From NCBI GenBank assembly GCA_963847195.1, contig CAWJZC010000027.1, positions 115,323 through 179,322 on the forward strand: DNA of 64,000 nt, in the 5' to 3' direction. The notes beneath the pieces were generated by a model. The model had not been told where the DNA came from, did no database searches, and worked only from the letters and a program-made list of their open reading frames with translations. Positions 1 through 64,000 of the stretch are shown in pieces. The position numbers were made by a program, and so were the translations under genes. The stretch comes from an uncultured Chloroflexia bacterium (lineage in GTDB: Bacteria > Chloroflexota > Chloroflexia > Thermomicrobiales > JALYUS01). The stretch's first letter is position 1, and the number at the start of each line of letters is the position of its first letter.

Positions 1-501
1 TCGAAGCAGGCCGGATACACCGTGCGGCGCGTCCCGGCGCTGGACGACATCGCGGCGATCACCGAGCGGCACACCTGGATGACGACGGCGGAGATGGCGG
101 CGATGCACGCCGACTGGTTCCCCGCGCACGAGGCGAAGTACCGCCCCGTCACCGCCGAGACGTACCAGCACGGGGCGCAGGTGACGCCGGAGCAACTGGC
201 GGCGGGGCGCGAGAGCCGGATGCAGGTGCGCGCGGAGATGCAGGCGTTGATGGACGCGCACGGCATCGACCTCTGGGTCTGCCCGCCCGCGCCCGGCCCC
301 GCGCCGGAAGGGATCGCACCGACCGGCAACCCGGCGATGAACCTGCCGTGGACGCATACCGGGATGCCCGCGCTCACCGTACCCGCCGGGAAGGCGGCGA
401 ACGGCCTGCCGCTCGGCCTGCAAATGGTCGCCCGCGCCGATGCGGACGAATCGCTGCTCGCCTGGGCCGCGCCAATCGCGGACGCCTTGCGGGGTAGCTA
501 G
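1..501 (+). CDS. Amidase signature family protein, C-terminal part (5' end outside window)
   Basis: C-terminal amidase motifs: WTHTGMPALTVPAG..NGLPLGLQMVA..DESLL. Confidence 0.85.
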   Translation, partial: SKQAGYTVRRVPALDDIAAITERHTWMTTAEMAAMHADWFPAHEAKYRPVTAETYQHGAQVTPEQLAAGRESRMQVRAEMQALMDAHGIDLWVCPPAPGPAPEGIAPTGNPAMNLPWTHTGMPALTVPAGKAANGLPLGLQMVARADADESLLAWAAPIADALRGS

Positions 502-520
502 ATGCAGAAGTGTGGTGGCG

Positions 521-567
521 GCGGGCTTTAGCCTGCCAGAACCTTACTGCGGCAGGCTAAAGCCCGT
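521..567. repeat. REP-like inverted repeat pair (gcgggctttagcctgcc / ggcaggctaaagcccgt)
   Basis: 16-bp perfect inverted repeat (522-537 / 551-566) between two amidase genes; each arm is itself an imperfect palindrome; same core recurs at 49909-49940. Confidence 0.7.
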
Positions 568-623
568 CTCTGCCACCCGATGTGTAACCTGGGTCTAGTG
601 GCGCCAAAGGGAAGGGGATTCAT

Positions 624-2052
624 ATGCCCGATAGCGACTCTGACTGCGCTGAGTATCGCCGAGGCGGCCGCGTTGATCGTGCGGCGGCGGGTGTCGCCGG
701 TGGAATTGACGGATGCGTATCTGGCGCGGATCGAGCGGCAGAATCCGCTCCTCAACGCCTATGTGACGGTGACGGGCGATGCGGCGCGGGAGGAAGCGCA
801 AGAGGCGGAGCGGGAGATCGCCGGCGGCACCTATCGCGGCCCGCTGCACGGCATCCCGATTGCCCTCAAGGACCTCTACGCGACCAAGGGCGTGCGCACG
901 GCGGCGGGCTCGAAAATCCTCGGGGATCGCGTGCCGGATGAAGACGCCGCCGTGACGACCCTCCTGCGCGAGGCGGGCGCGATCTCGCTCGGCAAGACGA
1001 ACACGCACGAGTTCGCCTACGGCGTGACGACGAACAACCCGCACTTCGGCGCGACGCGCAATCCGTGGAACCCGGAGTGCATCCCCGGCGGTTCCAGCGG
1101 CGGCTCGGGCGCGGCGGTCGCGGCGGGGATGGCGGCGATGGCGATGGGCTCGGACACTGGCGGCAGTATCCGCATCCCGGCGGCGCTCTGCGGCACGGTC
1201 GGCCTGAAGGCGACGCACGGTCGCGTCAGCACCGCCGGGGTCATCCCGCTCTCGTGGACGCTCGATCACGCCGGGCCGCTGACGCGCACGGTGGAGGACG
1301 CCGCCATCGTCCTGAACGCCATCGCGGGGTACGACCCGAACGACGCGATGACCGTGCCGATGCCGGTGGACGACTACACGCGCGACCTCGCCGCCGGGGT
1401 GCGCGGGCTGCGCCTCGGCGTGCCGCGCGACGGGGTTCTTCGAGGGCGATTGACCCGGAGGTGGCGCGCGCCGTCGAGGAAGCAATCGGTGTCTATCGCT
1501 CGCTCGGCGCGGCGGTCGAGGACGTGGACGGCACCGCGCTCTGGGATGCGCGCCAGGCGGCTGCCGACATCATCTGCCGAGGCGCGCCGGTTCCATGCCG
1601 AGTGGTTGCGCGATCGCCCGGAGGAGTACGGCGAGGACGTGCGCGAGCGCCTGATGCGCCGCACGGACATGAGCGCCGACGAACTGCTCGCCGGCGATGC
1701 GCGTGCGCGACATGCCGTGACGGTCGAGGCGACGCAGTTGATGACGCGCTACGACGGCCTGCTCCTGCCGACAACGCGCATCCCCGCCCCGCCGATTGCC
1801 GGGCAGACGATCATCATCGACGGCCAGGAAATCTTCGCGCCGAACATCCTCACCTCGAACACCAACCCCTTCAATGTGACCGGCATGCCCGCGCTCTCGC
1901 TGCCCTGCGGCTTCACGGCGGCGGGCTTGCCGATCGGCCTGCAAATCGTCGCCCGCCGCTGGGACGAAGTGACCGTGCTGCGCATCGGCGCGGCCTACGA
2001 GCGCGCGACGGAATGGCATACGCGCCGCCCCGCGCTGGTCGAGACGGCCTGA
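624..2052 (+). CDS. Amidase (GatA-like amidase signature family), with local frameshifts
   Basis: GPLHGIPIALKD, GKTNTHEFAYG, PGGSSGGS, GSDTGGSIRIPA (Ser-cisSer-Lys triad); frame breaks near 640 and 1440-1570. Confidence 0.9.
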
Positions 2053-2072
2053 GACAGGCTGGCTCCTCCGCC

Positions 2073-2843
2073 CTACGTGATGTCGAAGTAGAGCGCGCCT
2101 TTGTGCGTCGCGTCGGGTATGTACTGAATCCAGTCCAATTTGGCATCGGTCGGGACGGAGAAGACGAGCACACCCTGGATAATTGCGCGCGGGGCCACGG
2201 TTGTCGTCGCGGGTAGCGGCGTACCGAAACCTGTCACCGCGCTCGTGCCGAAGACGGCGTTCGCGCTCGTATGTACCTGCCAGCGGCCGAGATTTGCCGG
2301 TGTGTCGCCGGTATTCTCAACGAGCACCTCGACGGTGACGAACTTGAAGCCCGCGACCGGGCGCGCGGAGGCGGTGCCGGAGCGTGCATCGTCGGTGATG
2401 CCGAGGATCGCGACGCGTTGGGTCTGGATCGTGCCCGTGTTACTCGCGGCGAGCGGCACGCGAAAGTCGATATTCGGGTCGGGCGTCGGCGACGGCGGGA
2501 GCGGCGTCGGCGATGGCGGTGCGGGTGGCGTCGTTGGCCGTGCCGTTGTCGGCGTCGGCGCGGGGGGTGGCGGCGCGGTCGGCGTGGGGCTGACGTAGGC
2601 GAGCGTGACGCGGGCCGCTGTCGGCGTCGCCGCCGGTGCGCCGAAGCCCGCGCCGGTCCAGATCACCGACGCGAAGACGGCCGCATACGCAATCAGGATC
2701 GCGCCGAAGATGTACTGCCACGGTGAGCGTCGCCGCCGCGCACCGGAACCGTCGTCAGAGGGCCGGTGCGGCAGATTGTCGGAAGGAATTGCCATGCGTT
2801 GTGCCATTCCCGCGTGCCGATCCGCCTCTACCCACGCAGACAC
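2073..2843 (-). CDS. Membrane-anchored protein with Pro/Thr-rich linker and C-terminal DUF4352-like Ig-fold domain
   Basis: TM segment (YIFGAILIAYAAVFASVIW), PTPTAPPPPAPTPT linker, KFVTVEVLVENTG...GVLVFSVP. Confidence 0.65.
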   Translation of the reverse strand: MSAWVEADRHAGMAQRMAIPSDNLPHRPSDDGSGARRRRSPWQYIFGAILIAYAAVFASVIWTGAGFGAPAATPTAARVTLAYVSPTPTAPPPPAPTPTTARPTTPPAPPSPTPLPPSPTPDPNIDFRVPLAASNTGTIQTQRVAILGITDDARSGTASARPVAGFKFVTVEVLVENTGDTPANLGRWQVHTSANAVFGTSAVTGFGTPLPATTTVAPRAIIQGVLVFSVPTDAKLDWIQYIPDATHKGALYFDIT

Positions 2844-2874
2844 GAACGCAAGCTCCGGCGCCGAATCTCCGAGA

Positions 2875-2950
2875 TGGTGGGCCAGGCAGGATTCGAACCT
2901 GCGACCAAGAGATTATGAGTCCCCCGCTCTGACCGCTGAGCTACTGGCCC
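2875..2950 (-). tRNA. ileX: tRNA with CAT anticodon, most like tRNA-Ile2 (lysidine type)
   Basis: Reverse complement GGGCCAGTAGCTCAGCGGTCAGAGCGGGGGACTCATAATCTCTTGGTCGCAGGTTCGAATCCTGCCTGGCCCACCA; cloverleaf, encoded CCA, paired 1:72 (not fMet), resembles E. coli ileX. Confidence 0.9.
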
Positions 2951-2990
2951 CGTCGGGCAGCGTAGCATCAGCGGCAGCGCGGGGCAAGCG

Positions 2991-4079
2991 TCAGTCGAGG
3001 TCGTACGGCACGTCGTACTGGGCGGCGAGGTCGCGCAGGTCGTCCTTCACGGACTGGTGCAGCGGGATACCGTGGACGCTGCGGACGCGGTAGGCGTCGA
3101 ACTCCGGCTGGCCGGGGGCGAAGACCGCGTCATGCCCCGGCGCGGGCGGCGTGGCGCGCAGGGTCGCCATCATGTCGTCGATCTGCGCGCGGTAGGTCGC
3201 CGGGTCGGTGAAGGCGTCGATGCGCCAGGCCATGAAGCAGTGGCAGGTGCCGGGGTGCGGGTGCTCGCCGACGCCCCGGCCGGGGATGCGCATACTCCAC
3301 GTCCCGCCGGAGAGCATCGCGGTGAAGCAATCGACCATCACCGCCAGGCCGTATCCCTTCTGGCTGCGGCCCGCGTAGTCGCTGCCGAGCGGCGGCGAGC
3401 GTCACGGCCGCGTGCGGGTCGGTCGTGGGCACGCCGTCCTTGTCGTACGCCCACCCGGCCGGGATCGGCTTCCCCTCGCGCCGGGCGATCTCGACCTTGC
3501 CGAAGGCGACGGTCGTGGAGGCCATATCGAGCAGGAACGGGTCGGAGTTGTTGCCGCCGGGGAAGGCGATGGAGAACGGGTTGGTGCCGAGCACGGGGAT
3601 GCTGCCGAAGGTCGGCACCATCAGCGGGCCGGCGTTCGTCATGCTCAGTCCGCCGAGTCCCTCCGCGACCGCCTGCATCGGGTAATAGGAGAGCGCGCCG
3701 AGATGGTTGCTGGCGCGCACCGAGACGGTACACCAGCCCGTTTCTTGCGCCTTCGCGATGCACCGCCGCATCGCCTCCGGCGCGACGACGAGGCCGAGCC
3801 CCTGGTCGCCGTCGAGTCGTCAGTGTCGCCGGGCTCTCGGCGAGCACGGTGATATTCGGGTGCAGGTTGACGCGCCCCGCGGCGATGGCGGTGAGGTACA
3901 TGCGCATCCGGGGGATGCCGTGCGAGTCGATGCCGTGCAGGTCGCTGAACATCAGCACATTCGCCGCCGTCGCCGCGTCGCTCGCCGGGATGCCGACCCG
4001 CACGAACAGCCGCTCCATCAGCGTGCGCATCGCATCCGCCCGTACCAGACGGTTGCGTCGTGCTCTCGGTGCCCGCCAT
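2991..4079 (-). CDS. Ldh_2 (malate/L-lactate/ureidoglycolate dehydrogenase-like) oxidoreductase, frameshifted
   Basis: SDLHGIDSHG, SNHLGALSYY, LGTNPFSIAFP, LDMASTTVAFGK, APGQPE across three ORF fragments. Confidence 0.85.
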
Positions 4080-4104
4080 CGCCACGCGCTCCTTCCTGCT
4101 CCCG

Positions 4105-5511
4105 CTATGACCGCTTCGTCCCCGGCTCCTCATGCTCGGGCTGATTCGCCTCCTCAATGGCCCGCTCCGCGTCGTCCACATCGTAGTCATGGGGTCGCCC
4201 GCGCGACCGGCGCGTTGCGCGCGCACCGGCGCCCGCCGCCACCGGCGCGCTGACCGCATCGTCGGCATCGCTATCGGTTGGCGACGGCGCATCTTCACTC
4301 CCCGTACCCGGCGTCCCGCCGGCTGGCGGGGTGCGTGGCGGCGCGCGGAGGACGAAAAAGATCAGGACGAGACAGATCAGCGCGAGCGCGAGGAGGAACG
4401 GCACGGTGGCGCGGTCGCGGATGCGCTGCCAGGTACTCGTGGTCGCCGGTGTGGCGGACGTGGTCGACGGCGTCGCGGGGCTTGGGCCGATGAGGAGATC
4501 GTAGGTCTGGCCTGCCTGCACATTGTCCGCGCTGAACTGCCGGAAGGGGTCGCCCCTTGCGGCGCCTGGATCGGGCCGTCGTTGCGCAGGGTCTGGCTGT
4601 TCAGCGCCTGCCGCGAATCCGAGACGAGCACCTGCAATTTCGTCGCCGCGTAATCGAGGGTGCGCATGAATGTGAAGCCGGACGGCGAACCCTGCAGATC
4701 ATAGGTCGCGGTGATGTCGCTCGCGCCCGGCGGGATCGCCATGCGGAGCGTCAGTCTCTGCCCCGTCAGGTCCGCGCCGGGGATCAGGTCGATGCGGTTG
4801 GTGCTGATCGACTGCGCGTTGGCCGGCGCGCTGAAGGCGAGCGGCGCACCCTGCGCCATCGAGCCGTCCGGGTTGAGCGCGCCGACCAGCGTCCGGTCCC
4901 CCGGATTGGTGATCTGGAGCGCCTCCAGGACGCTATAAAACTGCGGGCGCACCTCGTTCATGATGATTTGATCGCTCTTGATCGTGTAGGCTGCCGGGCC
5001 GGTGCTCGACCGCGGGTTCGTAAATCGGCACCTCGGTCGTCGCCGTCGTCGCGTTGTTCGCGAAGCGGACGGCGCGCGACTTCGTCGTCCCGCCGAACGG
5101 ATCGGTGACGTCCTGCTCGGCCGGTTCGTAGGTCACGCCTTTGTACTGGACGAGAACGCGATAGACGCCCGCCGAGGAGGTATCGAGCCCGGCGAAGGTG
5201 AACGAGCCGTCCGGCGCGGTCGTCGTCGTGCGGGCATCGGCGGCTTCGTCGGTCACGCGGAAGAGGCCGGGATTGAAGTAGAGGAGCGTGACGGTCAGCG
5301 GCGTCGTGGGCAGCGATGCGCCCGCCGTCTTCATCACCACCTTGCCCGTCAGCGTGCCCCCGATCGGCGCGGCATCGACGGAGAGGACAGCGGAAGCGAC
5401 GAGCCAGATGGTGGCGAACGCCACGATGAGCGATGCGGCGGAGCGCGCCGCCTTGTCCGCTGCGGCGTGGTTGTCTCGTCGGGTTGGGAGTGGTGCGAGC
5501 GAGTATTCCAT
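4105..5511 (-). CDS. Exported/membrane protein with carboxypeptidase-regulatory-like beta domain and C-terminal TM helix, frameshifted
   Basis: Signal-like N-terminus, GTLTGKV...TTTAPDGSFTFAGL..YRVLVQYKGVTY; C-terminal hydrophobic helix in 4105-4521 fragment. Confidence 0.55.
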
Positions 5512-5585
5512 GCGCGGATGCTACCAGCGTTGCCGAGGTGCGACAAGGCGCGATCGGCGGGGGTGAGGCTTCCGGCACGTGACCT

Positions 5586-5614
5586 TTGACTGCCGCCCGC
5601 GGCATTGCTATACT
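5586..5614 (+). promoter_or_regulatory. Sigma70-type promoter of the valS leader
   Basis: TTGACT-17 nt-TATACT directly upstream of the T-box. Confidence 0.8.
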
Positions 5615-5621
5615 GACGCAG

Positions 5622-5876
5622 CAGACGAACGGCGATGAGCCGGGAGGAGTAGGCGCGGTCTCGCATCGAGCGAGCGGGGGAGGGTGGAAGCCCCGCCAGC
5701 ATGGCCGCATCGAAGTCGCCCGGTCAGCCAGCGATGGAACCGCCTCAGCGCGCATCTACATCGCACGGGAGCGCCCGCTACCGCGCAACCACGAGGGATG
5801 CCGATCGGCATCCGAAGTGAGGTGGTACCACGGGCATGCACGCTCCGTCCTCAACATGAGGCGGGGCGTTTTTTTA
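5622..5876 (+). ncRNA. T-box riboswitch (Val specifier GUC) with intrinsic terminator
   Basis: Stem I AGTA/AGCGA/GGTGGAA elements, GAA-GTC specifier (5715-5717), T-box AAGTGAGGTGGTACCACG (5815-5832), hairpin acgctccgtcctc/gaggcggggcgt followed by T run; precedes valS. Confidence 0.92.
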
Positions 5877-5932
5877 GTGCTGAGTGTCGAGTACTGAGTG
5901 CCGATGAGCGAAGCGACGGAAAGGAGCGACCG

Positions 5933-8635
5933 ATGGCGACGACCGCGAAGCCGGCGATCTTCACCGGAGAGGGCGAATTGCCGAAGGCGTACGACCCGAA
6001 AGCGGTCGAGGGGCCGGTCTATGCGTGGTGGGAGGAGCAGGGGTACTTCGCGCCGCCGCCCGAGCGGCCCGATGAACCGGAGCCGTTCGTCATCATCCTG
6101 CCGCCGCCGAATATCACCGGCTCGCTCCACAACGGCCACGCGATGTATACCGTCGAGGATGTGCTGATCCGCTGGAAGCGGATGCAGGGTATCCCGACGC
6201 TCTGGCTGCCCGGCGCGGACCACGCCAGCATCGCCGTGCATGTCGTCGATCGAGCGCGAGATGGCGAAGGAGGGGCTGACCCGCCAGCAGTTGGGGCGCG
6301 AGGCATTCCTCGAGCGCGTCTGGGCCTTCATCCACCATTACGGCGACCGCATCCTCTACCAACTGCGCTCGCTCGGCTTCTCGCTCGACTGGTCGCGCTA
6401 CGTCTTCACGATGGACCCCGGCCCGGCGCGGGCCGTCCGCACCGCGTTCAAGCGGCTCTACGACCGTGGGCTGATCTACCGCGCGAACCGGATGGTGAAC
6501 TGGGACCCGGTCAATCAGACGACCGTCTCGGACCTCGAAGTCGATCAGATCGAGGAGGACGGCCATCTCTGGTACATCCGCTACGATGTGGACGGCGAGC
6601 CGGGGCAGTCGGTCACCGTCGCCACGACGCGGCCCGAGACGATGCTCGGCGACACCGCCGTGGCGGTCAACCCGGACGACGAGCGCTATCAGCGCGCTGA
6701 TCGGCAAGATGCTCGTGCTGCCGCTGCTCGGGCGGCGCATCCCGGTCGTCGCGGACGCGCATGTGGATGCCGCCTTCGGCACCGGCGCGGTGAAGGTGAC
6801 GCCCGCGCACGACTGGAACGACTACGAGGTCGGCTTGCGCCACGATCTGCCGCAGATCACCGTCCTGACCTTCGATGGGCGGATGAATGCGGAGGCGGGG
6901 CCGTATGCGGGCCTGACGATCGCAGGAGGCGCGCGCGCGGGTGCTCGACGATCTGCAAGCAGCCGGGCAACTGGTCAAGACCGAGGCGCACCGGCACACC
7001 GTCCCGCACGCCGAGCGGGGGAGCGCGGTCCTGGAGCCGATGCTCTCGATGCAGTGGTGGGTGAAGATGGAGCCGCTCGCCGACGCCCGCCATCGCCGCC
7101 GCGCGCGAATGGCGACATCCGCTTCGTGCCGGAGCGATTCGCGGGCGATTATTACCGCTGGCTGGAGAATATCCACGACTGGTGCATCTCGCGCCAGCTC
7201 TGGTGGGGGCACCAAATCCCCGTCTGGTACGCGCCGGATGGCACGGTGATCGTCTCGGAGCACGAGTTCCCCACGCCCGACGAGATCCCGGCGGGCATCG
7301 ATCCCGCGACGCTGACGCGCGACCCGGACGTGCTCGACACCTGGTTCTCCTCCGCGCTCTGGCCGTTCAGCACGCTCGGCTGGCCGGAGGATACCGCCGG
7401 ACTTGCGCCGCTTCTACCCGACGACGGTGATGGAGACCGGCTACGACATCATCTTCTTCTGGGTGGCGCGGATGATCTTCCAGGGGCTCGCGATGATGGG
7501 CGAGGTGCCCTTCCGCGTCGTCTACCTGCACGGCATGGTGCGCGACGAGCGCGGCCAGAAGATGAGCAAGACGAAGGGGAACGTCCTCGATCCGCTCGAT
7601 CTCACCGACCGCTTCGGCACGGACGCGCTCCGCTTCACCCTGATCACGATGGGTTCGCCGGGCAACGATCTCAATCTCTCGGTCGATCGGGTCGAAGGGA
7701 ACCGGAACTTCGCCAATAAACTCTGGAATGTCGCGCGCTTCGTGCTCGCCAACATCGTCGCCCGAGGAGATCGCGCGCGATGCCGACGGCAGCCCCGCCG
7801 CACCGGAGCGCGGCGCGATGGCGCTGGCGGACCGCTGGATCGTCAGCCGCCTGCACACCCTTGAGGCGGATGTGACGCGGCTGCTCGAAGGGTACCTGCT
7901 CGGCGAGGCGGGGCGGCAAATCTACGACTTCCTCTGGGGCGATCTGGCGGACTGGTATATCGAGGCGGCGAAGCCGCGCCTGCAAGGTTCGGATGCGCCG
8001 GTTGTGCGCCAGACGCTCGCCTACACGCTCGAACGCGCGCTGCGGCTGCTGCACCCGTTCATGCCCTTCATCACCGAGACGATCTGGCAGCGCCTGCCGC
8101 ACGGTGGCGACGCGCTGATCGTCGCGCCGTGGCCCGTGGCGGGGGCGACGGATGAAGAGGCGGAGCGCGCCTTCACGCTCCTCATCGACATCGTGCGCGC
8201 GGTGCGCAATGCGCGCTCCGAGGCGGGCGTCGAACCGGCGCGCTGGATCGCCGCGTCGATCGCCGCCGGGCCGCACGCGGACGCGCTCGCCACGCAGCGC
8301 GAAGTCCTCTCGCGTCTCGCCCGCATCGCCGACGATCAACTGACAATTGCGCCATCGGTGGATGCGGACGCGGCAGGCGACGGCGCTCGTCGTCGCGGAT
8401 GCGACCGTCTATCTCACCGGCATGGTCGATGTTGACGGCGGAGCGCGCGCGCCTGGCGCGGGAACTTGACGAGGCGACCGGGCATGTCGAGCGCACGCGG
8501 GCGCAACTGGCGAATGAGAACTTCGTCGCGCGGGCCAAGCCGGAGGTCGTCCAGGGGGCGCGCGACCGCCTCGCCGCCGCCGAGGAGCGCGTCGCCCGGC
8601 TGCGCGAGCGGCTCGACGCGCTCGGAGCCGCCTGA
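5933..8635 (+). CDS. valS: Valine--tRNA ligase (several frameshifts, likely sequencing errors)
   Basis: [56 protein letters not shown]-terminal coiled coil ([15 protein letters not shown]). Confidence 0.97.
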
Positions 8636-9240
8636 TGGATCACGAGGCGATCCGCCGCATCACCTCGCGCTTCTGGGGGCCGGTCTGCGCGATCACGGCG
8701 GCGCACGACGGCGAGGCGGGCGGGCAGATCGCCGTCGGTGTCCTCTCCGCCTCGATCCTGCCCGAGGCGCCGCGCGTGCTGATCGAACTCTGGAAGGCGA
8801 ACCGCACGCACGATCTGATCGCCGCGAGCGGCGCATTCGCCGTCCATCCGCTCGTGAAGGAGCACGCCGACCTCGTCCGGCAACTCGGCTTCCGCTCCGC
8901 GCATGAGGGCGCGGATAAACTGGACGGCCTCGTCGTGGACGGCGGGCGAGACGGGTAGCCCGATCCTTGCCGATGCGCCGGGATTCCTCGAATGCCGGGT
9001 CGCCGGGAGCCTGGACGCGCCGGACATGACGGTCTTCCTCGGCACGGTCGTTGCTGGTGCGTGGCATGGCGGCGATGCACCGATGGTGCAGGCGTATGAG
9101 ATGATCGGCGCCATGCCGCCCGAATGGCAGGAGGAGTATCGTCGGCACGACGCGGCGCAACGCGCTGCCGCCTCCCGTTTGTTGAACGCGGCGACGGATT
9201 CGCTCGCCCGAATGATCGCTTTTTCCCGCTATGCGGGTAT
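8635..9240 (+). CDS. Flavin reductase (DIM6/NTAB) family protein, frameshifted; 3' end uncertain
   Basis: RTHDLIAASGAFAVH, GFRSAHEGADKL, GETGSPILADAPGFLECRV, TVFLGTVV. Confidence 0.8.
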
Positions 9241-9280
9241 CCGCTTGACGGCGCGCGCCGCCCGTCCCGATACTGGTGGC

Positions 9281-9588
9281 ATGAATACACTGCTGCGGCG
9301 CTTCCGCCGCCCGATCCGACGCTGCCACGTCACGCTCTATACGCGCGCGGGCTGCCATCTGTGCGACGACGCGAAGAAGCCCGTCGTGCGTGCCGTCGCG
9401 GCGACGCCGGGCGCGTCGTTGCGCATCGTTGACATCGCGGGCGACGCCGATCTGGAAGCGCGGTACGGGTTGCGCATCCCGGTCGTGACGGTGACAGGTC
9501 GCGGGCATGGAGCAGGTCGTCGCGGAAGGGAAGATCAGCGATATTCGCTTGCGCCGCGCATTCGGCGCGCTGACGGCGGAGGGCTGAC
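9281..9588 (+). CDS. Glutaredoxin-like protein (DUF836 type)
   Basis: VTLYTRAGCHLCDDA (CxxC), VDIAGDADLEARYGLRIPVV; upstream TTGACG-18-GATACT; end approximate. Confidence 0.8.
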
Positions 9589-9591
9589 GCG

Positions 9592-10323
9592 GTGCCATCG
9601 TCCGCGAAGAAGCGCTCCCGATCCGCCAACCGCGCCCGCACGACGCTCCCGCGTAAGCGGCGTGCGACAGCGAGTCAGGTTCTCGCCCGGCGGGGCATGA
9701 TCGTGCTCGGCATCGTCGTCGCCGCCTCGCTCGTCGTGGCGCTCCTCGGTACCGTCTCGACCACCAGCCAGGGCAGCACGCCGACGGCGTTACTCTCGTC
9801 GCAGAGCGATCCGAGCCAACTGATCCGCGCCGCGACGGCGAACCCGAACGACAGCGAAGCCGTCGGCGCGCTCGCGGACTATTACAATCAGACGGGCCAG
9901 CAGCAGCAGGCGCTCACCCTCTACCAGAACTACGTGACGCTGCGACCCTCCGACGCCCGCGCCCGCGTCACGCCTGGGCGAAATGCTGCTCGGCAGCGGC
10001 GACCTCGCCAGGGGCGCAAAGCCAGCTCGTCCAGGCGATCACCTTCGCCTCCGCCGGCCCGGATCAGCAGACGGCGGCGCGCGCGCACCTCGATCTCGGC
10101 GATGTCTACACGGCGTTGCAGCCGCCCCGCCAGAACGATGCGCTGAACGAGTATAGTCAGGCGTCCGACCTCGATCAGTCCGGCGACGATCGGCGATCAG
10201 GCGCGCACGAAACTGGCCGCGCCTCCAGCAGCAACTGAATGTGCCGACGGTGACGGTCATCGCCCCGAGCGCGCCAGCTCGGCCCGCCGGACGCCGCCCG
10301 CCCGCCCGAGCGGGACGCCGTAG
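9592..10323 (+). CDS. Membrane-anchored TPR protein, frameshifted
   Basis: TM helix then ANPNDSEAVGALADYY..QALTLYQNYVTLRPSDARARV TPR-like repeats. Confidence 0.65.
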
Positions 10324-10327
10324 CGCG

Positions 10328-11616
10328 GTGGATCGACCGCGCCGCCTGCTGCACATCGTCCAGCGGTACGCCCCCTACGAGGGCGGCTCGGAGAACTACA
10401 TGCGCGAGCTCTCCGAGCAGTTCGCCGCCGACGGTCACGCCGTCACGGTGCTGACGACCGATGCGTGGGACCTCGAATACTTCTGGAACCCCGCCGCGCG
10501 CCGGGTCGATGCACCGCCGGACGAGATACTGAACGGCGTCCGCGTGCTGCGCTTCCCGGTGCGGCATTACCCGGCCTCGTCGCTCGGCTATCGCGCCTTG
10601 CGGCGGGCGATGGCGGAAGTGGAGCCGCTTCCTGCCGTGCCGGGCAGGAGGCGGTTTTGAGGCGGGGCGGAATGTTCGCGCCGTGGGTGCCGGCGCTCCA
10701 TGCGCTGGGCGCGGGCGCCACGCGGCGGAGTTCGATCTGGTCCATGCCGCCAATATCTCGATTGAATCGACGGTGCTTGCCGGGCGCGGAGCGGCGCGGC
10801 GGGCCCGTATCCCGCTCGTCGTCACGCCCTTCGTCCATCTCGGCTCGCCGGGGGATGCGCGGATCGTGCGTTACTACTCGATGCCGCATCAGCTCCGGCT
10901 CCTGCGCGACGCGGACGCGACATTGTCCAGACGGAGCAGGAGCGGACATTCCTCGCGGCGCGCGGCGTCCCCGACGTCGCGCCTGCACCGGATCGGCGTC
11001 GGCGTCCATCTGCGCGGACGTGACCGGCGGTGACGCCGCGCGGGCGCGTCGCGCCTTCGATCTGCGCGGCCCGGTCGTCTATTTCAGCGGCACCGCCGCC
11101 GCCGACAAGGGGACGTACGATCTCATCGCGCGATGCGCCGTCTCTGGGACGAAGGGCGGGATGCGACGCTCGTCCTGACCGGGCCGATGCTCTCCGACGT
11201 GCGCGGCTTCTTCGCTGCCATGTCCGCCGAGGAGCGGGCGCGCATCCGGCCGCTCGGCTTCGTCACGAAGGAGACGCAGGCCGATGTGCTCGCGGCCACC
11301 GACGTGCTCGCGCTCCCGTCGCGCACCGATTCGTTCGGCATCGTCTTCCTCGATGCGTGGGCGAATGGCATCCCGGTGATCGGCGCGAATGCGGGCGGCA
11401 TCCCCGGCGTCGTCTCGGACGGCGTCGATGGCCTGCTCGTCCCCTTCGGCGATGTCGCCGCACTCGCGGGCGCGCTCCGCCGCCTGCTCGACGATCCCGG
11501 CGCTGCGGCGGCGGATGGGCGAAGCCGGGCGAGAGAAGGTGCGGACGCGCTACACATGGGAGACCATCGTCGCATCCGTCGCGACATCTCTGACGATACG
11601 CTGCTCCGGCGTGTGA
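10328..11616 (+). CDS. Glycosyltransferase family 4, frameshifted
   Basis: QRYAPYEGGSENY..GHAVTVLTT; DVLALPSRTDSFGIVFLDAWANGIPVIG. Confidence 0.88.
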
Positions 11617-11757
11617 AGGTGTATACAATGCGGTGATGCTTCGGCGGCACGGGGTTAATCTTGTGCGCGCGATCGCCGGATTGCGTTGGAGGGTTCATCC
11701 GGGCGACGGCTTCGCGTGTCATGCACGCAGATCGCTACGATAAGTGAGGGCGTGCGT

Positions 11758-12248
11758 GTGAAAAGCGCAGACGATGAAAGCATAGATGTCGCCGCGACCA
11801 TCGCGACGTTGCGGGCGCAGGCGGTCGCACGCGGCAAGGCGATGGGGCTCTCCGAGCGGCACGCCGCTCGATGATCCACTGCGGCGGGCGGAGGATTTGG
11901 CGCACATCTCCGCGCATTTCCCGATCATGTGGACGCATCCCCATTGTCGGGCGCGGGCTCGCGCTCGCCCAGCGCGCGATGCGCATCGGGCTGCGCTGGT
12001 ATATCAATCCGATTGTCGATCAGATCAACGACTTCAATGAGGCGACAGTCGTCGCGCTCAATGCGCTCGCCGCGCGGCAGGAAGCGCTCGCGCTCCGCAT
12101 CGCGGCGCTGGAATCCGGCGATGGCCCTAACCCCCCAGCCCCCTTCCCCACCGGGGAAGGGGGAGCAAACGGGGAAAGAGCACAAGCGGCTGAGTCACCC
12201 CTCTCCCGCGTGGCGGGGGAAGGGCAGGGGGTGGGGGTCGCCCTGTGA
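11758..12248 (+). CDS. Small coiled-coil hypothetical protein in the glycosylation cluster, frameshifted
   Basis: IDVAATIATLR..; LRWYINPIVDQINDFNEA..LAARQEALALRIAALE. Confidence 0.55.
12125..12238. repeat. REP-like element (ccctaacccccc..cccttcccc/ggggaagggg..ccctctccc..gggggtgggg)
   Basis: Two C-rich/G-rich hairpins nested in an outer inverted repeat; similar elements at 43185-43239 and 54974-55106. Confidence 0.7.
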
Positions 12249-13283
12249 ACATCGTCATTGCGGCGACGCAGGTGCCGTATGTCCGTGGCGGCGCGGAAGT
12301 GCTCGTGGATGGGCTGGCGGCGGCGTTGGAGCGGGCCGGGCATCGTGTCGCGGTCGTCGCGCTTGCCCTTCCGCTGGTATCCGCCGTCGGCCATCCCGTC
12401 GCACGCGCTCGCCTGGCGGCTGCTCGATCTGACCGAGGCGAACGGCGTAAAGATCGATCGCGTGATCTGCACGAAGTTCCCGACGTGGGCGGTGCGCCAC
12501 CCGAACAAAGTCGCCTGGGTCGTCCATCAGCACCGGCAGGCGTACGACTGGTACGGCACGCCGCTCTCGGACTTCGCCAACACGCCGGACGACCGGCGGG
12601 TGCGCGAGAGCATCCGCGCCATCGACGCGCGCGGTCTTGGGCGAATGCGCGCGGGTGTACGGCATCTCGCGCAATGTCGTCGCCCGCCTCGCCCGCTTCA
12701 ACGGCATCACCGGCACGCCGCTCTATCCGCCGACGACGCTGACCGGCCTCGTGCCGGGCGGCGCTGACGACGGCTTCCTCCTCTCCGTCGCCCGGCTGGA
12801 TGCGGCGAAGCGGCTCGATCTCGTCCTGCGTGCCGTCGCTGCGTGCAACGGAGATCGTGCCGCTCCGCATCGTCTCGGATGGCCCGGAGCGGGAACGGCT
12901 GGAAAAATTGGCGACGGACGTTGGGCATCGCGCGACCGCGTCCGGTTCCTCGGGCGGGTGCCGGACGACGAACTCGTGCGGCTCTATCGCTCGTGTCGCG
13001 CCGTCGTTTACGTGCCGGTGGACGAGGATTACGGGTATGCCGCCGTCGAGGCGTTGATGGCCGGCAAGCCCGTCTTGACGACCGAATGACAGCGGCGGCG
13101 TGCGCGAATTCGTGCGCGATGGCGAGAATGGCGCGGTCGTCGCGCCGGAGCCGACGCACGCTTGCGGCGGCACTCGACCGCTGGTGGCGGACGCCCGGTG
13201 CAGCGGCCACGCTCGGCAGGAACGGCGTGCGAGCAGTGGCGGGGATCAACTGGGAGCGTGTCGTGCGGGAACTGACGCGATGA
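12245..13283 (+). CDS. Glycosyltransferase family 4, frameshifted
   Basis: QVPYVRGGAEVL, ICTKFPTW, HQHRQAYD, VARLDAAKRLDL, PVDEDYGYAAVEALMAGKPV. Confidence 0.88.
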
Positions 13284-14713
13284 GCGGCAAGCGGGCGCGC
13301 GTCGCCTATTTCACGCCGTTGCAGCCGGTCGAGTCGGGCATCTCGCAGTACAGCGAAGACCTCATCCCGTGGCTCGGCTTCCGCCGTCGATCTCGATGTC
13401 GTCGTCGATCACTATGCCCCGACATTGGCGGCGATCGCTCGCGCCCGCGCGGATTGTGGATGCCCGCCGATTCAATCGCGCGGCGCTACGACGCGATGGT
13501 GCTCCAGATGGGCAACAGCCCCGCGCACAACTACATGGTGCCGCTGGCGCTCGACCGGCCCGATGTGCTCGTTCTGCACGACATCGTCTTGCATCATCTG
13601 ATGGTCTGGCGCGCGGTGCAGGGGCGCGGTGGCCGGGAGGCATACCGGCAGGAGATGCGGGAGCGCTACGGCGACGCGGGCGAGGCCGTGGCCGATCTCG
13701 TGCTGCGCGGGCAGAATCCGGTCGCGATGTTCGAGTATCCGCTCAATGAAGGGCTGATCCGCTCGGCGCGGACGGTCGTCACGCATAGCCCGTCGTCGGC
13801 TGCGTGGGTCGAGCGGCTCGTGCCGGGTGCGCGGACGCATGTCGTTCCGATGGGCGTGCCGATGATCGAGCCGGTCGATCGTGCCGCGGCGCGCGCCGCG
13901 TTGGAGATTCCGCCGGATGACGTTCGTCGATCCTCTCACTCGGGCGCGTCAATCCGTTCAAGCGGATCCCGGCGGTCTTCCGCGCCGTGCGCCGCCTCGC
14001 AGACGAGCACCCGAACGTGCTGATGCTGATCGTCGGCGGCGACTCGCCGAACTACGATGTGCCGCGATTGGCGCGCTTCGCGCGGATCGAGGGCAACGTG
14101 CGGCGGCTCGGCTACGTGCCGGACGACGCGCTGCCCGATCTCTTCGCCGCCGCCGATGTGCTGCGTCAATCTTCGCTACCCGACAGCGGGCGAGACCTCC
14201 GCCGCCGTGCTTGCGCCTGATGAGCGCCGGACTGCCGACCATCGTCACCGATACCGGCGCATTCTCCGACCTCCCCGATGATGCAGTGCTGAAGGTGCCG
14301 CCCGATGCCTTCGAGGGCGAACTGCTCGCCACCTACTTGCGCGCGCTCGCCACCGAATGAACGGTTTCGCCGCGCGATCGGTGCAAATGCCCGCGCCTTC
14401 GTGCTCCGCGAGCACACGATGCGCCGCGCGACGGAGGGATACCTTGATGTGCTGCGCGAGGTGACCGGACATGCCGCTCGATCCGGCGCTCATTCGGGAG
14501 CCGCCCCCTCCGATGCACAGACATCACACCCTGCCCGCTGCGTCAACGTTCCCGTCTTTGCACGAGGCAACGCCTCCAGACATCGACGCCGATTCCGCTC
14601 CTGGCGCCCGTCGCGGACGCATTGGCGGAGATCGGCCTCGGCAATGACGCGGCACTGATCGAAGAGACGGCGCGGCATTTCGCGGCGCTGCGGATCGGCG
14701 TGCCGCGTCATAG
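13280..14713 (+). CDS. Glycosyltransferase family 4, frameshifted
   Basis: YFTPLQPVESGISQYS, QMGNSPAH, VLHDIVLHH, NLRYPTAGETSAA. Confidence 0.85.
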
Positions 14714-14898
14714 GTGACGGCGGGTTCGCGACGCCTCCTGATGCTCCGGGGCGATAGGCTCGATTCGGCCGGGTGTTCGCTGTCCACCCGGCCGGGTGGT
14801 GTACAATGCGCCAAACGCGCGACCGCCGAGGCGGGTGTACGTTCTATGGGTAGAGGTATGACGTGGGGACGATATGCAGCAGGCGACGACGAGACGAA

Positions 14899-15861
14899 AT
14901 GACAGCAACCGCGCCGGGTGCGGCGGCCTATTTGCCCGCCGGGACGACCCTCTCCATCGTCATCCCGGCGTACAACGAGGCGGCGGGCATTCGCGCGGTC
15001 CTTCGCCGCGTCTGCGGCGATTATCCCGATGCGGAAATCATCGTGGTGGACGACGGCAGCACGGACGGCACCGGCGATCAATTGCAGGGCCTGCCGATCC
15101 GCGTGCGTGCGCAGCCCGTATAACAAGGGCAATGGCGCGTCGGTCAAGGCGGGCATCCGCGCCGCGCGGGGCGATTACGTGCTCCTCCTCGATGCGGACG
15201 GTCAGCAGGAACCGGCGGACATCGGCAAGTTGCTCATCCACACCGGCGTCTATGACTTGATCGTCGGCGCGCGGGTGAAGTCGTCGCAGCAGAACCATCT
15301 CCGCGCGCTCGGCAATGGCGCGCTGGAGCGGATGGCATCGTACCTCGCCGGGACGCGCATCCCGGACCTGACGAGCGGTTTTCGCGTCTTCCGGCGGGCG
15401 GTGATCATGGAGTTCATCCATCTCCTGCCGAACCGCTATTCATACCCGACGACGAGCACGCTCGCCTTCCTGAAGGCGGGGTACAACGTGACCTTCGTGC
15501 CGATCGTCGCCAACAAGCGGCGCGGCGGCAAGAGCGGCCAGAAATTGCTGCAAAACGGCGTGCGCTTCACCCTGATAATCCTGCGCATGATTACCCTCTT
15601 CAGCCCGATGAAGATTTTCGCGCCGCTCGCCGCTCGTCCTCTTCCTCCTCGGGACTGGGATACGGCGTGTACACCACCATCACGCAGGTGCATATCACCA
15701 ACTCCACCGTCCTGCTCTGCCTGACGAGCATCATCATCTTCCTGATGGGACTGATCTCCGAGCAGATCGCCGCGCTGCGCTTCGAGCGGGTCGAGCGGGT
15801 CGATGACTCCGCCCGCCCGCGCGACATGGATGGGCCCGGCCGCGGCCCAGCGCCGGAGTGA
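14899..15861 (+). CDS. Glycosyltransferase family 2 (polyprenol-phosphate glycosyltransferase/DPM1-like) with C-terminal TM helices
   Basis: SIVIPAYNEA, IVVDDGSTDGT, NKGNGAS, LDADGQ, DLTSGFR, ITLFSPMKIF. Confidence 0.88.
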
Positions 15862-16869
15862 CGCCCGTGCCCGCCCGCTCCACCGCGACTGCGTCCGCCT
15901 GCGCCGCTGGCTGCCGCGCCTGCTCGGGTCTGGCGCTCTCGGTCGTCGCAATTGTCGTCGTCGGCCCGCGCGATGTGGCGCGTGGCCTGCGGGCGGCGAA
16001 CCCGTGGCTGGTGGCCATCGCGGCGGTCGCGGTCTTCCCGCTGCTCGCGCCGAAGGCGCGCCGCTGGCAGATCGTGCTCGCCGATTTCGGCATCGCGCTG
16101 CCGTGGCGGGACGCCTTCCGTTTCTACGCGATCGGCCTCTGGGCGGCGATTGTCACGCCCGGCCAGTTGGGTGACGGGCTGAAAGCGTGGTATGTGCAGA
16201 GCCGGGGCGGCAACCTCGCGCCCGCACTCGCCAGCGTCGTTGTCGATCGCTTGTTCGATGTGCTGATGCTGCTCGCCGCCGCCGCGCTCGGTGTGGCGGT
16301 CTATGGGGCGGCATTCGGCGCGCAGTTCGCGCTCGTCGGCGTCCTGACCGTCGTTACCATCGTCGGGATTGTCGTCGCCGCGCGGCCCGTCGTTGCGGCA
16401 TCGCGCCGCCGCGCTGCTACCCGGCGCCGGTGCGCGCGCGCCTCGCGCGGATGCGCTGGGTCGGCGCGCTGCGAGACGCGCACCTCGCCGGGGCGAGCCT
16501 CGCGCTGCGCGCTCGGTTGGTCGCTCGTCTCCTTCGCGCGCGACGCTCGCACGCATTTATCTCTGTTTCCGCGCGCTCGATATCCGGCTGCCGCTCGTGA
16601 CGTTTATCGCGGTCGTCGGCCTCTCGTCGCTCGCGGGGCTGCTCTCGGTCAGCGGCATCGGCACGCGCGACTGGGCGCTGATCGCGCTCCTCGGCCGCGA
16701 GCATATCGGCCACGAGACCGCCCTCGCCGCATCCTTCCTGATCCTCTTCCTCAATCTCACGAACATCGTGCCGGGGCTGATCGCGTGGTATCGCGACCCG
16801 GTGCCGCTCCGCCGGCGCGCGTCGGTCGAGGCGAGCGATCTGCCGAGCGCGCGCGGGAGTCGCGTCATG
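15858..16869 (+). CDS. Lysylphosphatidylglycerol synthase TM-domain / flippase-like protein (YbhN/AglD2 type)
   Basis: KARRWQ, VTPGQLGDGLKAWY, SVVVDRLFD, SVSGIGTRD. Confidence 0.8.
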
Positions 16870-19800
16870 AGCGGCGGCAGGTTGGCGTTGCGGAACACGC
16901 TCGTCCGCCTCGTTGATCTGGACGGCCTTCGTCGCGCTTGGCTTTGTCGGCGTCGTGCATACCGGCCTGACCGATGGCCCGGCGGGCGCGGTCTTCGCGA
17001 CGGCGCAGAGCATCGTCCAGCAGCAGACAATCGCCATCGACGGCAACACGGCGCTGGTCGGCCCGCTCGATGGCCCGACGCCCGGCCTCGCCTATGCGAA
17101 CAACCATTTCGTCGCCACCGCCGAGCCGGGCGCGGCGCTCCTCGCGGTGCCCGCCGCATGGGTGGGCATTCCGCTGGCGGACGGACTCAACGATCCGGGC
17201 GCGGCGGTCCTCCTGGTCGGCGTGCAGGCGGTGCTGCTCGCGCTGCTCGCGGCGGTGGCGCTCGGTTGGGCGGGGGTGCGCCTCGGTCTGTCGCCCGTGA
17301 TCGCCCTGGTCGCGGGCGCCATCGGTGCGGGCGCGCTGCTCTTCCCGGTCGGCGCGCTGACGAACGCGGTCATCGTGTTCTTGCTGGCGTCCGCGCTCCT
17401 CGCGCTCGTCCTCGCGGACGGCGCGGATGAGCGGGTCGAGGCGGGCTGGACGCCGCATGGGCGCCTCACGCTGGCGGGATTGCTGCTCGGCTGCCTGCCG
17501 TTCGCGATCTGGTACTGGCTGGATTGGCGGCGGGCGTGATCGGCGTCGACGCTGATCGTGCAGGGTGGGCGGCGCTGGTGGCGGCGCATCCCGTGGCTCG
17601 CGCTCGGGGCCGCGCCGCCGCTGGCGCTCCTCGCGCTCTACAACACCGCGTGGTACGGGCGGCCGTGGCGCGGCGCGTGGCTCTATGCGCTCGGCGAGCC
17701 CTGGCAGCGGACGGTGCGCGGTCGGTACCTCGACACGCCACTGACGGCGCTGCGTGCGTCGCTGCAGGCCACCGGCGCGCTCGCCGCGCGCCATCCGCTG
17801 CTCGTCCTCGGCTGGATGCGGGCTGGTCGTCGGCCTCTTTTACGTGCCGTGGCGTGCGCGAGTCGGCGACCGATGCTGCTCTTTGTCGACGCTGGCGGTC
17901 CCGGCGCTTGATCGAGCGGCAGCCGAACGGCATCGTCGCCGAGCAGCGCGGCGCGGTCGTGCTCGTGGCCATTCGCGGCGGCTGGGTATCTGCTGCTGAT
18001 CGCCCTCGTCGCGCGCGAGAGGCCCGTGTGGCTGCCGTGGGCGCTCCTCGCCGGGGTGCGCGTGCATCGCTGCGGGCGCGGTCGTCGAGCGTCGTCACCG
18101 ATGGGGCGCAGATGCGCCCGGCGATCGTCGCGGTTGGCAATAACCGCGCCGCGTATGTCGCCCCCGTCGCGCTCTGCGTCGGCGTGATCGTCGCTCCTGC
18201 TCGTGCCGGGATTGCACGTCCCGCGCGTGCGCGACGAGCGTGCGCTGGCGCTGAGCGGCGTCGCGATCCTGCTGCTCGTCTCGTTGTCCGGGTGCGGCGC
18301 GACGCCCTCCCCGCGCGAGGTGGCGACGAACCCGGCGCCGAATCTGCTGCCGCCGGTCTCGACGCGCCTCGACGATCGGGCGCGGTCAACCCGCTCTGGA
18401 CGCTCGACGCGAACGCGCGCATCGCGCCGGATGGTGGATCCCTCACGGCGATCAAAGAGACCGGCACGGCGACCTCGCCGCGCGTGCCCGTCCACGCGGG
18501 CGACGACTATCTGCTCTCCGCCCATGTCCTGCTGACGCAAGCGCCTCCGCTGCGGTCGCGGCGCGCATCGCCTGGTTCGACGCGATGCAGCGCCCCCTCG
18601 GCGAGAGCGCGATGCACCTCGCCGCCGGGCTGCCGTCGCAGGAGAGCGCGGCGCCCGCCGGCGCCGCGATACGCTGCTGTATCTCGCTCGTCGATCCCGT
18701 CCGGCGCGCTGGTTGACACGATCCGCCTTCAGCCGCGCGATGGCGGGCGGATCGACGCGCTACCGAACTACGCCAAGGCGGCGCTCGCCTTCTCCTTCGA
18801 TTTCGAGACGGCGATGGGCGGTTTGATCCACACGCGCGGCGGGACGACCGATCACGATGTCGCCGATGCCGAGGCGCGCGCGATGGCGATGCGCGACGGC
18901 GCGACGTTCCTGCGGCGGCTCTTCGCGGCGTACGACACGCGGGCGACCTTCTATGTCAATGGCTACAACTTCCTCACCGGCAACACGCAGCACCGCCAGT
19001 TCGTCGGCAACCCGACCTATACGCGCTACACCGCCGCGACGGCGGGCTTCGCCTCGGATTACTGGGCGACGCATCCGTGGTACAGCGATGACCCCTTCGG
19101 CACGGAGGAGACCAACCCGGCGTGGTATTTCGGCTCGCTGACCAAGCAGCTGGCGCAGGATGGCCACGACATCGAGTCGCATACCTTCGGCCATCTCTTC
19201 CTGCACGCGGGGATCACGCGCGCAGCAACTGGACGACGATCTGACGGCGTGGGACGCGCTGGCGAAGGAGAACGGCTACGCACCGGCGCACTCGTTCGCC
19301 TTCCCGTGGGGCGCTTCCAACAGCCTGACGGCGGAGTACTACGCGGTGCTCGCCAAACACGGCATCACGAATGTGACGCGGTTCTACGACAACAAACCGG
19401 GCACGGTGCAACTGGGCACGGTGCCGGTCTATCCGCAAATCCGCGTCGTGCCCGATCAGGAATTGATCGACCGCGCCGGCGATGAGGCGGCGGCGCAGCG
19501 CGGCATCGACACGGCGCTCGCCTTCGGCGGCGTCTTCTCGGTCTGGGCCCATCCCGAGAACATCGCGACGGCGAATGCGCAGGCGATCTGGGGCCGCGTC
19601 GTCGCCTACGCGGCGGACCGGCGGTCGCTCGGCCTCTGGGTCGCGCCGGTGACGACGATCACAAATTTCGTCGATGCCCGCGACCAATCTCCGCCTGTCG
19701 AGCGTGCAGGTCGGCGCCCGACACCGTCCTCACGGTCCGTAACGACGGCACGAGCGGCTGCAACGATGCGACGATCACGCTGCCGGCCTGCCGAAACAGG

Positions 19801-19907
19801 TCGGTTGGACGGGGGGTAGCGGCACACGCGACATCAATGGCGCGCAGATTCGCATCGGCAACATCGCGCCCGGCGAGACGGTGACCATCGAGGTTCGGTA
19901 CCCGTGA
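16866..19907 (+). CDS. Multi-pass membrane protein followed by, possibly fused to, a polysaccharide deacetylase (NodB/CE4) domain; many frameshifts
   Basis: Hydrophobic N-terminal region; LAFSFDFE, RATFYVNG, GHDIESHTFGH, SFAFPWG, SVWAH CE4 motifs at 18780-19600. Confidence 0.65.
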
Positions 19908-22413
19908 GCGGGGCGACAATGGATGCCCCGTCAGCCGCCCCGCGAGATCTGCGGGCGGGATGCGCGGCCGGGTGGCGTCGCCTGCCCGCCGTCCTTCGAC
20001 GGTGTGCCCTCGCGGTCGGGATCGCGCTCGTCGCCTATCTCGCCTTCATCCCCATCGCGCGAGCGGTGACCTTTGATGTCGGCCGCTTCCCGGATCGCCT
20101 CGTCATCGCCGGATTCAATGGCGACGAGCGCGACAATGGCGTCGACCTATCGCTGGACGAACGACCGCAGCGACGATCGCCATTCCCGGCTATGGCGGCG
20201 TGCGCGAGCGCGCATGTCGAGGTGGTTGCGCGCAACGGGCGCGGCACACGCGGCGGAGACGCCGTTCACCGTCGATCTCGGCGGTGGCGGCGCGACGGTC
20301 GGTGCCATCGACCAGCTTCACGCCCGTGCTCGCCGATCTCCGCGCGCGCGAGCGGCGGCGCGAACCTCACCGTGCGCATCGGCGCGGAGCGGTACAGCCC
20401 CGCCAATGGCGATCCCCGCGTCCTCGGCGTCCAGATCGACAGGGTACGCGATCGAACCGTTGACGGCGTCGTGGTGGGCGGGCGCGCGGGGCGGTTGGCC
20501 CTGGGCGTTGCGCATGCTCGCTGCTCGCGGTCGTCATTGCCCTCGCCGTCCCATCGGTCTGGAGCGGCGCGGCGGGGGGAGGCGTTGTCGCGCTGCATCG
20601 CGCTCGGCGCATTCGCGATGCCGGAGACGCGCGTCGTCACGCTGCCCTTGCTCGTCCCGGCGGCGAGCACCGTCGCGGCAGTTGGCGCGGCCGCTCGCTG
20701 GGCGCGGCGTCATCCGCTCGCGGGCGCGGCGCCCGGCGGCGGCGGGCCGCGCACCCGCGCGGCCTCTGGCATACGCCTCGATGACGCGCGCCTCTTTCGC
20801 GCGGTCGTAGCCGTGACTCGTTGTCGGCTACGTCGTCGTGGCCGTTGCCGTCATCCGGCAGGTCGATTTCATCGGCCACGCGGACTACGCGGACAACGCG
20901 GTGCGGGCGCGGAACATCGTGCGCGGTCACGGCGATGTGATCGACTACATGCCGCAGTTCTATACACGCCTGCCGCGGATCGTCCACCCGGCGGAGACGT
21001 GGCCGCCGCTGCAGGTCTGGATGATCGCGGTCGTCATTCCGCGTGCTCGGTATCTCGACCGTCGATGGCGAAACTGCCGAATGTGCTCGTCATGGCCGGG
21101 TTGCTGGTGCTGACGGCATGGATCGGCGCGTGGCGATGGTCCCGGCGCGTCGGCCTGCTTGCGGCGATCTTCCTCGCGACGATGCCGCTCTTCTTCGAGG
21201 ATACGCTCTTTCCGGTCAACGATCTCGTCTTCACCCTGCTCTTCGCCGCCTTCATCGTCGCGCTCTACCGGGCGTGGTGCGAGCCGCATGGCGCGGCGTC
21301 GGTTGGCCGCGTGGGGCGACTCCGGGCGTGGCTGCCCGATCTCGCCGTCGGGCGGGAGCGCCGGACTGCTGCTGCTCGCGAAGCCGAGTGGCGCGTTCCT
21401 GATCGGCGGCGCGGTCAGTCGCGGCGTTTCTCGTCGCCCGCCGCGCGGGCCGGACGCCGGGTTGGCGATCTGCCGCGGTCGCGGTCGGAGTCGCGCTCTG
21501 CTGCTACGCGCCGTGGGCGATCCGCAACCTCGTCACCTTCGGCGCCCCATTCCACTCCACGGAGTCGTACGACGCGTGGGTGCTCAAATACGATCCGGCG
21601 CAGCCCGATCGAGGGTATTTACGGCGTCTTCTGGGGGCGACCACTGCCGCATCCGCGCGTGCTGATCGGCTACGGGTACGATCATTTCCTCGCCGTGCAG
21701 GGGCAGCAGTTCGGCCGTCTGTGGGGCGATCTGACGAATGGCGCGCTCGTGCCGCGCCTGCTGCTGCCTTTCATCGTGCTCGGCATGATCGTCGGGGCGA
21801 CGCGGCAAGCCCGGCTTCGGCGCGATGCTGCTGGTGCGGCGCGCTGCCGTACACGCTCTTCGTCCTGCTGTACTGGCACTACGAGGTGCGCTATTTCCTC
21901 GTCTTCGTGCCGTGGCTGCTGCTCTACGCCGCCGTCGGGATCGATTGGGCATGTGACGCGCTCGCGGACCTGGTTCGCCGGCATGGGCAGCGCGCGCTCG
22001 CCCCGCTGCTCGCCGTGGCGCTGCTCGCGGCAGTGATCATCCCGGATGCGCGGGATATTCGCGTCCGCGCCGAGACGCAGACGAGCGGCAATGAGATGGT
22101 CGAGCTCGCCAACTGGCTGAAGGCGAACACCTCGCCCGATGCGGTCGTGATGACGCGCAACCCATGGGAGGTCTCATGGCACAGCGATCGCCGCGCCGTG
22201 ATGCTCCCGCTCGGCAGCATCGACGATGTCTACGCCGTGATGCGCCAGTATGGCGTGACCGTGCTCGCGCTCGATCACATCAACGACCCGAGCACGATCC
22301 GCCAGAGCCTGCTGCCGCTCTATTCGTACAAGGAGATGCCCGGCATCACGCGGCGCTACGACCCCGGCAACAATGCGTACCTCGTCTTCTCGGTCTCGCC
22401 GCCGCCCGCATGA
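19904..22413 (+). CDS. ArnT/PMT-like GT-C glycosyltransferase, frameshifted
   Basis: HADYADNAVRARNIVRGHG, ETWPPLQ, LAKPSG, PWAIRN, HYEVRYF, WLKANTSPDAVVMTRNP. Confidence 0.75.
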
Positions 22414-22456
22414 GAAGGGAAATCGCCGGTGACGGAGGGGCCGCTCACGCATCGTC

Positions 22457-23720
22457 ATGCTCACGTCGTCGTACCCGCTCTACGAGGGCGACATGACCGC
22501 GCCCTTTATTGAGGAGATCGCGGCGGGTGTCGCGGCGCGCGGCCACGAGGTCCATGTCGTGTTGCCCGATCATCCGCGCTTGCGGCGCTCCGGCATCGTG
22601 CGCGGCGTGCATCTCCATCCCTTCGCGGTCGCGCCGGTGCGGTCGTGGGGCGCGGCATGGGGGTACGCGGGCTCGCTGGCGGGCGATGTCGCCGTGACGA
22701 AGGGGGCGGTCGCCATCGCGCCGCTCGCGCTGACGAACGCGACGCGCGCCGTGCGCCGCGTCGCGCGGCAGGTGCGGCCCGATATTCTGCACGCGCATTG
22801 GGTGATCCCGAACGGCCCGCCGGTCGCGGTCGTCGCGCGGCGGCGACAGATGCCGCTCGTCGATCAGCCTGCACGGCTCGGATGTCTTCGTCGCGGAGCG
22901 CCTGCCGCCCGCGCGCCTCGCCGCGCGATGGGCGTTCCGCGCTGCCGCCGCTGTGACGGCTTGCTCCGACGATCTCGCCACGCCGCGCGGTCCGCCTCGG
23001 CGCGCGCGCCGGACGCGGACGACGCGTCGTGCCCGTACGGCGTCGACGCGGCGCAATTCAAGCCGGTGAGCGACGAGACGCGGGCGGCGGTGCGCTCCTG
23101 GTTCGGCGCTGCCGCCGGAGACGCCGCTCTTGCTCTGCGCGGGCCGACTCGTCTATAAGAAGGGGTTCGCGGTCGCGGTGGCCGCCTTCGCGCGCGTCGC
23201 GGCGCGGTTTCCGGAGGCGCGGCTGGTGATCGCGGGTGATGGGCCGCTCGATGGGGCGCTCCGCGCGCAAGCGGTCGCGCTCGGCGTCGGGGAGCGGGTC
23301 ATCTTCGCGGGGCGGGTGGATCGGGCGCGCCATCCGCTCCTCGTCGCGGCCTGCGACCTCTATCTGCTTCCCGTCGGTCCACGATCACCGGGGCAATGTG
23401 GACGGCCTGCCGAACGCGCTCCTCGATGCCCTCGCGGCGGGCTGCCCGGTGATCGCGTCCGATGTCGCCGGGGTCGGGCTGGCCGTCCGCGATGGCGAAA
23501 CGGGCGTGCTCGTGCCGGAGCAGGACGCGGAGGCGCTGGCGGGTGCGATCGCGGCGCTGCTGGACGATCCCGCCGCGCCGCGCCGCGCTCGGGCGCGGCG
23601 GCGCGTGCGGACGTTACGGTGCGTTTGACATGGGCGGCGACGGCGGCGCAATTCGAGTCGGTCTATCGTGACGCGCATGCAGCCGGATGCGCGCTGATCG
23701 GGGAGGGTAGCGGAGTTTGA
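22457..23720 (+). CDS. Glycosyltransferase family 4, frameshifted
   Basis: [51 protein letters not shown]. Confidence 0.88.
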
Positions 23721-25035
23721 GCGACGAGAGGGCCGCGCCGACGGTCGGCATCATCGGCTTGGGGTACGTCGGGCTCTCGTATGCGGTCGCGTTCGCGGAG
23801 GCGGGCTGCACCGTCGTCGGCTGCGATGTGCTGGCGGCGCGCGTCGCCACGATCAATCGGGGCGAGAGCCCGCTGCCGGACATCCTGCCCGACGCGGCGG
23901 TCGCCGCGCAGGTGCGCGGCGGGCCGCCTCTCCGCGACGACCGAGGACGCGCCGCTCGCCGCCTGCGACGCGCTGATTATCGCCGTGCCGACGCCCGTCA
24001 ACGCGACCTATGACCCCGATCTCTCGATGGTGCGCGACGCGACGGCAGCGCATCAGCCGCATCCTGCGGCGCGGGCAATTGATCGTGCTCGAATGCACGA
24101 CCTACCCCGGCACGACCGAGGAGATCGTCGTGCCGATGGTCGAGGCGGCGGGCTTCGACGATCGGTGAGGATGTCTTCGTCGCCTACTCGCCGGAGCGGA
24201 TCGACCCCGGCAACACGAACAGCCAGGGCTGGACGCTGAAGAATACGCCCGAAGGTCGTCGGCGGCTGCACCGAGGCGTGTACGCGGCGCGCGGTCGCCC
24301 TCTACGAGCGGATGACGGAGCGCGTCATCCCCGTCTCGTCGCCGAAGGTGGCGGAGATGGAGAAACTGGTCGAGAACGTCTTTCGCGTCGTCAATATCGC
24401 GCTCGTGGACGAACTGGCGCTCTTGTGCGACCGGATGGGCCTCGATGTCTGGGAAGTGCTCGACGCCGCCGCGACCAAGCCGTACGGCTTCATGCGCTTC
24501 GTGCCCGGCCCCGGCCTCGGCGGGCACTGCATCCCCGTCGATCCGCTCTATTTGACCTGGAAGGCGAAGGCGTACGACTTCCCGACGCGCTTCATCGAAC
24601 TGGCGGTGGAGATCGACCGCCGGATGCCCTACCACGTCCGCGACCTCGTCGTGCGCGCGCTGAACGGGCAGAAGAAGAGCGTCAATGGCAGCCGCGTCCT
24701 GCTGATCGGCGTCGCCTACAAGCCCGACGTGGCGGACACGCGCGAGACGCCCGCCGCCGCGCTCTGGCGACTGCTCGCCGGAGGATGGCGCGTCGGTCTG
24801 CTACCACGATCCCGCATGTGCCCACCTTCCGCGCGCCGGACGGCGAGACGTACGCCTCCGACCGCCCTGACGGACGAACTGCTCCGCGCCGTCGATTGCG
24901 TCGTGATCGTCACGAATCACACGGCGGTCGACTACGCGCGCGATCGTCGCCCGCACCGCCGCGATCGTGGACACGCGCAATCAGACGCGGGGCATCGCGG
25001 CGGGCGAGGGCAGCGCCGCGATTATCCGGCTCTGA
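23717..25035 (+). CDS. UDP-N-acetylhexosamine 6-dehydrogenase (WecC/WbpA/TviB-type nucleotide-sugar dehydrogenase), frameshifted
   Basis: IIGLGYVG, IAVPTP, TTYPGTTE, SPERIDPG, KLVENVFRVVNIA, GPGLGGHCIPVDP, GVAYKPDVADTRE. Confidence 0.9.
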
Positions 25036-25039
25036 TGCG

Positions 25040-26633
25040 ATGCTGATGACGACGCCGGGCCGCTCGCATGCGCGCGCCGGCGCGACCCGCGTGGCCGGAG
25101 ATCGTCGTCGTCGGCGCGCTCGTGCTCGCCTGTCTGCTGCTCGTCCCGAAAGTGATCGGCACGGCGCGGTACGACGCGGCGATTCTCCGCTTCCCCTTTC
25201 AGGTGGACGATGCCGAAGGGGTGGTGCTCGCGGAGGCGCGGCTGATCGCCGAGGGCACCGAACCCGTACGCGTACCAGCCATCGCCCGCGCACGTACTTC
25301 TACGCGGGGCCGTACACGCCGTTCTACACGCTGCTCAATAGCGCGGCGATGGCCGTCAACGGCCCGAGTTTCAAGTTCGGGCGGGCGGTGCAGTTGCTGG
25401 CGACGCTCGCGGTCGCCGTGTGGCTCGCCTGGGCGGTGCGTCGCGCCGCGCGGGAGCGGGCGCGGCTGGCTGGTCGGCGGATGGATCGCCGCTGCTCTTC
25501 GTGTCGGCGCACCTCGTCGCGGTCTGGAGCGTGCGCGTGCGGCCGGATATGACCGCGCTCGCCTGGAATCTGCTCGGCGTCGCCGTGCTCCGCGCCTGGC
25601 TCGATCCGACCGAGCGCGCGTCGTGGCGGGCGGGAGCGTGGCCGCGCGGCGCGTGTTCGGTCGCCTGGCGCTCGGGGCGGCGTGTTTCGCCCTCGGTTGG
25701 TGGACGAAGCAGACTTTCGTGGCCGTGCCGGTCGCCTTCCTCATCAGCGTCGTCGTTCAGTCGCCCGAAAGTCGGCCGTGACAATTGGCGCGCTCTATGC
25801 GGCGATGATCGCGATGCCCTTCGCGCTCCTCGATCTCCTGACGCGCGGCGGGTTCGCGCAGAAGACGATCGGCTACCAGGGTTCGTGGCAGTGGGCGGCA
25901 TTTCTGCGGCTCGCGCAGCCGTTTGCTGGCACGATATGGGTGGTGGCTCGGCCTCGCGGTGCTCGCCGGGTGCGCGCTCTGCATTCAGCGTCGGCGCGTG
26001 CCATTCGCCGTGTGCTGGTTCGTGCCTGAGCGCGATCATTCGCGCTCGGCGCGGGCACGAGCGGCGGCAATCACAACCATTTCGTTGAATTGCTCGCCGC
26101 CGCGTCGCTTGCTGGTTGGTCAGGCGGTCGTGGCGCTGATCGACCGATGGCCGCACACTGCGCGCGCGGCGCGCGTCTGGATTGCTCCCGCCGTGGCCGT
26201 CGCCCTCGTCGCCCTCTCGGTCGTTGCGCTCGCTGAGCGGGAGGGCACGACGGGCTGGCTGGCCCGCGACTATCGCACGCCGACCGCATCGGAGCGTGCG
26301 GGCTACGCGGCGGTGGCGGCGTATATCGCGAATAGTCCCGGCCCGGTGTACAGTAACAACGTCGGTATCCTCGTCGTCACCGGGCAGACCGTGCGTGTGA
26401 CGGACCCGTTCACGATGGCGGCGGAGGTGCGCCTGGGCCGCTGGGACGATGCGTCGCTGGTCGCCGATGTGGAGGCGGGGAAGTATCCGCTGATCGCGCT
26501 CAGTTACAATGATGTCGCGTCGCTCGACCCCGATCTGCCGCCGACGGACGCGACGCCGGGGTTGATCCGCGCCATCCAGACGCGCTACCGACTGATCGAG
26601 CGGAATGTGCTGCGGCTCTATGTGCCGAAATGA
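25040..26633 (+). CDS. GT-C-like polytopic membrane protein, frameshifted
   Basis: FPFQVDDAEGVVL, YTPFY, RVRPDM, WTKQTF, multiple TM segments, soluble C-terminal domain. Confidence 0.6.
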
Positions 26634-26648
26634 GCGGAGGAGGGGACG

Positions 26649-26867
26649 ATGAGCGACACACCCACGGGGACGACGACCGACGAACCGGCGATCAGCAAGG
26701 AATTGCTGGATATTCTCGCCTGCCCGTGCAGCCATCACGCGCCGTTGCGCCTCGAAGGGCAGAAATTGATCTGCACCGATGGCGCGTGCAGCCGCGTCTT
26801 CCGCATCGAAGACGGCATCCCGATCATGCTGCTCGATGAGGCGGAAGGCGACGGCCCGCCGGCATAA
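26649..26867 (+). CDS. Trm112-like (UPF0434) protein
   Basis: ISKELLDILACP..L..LIC....CSRVFRIEDGIPIMLLDEA. Confidence 0.9.
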   Translation: MSDTPTGTTTDEPAISKELLDILACPCSHHAPLRLEGQKLICTDGACSRVFRIEDGIPIMLLDEAEGDGPPA

Positions 26868-26889
26868 ACACATGATCTAGGAGGGATAT

Positions 26890-26973
26890 AACCACCAAGA
26901 CACCAAGAACACCAAGATAATGAAAGACGGCATTCATCTTGGTGTCCTCCGTGTTCTTGGTGTCTTGGTGGTT
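26890..26973. repeat. REP-like long palindrome made of caccaaga(a) tandem units
   Basis: 23-bp perfect inverted repeat aaccaccaagacaccaagaacac / gtgttcttggtgtcttggtggtt. Confidence 0.85.
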
Positions 26974-27026
26974 CATCCCACATCGTTGTGCAACGGGTTG
27001 AAGTACTGATCGATGATGCTGAGGGG

Positions 27027-28236
27027 ATGCCTGGGCTGCATTTCGCATTTCTCTATCCGCAGATCACGAAACTGACGGGCGCGCAGCGGCTGATTCTGCA
27101 ACTGGCGCGCTATACGATTGTGGCCGGGCACCGCGTGACGCTGGTGACACACCGCCTCGCGGCGGAGCCGCGCGCCGCGTTGCCTCCCGGCTTGGCCGTT
27201 ATTGAGACCGGGCGGCGCGTCGATTGGTTCTCGCACCATTACGCCGACGCCGCGCTCGAATACCTCTTCGCCCCGCGTCTGATCGCACATATCCCAAAAG
27301 ATGCTGATGCACTCGTCTGCTTCGGTCCACCATCGATGCCGGCGCTCTGGTGGGCGCGTCGACGGGGATGGGGAGCGCCGGCGCGACCGCTGCTCGCCTT
27401 CCTCTATGAGCCGCCCCGCTTCGTTGACCGCGACCGGCGCGATGTCGCGGCGGGCCTCGGTCGCGCTGGCGCATGCCTCGCGCCGTTGTTCGGGTTGTAT
27501 GGGGCGGTTGATCGACGACTCGTGCGCGCCGCTGACGCGCTGCTCGCGAATGGCGCCTACGGCGCGCAGCGCCTCAAGGAGAGTATATGGGCGTGACGCC
27601 GTGGTGATCCCGCACGGCGTTGATTTCATCGAGCCGAACGAGGGGCAGGTTGCGGCGATCCGGGCGCGTTACGCGCTACCGGAGGGTGCGCCGGTGCTCC
27701 TCACCGTCAACCAACTCCATCCGCGCAAGCGGATCGATCTCTTCATCCGCGCGCTCGCCGCCGTGCGGGCATCGTTCCCCACGGCAGTCGGGTTGATCGT
27801 CGGTCGCGGTGTGGATGAAGCGCGCCTGCGCGCGGAAGCGGCGCACCTCGGCGTGACAGACGCCGTGCGCTTCGCGGGCTTCGTGCCGGACGCCGATCTC
27901 CCGGCGGTCTATCGCGCGGCGAGCGTCTACCTGCATACCGGTCGCGACGAGACCTTCGGGCTCTCCGTGCTGGAGGCGGCCTGGAGCGGCATCCCGGTCG
28001 TCTCCGTCGATGAGGGCGGGCCGCACGATATTCTCGGCGGCGGCGCGTATGGTTGGCTGGTGCCTGCCGACGCGGATGCCATCGCTCACGCCGTTCGGGG
28101 GATTCTCCATGACCCTCCGGCGGCGAAGGACCGAACGGCGGGAGCGAGCGCGAACGTTCGCGCGCGGTTTCAATGGGAAGCGGGGGCTGCCGCGCTCATC
28201 CAGACGGCGGAACGGCTGCGTGGTGCATCCGCTTGA
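27027..28236 (+). CDS. Glycosyltransferase family 4 (one frameshift near 27590)
   Basis: LTGAQRL, YEPPRF, NQLHPRKRIDL, ETFGLSVLEAAWSGIPVV. Confidence 0.88.
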
Positions 28237-28242
28237 CGGCAC

Positions 28243-28271
28243 TTGACGACCGAAAGAGCGTTTGGTAGTAT
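28243..28271 (+). promoter_or_regulatory. Sigma70-type promoter of the tRNA pair
   Basis: TTGACG-17 nt-TAGTAT with TG extension. Confidence 0.7.
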
Positions 28272-28297
28272 GCGGGCGGTGAGGGAACGCGCCAGCC

Positions 28298-28382
28298 GGG
28301 GGAGTGTCGGAACTGGCAGACGAGCATGACTTAGGATCATGTGCCGCAAGGCGTGAGAGTTCGAGTCTCTCCTTCCCCACCA
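28298..28382 (+). tRNA. tRNA-Leu(TAG)
   Basis: GGGGGAGTGTCGGAACTGGCAGACG..CATGA-CTTAGGA-TCATG, long variable arm, GTTCGAG T-loop, ACCA end. Confidence 0.95.
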
Positions 28383-28396
28383 ATAGTCTGATTTGA

Positions 28397-28471
28397 GCGG
28401 AAGTGGCTCAGTGGTAGAGCATCTCCTTGCCAAGGAGAAGGTCGCGAGTTCGAATCTCGTCTTCCGCTCCA
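28397..28471 (+). tRNA. tRNA-Gly(GCC)
   Basis: GCGGAAGTGGCTCAGTGGTAGAGC..CTCC-TTGCCAA-GGAG..GTTCGAATC..CTTCCGCTCCA. Confidence 0.96.
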
Positions 28472-28847
28472 TTTTTATGTCCGTTTGACGGGGGAACCGC
28501 CTCTTTCTCGTCGAGATCCATGTATGCCACCATTGAATATCGCTGTCCCCGGCTGATTCGCACGTTCGAAGGATTCCGAGAGCGTGAGAACCGGGCGCTA
28601 TGCGACCAGTGCGTACATGGCTGCAGTGTCTCGCGAACGCCGTGCGTTGCTGGTATTGGATTTCGCGATGTATCGCGATGATGCGTCCGTGCCCGTGGAC
28701 AAGTCATTCGTCGAAACGGATCGGTTTCTGCCCTCCGGCGCAACCTTTCTCGTTGGCACTATACATGCATGATCGAACTGTAACGGATTGCGGGGTGTTC
28801 TTTTATGTCTCTCCTGGTTGTACATCTCATGGTCGAATGTGGCGAAC

Positions 28848-29258
28848 ATGGTAGAAACTGAAGGCGATGCACCGTCGCCACCGCTCATCGTCGTCGTGGA
28901 CGATGACGCCCTGATCCTGAAGATGCTGCGCTACTTCCTGCCGAGCGCGGGCTACCGCGTCGTCACCTGGGCGCGGGCGCACGGGGCTGCGACGATGATC
29001 GCGCGGGAGCAACCCGCACTCGTCATCCTCGATATCCGCATGGAGCACGACCGCGCCGGGATGGACGTGTTGCGTACGCTGCGGACGCGGCGTGAGACGG
29101 GGGATATTCCCGTCCTTTTCGTGTCGGCATGGGCCGATACCCTGACACCCGACGAACGGGACGAGATACGCGCCGCCCGCGCCGACACGATGATGAAGCC
29201 CTTCGAGTTCGACGACCTCATCGGGAGGATGCGCGGAATGATGGCGCCGGGTGCGTGA
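28848..29258 (+). CDS. Single-domain response regulator (receiver only)
   Basis: VVDDD, ILDIRM (phospho-Asp), FVSA, KPF. Confidence 0.9.
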   Translation: MVETEGDAPSPPLIVVVDDDALILKMLRYFLPSAGYRVVTWARAHGAATMIAREQPALVILDIRMEHDRAGMDVLRTLRTRRETGDIPVLFVSAWADTLTPDERDEIRAARADTMMKPFEFDDLIGRMRGMMAPGA

Positions 29259-29457
29259 GCACCGCTATCGGTCCGATGCGATGCGTGCCACATACCATCG
29301 TTGGGAGCGTCCTACCAGAGTTTTCTCTCCATCCTTTGCGCGAGGGCGCCCGTGTGCTCGGCAGTCTTTTGACATGAATATAAAAACGGTGGCACTCGAA
29401 ATGCCTAGCCGACTGTCTCTGGCGATTCCCTCTGTCGGACACGTGGGGTGGTCAACG

Positions 29458-29847
29458 ATGGATGAGTCACACGAACCGGAAGCCCTCATTGACATGCGGA
29501 CGCATCTGACCGTCATCGCTCTCGCGGTGGCGCAACTCCGGCGGCACGGCGATACCCCGTATGTCGAGCGATTGTGCGCATTAGCCGACACCGCGATACA
29601 GGAACTCAAAGCGGACATCGCTGACGTGCAGGAAATGCTCGTGCATGGCGAGGAGAGTCGCGAGGAATCGCGCGGGGCGCACCGCCGCCTGCGCCAATCG
29701 CTCGCCGCCGATGCGTATGACCAGGAAACGGGTCCACTCTCCCTGCCGACGCATTCCACGCATGTCCGCACATCAATCAGGAGTGCCCACGGCGGGCGCT
29801 CCAGCAGTCGCCCACACGCCGAGGATGCGGAGCGTGGAAAGACGTAG
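29458..29847 (+). CDS. Hypothetical protein with degenerate HisKA-like helical hairpin
   Basis: IDMRTHLTVI resembles HDLRTPLTVI, followed by a second amphipathic helix. Confidence 0.45.
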   Translation: MDESHEPEALIDMRTHLTVIALAVAQLRRHGDTPYVERLCALADTAIQELKADIADVQEMLVHGEESREESRGAHRRLRQSLAADAYDQETGPLSLPTHSTHVRTSIRSAHGGRSSSRPHAEDAERGKT

Positions 29848-30040
29848 CGGCCCTCGAGGCCTTCATCCCTTGCCACATCGAGCATGACGCCGGCATCATG
29901 GATTTATGCCCGGAGTCCCGCCGCTATTATCCGCCGTACACGCAGAAGGAATGTTGCTCGGTGTCGTGCTGTTAGAGACAGTGGGACACGATCGATCGTG
30001 CCCGACATGGGACATGCCGATGACTGAGGAGAAATGCGCG

Positions 30041-30466
30041 ATGGCAGACCGACCGCAAATGAGCCGCGAAGATTTTATGGCCTTCATCCTCGATCATCGC
30101 GAGAAGCCCCGGAATAATCGCACAATGGACGAGCCGACCGTCGAGGTGAGCGGCGGCAATCCCGGCTGCGGCGATATCGTCACGATTTATCTGAAAGTCG
30201 GCGAGGACGAGAAGATCGAGGACATCTCCTATGTCGGCGAAGGCTGCACGATCAGTCAGGCGGGCGCGTCCTTCATGACCAGCCGGTTGAAAGGGAAGAC
30301 GCTCGCTGAGGTCGAGGAGATGGATTACGACATCATCACCGAGACCTTTGGGCGCGAGGTGATGGCGACCCGCCCGCGCTGCGCCACGCTCGCCCTCGGC
30401 ACCACCAAGGCGGCGATCAAGAAATACCGCGATGACGCCATCAAGCACGCAATCAGCGCGGGCTGA
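30041..30466 (+). CDS. sufU: SufU/IscU (NifU_N) Fe-S scaffold / sulfur-transfer protein
   Basis: ILDH..PRN, NPGCGD, GEGCTISQAGAS, RPRCATL (three Cys). Confidence 0.9.
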   Translation: MADRPQMSREDFMAFILDHREKPRNNRTMDEPTVEVSGGNPGCGDIVTIYLKVGEDEKIEDISYVGEGCTISQAGASFMTSRLKGKTLAEVEEMDYDIITETFGREVMATRPRCATLALGTTKAAIKKYRDDAIKHAISAG

Positions 30467-30504
30467 ATGCATCTGTATGCCCGATAGCTGCACATCGAAC
30501 CGAC

Positions 30505-30591
30505 TTGACGCGAACCCATCGCGGCATTATGCTCCAATTTAGTTGAATAAGTCGCCGGGCGTTTGACGCATCGCGCCGCATCCGATACCCT
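30505..30591 (+). promoter_or_regulatory. Two tandem sigma70-like promoters upstream of the sulfurtransferase
   Basis: TTGACG-17-TATGCT (30505-30533) and TTGACG-17-TACCCT (30563-30591). Confidence 0.5.
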
Positions 30592-30669
30592 GCGATTTGT
30601 TGACTTTGTTGCGCGACTTCATCAACTACATGCGACGTGCATGGACGATGTGATGGAAGGAGACGATCG

Positions 30670-31545
30670 ATGATGGCAACCGCAACGACCCCCGCGACTG
30701 ATACCCTCGTTTCGACCCAATGGGTGGCGGATCATCTCAATGATCCGAGCATCCGTTTAGTCGAGAGCGACGAGGACATCCTGCTCTACGAGATCGGCCA
30801 TATCCCCGGCGCGGTGAAGATCGACTGGACGGCGGACTTGCAGGACGCGACCGTGCGCGACTTCATCAGCCCCGAGCAGGTAGCCCAGTTGTTGAGCCGC
30901 CACGGTATCGCCAATGACACGACTATTGTTGTCTACGGCGACAAGAATAACTGGTGGGCCGCCTATGCCTACTGGTTCTTCAAGTTGAACGGTCACGAAA
31001 ACCTGAAGATCATGGATGGCGGCCGTGCCAAGTGGGAGGCCGAGGGGCGCGAGTACACGCGCGAAGAGCCGCACTATCCGGCGACGAACTACAAGCCGGG
31101 CACGTACCACCCGGAACTGCGCGCCTTCCGCGACGACGTACTCGCCTTCATCGACCGCGCTAGCGGCAGCAAGGGCACGAATCCGCGCGGGCCGCTGGTC
31201 GATGTCCGCTCGCCGCAGGAGTTCTCCGGCGAACTGACGCACATGCCCGCCTACCCGCAGGAGGGCGCGCTGCGCGGCGGCCATATCCCCGGCGCGAAGA
31301 ACATCCCCTGGGCGAAGGCGGTCGCGGAAGATGGCACCTTCAAGCCGATCCCCGAACTGCGCGCGCTGTACGAGGGGCAGGGCATCACGCCGGATAAGGA
31401 CGTGATCGCCTACTGCCGGATCGGCGAGCGTTCCAGCCACACCTGGTTCGTGCTGCACGAACTGCTCGGCTACAAGAACGTCCGCAACTACGACGGCTCC
31501 TGGACCGAGTGGGGCAACGTCGTCGGCGTGCCGATCGAGAAGTAA
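30670..31545 (+). CDS. sseA: Two-domain rhodanese / thiosulfate sulfurtransferase (SseA/CysA type)
   Basis: [35 protein letters not shown] active site, [10 protein letters not shown]. Confidence 0.93.
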
Positions 31546-31552
31546 GGCAGAG

Positions 31553-31657
31553 TCACCAAGAAAACACGTAGCGCACAGAGCGCGGAGAACGCGGAGAACA
31601 CAGAGATGATTCCTCTTGCCCTCTGCGCTCTCTGTGTTCTCCGCGCTACGTGTTTCC
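31553..31657. repeat. REP-like long palindrome made of (c)acagag / cgcggag 9-nt units
   Basis: Outer IR aaacacgtagcgc / gcgctacgtgttt enclosing gcggagaacacagag / ctctgtgttctccgc. Confidence 0.8.
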
Positions 31658-31791
31658 CCGTCGTCTTTGTCGGTGGACTTGCGACCGGGCATACTGGCGC
31701 GCTATCATCCGGGGCGCGGTGGCATGGGACCACGCGCCGTTATTGAACTGCCACCGTGCATGTGAGAGAAGAGAAGGGAACGGGTTACACT

Positions 31792-33349
31792 GTGAAAGTC
31801 ACCGCCGAGCGGCTTCCGGAAAGCCAGGTCCGGCTCGAAATCGCCTCCGACGATGAGGAATTTAAGAAGGCGTACGATCGCGCGACGCAGCGCGTGTCGC
31901 AGCGCGTTACCGTGCCCGGATTCCGGCGCGGGAAGGCGCCGCGCGCGCTCGTCGAGCGGCATGTCGGCCGGCCGGTGATCGTCGATGAGGCGAACGGCGC
32001 CCTGATGGACGATCTCTACCGCCAGGCGCTCGAGCAGGAAGACCTGACGCCGGTGGCGCGCCCCTCGGTGGAGGTGCTGACGCAGGAACCGCTCTCCTTC
32101 CGGGTGGAAGTCGAGATCACCCCGACGGTCGATGTGACCGGCTATGAGGATGTCCGCGTCGAGCCGGAGCATTTCACGCTCACCGATACCGAAGTGGACG
32201 AGTACATCCAGCGACTGCGCGAGGAGAATAGCCCGTGGGTCGATCCGCCGACGCCGCGCGCTGTGCAGGAGGGCGATCAGGTTGTCGTGGACATCGCGGC
32301 GTTCGAGGGCGACGAGCCGTTCGACGAGCCGACGACGGGCGCGACCTTCACGCTCGGCAACGATAATCTCCTGCCGCAGATCCGCGGACTGATCCTCGGC
32401 GCGACGGTTGGCGAGCCGGTCGAGAAGACCGTCGTCTTTCCGGAGGCGAACGAAGAGGAGACAGAGCGGCCAATCCCGGAGAGCCTGCTCGGCAAGACGC
32501 TCCTTTACCGCGTCACCGTGCAGAGCATCAAGGAGCGCGAGCTCTTGCCGGAGGATGACGAACTGGGCGCCTCGATCGGTGGTCGCCCGATGACGCTCGC
32601 CGCCCTGCGCGCCGAAATACGCTCCGGTCTGCATCAGCAGAAAGAGATCCAGGCGCGCAATGCGCTCGTTAATTCGATCATGGAGAAACTGCGCGATGAC
32701 GTGGCGAAGGTCGAGATCGGCCCGGCCCTCATCAATCAGCAGACGCAGGAAGACGCCGGCCAGCAATTGCAGCAGATCGGCGGGATGGGCCTCGACATCA
32801 ACGAGATCTTCGGCCGGAACACCGACGCGCTGACCAATTTCCTCGAACGCATCCGCCCCGAGTCCGAGCGACGGCTCCGTAACACGCTGATCCTGCGCGA
32901 GATCGGCGAGCACGAGCATATCGACGTGACGCCCGAGGACGTGCATGAGGAGGTCCATCGCCTCGGCATGTCCCACAGCGTCCTGGAGGACGAGCGCACC
33001 GTCGAACTGATCGAGGCGGACCTGCGCGAGCGCAAGTTGCTCGACCGCGTGATCGAGATCGCCACCGAAGGCAAGGGCGTGATCGACGATTCCCCGGAGA
33101 GCGCCTACATCCTGCCGCCCGACGCCGAGGAGACCGAGCCGGAAGCCGGGGCGGCGCGAGGCAGGGCTACCGGAGGATGTCGCGCTCGAAACGCCGGCGG
33201 ATGAAACGCGGGCGATGGAGGCCAAGGGCGAAACTGCGGACGCTCCCGCCGCCACACCGGATGAAAATGCTGGTACAATGGATGGAGATGGGGAAACGTC
33301 CGCAACTGACGCGCCCGCCGCGACTAATGAGGCGCCAACATCCGCGTAA
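31792..33349 (+). CDS. tig: Trigger factor (acidic C-terminal tail shifted by an indel near 33155)
   Basis: VPGFRRGKAP ribosome-binding motif, FKBP-like middle region, position upstream of clpP-clpX. Confidence 0.93.
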
Positions 33350-33392
33350 CATTGGCCACACCCATCCGTTACACCATTGGAAGGAAACGGAC

Positions 33393-34025
33393 ATGCGTTC
33401 AGGTCTCGAGATCAACAATATCATCCCGGCGGTCGTGGAGAGCACGAATCGCGGCGAGCGCTCGTGGGACATCTACTCCCGCCTGCTGCGCGACCGCATC
33501 GTCTTCATCGGCACGCCGATCGACGCCCAGGTGGCGAACGTCTTCATCGCCCAGCTCCTCTTCCTCGACTACGAGGACCCGGACCGCGAGATCAAGGTCT
33601 ACATCAACAGCCCCGGCGGCGAGGTTTACGCAGGCCTGGCGATGTACGACACGATGCAGATGATCCGCTCCGATGTCTCGACCTACTGCATGGGTTTTGC
33701 GGCGAGCATGGGCGCGGTGCTCTTGTGCGCCGGGCAGAATGGCAAGCGATACGCGCTGCCGAACTCCCGCGTGCTGATCCACCAGGGCTCCGGCGGCTTC
33801 CGGGGCAATGTGCCGGACATCGACATCGCCGCGCGGGAGACGATCAACGTCGTCACGCGGCTCGTCGAGATCATGGCGAACCACAGCAACCAGCCGTTCG
33901 ACAAGGTGAAGCGCGACACCGAGCGCGACTACTACATGAACGCCGAGGAGGCGAGGGATTACGGTCTGATCGACGAAATCCTCATGCCGCAGCCGAAGAA
34001 GGTCGCGGGAGCAGTGTTGGCCTAG
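33393..34025 (+). CDS. clpP: ATP-dependent Clp protease proteolytic subunit
   Basis: [24 protein letters not shown] (Ser), IHQ (His), ERDYYM. Confidence 0.97.
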
Positions 34026-34096
34026 CACGCCGTTGCGGCGTGCTTTCGTACCGTGGCGCGGCCTGCGCGTGCGGGCGGAATGAGGAGCGTTTGGGG

Positions 34097-35395
34097 ATGG
34101 CAGGTACGCGCGGAACGACGGGAAGTGGGAGCGGAAGCCGGATGCAGTATCGCTGCTCCTTTTGCGGCAAAGGGCAAGACGAGGTCAAACGACTGATCGC
34201 CGGTCCCGGCGCGGTCTATATATGCGACGAGTGCGTCGAGCTCTGCCGCGAGATCATCGAGGAAGAGGAAGTGCCGACGCCGAAGGTGCAACCCTCCTTC
34301 GCCGGTATCTCGACACCGAAGCGCATTCACGAGCAACTCTCGCAATACGTCGTTGGGCAGGAGATGGCGAAGAAGAGCCTCGCTGTCGCCGTCTACAACC
34401 ACTACAAGCGCATCACGGCGGGCGCGGAGCCGAACAACGATGTCGAACTCCAGAAGAGCAACATTCTGCTCGTCGGACCGACGGGCTGCGGCAAGACCTA
34501 CCTCGCGCAGACGCTTGCCAAAATCCTCGACGTCCCCTTCTCCATCGCGGACGCCACGGCGCTCACCGAAGCCGGCTACGTCGGTGAGGACGTGGAGAAT
34601 ATCCTCCTCCGGCTGATCCAGAATGCCGGCGATGTGGCGCGGGCTGAGACGGGCATCATTTACATCGACGAAATCGACAAGATCGCGCGCAAATCGGACA
34701 ATCCGTCCATCACGCGCGATGTTTCCGGTGAGGGCGTGCAGCAGGCGCTCCTGAAGATTATCGAGGGCACGACGGCCAATGTGCCGCCGCAGAGCGGTCG
34801 CAAGCACCCCCACCAGGAATACATCCAGATCGACACGCGCAATATCCTCTTTATCTGCGGCGGCGCCTTCGAGGGGCTGGAAGATATTATTGCACGGCGG
34901 ATGGATTCGAAGCATACGATGGGCTTCATGGGCATCGGCAGCACGCAGACAAAGAACGAGCAGGAGAATCTACTGCGGCACGTCACGCACGATGATTTGT
35001 TGAAGTATGGCCTGATCCCCGAGTTCGTCGGGCGCCTGCCGATCACCGTCAGCCTCGACCAACTTTCGCGCAGCGAACTGATCCGCATCCTCACCGAGCC
35101 AAAGAATGCCGTCATCAAGCAATATCAGCGCCTCTTCGGCCACGATAATGTCGAGTTGTCCTTCACCGAGGACGCGCTCGAAGAGATCGCCACCCAGGCC
35201 GAGCGTCGCAAGACGGGAGCGCGCGGCCTGAAGACCGCCATTGAATCGCTCCTCTTGGATGTGATGTACGAAATCCCCTCGCTGGACAATGTCCGCAAGT
35301 GCATCGTCAACGGCGAGACCGTCCGCTCCGGCAAGCAGCCAATCCTGATGACCCTCGGTGGCCGCGAACTGGAATTGGAAGACACCGTCGCGTAA
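34097..35395 (+). CDS. clpX: ATP-dependent Clp protease ATP-binding subunit
   Basis: CSFCGK zinc finger, [28 protein letters not shown] loop. Confidence 0.98.
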
Positions 35396-35417
35396 CGTCA
35401 TCGCAATTTACCGAAAT

Positions 35418-35451
35418 ACGTGGCCGGGTCCCATAACCCGGCCACGTGTTT
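35418..35451 (+). terminator. Intrinsic terminator after clpX
   Basis: acgtggccggg / cccggccacgt stem followed by gtttt. Confidence 0.65.
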
Positions 35452-35490
35452 GGTTCGGTCGCGTGACTATCATCCATACGTATAGCACGA

Positions 35491-35537
35491 ACGATCGGAA
35501 GGGCTGGGAGCGAACGACTCCCAGCCCTTCCGATCGT
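35491..35537. repeat. Perfect 20-bp inverted repeat (possible terminator for the convergent minus-strand gene)
   Basis: acgatcggaagggctgggag-7 nt-ctcccagcccttccgatcgt. Confidence 0.6.
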
Positions 35538-35650
35538 CAGTCACACATTTCAGTTTGAGCGTTTCGGCGGCATGGCTGCCACCCTGTATACCTCCCTCCT
35601 CGCTGCGTGGCAGCGGCCAATGCGCCGACCGTCTGCGGCGCCGCTCATCG

Positions 35651-36497
35651 TCATGGCCGCGACTGGGGGAGCGGGGCAGGCGGCGATCCGCCGATCGGCG
35701 AATCCGACGGGCGCGCCTGCGGTAGTGGGCTCGTACCCGACGCGGGCGACCCGGTCGGCTGCGGCGGCGGCACCGCCTTCACGACGGCGATCGTGAGGGC
35801 GACCGCGTTCGTCACGCCGCCGAATGCGTCGACGACGGCGACGGTACCCGCCTGCGCGACGAGGATCGCCGGGATCACCGCCGTCAGATGCGTCGGGGAG
35901 ACGAACGTTTTCGTCAGATGCGTGCCCCCGAGCACGACGGTCGCGCCCTTGGTGAAGCTTGTCCTCGTCACCGGCGTCGAGCGTGAAGCCCTGCTCCAGC
36001 CCGCGCGGGCAGTTTGCGTACCACTCCATCATCTCATCGCGCCGGTACTCGACGCGCGCCGACGCCGACAGTGGGCGCGAGATCGGCAAGCGGGAGACTG
36101 CCCGCCTCGGTGGTGATCGCCGCCGCGCGAAGCGTCCATGCGGCGTTGCCCGCCGGCGCGACGCGCATGCCATTGGCAGCGAAGGTCGTGTCGGACCGCT
36201 GCGCGGGGTTCGCCGCGCGCACAATGTCGGGTGCAGCCGCGACGGCGGTGTACTCCGGTGCATCATCCGCCGCGAGCGCGGCACGGAGCGCAGGGATGAC
36301 CGCTGGTGGGAGCGTCTGTGTCGTGGGCACCATTTGCGGCGTCTCTACCCTCGGGTGGGAAAGGGCAGTATCGGGTGTTCGCGTACCAGCATGACGCCAC
36401 TATTGAGGAGCGGCATGAGCACCATCATCGCCGCGATCCACCAACATACGCGCCGGTAGCGACCGATCGGTGCAAACGCGAGTACCTGAGCGGACAT
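35651..36497 (-). pseudogene. Fragmented secreted-protein gene (signal peptide, N-terminal domain seen in FG-GAP/beta-propeller proteins, IPT/TIG-like domain, Pro-rich tail)
   Basis: RBS-ATG plus signal peptide; VEYRR..EWYANCPRGLEQGFTL; TSFTKGATVVLGG..TFVSPTHLTAVIPA in three or more frames. Confidence 0.5.
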
Positions 36498-36696
36498 CGA
36501 GATTCCTTTCGCAACACAAAGCGGGCGGATGCGCCGAGGACCAGCCGGGTGCAGGGCTGGAAATCCAGACATCTGCGTCCGGCGGGTGCTCGGACTTCGC
36601 TCAGAGTACGCGTTGTGCGCGGGCGCCATCATCCGCGTAACTACGCAGTTTTGCTGCACATGTGCGGCGTGTGGAAGTGTGCGTAGTGCAAAATGA

Positions 36697-39677
36697 CTAC
36701 GTAGATGGCAGGTCAGCTAGTCCGTGATGGATGGCGAACGCCGTGGCATCGGCACGCCCACGCGCGTTGGTCTTGACGTAAATATTGTTGAGGTGGCGCT
36801 CGGCCGTGCGGACGCTCATGCCAAGTGCATCGCCGATGGCCCGGTTGCTGTAGCCGGCCGCGAGGAATCGAATTACTTCGATCTCTCGCTGTGTGAGGCC
36901 GGTTGGGTGCGTCGCAGACCGTGCCGCCACGCGCGCCCCGAGTGCATCGATACGGGCGAGCGTCGGCTTTGCGCCCAGCGCGCTGGCAAGCGCACGGGCG
37001 CTATCGAGGAGCGCGCGGGCTTCCGCGCGGGCGCCCATCACCGCGTGCAGTTCGGCTTGCGCGAGAATGGTGAGTGATCGCTCAAATGGCACGGCGCAGG
37101 AGACGGCGAGCGCGAGCGACGTCTCGAAGTGTGCTGCGGCCCGGTCAAAGTCTCGAGCGTCAGTCGCAAGTTCGCCAAGGAGCCTGTGCGCTCTGAGTAG
37201 GACAAGGGGTTGCCGCGGTTGTTGCGCCGCCGCCACCGCATCGAGCGCACGCGATTCCGCCTCCCCGCGATTCCCCATATCTCGGTGGTATGCCGCCCAG
37301 CCGAGATGCCCATCTGCCTGGCCGAGCACGCCAGTGTTCCATGCCAGCCAACGATCATGGGCTGTCAGCCATGCGAACGCCTCGGTCGTGTCGCGCACGT
37401 CCATTGCGAGGGCGGCGGCAAGTCGCAGGAGGGGAAGCGTATAGGCGAACACGAGCGTCCCCGGTTCCGTCGCGGGGCCGTCCGGGAGCATTTGGCGCAC
37501 CACTGCGCGGGCCCGCTCGGCATCGCCCTGTTCATGGCTTAGCGGGCCGAGGACACTGGCGCCTAATTGGCGGGTTGCGGGGAGCGGGCGGGCAAAGAGA
37601 TCCTCCGCGAGGGGGCGCGCCTCATCCCAATCGCCATGGACAACGAGCAGCGGCAGCCGGACCACACGCGGAATGGGCTGATAACCCGAGCCGGTATCCC
37701 GCTGCCATGCCTCTTCACCCGCCGCCGCTATCGCCTCGCAATACGCGGTATCGTCGAGTAGATACGGGACAAGCAGCGTCGTCAGTGTATAGAGCGCCGT
37801 AAATCCTATGCCAAGGTCTGCCCCCGCGCGCGCATATGCGGCGCTGCTCCGGATATACGCGGCTCGTGCCGTCTCTACGTCGCCGAGGATGCTGTGCGCG
37901 ATCCCCAGTCCTGTCGCCTCTGTACCGATGGCAGTGTCGCTCGTGCCCTCATCTCCCGCCTGTGCGATGCTCCGCTCGAACGTATCGGCATGGTGTACCG
38001 CCTCGCGTGCCCGCCCGCTCCATGCGAGGTAATGCGTTAGGAAGCCGTGGCAATCCGCAACGGTCGTGACCGGATAGCGATCGATGCGCGCTCGCTCATC
38101 GGCGGTTAGGCTGTCGAGCAGATCGATCCCCGTTATCATCTCGGTCAGTGCTTGTTGCAAGTCGCCGCCCAAGTAACGGTTCGATCCGTGCTGGAAGGTT
38201 GCGCCCGCTCGTAACGCACGATCGTCGATCGTCGCGGCGATGCGGAGTGATTCTTCCAGGTGCGCGTTCGCCGCACGCAGATCGGAAAAGCGAAGCCCGA
38301 GCGCGAGGCGGTACAGGAGCCAGCCGCGCTGCGGGTTGGCATCCTCCCCGGAGGCGTCCAACATATCGAGGGCGGCGCGGAATCGACCGTGCGCCGTCAC
38401 CCAAGCAAATGCGTCCATCGCTTGTTCACCGGCGCGTATTAGCCATTCGGTCGCGCGTGGGTCTCCAGCCTGCATGAGATGGTCAGCCACCATATTGGCA
38501 TTGGGCGCGCGGTTCGCGAGAAGAGCGTCTGCGATCTCGCGATGCCAGACCCGCCGTCGTGCGGTGAGGAGGTCCTCGAGGAGCGCCTCACGGATGAGGG
38601 CATGCACGAAACGGACAGCCCTGCCGCCGGCGCGCTCCTCCAGGATGCGCGCCGACACTGCATACTCCATGAGATGGAGGAGGGCATGATCGCTCGCTCC
38701 ACTGACCGTTTGCCACAGATCAAGCGGCACTTCGTGGCCGATAACGGCGGCGATCGAAAGGAGGCGTCGCGCCTCGGCGCTTGATCGCGGGAGATGCGCG
38801 TCGATCACTTGCCGGAGGAGGGGGGGATGCGCGCCGTACGCAAATCACCGAGCGCCCAGGCATTCGCGCCCCTGCGGAGTATGCCCTCATCACGCAGCGC
38901 ATGAAGCACTTCGGTCATGAAGAACGGATTGCCCTCCGTGCGCGCATGGAGATCGTCGGCGAGCGCCGCCGCATCACGATCCGGCAGCGCGAAGCGACGG
39001 GCCACATATTCAAGGAGATCGGCCTTCGTCAGGCGATCGAGAACGATACGATCCGCGTCGGCTTCGCGCACGAGCAGGGGAACGACCACATTAAGTGCGT
39101 GCTCGTGCGACAAATGATCGGAACGATATGCGGCGATGATCAGGACTGGTAACGTGTGCAGTTGGCGCGCGAGGCGGCGCAACAGATCGAGGCTTTCCGG
39201 GTCGCTCCAATGGAGGTCATCAAGGATCAGCACCACCGGATGCCGTGCGGCGATCACCTGGACGAAATCATATACCTGACGGAACAGCGTCACTTGATTC
39301 GGAATCGCTCCCATACCATCAGGGCGCGCAAACGCGGGAGGAACGCTAGGGAGCGTGCTCGGCCGCTCGCCCAGCGCATACCGGGCAAAGAGATCCGTCC
39401 ATAGGCCATACGGCGCCGTCTCGGTACGGTCGTAGCAGCGACCGGTCAGCACGATCGCGCCCCGGCCCATCGCGTGTTGCCCGATCGCGGCGGCGAGTGA
39501 CGTTTTACCAATGCCTGCTTCGCCACTCAGAAGGATCAAGGTGCCGACGCCGCTGAACGTCGCGTCGAGGCGTTCGCGGAGTCGGTCGAATTCGCGCTCT
39601 CGTCCAACGAGAGGCGGCGACCCGTCAGGAGCCACACCAATACCACGCGCAGAGAGCGTCACACTTCTATCCCGCAT
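36697..39677 (-). CDS. MalT/LAL-type regulator: STAND AAA ATPase, TPR region, LuxR HTH (frameshift near 38805)
   Basis: LVGRERE, GEAGIGKTSL, ILDDLHWSD, RTEGNPFF, FVHALIRE, GLTQREIEVIRFLAAGYSNRAI..SVRTAERH. Confidence 0.9.
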
Positions 39678-39865
39678 TACATCCGATGACAAAATGCCGC
39701 CACACAAATATTAGAACGTGAAAAGTGAGCAATGTGTGACGCCCACCTCGCCTCATCGGCCTCGGTGCGAGCGCGATGCATCTCGCCCCGCGAACCTTTC
39801 AAATGTACTCGTTCTGATCAGGCGCCACCTGGGATGAACGCAGTTGCTCATGCGCGTGGAACTGC

Positions 39866-40606
39866 CTACTTCCCGGCGTGCGGCACCGGCAAGGCATCGT
39901 GTTCGTCGCTCTCGGCGGCGTTCTCGTCTTCGTTGGCGGCGCGGTGTTCCTCGTCGGAATGCGGGCTGAATGAGGCGGGTTGCTGGTAGCCGCGCACGCT
40001 CGCGCCATAGGGTCGCGGGGCGTATCCGCCGGTGGGGGGCGTGCGCGCGGCCGGCACGACGCCCTCGGGCCGCGCATAACCCTGCCGGGGCGGCAGGTCC
40101 GCGCGGGCGAACTGGGCGACGTTCGCCTCGAGGTCGATGAACTGATCCGCGATGTCCATCAGGTCGGTCGCGGCCTGGCGGGGCGTCGCGGCCACCTCGA
40201 TACGCAGGCCGGCATTCTGCGCGGCATCGACGAGATTGACGAAGTCGCCATCGCCGCTGACGACGATCGCCACGTCGATGTGCGGCGCTTGCGTGAGCAG
40301 ATCGATGGCAAGCTCCATATCGAGGTTCGCCTTCGTGCTGCCATCCTCAAAACGGCGGAGCGCCTTCGTCTTGACGCGGAAGCCGTTGCGCTTCAGCCAG
40401 GTGATGAAACTGTGGCTGCTCTCGTCCTCGGGGTTGTAGCCCAGATAAGCGTAGGCGCGGTGCAATCGCCGCCCCGACGTGAGGAAGTCGAGCAGGCGGG
40501 CGTAATCGATGCGGATGCCCATATCCCGCGCCGCGAAATAGAGGTTCGACATATCAAAAAAAATTGCGATCCGATCTGCCTCATCGTGCCGGCGTGACGC
40601 GCGCAT
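39866..40606 (-). CDS. NYN-domain (LabA/DUF88, PIN-like) protein with disordered C-terminal tail
   Basis: IFFDMSNLY, KANLDMELAID, VSGDGDF, ADQFIDL. Confidence 0.92.
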   Translation of the reverse strand: MRASRRHDEADRIAIFFDMSNLYFAARDMGIRIDYARLLDFLTSGRRLHRAYAYLGYNPEDESSHSFITWLKRNGFRVKTKALRRFEDGSTKANLDMELAIDLLTQAPHIDVAIVVSGDGDFVNLVDAAQNAGLRIEVAATPRQAATDLMDIADQFIDLEANVAQFARADLPPRQGYARPEGVVPAARTPPTGGYAPRPYGASVRGYQQPASFSPHSDEEHRAANEDENAAESDEHDALPVPHAGK

Positions 40607-40763
40607 GGAGAAACCCCTTTCAATCAGCCAATCTACAAAGCACACCCGACAGGCAACGCCTGACCGTCAACCATTGCAAGAAGTGCGTCCGTTGCGTTTT
40701 CAACCCTCTCCGTCGTCGCGATAGTCTATCACGCCCTTTGCCGCTCAAACAAACCGTACAGCA

Positions 40764-43079
40764 TCAACTATCCGCGGCAACGAGATGGCGCCATGCTTCA
40801 TTGATTCCCTCGTCGCCCACCGCGTAGAAGAAGCGAATGTCGCCGTTCTCCCGGTAAGCCAGGTTGTACCGGCGGACGCCGTCGCGCACGGCGCTGCCGA
40901 CGTAGCCGAGATCGCCCTCCCAGGTGATGCTCTCCGGTTCCGGTACGCCGCCCTCGCGCTCCATGATCGCCTGCCGCCACAATCGCCGCGCGGACTTGCG
41001 GGTGACGTTCTCGGCGACCCTGCCGGAGCGGAGGTCGCGCATCGTGTAGAACCGCTCGCCGTCCCGCTCCTCGACGGAGAGAATTTCCACTCCCGCCTTC
41101 GGGATCACCGCCGGTTCGCTGCCGTTCCGGCTGACAGGCGGGGTGGTTGCGCCGACGGGCATCGCCCGCTCCTCGATGACGCGCGCCACCAATGGCGCTG
41201 GCGCCGCTTCCGCCTCCGCTGGTGCGTCAGTCTTGGCCGGTCGGCGGGTACGGCGGCGGGGCCGTGGCTTCGGCGCTTCCGCAACCGGCTGCTCCGCTGG
41301 CGCATCGGGGGCGCTCACTGGCTCGGGCGCCGCAGACGGTTCGCTGGCAGCCGGTAGCGCGACGGGAGCGAGCGCCGCGATGACCACATCGTCTGGCACA
41401 GGCGAAGCGGTTTCGACGGGCGGGGCGGCTTCCGCAACTTCCGCAGGCGGTTCCAGATCGTAGACTGGGTGAACTTCCTCCGCTGACGCGGGTTCGCCCA
41501 GCGCCCCTGTTTGCGTTTCTTCGCTCTCGGCCGGTTTGCGCGCTGGTGACCGCCGCCGACGGGGGCGACGCTCCGGTCGCGGCGCGGACTGTGCTTCCTC
41601 GATTGGCGTATCCGCGCTGTCGGTTGCCTGGTTGTCGGCTCCCTGCGCCTCGTCCGATTCGTCGTCCTCATCCGGCGCCTGGCGCGGCGCGGTCCACGCG
41701 CGCTCGCGCGTCAAATCGACAGCGGGGAGCGTATCGGACGCCGCCGCCTCGCGGACCAACTGGACGATCTCATCACGCAAGGCGATAACCGTCTCGCTCT
41801 CCTGCCGCACGAACACTTGCCCGGCGTCCGTCGCATAGGGGGTGTTCAGGCCCTTCGGGATGGTGACGACGAGAATCGGCTTGCCGCCGCTCGCCTCGAC
41901 ATCGACGGTCACGTCCAGCTTCGGCACGACGCTCCGTGCCAGGGCGTCGCGCAGGCCGCGTGCCGCTTCGTCCGGGGCCGGCACACCGACGACCGGCTGC
42001 GTCGGGCTCGCATTCATGCCGACGTAGATCGTGCCGCCGTTCGTGTTCGCGAAGGCGACGACATCTTTGAGGATTGGGCGGTACCGGCTGCGGCGGCTGC
42101 GTACCTGCTCGTGGAAGGACTGGACAATCGACGGGCCCTGCTCGCGCGCCGCCTGCACGGCGTCGTAGGGCGTGGCGGTCACCGGCTGGTACGGGCGAAT
42201 GCGCGCGAAGTCCTCCGAGACGAAGAGTGCAAGGAGTGCGGGGAAGGAGCGCTCCGGCAGGAGTACTTCGGTGGCGCGGTCGCCGATGCCGAGATCGGTG
42301 TCGCGGTGCGCGCCCTCACGGGAGAGACGGTGCGCATCCGAGCCCTGGATGCAGTGCATCCGGCGCGGATATTCGGGCTTCGCGCCGTTGAAGAAGCTCG
42401 CCGTGGCGCGGCGCGTCATGTCGTCGAGGTCGGTCACTTCGAGCGCGTGGATATAGGGCGACTGCGTATAGGCGATCTTCGTCTGCCCACCGAAGCGGAA
42501 ACCCTGCATCGCCACGCCATGTGTCGAGTTGACGTGCGCCGGGATGACGAGGCCGCCATGCTCGTTGATGATCTCGTAGGCATTGAGGACATCGGCCGTT
42601 GCGCCGACCTGGCCGCTGCCCATCTCCATCTGATCTTCCGGCACATCGAGCATGAGGAGCAGGTGTTCGAGCCGCCGCACCGTCGTCTCCGGCGGGAAGA
42701 TGCCGAGGATGTGGAAGCCGAACGCAGCGGTGAACTCGAAGCCGGGCAGGACGAGCATTTTGCCGAGCAGGCGGCGATATTCTTCGAGGATTTTCCACTC
42801 CGCCGGCGTGAGGCGGTTCAATTCTTCGAGTAATTCGAGGTCTTCGATTTCGCGCCGCATGGCGGCGATACCGCTGACGCTGTTATGGTCCGTGAAGGCG
42901 ATGATGTCGAGGCCGCGCCCCTCCGCCTTCTGCAGTATCTCCAGATAGGTGGCGGCGAGGTCCTGGTAATCTGCCGACGCGGGTGTATGGAGATGCAGAT
43001 CCATACGGAACCACGTCATCTCCTGCGCGTCGCGCGTCTGGTGGCCGCGTCCACCCCTTCCGCGTCGTGTCCGTGACAT
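40764..43079 (-). CDS. Multidomain protein: PHP phosphoesterase, Schlafen/AlbA_2 domain, low-complexity linker, small C-terminal domain
   Basis: DLHLHTPAS, FTDHN, PGFE, FHIL, PAHV, GSDAH; DVVAFANTNGGTIYVG..VVGV..VVTIPKG..VFVRQESET. Confidence 0.85.
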   Translation of the reverse strand: MSRTRRGRGGRGHQTRDAQEMTWFRMDLHLHTPASADYQDLAATYLEILQKAEGRGLDIIAFTDHNSVSGIAAMRREIEDLELLEELNRLTPAEWKILEEYRRLLGKMLVLPGFEFTAAFGFHILGIFPPETTVRRLEHLLLMLDVPEDQMEMGSGQVGATADVLNAYEIINEHGGLVIPAHVNSTHGVAMQGFRFGGQTKIAYTQSPYIHALEVTDLDDMTRRATASFFNGAKPEYPRRMHCIQGSDAHRLSREGAHRDTDLGIGDRATEVLLPERSFPALLALFVSEDFARIRPYQPVTATPYDAVQAAREQGPSIVQSFHEQVRSRRSRYRPILKDVVAFANTNGGTIYVGMNASPTQPVVGVPAPDEAARGLRDALARSVVPKLDVTVDVEASGGKPILVVTIPKGLNTPYATDAGQVFVRQESETVIALRDEIVQLVREAAASDTLPAVDLTRERAWTAPRQAPDEDDESDEAQGADNQATDSADTPIEEAQSAPRPERRPRRRRSPARKPAESEETQTGALGEPASAEEVHPVYDLEPPAEVAEAAPPVETASPVPDDVVIAALAPVALPAASEPSAAPEPVSAPDAPAEQPVAEAPKPRPRRRTRRPAKTDAPAEAEAAPAPLVARVIEERAMPVGATTPPVSRNGSEPAVIPKAGVEILSVEERDGERFYTMRDLRSGRVAENVTRKSARRLWRQAIMEREGGVPEPESITWEGDLGYVGSAVRDGVRRYNLAYRENGDIRFFYAVGDEGINEAWRHLVAADS

Positions 43080-43184
43080 GCTGCTGTGCGTCGCTCCTGC
43101 TGCACGCGCCGTCCGCGTGGCGAAAAGGCCAATCCGGCCCGCGCACGATTGTCGCATACGCCCTTGCGCACGGCAAACCGGGCG

Positions 43185-43239
43185 GAATCCTGGCCCCCGG
43201 TCCCTTCCCTGCGAGGGAAGGGACGGGGGGCCAGGATTC
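43185..43239. repeat. REP-like hairpin in the divergent promoter region
   Basis: gaatcctggccccc..tcccttccct-gcg-agggaaggga..gggggccaggattc. Confidence 0.7.
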
Positions 43240-43351
43240 TCACGTGCGACGGTCCACATACCCTCATCCATGGCCTATGGGCGCGACAGACGAGGCGCAC
43301 GTACGGTAGAGTACCTGCGATGTGGTGGCGGACGATCCACAAGCGGGAGCG

Positions 43352-43993
43352 ATGATGCGGGAAGATTCTTTGGACCTCACGGCGTTTCTCGACCGGCTGG
43401 CCTCAAACGTACCGACGCCCGGTGGCGGGGCGGCGTCCGCGCTCGTCGGCGCGCTCGGGGCGGCGTCGGTCGCCAAAGTGGCGGCGGTGAGCGTCGGCAA
43501 GCCGAAATTCGCGGCGCACGACGAGGATCTGCGCGGTCGCCTCGATGCATTGCTGGCGGTACGCCAGCGCTTCATCGCGCTCGCCGCTGAGGACGAGGCG
43601 GCCTTCGCCACCTATATGTCCGCCCTCCGGTTGCCGCGCGGGAGCGACGAGGAACGCGCGGCGCGGGCCGCCGCCCTCCAGGAAGGGATGCGACAGGCGG
43701 CTGCCGTGCCGTTGCGGATCATGGCCGCCGCGCGGGAGGTGCTGGAAGCGGCTGAGGTAATCGCGGTGATCGGCAACCCGACCGCACTCGGCGACTGCGG
43801 CGCGGGTGCGACGATGGCGGTGGCGGCGATGCGCACCTCGCTCCTCAATGTCACGGCGAACATCGCGGGCCTCGTCGATGGCGCGGAGGTCGCGGGCTAC
43901 CGGGCGCAGTTGCACGATCTGATGGGTGATGTCGATACACGCGAGCGCGCGCTACTGGAGGCGGTTCGTCGCCGTCTCGCGGGTGAGGAATAG
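43352..43993 (+). CDS. fchA: Cyclodeaminase/cyclohydrolase family protein (FTCD_C; FchA-like)
   Basis: FLDRLASNVPTPGGGAASAL.GALG, DEAAF, VPL, GNPTALGD, SLLNVTANI. Confidence 0.88.
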   Translation: MMREDSLDLTAFLDRLASNVPTPGGGAASALVGALGAASVAKVAAVSVGKPKFAAHDEDLRGRLDALLAVRQRFIALAAEDEAAFATYMSALRLPRGSDEERAARAAALQEGMRQAAAVPLRIMAAAREVLEAAEVIAVIGNPTALGDCGAGATMAVAAMRTSLLNVTANIAGLVDGAEVAGYRAQLHDLMGDVDTRERALLEAVRRRLAGEE

Positions 43994-44908
43994 ATGGCTC
44001 TCGCACCGTCCGCATCGCAGGCCGTGACCGAATCGGGATGCCGCCTCCTGCTGGGCAAGCCGGTCGCCGCCGCGATCACCGAGGAGGTTCGCACGGGCGT
44101 CGCCGCCTTCATCGCGCGCTACGATGTCGTGCCCGCGCTCGCCGTGATGACCGTCGGCCCGACGCCCGCCGCCGAGCGGTATACCGAGACGCTCCGCAAG
44201 CAGTCGGCGGCGGTCGGGCTCGCCTTCGAGCGCGTCGCCCTCGACCCGGACGCCGATGAAGCGACCGTCCGCGAGCGGATTATCGACCTTAACCACACCT
44301 CGAACATCGCCGGTATTCTCGTGCAGATGCCGCTGCCGCCGCACCTGCCGCCTACGCTTGTCGGGGCGACCCTCGACCCCTATAAGGATGTGGATGGCAT
44401 CACGGCGGTCAATGCGGGGCGGCTCTCGCTCGGTGTGCCGGGACTCTTCCCGAGCACACCGCTCGGTGGCGTCGCGCTCCTCGATCACTACGGCATTCCG
44501 ATAGCGGGGATGCACGCCGTCGTCGTCGGTCGCTCGAACGTCGTCGGTCGCCCGCTCGCGCAACTGCTGCTGCGCGAGGATGCGACGGTGACGATTGCGC
44601 ATTCGCGCACGCCGGACCTGGGGGCACAGACGCGCGCCGCCGATATTCTCGCGGTCGCGGTCGGGCGGGTGGGCTTCATCACACCGGAGATGGTGAAGCC
44701 GGGCGCGGTCGTTATCGACTTCGGCACCACCTTTACGGAGGCCGGCCTGCGCGGCGATGTCGCGCCGGAAGTTGCCACCGTCGCGTCCGCATTGACGCCC
44801 GTACCGGGTGGCACGGGGCCGGTGACGAACGCGATCCTCCTACGCAATACGCTGCGCGCCGCCGAGGAGATGATGGCCTCCCGGCAGAGCTCGGGCTTGC
44901 ACGACTGA
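43994..44908 (+). CDS. folD: Methylenetetrahydrofolate dehydrogenase (FolD family)
   Basis: GILVQMPLP, KDVDG, PSTPLG, VVGRSNVVGRP, ATVTIAHSRT, TPVPGGTGPVT. Confidence 0.93.
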   Translation: MALAPSASQAVTESGCRLLLGKPVAAAITEEVRTGVAAFIARYDVVPALAVMTVGPTPAAERYTETLRKQSAAVGLAFERVALDPDADEATVRERIIDLNHTSNIAGILVQMPLPPHLPPTLVGATLDPYKDVDGITAVNAGRLSLGVPGLFPSTPLGGVALLDHYGIPIAGMHAVVVGRSNVVGRPLAQLLLREDATVTIAHSRTPDLGAQTRAADILAVAVGRVGFITPEMVKPGAVVIDFGTTFTEAGLRGDVAPEVATVASALTPVPGGTGPVTNAILLRNTLRAAEEMMASRQSSGLHD

Positions 44909-44931
44909 GCGGACGAGGAAGGAAACGGATC

Positions 44932-46635
44932 GTGGCGACTGTACCGAGCAATATCGAGATCGCCCAGGCTGCGACGCTGAAGCCGATCACCGAGGTCGCA
45001 TCCTCCCTCGGCCTCGGCGAGGACGACATCGAACATTACGGCAAGTACAAGGCGAAGATTCGCCTCGATGTGCTCGACCGGCTGGCGGACCGGCCACTGG
45101 GCAAATATATCGTCGTCACCGCAATCACGCCGACGCCGCTCGGCGAGGGCAAGACGACGACGACGGTCGGACTCGGGCAGGCGCTCGCGAAGATCGGCAA
45201 GCAGGCGATGATCGTCATCAGGCAGCCGTCTCTCGGGCCGGTCTTCGGTATCAAAGGTGGCGCGGCGGGCGGCGGCTACTCGCAGGTCGTGCCGATGGAA
45301 GATTTCAATCTCCATCTGACGGGCGATTTCCACGCCGTGACCGCCGCCCACAACCTTTGCGCCGCCTTCGTGGACAATTCGCTCTTCCACGGCAATCCAC
45401 TCAATATCGACCCGCAGGCCGTCGCGTGGCGGCGCGTGCTCGATGTGAACGATCGCGCGCTACGGCAGGTGATCGTCGGCCTCGGCGGCAAGGAGAATGG
45501 CAGCCCGCGCGAGACGGGATTCGACATCACTTCGGCGTCGGAAATCATGGCGATCCTCGCCCTGACGACCAGCCTCGCCGACGTGCGTGCGCGGCTTGGC
45601 CGAATTGTCGTCGCCCAGTCGCGCGACCGGATGCCGATAACGGCGGATGACCTGAAGGTAGCCGGGGCGATGGCCGTTTTGCTGAAGGATGCGATCCAGC
45701 CGAATCTCTTGCAGACGCTGGAGAATACGCCGGCAATCGTCCATGCCGGGCCGTTCGGCAATATCGCGCACGGGTGCAGCAGCATCCTTGCCGATCAGAT
45801 CGGGCTGCGGTTGGCGGACTATGTCGTCACCGAGGCGGGCTTCGGCGCGGACTTGGGCGCGGAGAAGTTCTTCAATATCAAGTGCCGGGCGAGCGGCCTC
45901 GCGCCGAGCGCGGCGGTGCTCGTCGCGACCGTCCGTGCCCTCAAAGCGCACAGCGGCAAATACCGCGTCGTCGCCGGCCGCCCGCTCGATCCCGCGCTGG
46001 GCGCGGAGGACCTGCCCGCGCTGCGCGATGGCCTCGCCAACCTGGAGAAGCAGATCGAGAACGTCCGCATCCACGGCGTACCCGTGGTGGTGGCGATCAA
46101 CCATTTCCCGACCGACACCGATGCCGAATTGACGCTCATACGCGAGGTGGCGCTCGCCGCCGGGGCGGCGGAGTGCGCGGTGAGCCGCATCTGGGCGGAG
46201 GGCGGCGATGGGGGGCGCGAGATGGCAGAGGCCGTCGTCCGCGTGGCCGAGCAGGGCAGCGATTTCCGCTTTCTCTACCCGCTCGACATCCCGATCAAGG
46301 AGAAGATCGCTACGATTGCCACGCGCATCTACGGCGCGGACGGCGTCTCGTTTCAGCCGGAGGCGGAGCGGAATATCCGCGATATCGAGCGTCAAGGATT
46401 CGGCGGGCTGCCCGTCTGCATGGCGAAGACGCATCTCTCGCTCTCGCATGACCCGACGCTGCGGGCGCGGCCTTCCGGTTTCACCGTGCCGATCCGCGCC
46501 GTCCGGCTCTCGGCGGGTGCGGGATTCGTCTATCCGCTGGCGGGCGACATCCGCACGATGCCCGGCCTCGGCGCCGACCCGGCGGGAGCGCACGTCGATC
46601 TCGACGAGAACGGCCGCATCGTCGGCCTGTTTTAG
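44932..46635 (+). CDS. fhs: Formate--tetrahydrofolate ligase
   Basis: TPTPLGEGKTT, GIKGGAAGGGYSQV, HAGPFGNIAHG, TEAGFGADLGAEKF, RTMPGL. Confidence 0.97.
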   Translation: MATVPSNIEIAQAATLKPITEVASSLGLGEDDIEHYGKYKAKIRLDVLDRLADRPLGKYIVVTAITPTPLGEGKTTTTVGLGQALAKIGKQAMIVIRQPSLGPVFGIKGGAAGGGYSQVVPMEDFNLHLTGDFHAVTAAHNLCAAFVDNSLFHGNPLNIDPQAVAWRRVLDVNDRALRQVIVGLGGKENGSPRETGFDITSASEIMAILALTTSLADVRARLGRIVVAQSRDRMPITADDLKVAGAMAVLLKDAIQPNLLQTLENTPAIVHAGPFGNIAHGCSSILADQIGLRLADYVVTEAGFGADLGAEKFFNIKCRASGLAPSAAVLVATVRALKAHSGKYRVVAGRPLDPALGAEDLPALRDGLANLEKQIENVRIHGVPVVVAINHFPTDTDAELTLIREVALAAGAAECAVSRIWAEGGDGGREMAEAVVRVAEQGSDFRFLYPLDIPIKEKIATIATRIYGADGVSFQPEAERNIRDIERQGFGGLPVCMAKTHLSLSHDPTLRARPSGFTVPIRAVRLSAGAGFVYPLAGDIRTMPGLGADPAGAHVDLDENGRIVGLF

Positions 46636-46655
46636 CGCGCGTACCTGTACATTGT

Positions 46656-46803
46656 GTCGATGGCGGCGGCAATCCAGCGCCGCGAATGCCTTCGTAGGCG
46701 CCCCTCCGAAGAGACGGTCAAGCGTTACCTTCGCGCCCTACTGGGCCATCTTCGGCTTCCGCCCGCCGACCTTCGCTGCGCCGGGCGGAAGGCCGCCACC
46801 GAC
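46656..46803 (-). ncRNA. Candidate structured non-coding RNA, family unassigned
   Basis: 12-bp closing helix, 10-bp hairpin, nested stems and a cUUCGg tetraloop; G-U pairs favour the minus strand. Confidence 0.5.
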
Positions 46804-47027
46804 GATTATCGTCCGCACAACCGAAGCGCCTCCGCGCGCGTATCATTATGTGGGAGTTGCCGCATCTCCGGGTATATCGGTAGCCGGTGGTACAGGTTGT
46901 GCGGCTGCCTCCAGGCGGCGTCTCTATGTCACGGTTTGCTGTGCCGCGCTATGTTATGCTCACCTTTATCGGTGGCGGACCGCCGCTACCCGCCGCGCGT
47001 TGTCGCGCATCTTAAGGACGGTGTCTC

Positions 47028-49226
47028 ATGTCGCTTGACGACCGTATCGGTCGCCCCAATTTGTTCACTCCGAACGACCGCAATTCGCGGAACCCGTTGG
47101 ACGACCCGAACAAGCGCGTGCCGCGCGTGCCGCGTAAAACGGACGACCCGAACAATCTGGGCAATAGGCCGCGTTTCCGTGTCCCTGGTTGGATCTGGTG
47201 GATTCTGCTCGCCGGTCTGTTGATCTGGAACATCCTTGCCCTTACCAACCCCTTCACGGCGGGGCCGACGAGCATCAATTACAGCGGCTTCCTCGCGCAG
47301 GTGCAGGCGGGCAATGTCAGCGACGTGACGCTGCGCGACCGGAACGTCACCGGCACATTCAAGCAGTCTGTCAAAGTGCAGAATGGCGATGTGGTCAGTG
47401 GGCCGGGCGTCGCCGCCACGCCGCCGACCGCAGCGCCGACCGCGACCAGCGGCGGCACCACCAGCGCGCCGACCAAGACGGTGACGGATTTCAAGACGAG
47501 TCTGCCCGTCGTGGAGAATCCGACGCTCCTGCCGCTCCTCCAGCAGCAGAATGTCAAGGTAAACGTCAAGGGGACGGATAGCGGCGGGTTCGTCTCGCTG
47601 CTGCTCAATCTCCTCATCAGCCTGCTCCCGCTGGCGCTCTTCATCGGCCTCGCCGTCTTCCTCGGGCGGCAGGTGACGCGCGGGCAGCAAGGCATCATGG
47701 GATTTGGCAAGTCGCAGGCGCGCGTCCACGACGCGGAGCGCCCGCAGGTGACCTTCGGCGATGTCGCCGGCGAGGACGAGGCGAAGCAGGAACTGACGGA
47801 GGTCGTCGACTTCCTGAAGAATCCCGGCAAATATCACCTGCTCGGCGCGCGGCTGCCCCGCGGCGTGCTGCTCGTCGGCCCTCCCGGCACCGGCAAGACG
47901 CTGCTCGCCAAGGCGGTCGCCGGGGAGTCGGGCGTGCCCTTCTTCAGCGTCTCGGCCTCCGAGTTCGTCGAGATGTTCGTCGGCGTCGGCGCATCCCGCG
48001 TGCGCGATCTCTTCAATAAGGCGAAGACCGCGTCGCCCGCGATTGTCTATGTCGATGAGATCGACGCGGTCGGGCGGCAGCGCTTCGCCGGCCTCGGCGG
48101 CGGCAACGATGAGCGCGAGCAGACGCTCAATCAACTGCTCGTTGAGATGGATGGCTTCGACCCGAAGCAGGAAGTCGTCGTCCTCGCCTCGACGAACCGG
48201 CCCGACGTGCTGGACCCGGCGCTGCTGCGGCCGGGCCGCTTCGACCGGCAGGTGACGGTCGGCCTGCCCGATCGCAAGGGGCGCGAGGCGATCCTGAAGA
48301 TTCACTCGCGCGGCCTGCCTCTCGCGCAAGATGTCAACCTTAACCGCGTGGCGCAGTCAACGCCGGGCTTTGCGGGCGCGGACCTCGCCAACCTGGTCAA
48401 CGAGTCCGCCCTCCACGCGGCGCGGGGCAACCGCCAGCAGATTACCGCCGCCGATTTCTCCGAGGCGCTCGATAAGATCATCCTCGGCACGGCGCGCGGG
48501 CTGATCCTCAACGACCACGACAAGAAAGTCGTCGCCTTCCACGAGGCGGGGCACGCGGTGGCGGCCTATTACTCGCCGGGCACGGACCCCTTGACGAAGG
48601 TCTCCATCGTGCCGCGCGGTCGCGCGCTCGGCGTGACGATCCAGAGCCCGGAGGAGGACCGGTTCAATTACCCGAAGGCATACCTGCTCGCGCGCCTGGT
48701 CGTGATGTTCGGCGGTCGCGCGGCGGAGGAAATCGTCATCGGCGAGATAACGACGGGCGCGGAGAGCGACCTCAAAGAATCGACCTCGCTCGCGCGGCGG
48801 ATGGTCGGACTCTGGGGGATGAGCGAGGAGGTCGGCTCCCTCTACCTCGGTACGGGGGAGCAGGACGTCTTCCTCGGCCGTGAATTGACGCGGGACCGCG
48901 ACTACAGCGAGGACACGATTTCCGCCGCCGATCGTGCCGTCCGCGAGTTGCTGGAGCGGTCGCATCATCGGGCGACGCAACTGCTCACCGAGCATCGCGC
49001 GGCGCTCGATCTGCTGGCGCAGCGCCTGCTCGACGACGAGACGCTCGACCAGGAGCAGGTCTTCGCCATCTTCGAGGCCGCGGACGGCGGGATGCCGCGC
49101 GACGGATTCACGAGCGAGCCGGGGGCGCGGCCCGCTCCGGTCCCGGAGCCGGCGCTCTCAGGCGGTATCCGCACGGAGAGCGGTGATACATCGGTAACCG
49201 AGAGGCCGTCCGTGATGACCGACTGA
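47028..49226 (+). CDS. ftsH: ATP-dependent zinc metalloprotease FtsH
   Basis: Two TM helices, [30 protein letters not shown]. Confidence 0.97.
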
Positions 49227-49309
49227 CGGCATCCGCAGTGCCGGTGGCAGCGATTCACCGCTGCACGTTGCCACCGGTATGAGATGTACGTACATTCGTA
49301 TGTTAAGGG

Positions 49310-49338
49310 TTGACGTGCCGCAAGGTGCGCCGTATGAT
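49310..49338 (+). promoter_or_regulatory. Sigma70-type promoter
   Basis: TTGACG-17 nt-TATGAT, about 230 nt upstream of the SWIM-finger gene. Confidence 0.7.
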
Positions 49339-49569
49339 GGTTCTATCAGGTTCGTACACGGCGCTACAGGCGGTGATAACAATGGACTGCTACTACCCAT
49401 TCCGCGACGCATCATTGATGCAGGAATCGCGAACCGCAATGTACTGCCACTTGACCACCGCAGGGAGCGCAAAACCCTGCGGTGGACTGTTTTCGGGCAC
49501 CGGGGCGACGGCCCCCATCGTATTGGGTAGCGGCTTGGGAGCGAGCCGCGCAACGGCAGGAGGCAATCT

Positions 49570-49842
49570 GTGATGCATTCCAGCATGATCGGGAAGCTCG
49601 AAAAGGCGCGCCGCTATGCGGATGAGCCGTGGCGCGTGGCGCTCCAAACCCTCACCGTCGAGTTCAAGGGTGATAATGATGCCCATACCGTCAGCGCCGA
49701 GGGTGGCGCGTGGCACTGCACCTGCGATTTCCATGCGAAAAATAGCACCTGCGCGCACGTCATGGCCGTCCAGCACATGATGGAGCGCACCTTCAGCGGC
49801 GCGGCCATCGACCACACCGCACACCTTCTCCACTCGCGCTAA
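49570..49842 (+). CDS. Small SWIM-type zinc-finger protein
   Basis: AGGAGG RBS; WHCTCDF...TCAH (CxC-xn-CxH). Confidence 0.8.
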   Translation: MMHSSMIGKLEKARRYADEPWRVALQTLTVEFKGDNDAHTVSAEGGAWHCTCDFHAKNSTCAHVMAVQHMMERTFSGAAIDHTAHLLHSR

Positions 49843-49873
49843 TCATCTCTCTCGGAACATTCAAGCAGTAGAC

Positions 49874-49940
49874 GAGCGGCCCCGAACGGGGCCGCTCAAC
49901 GTATAATCGGGTGACGGCGGGCTTCAGCCCGCCGTCACCC
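49874..49940. terminator. Two hairpins between convergent genes; the second has the REP-like core gcgggcttcagcccgc
   Basis: gagcggcccc/ggggccgctc and gggtgacggcgggct/agcccgccgtcaccc. Confidence 0.6.
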
Positions 49941-50178
49941 TAATTCGCGCTGAATGTCGTGGGCGTCGCCTGCATCGTCTTGACGGCGACGCTGCCGTTC
50001 GTCAGCAACTCGCGCCGGTCGAAGCGACCTTGGCGGGGCGCGCCGTCGCGGAGACGGACGATCGCCGGGCGCGCGAGGAGGGTCGCTGGGTGCGTCCCGC
50101 TGACGATCGAGAGGTTGATACAGGCGGCGGTGAAATAGGAGAGCAAGCGCTGACGCACGGTGTACCTGCGATCGATGA

Positions 50179-50565
50179 TTAGAGTCGTTCGAAACGGAGG
50201 ATTTTCAGCGCGAAGACGACCGCGCCGCCGACCGGCACCTCCATCACATCGGACGGATACCAGGCGTGGATATCGAGCATGTCGGGCGGCACGACTTCCA
50301 TCCGCTCGCGGCAGTGCTCCATAATCATCCGCTTGACGCGCGAGACCTGCCAGTCCTCCACGCCGATCAGGAGCGTCGTGCTGCCCATGCGCAGAAAACC
50401 GCCCGTGCTGCCGACGCGCGTGAGGCGGAAGTGCGCCTGCGTGAGCGCGTCCGTGATCGCGTTCGCGTCGTAATCCTGCACGACCGCCACGATCAGTTTG
50501 GTCGGCACCGTGCGGGCCGTCGCCGATGGTGGGTAGGTGTTGACAGGGGGAACGGTCACGGGCAT
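50179..50565 (-). CDS. darA: Cyclic-di-AMP receptor, PII-like (DarA/PstA/YaaQ)
   Basis: KLIVAVVQDYD, STGGFLRMGSTTLLIGVED, VGGAVVF. Confidence 0.88.
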   Translation of the reverse strand: MPVTVPPVNTYPPSATARTVPTKLIVAVVQDYDANAITDALTQAHFRLTRVGSTGGFLRMGSTTLLIGVEDWQVSRVKRMIMEHCRERMEVVPPDMLDIHAWYPSDVMEVPVGGAVVFALKILRFERL

Positions 50566-50665
50566 TTCCTTCCGATGCGCAGGTTCAGTATCCTGTCGTG
50601 GGTTTATACCACGTTGTCGGCGCATGGTACACTCCCCTGACAAGACGGAAAGGTACGCGGGAGAC

Positions 50666-51442
50666 GTGGCTGGGACGCGCGCACAGAAAAATCAAGGTCC
50701 GCGCGATCTCCTACTCCTTGTCATCGCGCGTGCGGGCGACGGCGGTGTTGAGATCGCGGGCGTCGATCCGGCCAGCGGATCGTGGCTGCGGATAGCGAAT
50801 GCCGAGGGCGCACGGGTCTTCTCGCCGGCTATCCTGTCCCGCCCCAATGACGGTTATCTCCAGGCGTTCGACACGGTGCGGCTGCCCCGCGCGACGCCGA
50901 TGCCGCACTCGCCCTTTGTCGAGCGCGCCGCGGTCGATCTGACGACGGCCCCCGCCGTCCTCGGCCATGTCGAGGAGCGCGCCCTCAGCCGCACACTGGC
51001 AGAGATCGCCGTGCCACACCTCGATACCCTCCTACCGGCGGGGAAGCGCGTCCTGACGCCGAAGGATTTCCAACCGGGAGGCCGCCAGCGATCGATCGCG
51101 ATGCTCCGGCCCGACCAACTGCAACATATCCACTTCTCGTATGAGGGCGAGGGTGTCCGCGCGGGGGTCGCGTTCCGCCATCGCGGTCAGGCATACGGCG
51201 GCGTGATGGGCCTGCCCTGCCCGGACATCAAACTGCGCGCCTTCGCGCGCGCGGCGTTGCGCAAGGAGGGGTCGCTGGCGATCACGCTCGACGGGAAGGC
51301 GTGCTACAACCGCTTCGCGTGCGGGCGTATCTATCTGACAATTGGCCTGGTCGAAGGGGCGGACGAGACCTTCTGGCCCCAGGTGCTCGGCTTCCACCCT
51401 ATCCGAGAATACGCCGCGACGATCGACTACGCGCGCCTGTAA
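50666..51442 (+). CDS. Dual OB-fold domain-like protein
   Basis: IAGVD..SGSWLRI, FDTVRLP, RSIAMLRP, RIYLTIGL..QVLG pattern; weak, by eye. Confidence 0.45.
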   Translation: MAGTRAQKNQGPRDLLLLVIARAGDGGVEIAGVDPASGSWLRIANAEGARVFSPAILSRPNDGYLQAFDTVRLPRATPMPHSPFVERAAVDLTTAPAVLGHVEERALSRTLAEIAVPHLDTLLPAGKRVLTPKDFQPGGRQRSIAMLRPDQLQHIHFSYEGEGVRAGVAFRHRGQAYGGVMGLPCPDIKLRAFARAALRKEGSLAITLDGKACYNRFACGRIYLTIGLVEGADETFWPQVLGFHPIREYAATIDYARL

Positions 51443-51960
51443 GCTTCCGGCACGAAATCGATCAGCGTGCCGTCGAAGGGGAACATCTGCGCGGCGTGCG
51501 CGGCGATCAGCGCCGCCAGTTCGGTGCGGGCGCGCTCAACGATTTCCGGCGGGTAGCAGTATTGGCGCTGGTGTGCGATGAACTCATCCTCATCATCGAC
51601 GCGATAGGTGCCGTCCGCATAGGCGATTAGGTCCAGATCGAGGTCCACATAGGAGAGCACATCGTCCACGAATGTGCATGGCATGGAGACGTCGCAGTAC
51701 CAGAACTTGAACGCCCCCTTCGACTCGTAGACCGCCGCGATGTTGTTCCAGCGCTCGGTGCTGCACCAGGTGACAGACTGGGTCGGCAGGTAGAACCCCC
51801 CGCCGCGCAGGTGGTCGGTGATCGCGAGGCCGGGCGGGTTATAGAGGATCAGTTCGTCGCCTCGTTCGCGCAGCAGGCGCTTCTGGTACGAGTAGTAGCG
51901 CACGTTTGGATACTTCATCTTTTCGATGCGGACTTTGCGCTGATTGATCGGTGGCTGCAT
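51427..51960 (-). CDS. DUF402 (FomD-like) protein
   Basis: WYCDVSMP, YVDLDLDLI, DEDEF. Confidence 0.88.
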   Translation of the reverse strand: MQPPINQRKVRIEKMKYPNVRYYSYQKRLLRERGDELILYNPPGLAITDHLRGGGFYLPTQSVTWCSTERWNNIAAVYESKGAFKFWYCDVSMPCTFVDDVLSYVDLDLDLIAYADGTYRVDDEDEFIAHQRQYCYPPEIVERARTELAALIAAHAAQMFPFDGTLIDFVPEAYRRA

Positions 51961-52031
51961 CGACGCCTCACTTTTCTCCCATAGGTGTTCATCCATAGAG
52001 TACACGAATTTCGCGCATGATGTCGGGGGCG

Positions 52032-52140
52032 AACCGCCAAGATCGCCAAGAAGATACAGAGCACAGAGGGCACAGAGCGCGCGGAGTACACAGCGATGAA
52101 ACGATGAAATCCCCTCAGTGTCCGCTGTGCTCGGTTTCTC
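52032..52140. repeat. Degenerate REP-like element combining cgccaag and cacagag units
   Basis: aaccgccaagatcgccaag..cagagcacagagggcacagag..ctcagtgtccgctgtgctcggtt; between Gfo/Idh/MocA and DUF402 genes. Confidence 0.55.
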
Positions 52141-52145
52141 TTCTC

Positions 52146-53131
52146 TTATAGGCGCATCACCGCGCCGTTGAGGGCGGAGTCGTTTGCGGCCATGACGAGG
52201 CGATGCGTCTTCATCGCATCATCGAACGACTGGCGGACGCCGCTCATGTCGCCGCTGGTGATTGCCGTGAAAAAGGCATGGGAGAGATTTCGTTCGCCGT
52301 CGCCGGTCTGGCCGGGGAAATCTTCGGTCCCCTCGGGCGTTGTCCATGTCGTGCCATTCCAGCCGAATTCCGCCTTGCCGTCCGCTGCGATAATCGTCAA
52401 ACCGGCGCTCGGGGCGATGCCCGGTTTGAGCGCGTAGGTGCTCGCGTAGCCGCAGACCGCGCCGTTCGCCCATTGAACGGTGAGGCTGTACGAATCCCAG
52501 TTCTCCCAGTTCTCCTGGCCGTGCATCACCTGATCGGCGTAGCGCGCGTAGACTTCCGCCGGTTCCGTGTTCATCACGTAGCGGCAGAGATCGAGATAAT
52601 GGATGCCCCACTCGACGACATGCCCGCCACCCCAGGTGCGATACCAGTTGCCGGGGATATCCGGGCCCTTGCGATAGTTCCAGATATGCGTCAGGGCGAC
52701 CTTCTGGCGCGACAACCGCTCCCGCAACGTGTCCACGCCGGGGACGTAGCGGAGTTGATGGCAGACGTGGACCTGCCGGTTCATGTCCTCCGCGACCATG
52801 CCGATGGCCTCGGCATCCGCGATGGTGAGGGCAATCGGCTTCTCCAGCACGACGTGCGCGCCGAGTTGCAGCGCCTCGGTCGCCTGCTCCCGGTGCAACG
52901 GCGGCGGCGTCGTGATGTAGACGACGTCCGGTTCGATGTCGCGGAGCATCGCCGAGGCGTCCGTGTAGACCTTCGCGTGCGGCGCGTGCTCGCCGACGAG
53001 CGAACGCGCGCGCCCCTCGTCAATGTCCGCGATCCCCATCACGAGCGCCTGGTCTTCGAGTTCCGCGACTGCCTGCGTATGTGCGATGCCCGCGCCGCCC
53101 TGCTCCGATTACCGACTGCTTTCAGTGCCAT
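52146..53131 (-). CDS. Gfo/Idh/MocA family oxidoreductase (frameshift near N-terminus)
   Basis: VIGAG, DVVYITTPPPLH, HVVLEKP, GGGHVVEWGIHYLD. Confidence 0.9.
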
Positions 53132-53234
53132 GTTGTTACCCCGTCTGTCCCCCGCCCCCGCACGAGCGGGAAGGGGATCATTCCCTAGTCCGCATGCGCG
53201 GCTCGCCGTTTCGGTGGGCGCACGCCGGTACCGC

Positions 53235-54969
53235 TTACTGCCCGCTACCGTCGGGGAGCGCGTCGCGGATCTGCCCGCTCGCGCGGGCGAAATCGAAGTC
53301 GCACCCCTCGTGCGCCTGGAGGACATGGTTGAGATAGAGCCAGTGGTAGCCGCGCACATTGGTCGGTACCGGGCTTTTCCAATCTTTGAGACGTTCCCGC
53401 ATCTCCTCGTCGGAGATCAGCACATTGAGCGTCCGTTCCGGCACATTGAGTTCGATGATGTCGCCGTCGCGCACCGCCGCGAGCGGGCCGCCCGCCGCCG
53501 CCTCGGGCGAGACGTGGAGGACGGTCGTGCCGAAGGCGGTGCCGCTCATCCGGGCGTCGGTGATGCGCACGATATCGCGCATGCCGCTGCGGATCAGTTT
53601 GTTCGGCACCGCGACGCCACCGCCCGTCTCCGGCATACCGGGGAAGCCGAGCGGCCCCTGATAGCGCTGGATAATGACCGCGTTCGGGTCCATCTCGTAG
53701 TTGTCGTCGTGCAGGGCGGCGTGCAGTTCGTCATTCGAGTTGAAGACGATCGCCGGGCCGCGATGGACGAGCAGATGCGGCGAGGCGGCCGTCTGCTTGA
53801 TGACCGCGCCGAACGGCGCGAGGTTGCCGTGCAGGATCGCCGTGCCGCCCTCCGGGTGCAGCGGGTTCGAGAGCGGCCGGATGACATCGTGATCGCGCGA
53901 GTGCGGCGCGTTCTCCAGATTCTCGCCGATGGTCTTCGTCGTCACCGTCAGGCAGTCGCGGTGCAGGAGCGATTCGATCTCCTTCATCACCGCCGGGACG
54001 CCGCCCGCCTCGAAAACCTCGTTCATCATGTACTCGCCGGAGGGCTTGACGTTGACGATGAAAGGCGTCGTGCGGCTGAGTTGATCGAAGACGGACAAGG
54101 GCAGGTCGATGCCCAGCCGCCCCGCAATCGCGACAAGATGGATGACGGCATTCGTGCTGCCGCCAATCGCCATGCTGACCCGGATGGCGTTCTCCAGTGA
54201 CGCGCGGGTGATGATGTCGGACGGCTTGATGCCGCGCTTGACCAGTTCGATGATCTGCCGCCCGGATTCCTCAGCCACCCGGTAGCGGCGCGCGTCAACG
54301 GCCGGGATGTTCGCGGAACCCGTCAGGCAAAGGCCCATCGCCTCGGCGAGGCTCGTCATCGTACTCGCCGTGCCCATCACCTCGCAGTGGCCGACGCTCC
54401 GCTTGTAGCCCGCCTCGAACTCCATCATATCCTCGTCGGTGACGAGTCCGGCGCGCAGTTCGGCCTCCATTTTGGTGAAGTCCGTCGTGCCGACATCCTT
54501 GCCGCGATAGCGGCCGGAGAGCGACGGCCCGCCCGTGACGAGGATCGCGGGGAGGTTCGCGCTCGCCGCGCCCATAATCATCGCCGGGGTCGTCTTGTCG
54601 CACGACGAGAGCAGCACGACGCCATCGAGCGGCTGGGCGCGGATCATCTCCTCGACATCCATCGCCATCAGGTTGCGGAACATCATCGTCGTCGGCGACA
54701 TCGTCGTCTCGCCGAGCGAGATGACGGGGAATTCCAGCGGCAAGCCGCCCGCCTGCCAGACGCCGCGCTTGACGGCCTCCGCGACATCGTGCAGGTGGAT
54801 AGTTGCAGTTATTCAACTCGCTCCACGAGTTGCAGATGCCGATGATCGGCCGCCCGTCCATGTCCGCGCTCGTGTACCCCGCGCCCATCAGGAAGGCGCG
54901 CGAGACCGTCCGCCCCTTGCCGTACTTGCCGAGCCAACCGCCACCGAGATTGGGTGGTGTCATCGCCAT
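53235..54969 (-). CDS. IlvD/Edd family dehydratase, probably a sugar-acid dehydratase (frameshift near 54800)
   Basis: PIIGICNSWSELNNCN, RNLMAMDVEE, CDKTTP, GHCEVMGTASTM, GGSTN, TDARMSGT, LHVSPEAA. Confidence 0.92.
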
Positions 54970-54973
54970 TGAT

Positions 54974-55106
54974 CCTACCCCCTACCCCCCTCCCTCGAAC
55001 GGGAAGGGGAATCGGAGGGCGCATGAGGCGCGCCCTTCCATGAGCTCCCCGCATGAGCCCCCGCTCCAATGCTAGTCAGCAATGGAGCGGGGGCTGGGGG
55101 TGAGAC
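54974..55106. repeat. REP-like element (same family as 12125-12238)
   Basis: cctaccccctaccccc..ccctcgaacgggaagggg..cccccgctcca..tggagcgggggctgggggtgag inside an operon spacer. Confidence 0.65.
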
Positions 55107-56015
55107 TCAAATCGAGAACAACTCCGAGACATCGCGCAGGATGGCGTCGAGTTCCTTGTGGTCGTACTCGTCGAGGCCGGAGTCGCGGCGGGAGCGCATC
55201 GTTGTGGTGGCGATCACGCCGCGCCGCTTGAGCACTTCCTTGTAGAGCGCCGGGCCGAAGGCGGCTTCCATGTTGAGGAGCGGGAGCAGGCGATAGAAGG
55301 TGCGGCGTGCCTTGTCGAGATTGCCCGCTTCGAGGGCGTTCCAGATCGTGACGTGAATATCGGTCGTCTGGCAGGCGGGCATCGTGCCGCAGGCGCCGCG
55401 CCGGAACTCGTCCATCAGGTAGCGACCGCCGATGCCGCCCATGATGCCGAGGCACGCATCGCCCGCCGTCGCGAGGACGGTCGTCATTACATGGCCGGCA
55501 TTCGCCGTCTCTTCCTTAAGGTAGGAGACGTTGTCGATCTCCGTCATCAGCCGCGTTAATTGATGTGCGCTCATCGGGGTGCCCGCCGGGCCGGTCCAAT
55601 CCTGGATGAAGACGGGCAGGCCATCGGCGGCGTCCGCGACCGACTGGTAGAAGGCGAAGACGGATTCCGGGTCCACGAGGCGCACGCCGTAGGGCGGCAT
55701 GGCGATCACCGCGTCCGCGCCCACCTGACGCGCGTACTTCGCGTAGAGCACCGAGGCCTGCGTGCTGACGCCGGAGGCGCCGATCACCACCGGGACGCGC
55801 TTGGCGGTCGCCTCGACAACGAGGCGCGTCACGCGCTTGCGCTCATCATCCGTGAGCGTCGGCGCTTCGCTCGCGTTGACGGGCGCGACGATGCCATGCG
55901 CCCCGGCGCGCACGCACCAATCCACCTCGTTCTTCAGTGATTCCTCGTCGATATTGCCGTGCCGGTCGAACGGTGTCACCGGGATCGTGAAGACGCCGCG
56001 AAAGCCTTGTGCCAT
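55107..56015 (-). CDS. Dihydrodipicolinate synthase family protein (2-keto-3-deoxy sugar-acid dehydratase/aldolase-like)
   Basis: TIPVTPF, NASEAPTLTDDER, AMPPY, FIQD, YLKEET (Schiff-base Lys). Confidence 0.88.
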   Translation of the reverse strand: MAQGFRGVFTIPVTPFDRHGNIDEESLKNEVDWCVRAGAHGIVAPVNASEAPTLTDDERKRVTRLVVEATAKRVPVVIGASGVSTQASVLYAKYARQVGADAVIAMPPYGVRLVDPESVFAFYQSVADAADGLPVFIQDWTGPAGTPMSAHQLTRLMTEIDNVSYLKEETANAGHVMTTVLATAGDACLGIMGGIGGRYLMDEFRRGACGTMPACQTTDIHVTIWNALEAGNLDKARRTFYRLLPLLNMEAAFGPALYKEVLKRRGVIATTTMRSRRDSGLDEYDHKELDAILRDVSELFSI

Positions 56016-56174
56016 GATGTGCTCCTTCGTCGCAAGGACTGAGGACTGAGTGCCGGGTAACTCAACCCTGCCCATGTCCGGTCAACGTCGGGCGTGCCCG
56101 ATCAATTTGTGGCAGTGTAGCACGCGCTCTGATGCTAGAATCGTCCGTCGAATGCGGTGTCAACGGATGAGGGC

Positions 56175-56855
56175 ATGGTGTTGAATGCAATGACGGATGA
56201 ATCGCGCGATGGCCAGGGCCGTGACGGCGATGCGGTGGCCCAGTCGACCGGCCCGCGCATGGTCCGGCTCTTCATCGCGCTGGAAATGAACGAGGCGATG
56301 CAGCACGCGGTGGCGGCCGTGCAGCGGTCGCTGCGGCAGCGGGGCGACCTCCCCGTTCGTTGGGTGGCGCCGCAGCAGGTGCATCTGACGCTGCAATTTC
56401 TCGGCAACGTGGTCGCGGCGCATGTACCGTCTTTGATTGGGGCGCTTGCGCCCGCTGTCTCGCCGTATCGGGCGATGCTGCTGCGCGCGGGGGAGGTCGG
56501 CGCGTTCCCGTCCGCCGATGCGCCCCGCGTGCTCTGGCTCGGCGTGCGCGGCGAGGATGATCTCCTGCTCGCGCTCCAACGCGCGGTGCGCGACGCGGTG
56601 CGCGGCGTCGAGGGAGTCGTCGCCGACCGCAAGCCCTTTCGTCCGCACTTGACGCTCGGTCGCGTGCGGGCGGGGCGCCGCGACCTATCGGGCATGACCG
56701 CGATCGCCGCTGCGCTCGCCCGCCCCATCGCGGCGCCGCCAACCGCGTGGCCGGTGCGCGAGGTCGCGCTGATCCGTAGCGTGCTCGGGCCGGGCGGATC
56801 GCGGTATACTGTCCTTGAGCGGTTTCCGCTCGTCGGTGGAGAGAAGACGGTATGA
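56175..56855 (+). CDS. thpR: RNA 2',3'-cyclic phosphodiesterase (2H family)
   Basis: RLFIAL, HLTLQFLG, PRVLWLG, FRPHLTLGR, SVLGPGGSRY. Confidence 0.92.
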   Translation: MVLNAMTDESRDGQGRDGDAVAQSTGPRMVRLFIALEMNEAMQHAVAAVQRSLRQRGDLPVRWVAPQQVHLTLQFLGNVVAAHVPSLIGALAPAVSPYRAMLLRAGEVGAFPSADAPRVLWLGVRGEDDLLLALQRAVRDAVRGVEGVVADRKPFRPHLTLGRVRAGRRDLSGMTAIAAALARPIAAPPTAWPVREVALIRSVLGPGGSRYTVLERFPLVGGEKTV

Positions 56856-56965
56856 AGGTGATTCGGAAGGTAGCAAACGGTTGGCGCGATCTCCCCGCGC
56901 ATGGCTAGCGACGGGGAAGATTTCGACGTGCCCGACTGTTTGAATTACCGGAGGAACGAATCACC

Positions 56966-58049
56966 ATGCAGATGTTTGACACCCTCGCCGACATCGAGCG
57001 GCGCTATCTCCAGATTGAAGAAGAAATGGCGCAACCGGATGTCGTGACCGACCACGTCCGCCTCAGCGCGCTTGGCCGCGAGCGGGCCGAGATCGAGGAC
57101 GCCGTGGCGGCGTATCGCCGCCTGCGCGCGCTGGAGGACGAAATCGCCACGACCGAAGCGATGGCGAGCGGGGAGGCGCGACCCGGAGATGGCCGCGCTC
57201 GTCCGCGAGGAGTTGGATGGCTTGACGCACGAGCGCGAGAGCCAGACGGCGGCGATTCGCCAGATGCTCGTGCCGCGCGATCCGATCGACGAGAAGGATG
57301 TCGTCGTCGAAATCCGCGCCGGGACGGGTGGCGAGGAGGCCGCGCTCTTCGCCGCCGAACTCTACCGGATGTACACGAAGTACGCCGAGCGCCAGCGGTG
57401 GAAGGTCGAGTTGATCGACCTCAACGAGACCGGCATCGGCGGCATGAAGGAAGTCGTCTTCGAGGTGCACGGCAAGGGCGCGTACGCCCATCTCCGCTGG
57501 GAGAGCGGCGTCCACCGCGTGCAGCGCGTCCCGGCTACCGAGTCGGGCGGTCGCATCCACACCTCGACGGCGACGGTGATCGTCATGCCGGAAGTCGAGG
57601 ACGTAGATGTGCAGATCAACGAGGCGGACCTGAAGGTCGATGTCTACCGCTCCTCGGGCCACGGCGGGCAGAGCGTCAACACGACCGACAGCGCCGTCCG
57701 CATCACCCATCTGCCGACCGGGTTGGTCGTCACCTGCCAGGATGAAAAGAGCCAGTTGAAGAACCGCAATAAGGCGCTCGCCGTCCTGCGCGCCCGGCTG
57801 TACGACATCGAACTGCAAAAACGGCAGCAGGAACTCTCCGCCGAGCGGAAATCCCAGATCGGCACCGGCGACCGGAGCGAGAAGATTCGCACCTATAACT
57901 TCCCGCAGGACCGCGTGACCGACCACCGCATCGGCATGAACCGCTCGAATCTGCCCGGCGTGCTGAACGGCGACATCGATGCCCTGATCGCCGAATTGCG
58001 CTCCGTCGATCAGGCGGACCGACTCGCCGCCGCCGGCCTCGCCCCCTAG
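56966..58049 (+). CDS. prfA: Peptide chain release factor 1 (frameshift near 57175)
   Basis: [20 protein letters not shown] (PxT), [14 protein letters not shown]. Confidence 0.96.
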
Positions 58050-58050
58050 C

Positions 58051-58915
58051 ATGTCTGGTGACGTGCCATCCGTCCGCGACCTGCTGAGGAGCGGCGCGGC
58101 GCGACTCCGTCAGGCAGGCGGTGGCACCCCGGAACTCGATGCGGCGGTCCTGCTCGCGCATAGTCTCGGCGTCAGCCGCGCCTCGTTGTATGCGCGCGCG
58201 CTCGAATCGATCCCGCCGGACGCGCGCGCGCGATTCACGGCGGCACTGACGCAGCGGGCGCGGGGCATTCCCGTCGCCTATCTGACGGGCACGAAGGAAT
58301 TTATCGAGTCTGGCGTTCACGGTTGATTCGAGCGTCCTCGTACCGCGCCCGGAAACAGAACTACTCGTCGAGTGGGCAATTGCGTGGCTCGCGGATCGCG
58401 GCGACCGCGCGACCGTCGTGGAGATCGGCACGGGGAGCGGCGCTATCGCCGTCTCGCTCGCCACGCGGGCCCCGAATGCCGTTGTCATCGCGTCCGACCT
58501 CTCACGCGAGGCGCTTGTCGTCGCTTCCGAGAACGCACGGGCACACGCCGTTACACAACGTGTTCACTTCGTTCGCGGCGACCTGCTGGCGTGGCTCGGT
58601 TGGCCGGTGGATCTTGTGCTGGCGAACCTCCCGTATTTGACCGACGATCAGGCCGATGCACCGGAATTGGCCGCCGAGCCTCGTCATGTGCTCGCGGGCG
58701 GCGATAGCGATGGCTTCGGCCTCTATCGGATCGCGCTCGGGCAAGCAGCGGGGCGTGTGTCGCCCGGTGGCGCGCTCGCCTTTGAGATCGACCCGTCACA
58801 GGCAGGTATCGCGCATCGCCTCTGCGCCGAGACGTTTCCGCGCGCGACGGTCACGATTCACAACGACCTCGCGGGACTGGCCCGCTTCGTCACGGTCGCA
58901 GTCTCTGCATCATGA
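58051..58915 (+). CDS. prmC: Release factor glutamine methyltransferase (frameshift near 58310)
   Basis: PVAYLTG.KEF, VLVPRPETE, EIGTGSGAIA, ANLPY; follows prfA. Confidence 0.93.
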
Positions 58916-59040
58916 GGGCATACGCGTGTTAGGACGGGTCGGGGGTGAGAATTTCCCCTCCGTCATGTAGCGGGCGGCAGACGCAGGGGCGATATGGTAT
59001 CCTCCCTGTCATGGCAGACGGCGATGACGGGGAGGTTCGG

Positions 59041-60090
59041 ATGGGTCGGACATTCAAGCGGTTGCTCGTGACGGGTGGGGCAGGATTCATCGGCAGCAAC
59101 TTCGTGCGCCGCACCCTGGCACGATACCCCTATGAGGTCGTCGTCCTCGACAAGCTGACCTACGCGGGCAACCAAGAGAATCTCCGCTCGGTGGCATCCG
59201 ACCCCCGTTACACCTTCGTGCACGGTGACATTGCCGACCCCGCCATCGTCCGCGAGGCGATGCGCGGCTGCGATGGCGTCCTGAACTTCGCCGCCGAATC
59301 CCATGTGGACCGCTCGATCATGGACGGCAGCAACTTCGCCGTCACGCAGGTTGTCGGCACACAGACCCTGCTCGAAGCAGCCCGGCAGGAAGGCGTCACC
59401 TGTTACTTGCAGGTGAGTACCGATGAAGTGTACGGGCATGTGGAGGACGGCGCCTCCCGCGAGGACGACGCGCCGGCGCCGCGCTCGCCGTACAGCGCGA
59501 CGAAGGCCGGGGCCGACCTGCTCGTCAACTCCTATCAGATTACGCACGGCCTGCCGACCGTCATCACGCGCGGATCGAACACTTACGGCCCGTACCAATA
59601 CCCGGAGAAGTTGCTGCCGGTCGCGATCACCAACGCCCTCGACGGCGTGGCGATCCCCGTCTACGGCGACGGTCAGCAAGTGCGCGACTGGCTGCATGTG
59701 GACGATCACTGCGACGGCATCGACCGCGCGCTGCACGACGGCGTGGCGGGCGAGGCATACAATATCGGCGCGGAGCACGAAGGGCTCGGCCACGGACGCA
59801 CGAATCTCGCGGTGCTGGGCGCGCTGCTCGATATCCTCGGCAAGCCGCGCGATTTGCTGCAATTCGTCGGCGACCGGCCGGGGCATGACCGCCGCTACGC
59901 GCTCGATTGCGCGAAACTGCGCGCCCTCGGGTGGCAGACCGAACTGCCCTTCGCGGTTGGACTGGAACGGACCGTCCGATGGTACGCGAAGAACCGCGAT
60001 TGGTGGGAGCCGCTGAAGCACGATGCCGGATACCTTGCCTACTATCGAAAAAACTACAGCGACCGCGACAAGCTCATCAGCGCCCGCTAG
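59041..60090 (+). CDS. rfbB: dTDP-glucose 4,6-dehydratase
   Basis: VTGGAGFIGSNF, FAAESHVDRSI, VSTDEVYG, YSATK, DRPGHDRRY. Confidence 0.95.
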   Translation: MGRTFKRLLVTGGAGFIGSNFVRRTLARYPYEVVVLDKLTYAGNQENLRSVASDPRYTFVHGDIADPAIVREAMRGCDGVLNFAAESHVDRSIMDGSNFAVTQVVGTQTLLEAARQEGVTCYLQVSTDEVYGHVEDGASREDDAPAPRSPYSATKAGADLLVNSYQITHGLPTVITRGSNTYGPYQYPEKLLPVAITNALDGVAIPVYGDGQQVRDWLHVDDHCDGIDRALHDGVAGEAYNIGAEHEGLGHGRTNLAVLGALLDILGKPRDLLQFVGDRPGHDRRYALDCAKLRALGWQTELPFAVGLERTVRWYAKNRDWWEPLKHDAGYLAYYRKNYSDRDKLISAR

Positions 60091-60829
60091 CGCGCCCGCG
60101 CTCTTCCTCCAGGCGGAACTGGCGGCGGCGAAGACGAGTCATTACGCCGCGCGCGAGAGCGGCGACACGGTCGAGCTCGTCGAGCGGCCCGATGGCGGCT
60201 TTACGCTCGTCCTCGTCGATGGGCAGGGGCACGGCTTCCCCGCGAAGATGCTCTCGCTGCAGTTGACCTCCAAGGCGGTGTCGCTGATCAAAGAGGGTGT
60301 GCGGGACGGCGCGGTCGCCCGTGCCGTCCACGACTATCTGCACGCGTACCGGGGTGGGCGCGTTTCCGCGACGCTCGACATGCTCTCGCTCGATCTCGGC
60401 AGCAATCACGTCCTCCTGACGCGCAACGCCGACGTCCCGGCGATCATCTATCGCGATGGCGCGTGGCAACTCCTCCCCGCGACGGTCGGCCCGATCGGGG
60501 TGCGCCGCCATGCCCGGCCCGCGATCGACCAGTTCGATGTCGGGGCCGGCCTGTACGTTGTGCTGTTCACCGATGGTATCGCGCACGCGGGCGAGCGGTT
60601 CGGTACGCCGGTCGATCCGGTCGCCGCGCTCGCTGCCGCCGGCGCGGTCGCCGCCAACGCGCAAACGCTCGCGGACACGCTGCTGGGCGCGGCCATCGCC
60701 GCCGATCGCGGCCGTCCGAACGACGACATGACCGTCATCGCGCTGACGATCACGCCGCGCGAGGAGCATGTGCTGACGCGGCATCTCACCGCGAATGTGC
60801 CCCTCGTGCAACGGCGCCGCGATGGATAG
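60023..60829 (+). CDS. PP2C/SpoIIE-family phosphatase (stand-alone); start uncertain
   Basis: ESGD, LVDGQGHG, FTDGI, NDDMTV. Confidence 0.85.
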   Translation: MPDTLPTIEKTTATATSSSAPASAPALFLQAELAAAKTSHYAARESGDTVELVERPDGGFTLVLVDGQGHGFPAKMLSLQLTSKAVSLIKEGVRDGAVARAVHDYLHAYRGGRVSATLDMLSLDLGSNHVLLTRNADVPAIIYRDGAWQLLPATVGPIGVRRHARPAIDQFDVGAGLYVVLFTDGIAHAGERFGTPVDPVAALAAAGAVAANAQTLADTLLGAAIAADRGRPNDDMTVIALTITPREEHVLTRHLTANVPLVQRRRDG

Positions 60830-61205
60830 CGCCATGCTAGGGACGGAGAAACGGCCGCTGCGGGTGGCGGTCGTCGGTCACTGCGCGTCGGGGAAGTCGA
60901 CGCTCGTCACCGCCCTGCGCGGCCACGGCTTTGATGCCAGCGCCGTCGCGCAGGAGCATTCCGGCATCGCCTGGCTCTGGCGGCACTCCGACCCGGACGT
61001 GCTTATCTATCTCGATGTCCCGCTCGCCACCGTGCGCGACCGGCGCGGTGAGGAATGGCCTCAGGCGGTCTACGATGCGCAAGAAGAGCGATTGGCGGAG
61101 GCGCGTCGCCATGCGGACCTGATGATTGACACCTCAACGGTGAATATCCGCGAGATGACCCGGCGGGCGCTGGACTTCGTGCGCGAACAAGGGAATAGCC
61201 GGTAG
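60822..61205 (+). CDS. Small P-loop kinase-like protein
   Basis: VAVVGHCASGKSTL Walker A, AQEHS, LIYLD, ADLMIDT. Confidence 0.75.
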   Translation: MDSAMLGTEKRPLRVAVVGHCASGKSTLVTALRGHGFDASAVAQEHSGIAWLWRHSDPDVLIYLDVPLATVRDRRGEEWPQAVYDAQEERLAEARRHADLMIDTSTVNIREMTRRALDFVREQGNSR

Positions 61206-61208
61206 CGG

Positions 61209-63041
61209 TCAGCGGGCCGACGGCGCGCCGCGAAGCGCGCGGACGGTTTCGACGTTCCGCGGGCGGTTCGCCGCGCCGTCGGCGGATGACGGCTGCCAGA
61301 GCGCGGCGTATGGCGCGGCGCTGAGCAGGACGATGTTGTAGCATGCCCAGAAGCAGTTAATCAGGATGCCGAATCGGCGCGGATCACCCGTCGCGACCAT
61401 GAGGACGCCCCAGATGACCGCGAGCGCGGTCGCGATCATGACGGCGATCTGCGGCCAGACCGTCCAGAGATCGGCGACGTTCCGCTTGTGCGCGGTGCTC
61501 TCCTTCGGCGTCACCATGAAGGCCAGTTTCTCGCCGAAGAGGACGTTGTTGACCGCCGAGGTCAGCGCGCGGATCCAGACCGGGAAGAGCGCGACGTTGT
61601 GCTGCTCGCCCCGGAAGGTCTTGATGCCCTGCGCGACGATGATGAAGACGATCCGGTTGATGATCAGGAACGGAATTAGCCGCGCGAAATACGGGACGGT
61701 GTAACTGATCACCGGCGGCACGCCCGTAAACAGGTAGATGATCGGTGCGGAGAGATAAATGAGCGCGAACGGCCCGGCGAGATACGACCACATCGTCATC
61801 AGATAATTGAGGCGCTGCCCGAGCGTCAGGCCGATCGTGCGCGGCGGGAGATCGAGCGACGGGTACATGCTGTTCAGGTACTCCTGCGCGCTCGTCGCCC
61901 CGCGCGGCGGACGGTACGTCACCGGGTTCTCGCGGAGCAGCACCTGCAACGTTCCCTGCGCCCAGCGGAGTTTCTGCGGCAGCGCGGAGCGCCATTCATC
62001 CGGCGCCAGGCCGACGGCGAGGATCGTCGGGTGGAAGGCGGTCTTCCAGCCGAGCGAGTGCAATCGTTGGCAGGTCGCCATATCCTCGGTGACCGAGATC
62101 GTCGCAAACGGGCGGATCGGCACCGCCTCGCCGCCGTCCAGCGCCGCCTCGATGCCGTGCCGCTCCACCTCCTCGGCGAAATTCACCATCCCCATGTGCA
62201 GGAGCGCGTCGCGGCGCAGGATGGCGTTCGAGCCGCAGAAGAAGGCGGCGTTCCATCCGTCCTTTCCTTGCTGGATCGGGCCGTAGAAGATCTCGGCACG
62301 GGAGCAGAACGGGTCGCTCTCCGGCACATTGAAGAAGTATTGCGGCGTCTGGACGAGCGCGACCTCCGGGTCCGCGAAATAACCGAGGCTCTCCTCCAGG
62401 AATTGCGGCAGGACGATCTGGTCCGCGTCGAGGATCAGCACGAAATCCTCGCCGGACTGCTGCCACAGGGCGTTAATCAAGTTCCCCGCTTTGGCGTGGC
62501 GGACTTTTCCCTGCCACGCCTCGCCGCGCGTGATGTATTGGCAACCGATCTCCCACGCCATCGCGGACATCCGCGCGTTGTCGCCGTCGTCCAGGATGTA
62601 GACGGTCACGGGGATCATCGGCGGGTGTCGCATCGCCATCGCCGCCTCGGCGGTCGTCCGCACCAACTCGACGGGCTCGTTGTAGACGGTGATGAAGACG
62701 CCGACCGCCGGCAAGCGGCCGTGCAAGCGCCTGAAGGCGAGGATGAAGGCGGAGAGCGGCACCGGGTGGCGCTGCGTCGGCTTCCAGAGCGTCACGCAGA
62801 AGAGCACATTGCCGAGGATGCTGTAGGTCTCCGCGAGAACCATCGGGATCGCGAACCAGAGGGCGTGGACGTTGATCGAGAAGAGGTACCGCCAGATCAG
62901 ATAGTTGAAGCCGAGCGCCAAATTGATGACGATGACGGCACGCAGCAGGCGCAATCGCCGCTCGAAGACCGCCGGGGGACCGAAGGAGATCCAGTTATCC
63001 GGCGCATCAACGGTGTATTCGGGCGCGCGGCTTCGGATCAT
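61209..63041 (-). CDS. Cellulose synthase-like processive GT2 (BcsA-like, no PilZ domain)
   Basis: YNEP, LDDG, HAKAGN, DAD, QTPQ, FFCGS, TED, QKLRW; AAGGGGAG RBS. Confidence 0.9.
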   Translation of the reverse strand: MIRSRAPEYTVDAPDNWISFGPPAVFERRLRLLRAVIVINLALGFNYLIWRYLFSINVHALWFAIPMVLAETYSILGNVLFCVTLWKPTQRHPVPLSAFILAFRRLHGRLPAVGVFITVYNEPVELVRTTAEAAMAMRHPPMIPVTVYILDDGDNARMSAMAWEIGCQYITRGEAWQGKVRHAKAGNLINALWQQSGEDFVLILDADQIVLPQFLEESLGYFADPEVALVQTPQYFFNVPESDPFCSRAEIFYGPIQQGKDGWNAAFFCGSNAILRRDALLHMGMVNFAEEVERHGIEAALDGGEAVPIRPFATISVTEDMATCQRLHSLGWKTAFHPTILAVGLAPDEWRSALPQKLRWAQGTLQVLLRENPVTYRPPRGATSAQEYLNSMYPSLDLPPRTIGLTLGQRLNYLMTMWSYLAGPFALIYLSAPIIYLFTGVPPVISYTVPYFARLIPFLIINRIVFIIVAQGIKTFRGEQHNVALFPVWIRALTSAVNNVLFGEKLAFMVTPKESTAHKRNVADLWTVWPQIAVMIATALAVIWGVLMVATGDPRRFGILINCFWACYNIVLLSAAPYAALWQPSSADGAANRPRNVETVRALRGAPSAR

Positions 63042-63133
63042 ACTCCCCTTCAATTTTTCGGAAATGTGACGTATACTACACGCACGAAAGCGAACGTACA
63101 TGATTGTAAACCAAAGATAGAGTGGGGTCAAGC

Positions 63134-64000
63134 ATGAGCGCAGCATGGAACGGGCAAGGGGGCGCGACCGTCGCGCCGGTTTCGCCCGAAAGCGACGCGG
63201 CGGAAACGCCCGTGCCCGGCCCACTATCCGCACGCGAGCTGCAACTGATGGAAAAGGTCGAGGAGATGCAATTGCTCAATGATGCGCTGATTGCCTCGGT
63301 GCAGCAGAAGCATCATTTCGTCACCGCGATGAGCCATCGCCTCCGCACCCCCCTGACGACCATCGTCGGCTTCGGGGAGATGCTCGCCGCCGGAGAGGTG
63401 CATGATCCCGCCGATCAGCAGATGGTCTACGGCGATATCGTCGCCGCCGGTCAGCAGATGCTCGGCCTGATCGACGACATGATCGACCTGGCGCGGCTGG
63501 ACGCCGGGGACCTCCGCCTGCATCGCGATCATGTCGATGTCGCGCGGATTCTGGGCGACGCGCGCGAAAATTTGGAGGCGCTCGCCTCCTCTCGTCGGCA
63601 GCACCTGGTCTTCGACGCGCCCGCTGGCGGCCTGTACGCCTTCACGGATCCGCGCTGGACGACGGAAGATCGTGCTGAAACTCGGGATGAATGCGCTCCG
63701 CTTCTCGCCAACGGGCGGCACCGTGACCTTCCGCGCGCGGGAGCACGACGAGGCGCGTATTGCTCTCGATGTCTCCGATACGGGCGTGGGCATGAGGCCC
63801 GAGGAGCAGACAACGGTGTTCGAGGCATTCGGCGTCGCCCCGGTAACCGGCGCGCGGGCGCACGGCACGGGCCTCGAACTTGCCCTCGCCAAGCGCCTCG
63901 TCGAACTCCAGGGCGGGACGATCTCCTTCACCAGCACGCGCGGCATGGGGACGACGTTCACGATCACCCTGCCCAAGACCGGCGCCGCGACCGTAGACGA
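63134..64000 (+). CDS. Histidine kinase (HisKA + HATPase_c), frameshift near 63655, runs off window
   Basis: MSHRLRTPLTTIVGF, IDLARLDAG, NALRFS, VSDTGVGM, GTGLELAL, GTTFTITLP (translated by hand; absent from ORF track). Confidence 0.85.
   Translation, partial: MSAAWNGQGGATVAPVSPESDAAETPVPGPLSARELQLMEKVEEMQLLNDALIASVQQKHHFVTAMSHRLRTPLTTIVGFGEMLAAGEVHDPADQQMVYGDIVAAGQQMLGLIDDMIDLARLDAGDLRLHRDHVDVARILGDARENLEALASSRRQHLVFDAPAGGLYAFTDPRWTTEDRAETRDECAPLLANGRHRDLPRAGARRGAYCSRCLRYGRGHEARGADNGVRGIRRRPGNRRAGARHGPRTCPRQAPRRTPGRDDLLHQHARHGDDVHDHPAQDRRRDRRR

Follow-up and report, generated by a model that had tools for sequence, protein, structure and literature searches.

The window analysed here, a stretch of 64,000 nucleotides from an uncultured Chloroflexia bacterium, contains two neighbouring genes that are both read from the minus (-) strand, as are all the features given with coordinates below. 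The larger gene (40764..43079) encodes a protein of 771 amino acids followed by a stop codon, as given by its open reading frame and translation, and the smaller (39866..40645) encodes an NYN (LabA-like) protein. A spacer (40646..40763) separates the two, and a simple scan of it on the gene strand found no terminator-like or promoter-like site. The larger protein consists of a basic N-terminal peptide, a PHP domain, an AlbA_2/Schlafen-like domain, an acidic linker with two arginine clusters and a C-terminal domain. An earlier sequence-only reading had described the four last-named parts; open reading frames, Pfam, composition and models agree with that anatomy, and the ORF list and the Pfam NYN match bear out the extent that it gave to the gene and the NYN gene that it placed beside it. 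We refer to the larger gene as the PHP-AlbA_2 gene.

The frame of this gene is open over 40764-43271(-), beyond the chosen start at 43079. We retained this start because the basic N-terminal peptide that it includes (residues 1-20, 43020..43079, MSRTRRGRGGRG..., pI 12) recurs in diverged homologues, where the long start is called and the peptide is found at protein level as M-[SA]-R-[ST]-R-R-G-R-G-G-R-G. Homologues of the protein number in the thousands in a database search. Databases name them "transcriptional regulator" or "DNA binding domain-containing protein", and a JGI name is the EndoQ-type "PHP family Zn ribbon phosphoesterase". The sequencing runs listed for 39700-43400 are four of DNA type with small shares, and none is RNA.

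The PHP metal-dependent phosphoesterase/nuclease domain spans residues 21-300 (42180..43019). Its score against Pfam PHP (PF02811) is 21.9 bits, under the 26.4 cut-off, and NCBIfam matches to this part of the protein include TrlF (6e-26), Ppl (3e-20), Spaf_1101 (7e-13) and CehA/McbA (2e-11), with weak matches to a 3',5'-bisphosphate phosphatase and a cyclic phosphate dihydrolase. The AlphaFold model has a pLDDT of 92, and its pTM of 0.67 leaves the mutual arrangement of the PHP and AlbA_2 domains open. The modelled PHP domain superimposes on EndoQ with Z 19.9 over 229 residues at an rmsd of 3.2 A, followed by TM0559 (Z 17.2), PsfC (Z 16.8), RNase AM (Z 15.8) and an AMP-bound enzyme of Chromobacterium (Z 13.7). 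The barrel fold, with Z 14-20 to PHP enzymes, and the His/Asp/Glu metal ligands place the domain in the PHP superfamily. Of 36 family members, 33-36 keep the ligands D27, H29, H31, D37, D64, H65, E115, H123, H182, D248 and H250, residues that we take to belong to the canonical nine-residue set; the metal site is thus intact, as the sequence-only reading had it. By structure the domain is closest to EndoQ, by sequence to Ppl/TrlF.

The AlbA_2/Schlafen-like domain follows at residues 305-450 (41730..42167). Residues 327-430 match Pfam SLFN_AlbA_2 (PF04326) with an E-value of 9.9e-17 and 62 bits against a gathering cut-off of 25.3, and the domain is therefore a member of that family. Its fold matches are 3lmm (Z 12.6), 2kyy (Z 11.9), SLFN14 (Z 10.0) and the SAMD9 tRNase domain (Z 9.9). 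The catalytic residues are missing. The motifs are G-E-x4-E-F-K and G-[VAL]-x-D in four canonical AlbA_2 proteins of Chloroflexota, against G-P-S-I-V-Q-S-F-H and G-M-N-A in the present protein; HMMER aligns residue 211 of SLFN14 (E211A in the entry) with S321, and D248/D249 of SLFN14 with N356/A357. In place of the E-x4-E/D-x-K motif and the GVxD aspartate of a Schlafen-type nuclease the protein thus has P316, S321, H323, N356 and A357, and none of the 36 members of the family has an acidic residue at position 321 or a lysine at position 323. Loss of the acidic residues had been proposed from a manual alignment and is upheld by all three comparisons. The manual register, in which GVxD read GMN, was off by a single residue (G-M-N-A), and the loss of that motif holds. 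Because the Schlafen catalytic residues are lost, we regard the domain as a putative binding module and not a nuclease, an idea of the earlier reading to which their absence from the sequence lends support.

The linker (residues 451-640, 41160..41729) is acidic and rich in Ala and Pro, with 42 A, 32 P, 25 E and 19 R among its 190 residues and a pI of 4.5. It is presumed from this composition to be disordered, and its length and sequence differ among homologues. Two arginine clusters were located in the translation, RPERRPRRRR at residues 501-510 (41550..41579) and KPRPRRRTRR at residues 604-613 (41241..41270), and the tail after AlbA_2 carries similar basic clusters in 19 of 35 homologues. The C-terminal domain (residues 641-771, 40767..41159) is defined by a 31-sequence alignment (A2) and is modelled as folded (pLDDT 85.5) in two beta-beta-beta-alpha halves; homologues in the families f6 and f7 contain it as two tandem copies. 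Foldseek against the PDB gave no match to it at E <= 0.001, the best being 0.025 (dsRBD, SsgA/SsgB, Pur-alpha and chromodomains). The VIA wide search peaked at Z 4.9 with chromodomain/Sso7d-like halves, under the level of kinship, and the ESM Atlas search returned no usable match. Prediction of a homodimer from two copies of the domain (A2 residues 18-132) scored 0.01, which speaks neither for nor against a dimer. Pfam finds neither an HTH nor a HATPase_c_4 domain in the protein.

The gene is present as a single copy in its own genome. Full-length orthologues occur in 29 of 41 relatives: its own genome, 11/11 others of its own family (f1, a count that takes in the unpublished genomes G004 and G005, here and below), 7/7 in f2, 8/8 in f3, 1/7 in f4 and 1/7 in f5. 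Since f4 and f5 mostly do without the gene, it is dispensable in close relatives. In a sample of the phylum the gene is found in 27 of 201 genomes and is strictly all-or-none by family (f6 13/13, f7 6/6, f9 2/2, f18 2/2, f25 3/3 and zero elsewhere); a family-profile search of that sample gave no contiguous PHP plus AlbA_2 match beyond these 27 genomes. Five long ORFs matching one of the domains were considered as wider fusions and rejected, four being AlbA_2+HATPase_c_4 proteins and one having no Pfam match. Orthologues of different families of the order are 53-62% identical over 430 amino acids. Members from other classes (f9, f18 and f25) show 57-61% identity, against 39-47% for f6 and f7 of the same class, and inheritance may for this reason not have been purely vertical. 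Of the nucleases compared, none tracks the presence or absence of the gene: RNase E/G (PF10150) is found in 0/41 relatives, and both RNase Y and a separate RNase AM-like (TrpH) PHP protein in 41/41, with or without the PHP-AlbA_2 gene.

The surroundings of the gene are of a housekeeping type. In relatives its neighbours are a CvpA-like protein, a PknB-PASTA kinase, IspE, KsgA, SelD and EtfAB/FixC, and lon lies immediately upstream on the same strand at three loci (L037, L038 and L041); the lon of the genome studied here is on other contigs. The window holds tig, clpX, FTCD_C, folD, fhs and ftsH, and the nearest tRNAs are 11 kb from the gene. No defence or mobile genes adjoin the gene within the window, and PADLOC detects no system among six of its neighbours. 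Together with the family-wide presence of the gene, these observations do not describe a defence island or a mobile context.

The adjacent NYN protein belongs to the NYN family (PF01936), matching it at 3.2e-35 and 122.2 bits against 24.2 over the full profile (1-145 of 145). FFDMSN, LDMELAID and SGDGDF, located by eye, are its candidate NYN aspartate motifs, and judged from the sequence the likelier start of this gene would be the ATG at 40606, 3' of the GAAAGGGG motif. The sequence-only reading had made the NYN protein a partner of the PHP-AlbA_2 protein, on the understanding that their linkage would be conserved. The two genes adjoin in 12/12 genomes of f1 and only there, and no NYN gene is found at any of 22 wider PHP-AlbA_2 loci. 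NYN orthologues are 82-94% identical inside f1 and are present yet unlinked in f2 and f4. In f2 the two genes lie on different contigs or are separated by 45 kb; all 8 genomes of f3 carry the PHP-AlbA_2 gene and none of them NYN; f4 has NYN in 7/7 and the PHP-AlbA_2 gene in 1/7, where it is 19 kb from NYN. With linkage confined to one family and phyletic patterns decoupled in f3 and f4, the pair does not behave as a two-gene module, and the proposed partnership is not supported. The NYN gene is a local neighbour that encodes a separate, strongly conserved candidate for a housekeeping RNase, and it has come to lie beside the PHP-AlbA_2 gene only in the window's own family.

These results argue that the product of the PHP-AlbA_2 gene is probably a housekeeping enzyme of nucleic acids, specific to the lineage of Chloroflexia-type Chloroflexota, whose substrate class we infer from its relatives. 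The PHP domain would be its sole catalytic centre, binding divalent metals and hydrolysing phosphodiester or end-phosphate bonds. To hold the nucleic-acid substrate the protein would use its AlbA_2 domain, its RGG-like N-terminal peptide and the arginine clusters of its acidic linker, and the C-terminal domain could provide a further contact with nucleic acid or with a partner. Its closest PHP relatives, by structure EndoQ and by sequence Ppl/TrlF, are DNA nucleases, and we slightly favour DNA for this reason: repair-type end-trimming or nicking of DNA is plausible, if somewhat short of an even chance. The Schlafen domain, the RGG-like peptide and the NYN neighbour point instead to RNA, a possible substrate to which we give less credence. 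A phosphoesterase role other than that of a nuclease we regard as rather unlikely.

Among the other explanations, a role as an RNA-processing hub, which keeps the idea of the sequence-only reading but drops its defence part, is the likeliest, though doubtful. The dead Schlafen would bind tRNA or rRNA, the PHP domain would trim RNA ends in the manner of RNase AM, and the linker, like the C-terminal scaffold of RNase E, would recruit other RNases such as NYN. The Schlafen-type fold with its matches to SLFN14 and the SAMD9 tRNase domain, the presence of RNase AM among the PHP fold matches, the RGG-like peptide, the recurrent arginine clusters, the lack of RNase E/G in all relatives and the NYN adjacency throughout f1 are consistent with it. 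However, NYN and the PHP-AlbA_2 gene are decoupled beyond f1, RNase Y is present regardless of the gene, the PHP domain is closer to DNA nucleases, and partner recruitment is a proposal drawn from linker composition. The role of RNase AM seems, moreover, to be filled: the RNase AM-like PHP protein found in all relatives is a much closer match (E 1e-45 to 1e-61 in 38/41 genomes, weaker in G000, G002 and G006), though itself under the family cut-off, and its gene lies about 1-2 kb from rny wherever coordinates were compared. A more novel reading would be an RNA- or DNA-metabolism hub of a new kind in bacteria that have no RNase E/G, in which a domesticated dead Schlafen directs the PHP nuclease to structured nucleic acid, with an RNase-E-like acidic linker with arginine clusters, a C-terminal domain lacking a clear match in fold, and an ancestral tie to the lon / tig-clpPX stress-proteostasis neighbourhood. 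We consider it improbable and speculative; if true, no prokaryotic Schlafen domain would have been given a housekeeping role before.

The protein might also be no nuclease but a regulator or an architectural protein associated with the nucleoid or with RNA, its PHP domain hydrolysing a small phosphorylated molecule (a nucleotide, a pAp-like compound or a cyclic phosphate) or sensing metal while its attachment to nucleic acid is left to AlbA_2, the tails and the C-terminal domain. Phosphatases of nucleotides and of histidinol phosphate are known among PHP families, and the weak phosphatase and dihydrolase profiles, the PsfC and Chromobacterium structures, the regulator and DNA-binding names given to homologues and the AlbA_2 proteins of the phylum, mostly of the AlbA_2+HATPase_c_4 regulator type, would all suit such a function. 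But the top sequence and fold matches are nucleases, HTH and HATPase_c_4 domains are absent, and a small-molecule enzyme has no obvious need of three nucleic-acid-binding elements; we judge this explanation to be unlikely. Least probable is an anti-phage gene, alone or as a module with NYN, in which the dead Schlafen would be the sensor and PHP and NYN the effectors, as the sequence-only reading had entertained. PADLOC matches the PHP part to Ppl (5.7e-15) and the neighbour to its NYN and HEC-09 models, and prokaryotic Schlafen proteins function in type III CRISPR immunity (PMC13462974). The Ppl match, however, is to the PHP part alone and the ATPase is absent; residues equivalent to E17, D22 and K24, which the prokaryotic Schlafen Cash requires (PMC13462974), are absent here; and the NYN linkage is confined to one family. 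Single copy number, family-wide presence, stable housekeeping synteny, high sequence conservation and the lack of a PADLOC system all speak against the defence reading.

Prokaryotic Schlafen domains are now emerging as tRNA-cutting defence effectors, and the present family, large and slowly evolving, has lost the nuclease residues: in entire bacterial families the core genes include a dead Schlafen fused to an intact PHP enzyme. The identity of the substrate would reveal the use of a dead Schlafen domain outside immunity and would extend by one nuclease what little is known of how Chloroflexota metabolise nucleic acids. The locus also advises caution, as co-oriented PHP, AlbA_2 and NYN should not be read as a defence module.

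A literature search joining the PHP domain and Schlafen found no paper, and papers on bacterial Schlafen AlbA_2 proteins do not present this architecture in their titles or the opening of their abstracts; the main text of the Cash paper (PMC13462974) does not contain the term PHP, and its supplements may list Schlafen fusion families. Ppl, TrlF and Spaf_1101, the nearest PHP proteins by sequence, likewise have an N-terminal PHP domain followed by a large accessory part, which in TrlF and Spaf_1101 is an AAA-like ATPase. Ppl, a single-gene anti-phage protein, is described as an ssDNA 3'-5' exonuclease (review PMC12904381). The present protein belongs to neither TrlF (profile 4-242 of 944 only, 91.5 against 350 bits, and no ATPase) nor Ppl, a PHP exonuclease joined to an NTPase (profile 3-213 of 882, 71.9 against 1000 bits in NCBIfam; 6-220 of 894 in PADLOC), and its gene is core and single-copy, unlike the patchy defence genes. 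EndoQ (PfuEndoQ, PDB 5zb8 and 7k30), the top structural match, also joins a catalytic PHP domain to DNA-binding accessory domains. Its PHP domain is followed by a C4 Zn-binding domain and, at the C-terminus, one that is helical (PMC5961232), whereas the present protein has one Cys in 771 residues and AlbA_2 after PHP. RNase AM (YciV/TrpH; PDB 7ug9 and 9etk) shares the PHP fold and matches weakly by sequence, but its 23.9 bits, where the cut-off is 375 (NF047791), place the protein outside that family. The linker resembles the RNase E scaffold only in its composition. The AlbA_2+HATPase_c_4 "RecG-like" proteins (PDB 2kyy and 3lmm), common in Chloroflexota, provide the closest AlbA_2 structures, but they keep E..EFK and GVxD, carry HATPase_c_4 and have no PHP domain. 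SLFN11/13/14 and Cash have the AlbA_2 fold and the core motif AFANTxGG as well, and differ in the catalytic residues, replaced here by P316, S321, H323 and A357. In this loss the present AlbA_2 domain resembles those mammalian Schlafens that are nuclease-inactive (PMC13462974).

The PHP-AlbA_2 gene lies within a single open frame at window 40764-43271(-) (ORF listing). The start at 43079 proposed in the sequence-only reading, which gives a protein of 771 amino acids, is supported at the protein level, because the first 12-20 residues (MSRTRRGRGGRG...) recur in diverged homologues although the sequence downstream differs; in homologues, a later Met was picked as the start by many gene callers. 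The NYN gene (window 39866-40645(-)) follows it on this strand after a gap of 118 bases. Pfam places SLFN_AlbA_2 at residues 327-430 (E 9.9e-17), while its PHP match is sub-threshold (21.9 bits vs the cut-off of 26.4). Residues 22-264 match the PHP part of TrlF (5.9e-26), Ppl (2.7e-20), Spaf_1101 (7.3e-13) and CehA/McbA (1.6e-11) in NCBIfam, and RNase RNM at only 2.1e-5, all of these matches being far below the full-length cut-offs. The PADLOC match to Ppl (5.7e-15) is likewise limited to the PHP part. Residues 451-640 form a linker of pI 4.5 (A 42, P 32, E 25, R 19, V 13 and D 13 of 190) that is probably disordered, as judged from its composition, and that carries two Arg clusters at residues 501-510 and 604-613. 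Its length and sequence differ among homologues. Of 35 homologues, 19 have basic clusters of the (K)PRRRRR type downstream of AlbA_2, in a tail that included the C-terminal domain whenever the motif for that domain failed to match.

The two N-terminal domains differ in the state of their active sites, as the sequence-only reading had proposed. The PHP ligand candidates D27, H29, H31, D37, D64, H65, E115, H123, H182, D248 and H250, which we take to represent the nine canonical ligands of PHP enzymes, are retained in 33-36 of the 36 diverse family members of alignment A1. This conservation bears out the claim of an intact metal site and argues that the site is under selection. The claim of a dead Schlafen domain was borne out by three comparisons. 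In four canonical Chloroflexota proteins with AlbA_2+HATPase_c_4, the motifs are G-E-x4-E-F-K and G-[VAL]-x-D, where the PHP-AlbA_2 protein reads G-P-S-I-V-Q-S-F-H and G-M-N-A (alignment A3). HMMER alignment of SLFN14 (an entry with E211A) to the family profile places its residue 211 on S321 and its D248/D249 on N356/A357. Across the 36 members of A1, column 316 holds P 18, E 4 and D 2; column 321 holds A 16, S 15, V 3 and I 2, and is acidic in none; column 323 holds H 23 and Y 6, with Lys in none; and column 357 holds A 12, G 8, P 7 and D 3. In Cash, E17, D22 and K24 of the AlbA_2 motif are described as required for tRNA cleavage (PMC13462974). Set against this requirement, the replaced motif residues argue that the Schlafen domain is catalytically dead across the whole PHP-AlbA_2 family.

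An AlphaFold2 model of residues 21-450, built from A1, has a mean pLDDT of 92.1 and a pTM of 0.67. Its PHP domain superimposes best on EndoQ (Foldseek and VIA; 5zb8, Z 19.9, 229 aligned residues, 3.2 A; 7k30, Z 19.1), followed by TM0559 (Z 17.2), PsfC (Z 16.8), RNase AM (Z 15.8) and the PHP domains of Pol III/PolC (Z 11-13). The AlbA_2 domain matches DIP2311 (3lmm, Z 12.6) and 2kyy (Z 11.9), then SLFN14 (Z 10.0), the SAMD9 tRNase domain (Z 9.9) and SLFN5/11/12/13 (Z 8.8-9.8). The C-terminal 132 residues, modeled from 31 sequences (alignment A2; pLDDT 85.5), form two beta-beta-beta(-beta)-alpha halves. No clear fold match to this domain was found (best Foldseek E 0.025, best Z 4.9 in the VIA wide search, nothing in the ESM Atlas). 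In the homologues of f6 and f7, two families of the same class (about 775-813 aa), the domain occurs twice in tandem (L033:9565-10587, L034:9584-10573 and L035:7549-8880) and most of the long acidic linker is absent.

The PHP-AlbA_2 gene behaves as a core gene. It is single-copy in its own genome, and full-length orthologues are found in 29 of the 41 genomes of the order: its own, 11/11 others of the same family (f1), 7/7 of f2, 8/8 of f3, 1/7 of f4 and 1/7 of f5; two further matches in this search are weak and PHP-only. The f1 counts take in the unpublished G004 and G005, without which f1 stands at 9/9 for both the PHP and the NYN gene and the other counts are the same. In the phylum sample the gene is present in 27 of 201 genomes, strictly all-or-none per family (f6 13/13, f7 6/6, f9 2/2, f18 2/2, f25 3/3, remaining families none). 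Strains of the Chloroflexus or Roseiflexus type are among those with an orthologue. The A1 profile finds some match in 63 of these 201 genomes, single-domain ones included, and no contiguous PHP+AlbA_2 match beyond the 27; of five long single-domain-match ORFs checked, four are AlbA_2+HATPase_c_4 and one is without a Pfam match. Identity to the families of the same phylum (f9, f18 and f25; 57-61%) exceeds that to f6 and f7 of the same class (39-47%), an order that could reflect either transfer or faster evolution in f6/f7. A word-indexed search scored 8000 proteins, 6938 of them at E <= 0.001; the best 120 of the 6938 are, where named, Thermomicrobiales, Thermomicrobia, Sphaerobacter or Chloroflexota proteins under generic labels ('RNA-binding domain-containing', 'putative DNA binding domain-containing', 'PHP family Zn ribbon phosphoesterase'). 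An exhaustive search of residues 21-450 against 1.84 billion representatives gave 1849 matches at E <= 0.001, 503 at <= 1e-10 and 132 at <= 1e-30. The ESM Atlas neighbors are Chloroflexota clusters without exception.

The NYN gene follows a different distribution, and the proposal that PHP-AlbA_2 and NYN form one module does not survive it. The NYN protein matches Pfam NYN across the whole profile (E 3.2e-35), and its gene adjoins the PHP gene in all 12 f1 genomes; in two of these the pieces of the PHP gene are on different contigs, and the NYN gene comes after the C-terminal piece. Within f1 the NYN proteins are 82-94% identical vs 60-90% for the PHP protein. Outside f1 there is no such linkage. 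Of the f2 genomes, 6/7 have an NYN orthologue, either on another contig than the PHP gene or, in G024, at 45 kb from it. The orthologue is present in none of the 8 f3 genomes, all of which have the PHP gene, and in 7/7 f4 genomes, only one of which has the PHP gene, 19 kb away; f5 gives two weak matches only, at 25% identity. NYN is found in none of 22 wider loci of the PHP gene. The linkage is thus synteny at the level of one family, and neither gene depends on the other. A motif scan of the PHP-NYN intergenic stretch gave neither a terminator nor a promoter. In 10/12 f1 genomes, other contigs carry a second NYN paralogue with 36-39% identity to the neighbor (e.g. G000:C3:210972-211457).

In the window the gene sits between an AAA_16 and TPR/LuxR regulator pair and FTCD_C-folD-fhs, and PADLOC finds no system among six neighbors there. 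The AAA_16 ATPase ORF (38805-39707(-)) and the TPR + LuxR/GerE ORF (36697-38808(-)) overlap by 4 bases and look like one large STAND/MalT-type LuxR regulator, split or translationally coupled. On one side, trigger factor and clpX (region 31756-35395(+)) lie at 5-9 kb from the gene, and on the other, ftsH (region 47028-49226(+)) at 4 kb; ORF 33177-34025 in the trigger factor-clpX stretch is probably clpP. The nearest tRNAs, tRNA-Leu(tag) and tRNA-Gly(gcc), are adjacent at 28298-28471(+), and a 301-aa ORF at 50537-51442(+) matches Pfam DuOB (dual OB-containing domain, E 4.9e-7) and has no PADLOC match. Among 12 loci of f2-f5, surveyed with flanks of about 8 kb, a divergent CvpA-like membrane protein is beside the gene in 7; other conserved neighbors are a PknB-PASTA kinase, IspE, KsgA, SelD, EtfAB/FixC, DUF72, a SWIM protein and a BON protein. 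A canonical lon (LON_substr_bdg-AAA-Lon_C) is directly upstream on the same strand in f9/f25 (L037, L038, L041) and 5 kb from the gene in f18 (L039). These four are among the five loci of f9, f18 and f25, and lon turned up in no other scanned source (4/42 overall); in the window's own genome, lon is on other contigs than the gene. As lon usually follows clpX, tig/clpX near the gene here and lon upstream elsewhere may be the remnant of an old tig-clpPX-lon neighborhood. In three f6 loci the divergent neighbor is a tyrosine recombinase of the phage-integrase family (L035:10391-11494, by Pfam; L033:6841-7860 and L042:9860-10867, grouped with it by blastp), which could be a XerC/D-type housekeeping enzyme.

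The protein thus has an intact and conserved PHP metal site, an AlbA_2 that is conserved yet catalytically dead, basic peptides and a conserved C-terminal domain. In a mechanism built on these parts, the PHP domain would be the catalytic center, and AlbA_2, the basic peptides and the C-terminal domain would hold nucleic acid. A tentative choice of substrate falls on DNA, as the nearest PHP relatives are DNA-acting: EndoQ is described as nicking 5' of deaminated bases (PMC5961232), and Ppl, in a review, as an ssDNA 3'-5' exonuclease (PMC12904381). RNA would be suggested by RNase AM, itself an RNA enzyme, but this is a more distant PHP match than EndoQ or Ppl, and a closer TrpH/RNase AM-like PHP protein (about 290-320 aa) is encoded by a separate gene in 41/41 genomes of the order, so that an RNA substrate seems somewhat less likely than DNA. 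A small-molecule phosphoesterase is the least expected on the same comparison, and improbable. Wherever coordinates were compared, rny (RNase Y) and the TrpH/RNase AM-like gene share a strand, with the latter 1-2 kb downstream (e.g. G022:C2:1030815-1033895, G013:C7:77041-80241 and, in the window's own genome, G000:C21:226636-230093). A single TGA and a single TAG fall within the rny match of this last locus, whose PHP match is partial; either an assembly error or a broken locus could account for this. Of the 41 relatives, all have RNase Y and none has RNase E/G, a distribution that speaks neither for nor against the likeness of the linker to the RNase E scaffold drawn in the sequence-only reading.

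The PHP-AlbA_2 protein is a PHP superfamily member with a Pfam AlbA_2 domain. In our search of the literature on the PHP domain with Schlafen, a PHP + AlbA_2 protein was the subject of none of the papers; by titles and the starts of abstracts, the bacterial Schlafen/AlbA_2 papers found treat other architectures. Fusion families with a Schlafen domain may be listed in the supplementary material of the Cash paper. Membership tests ruled out Ppl, TrlF, EndoQ and RNase AM, the likeness to Ppl and TrlF being limited to the PHP part. Identity as a Schlafen nuclease is ruled out by the replaced catalytic residues: AlbA_2+HATPase_c_4 proteins of the same phylum keep E-x4-E-F-K/G-[VAL]-x-D, whereas the PHP-AlbA_2 protein is without those residues. 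It is best regarded as a putative PHP nuclease with accessory nucleic-acid-binding domains.
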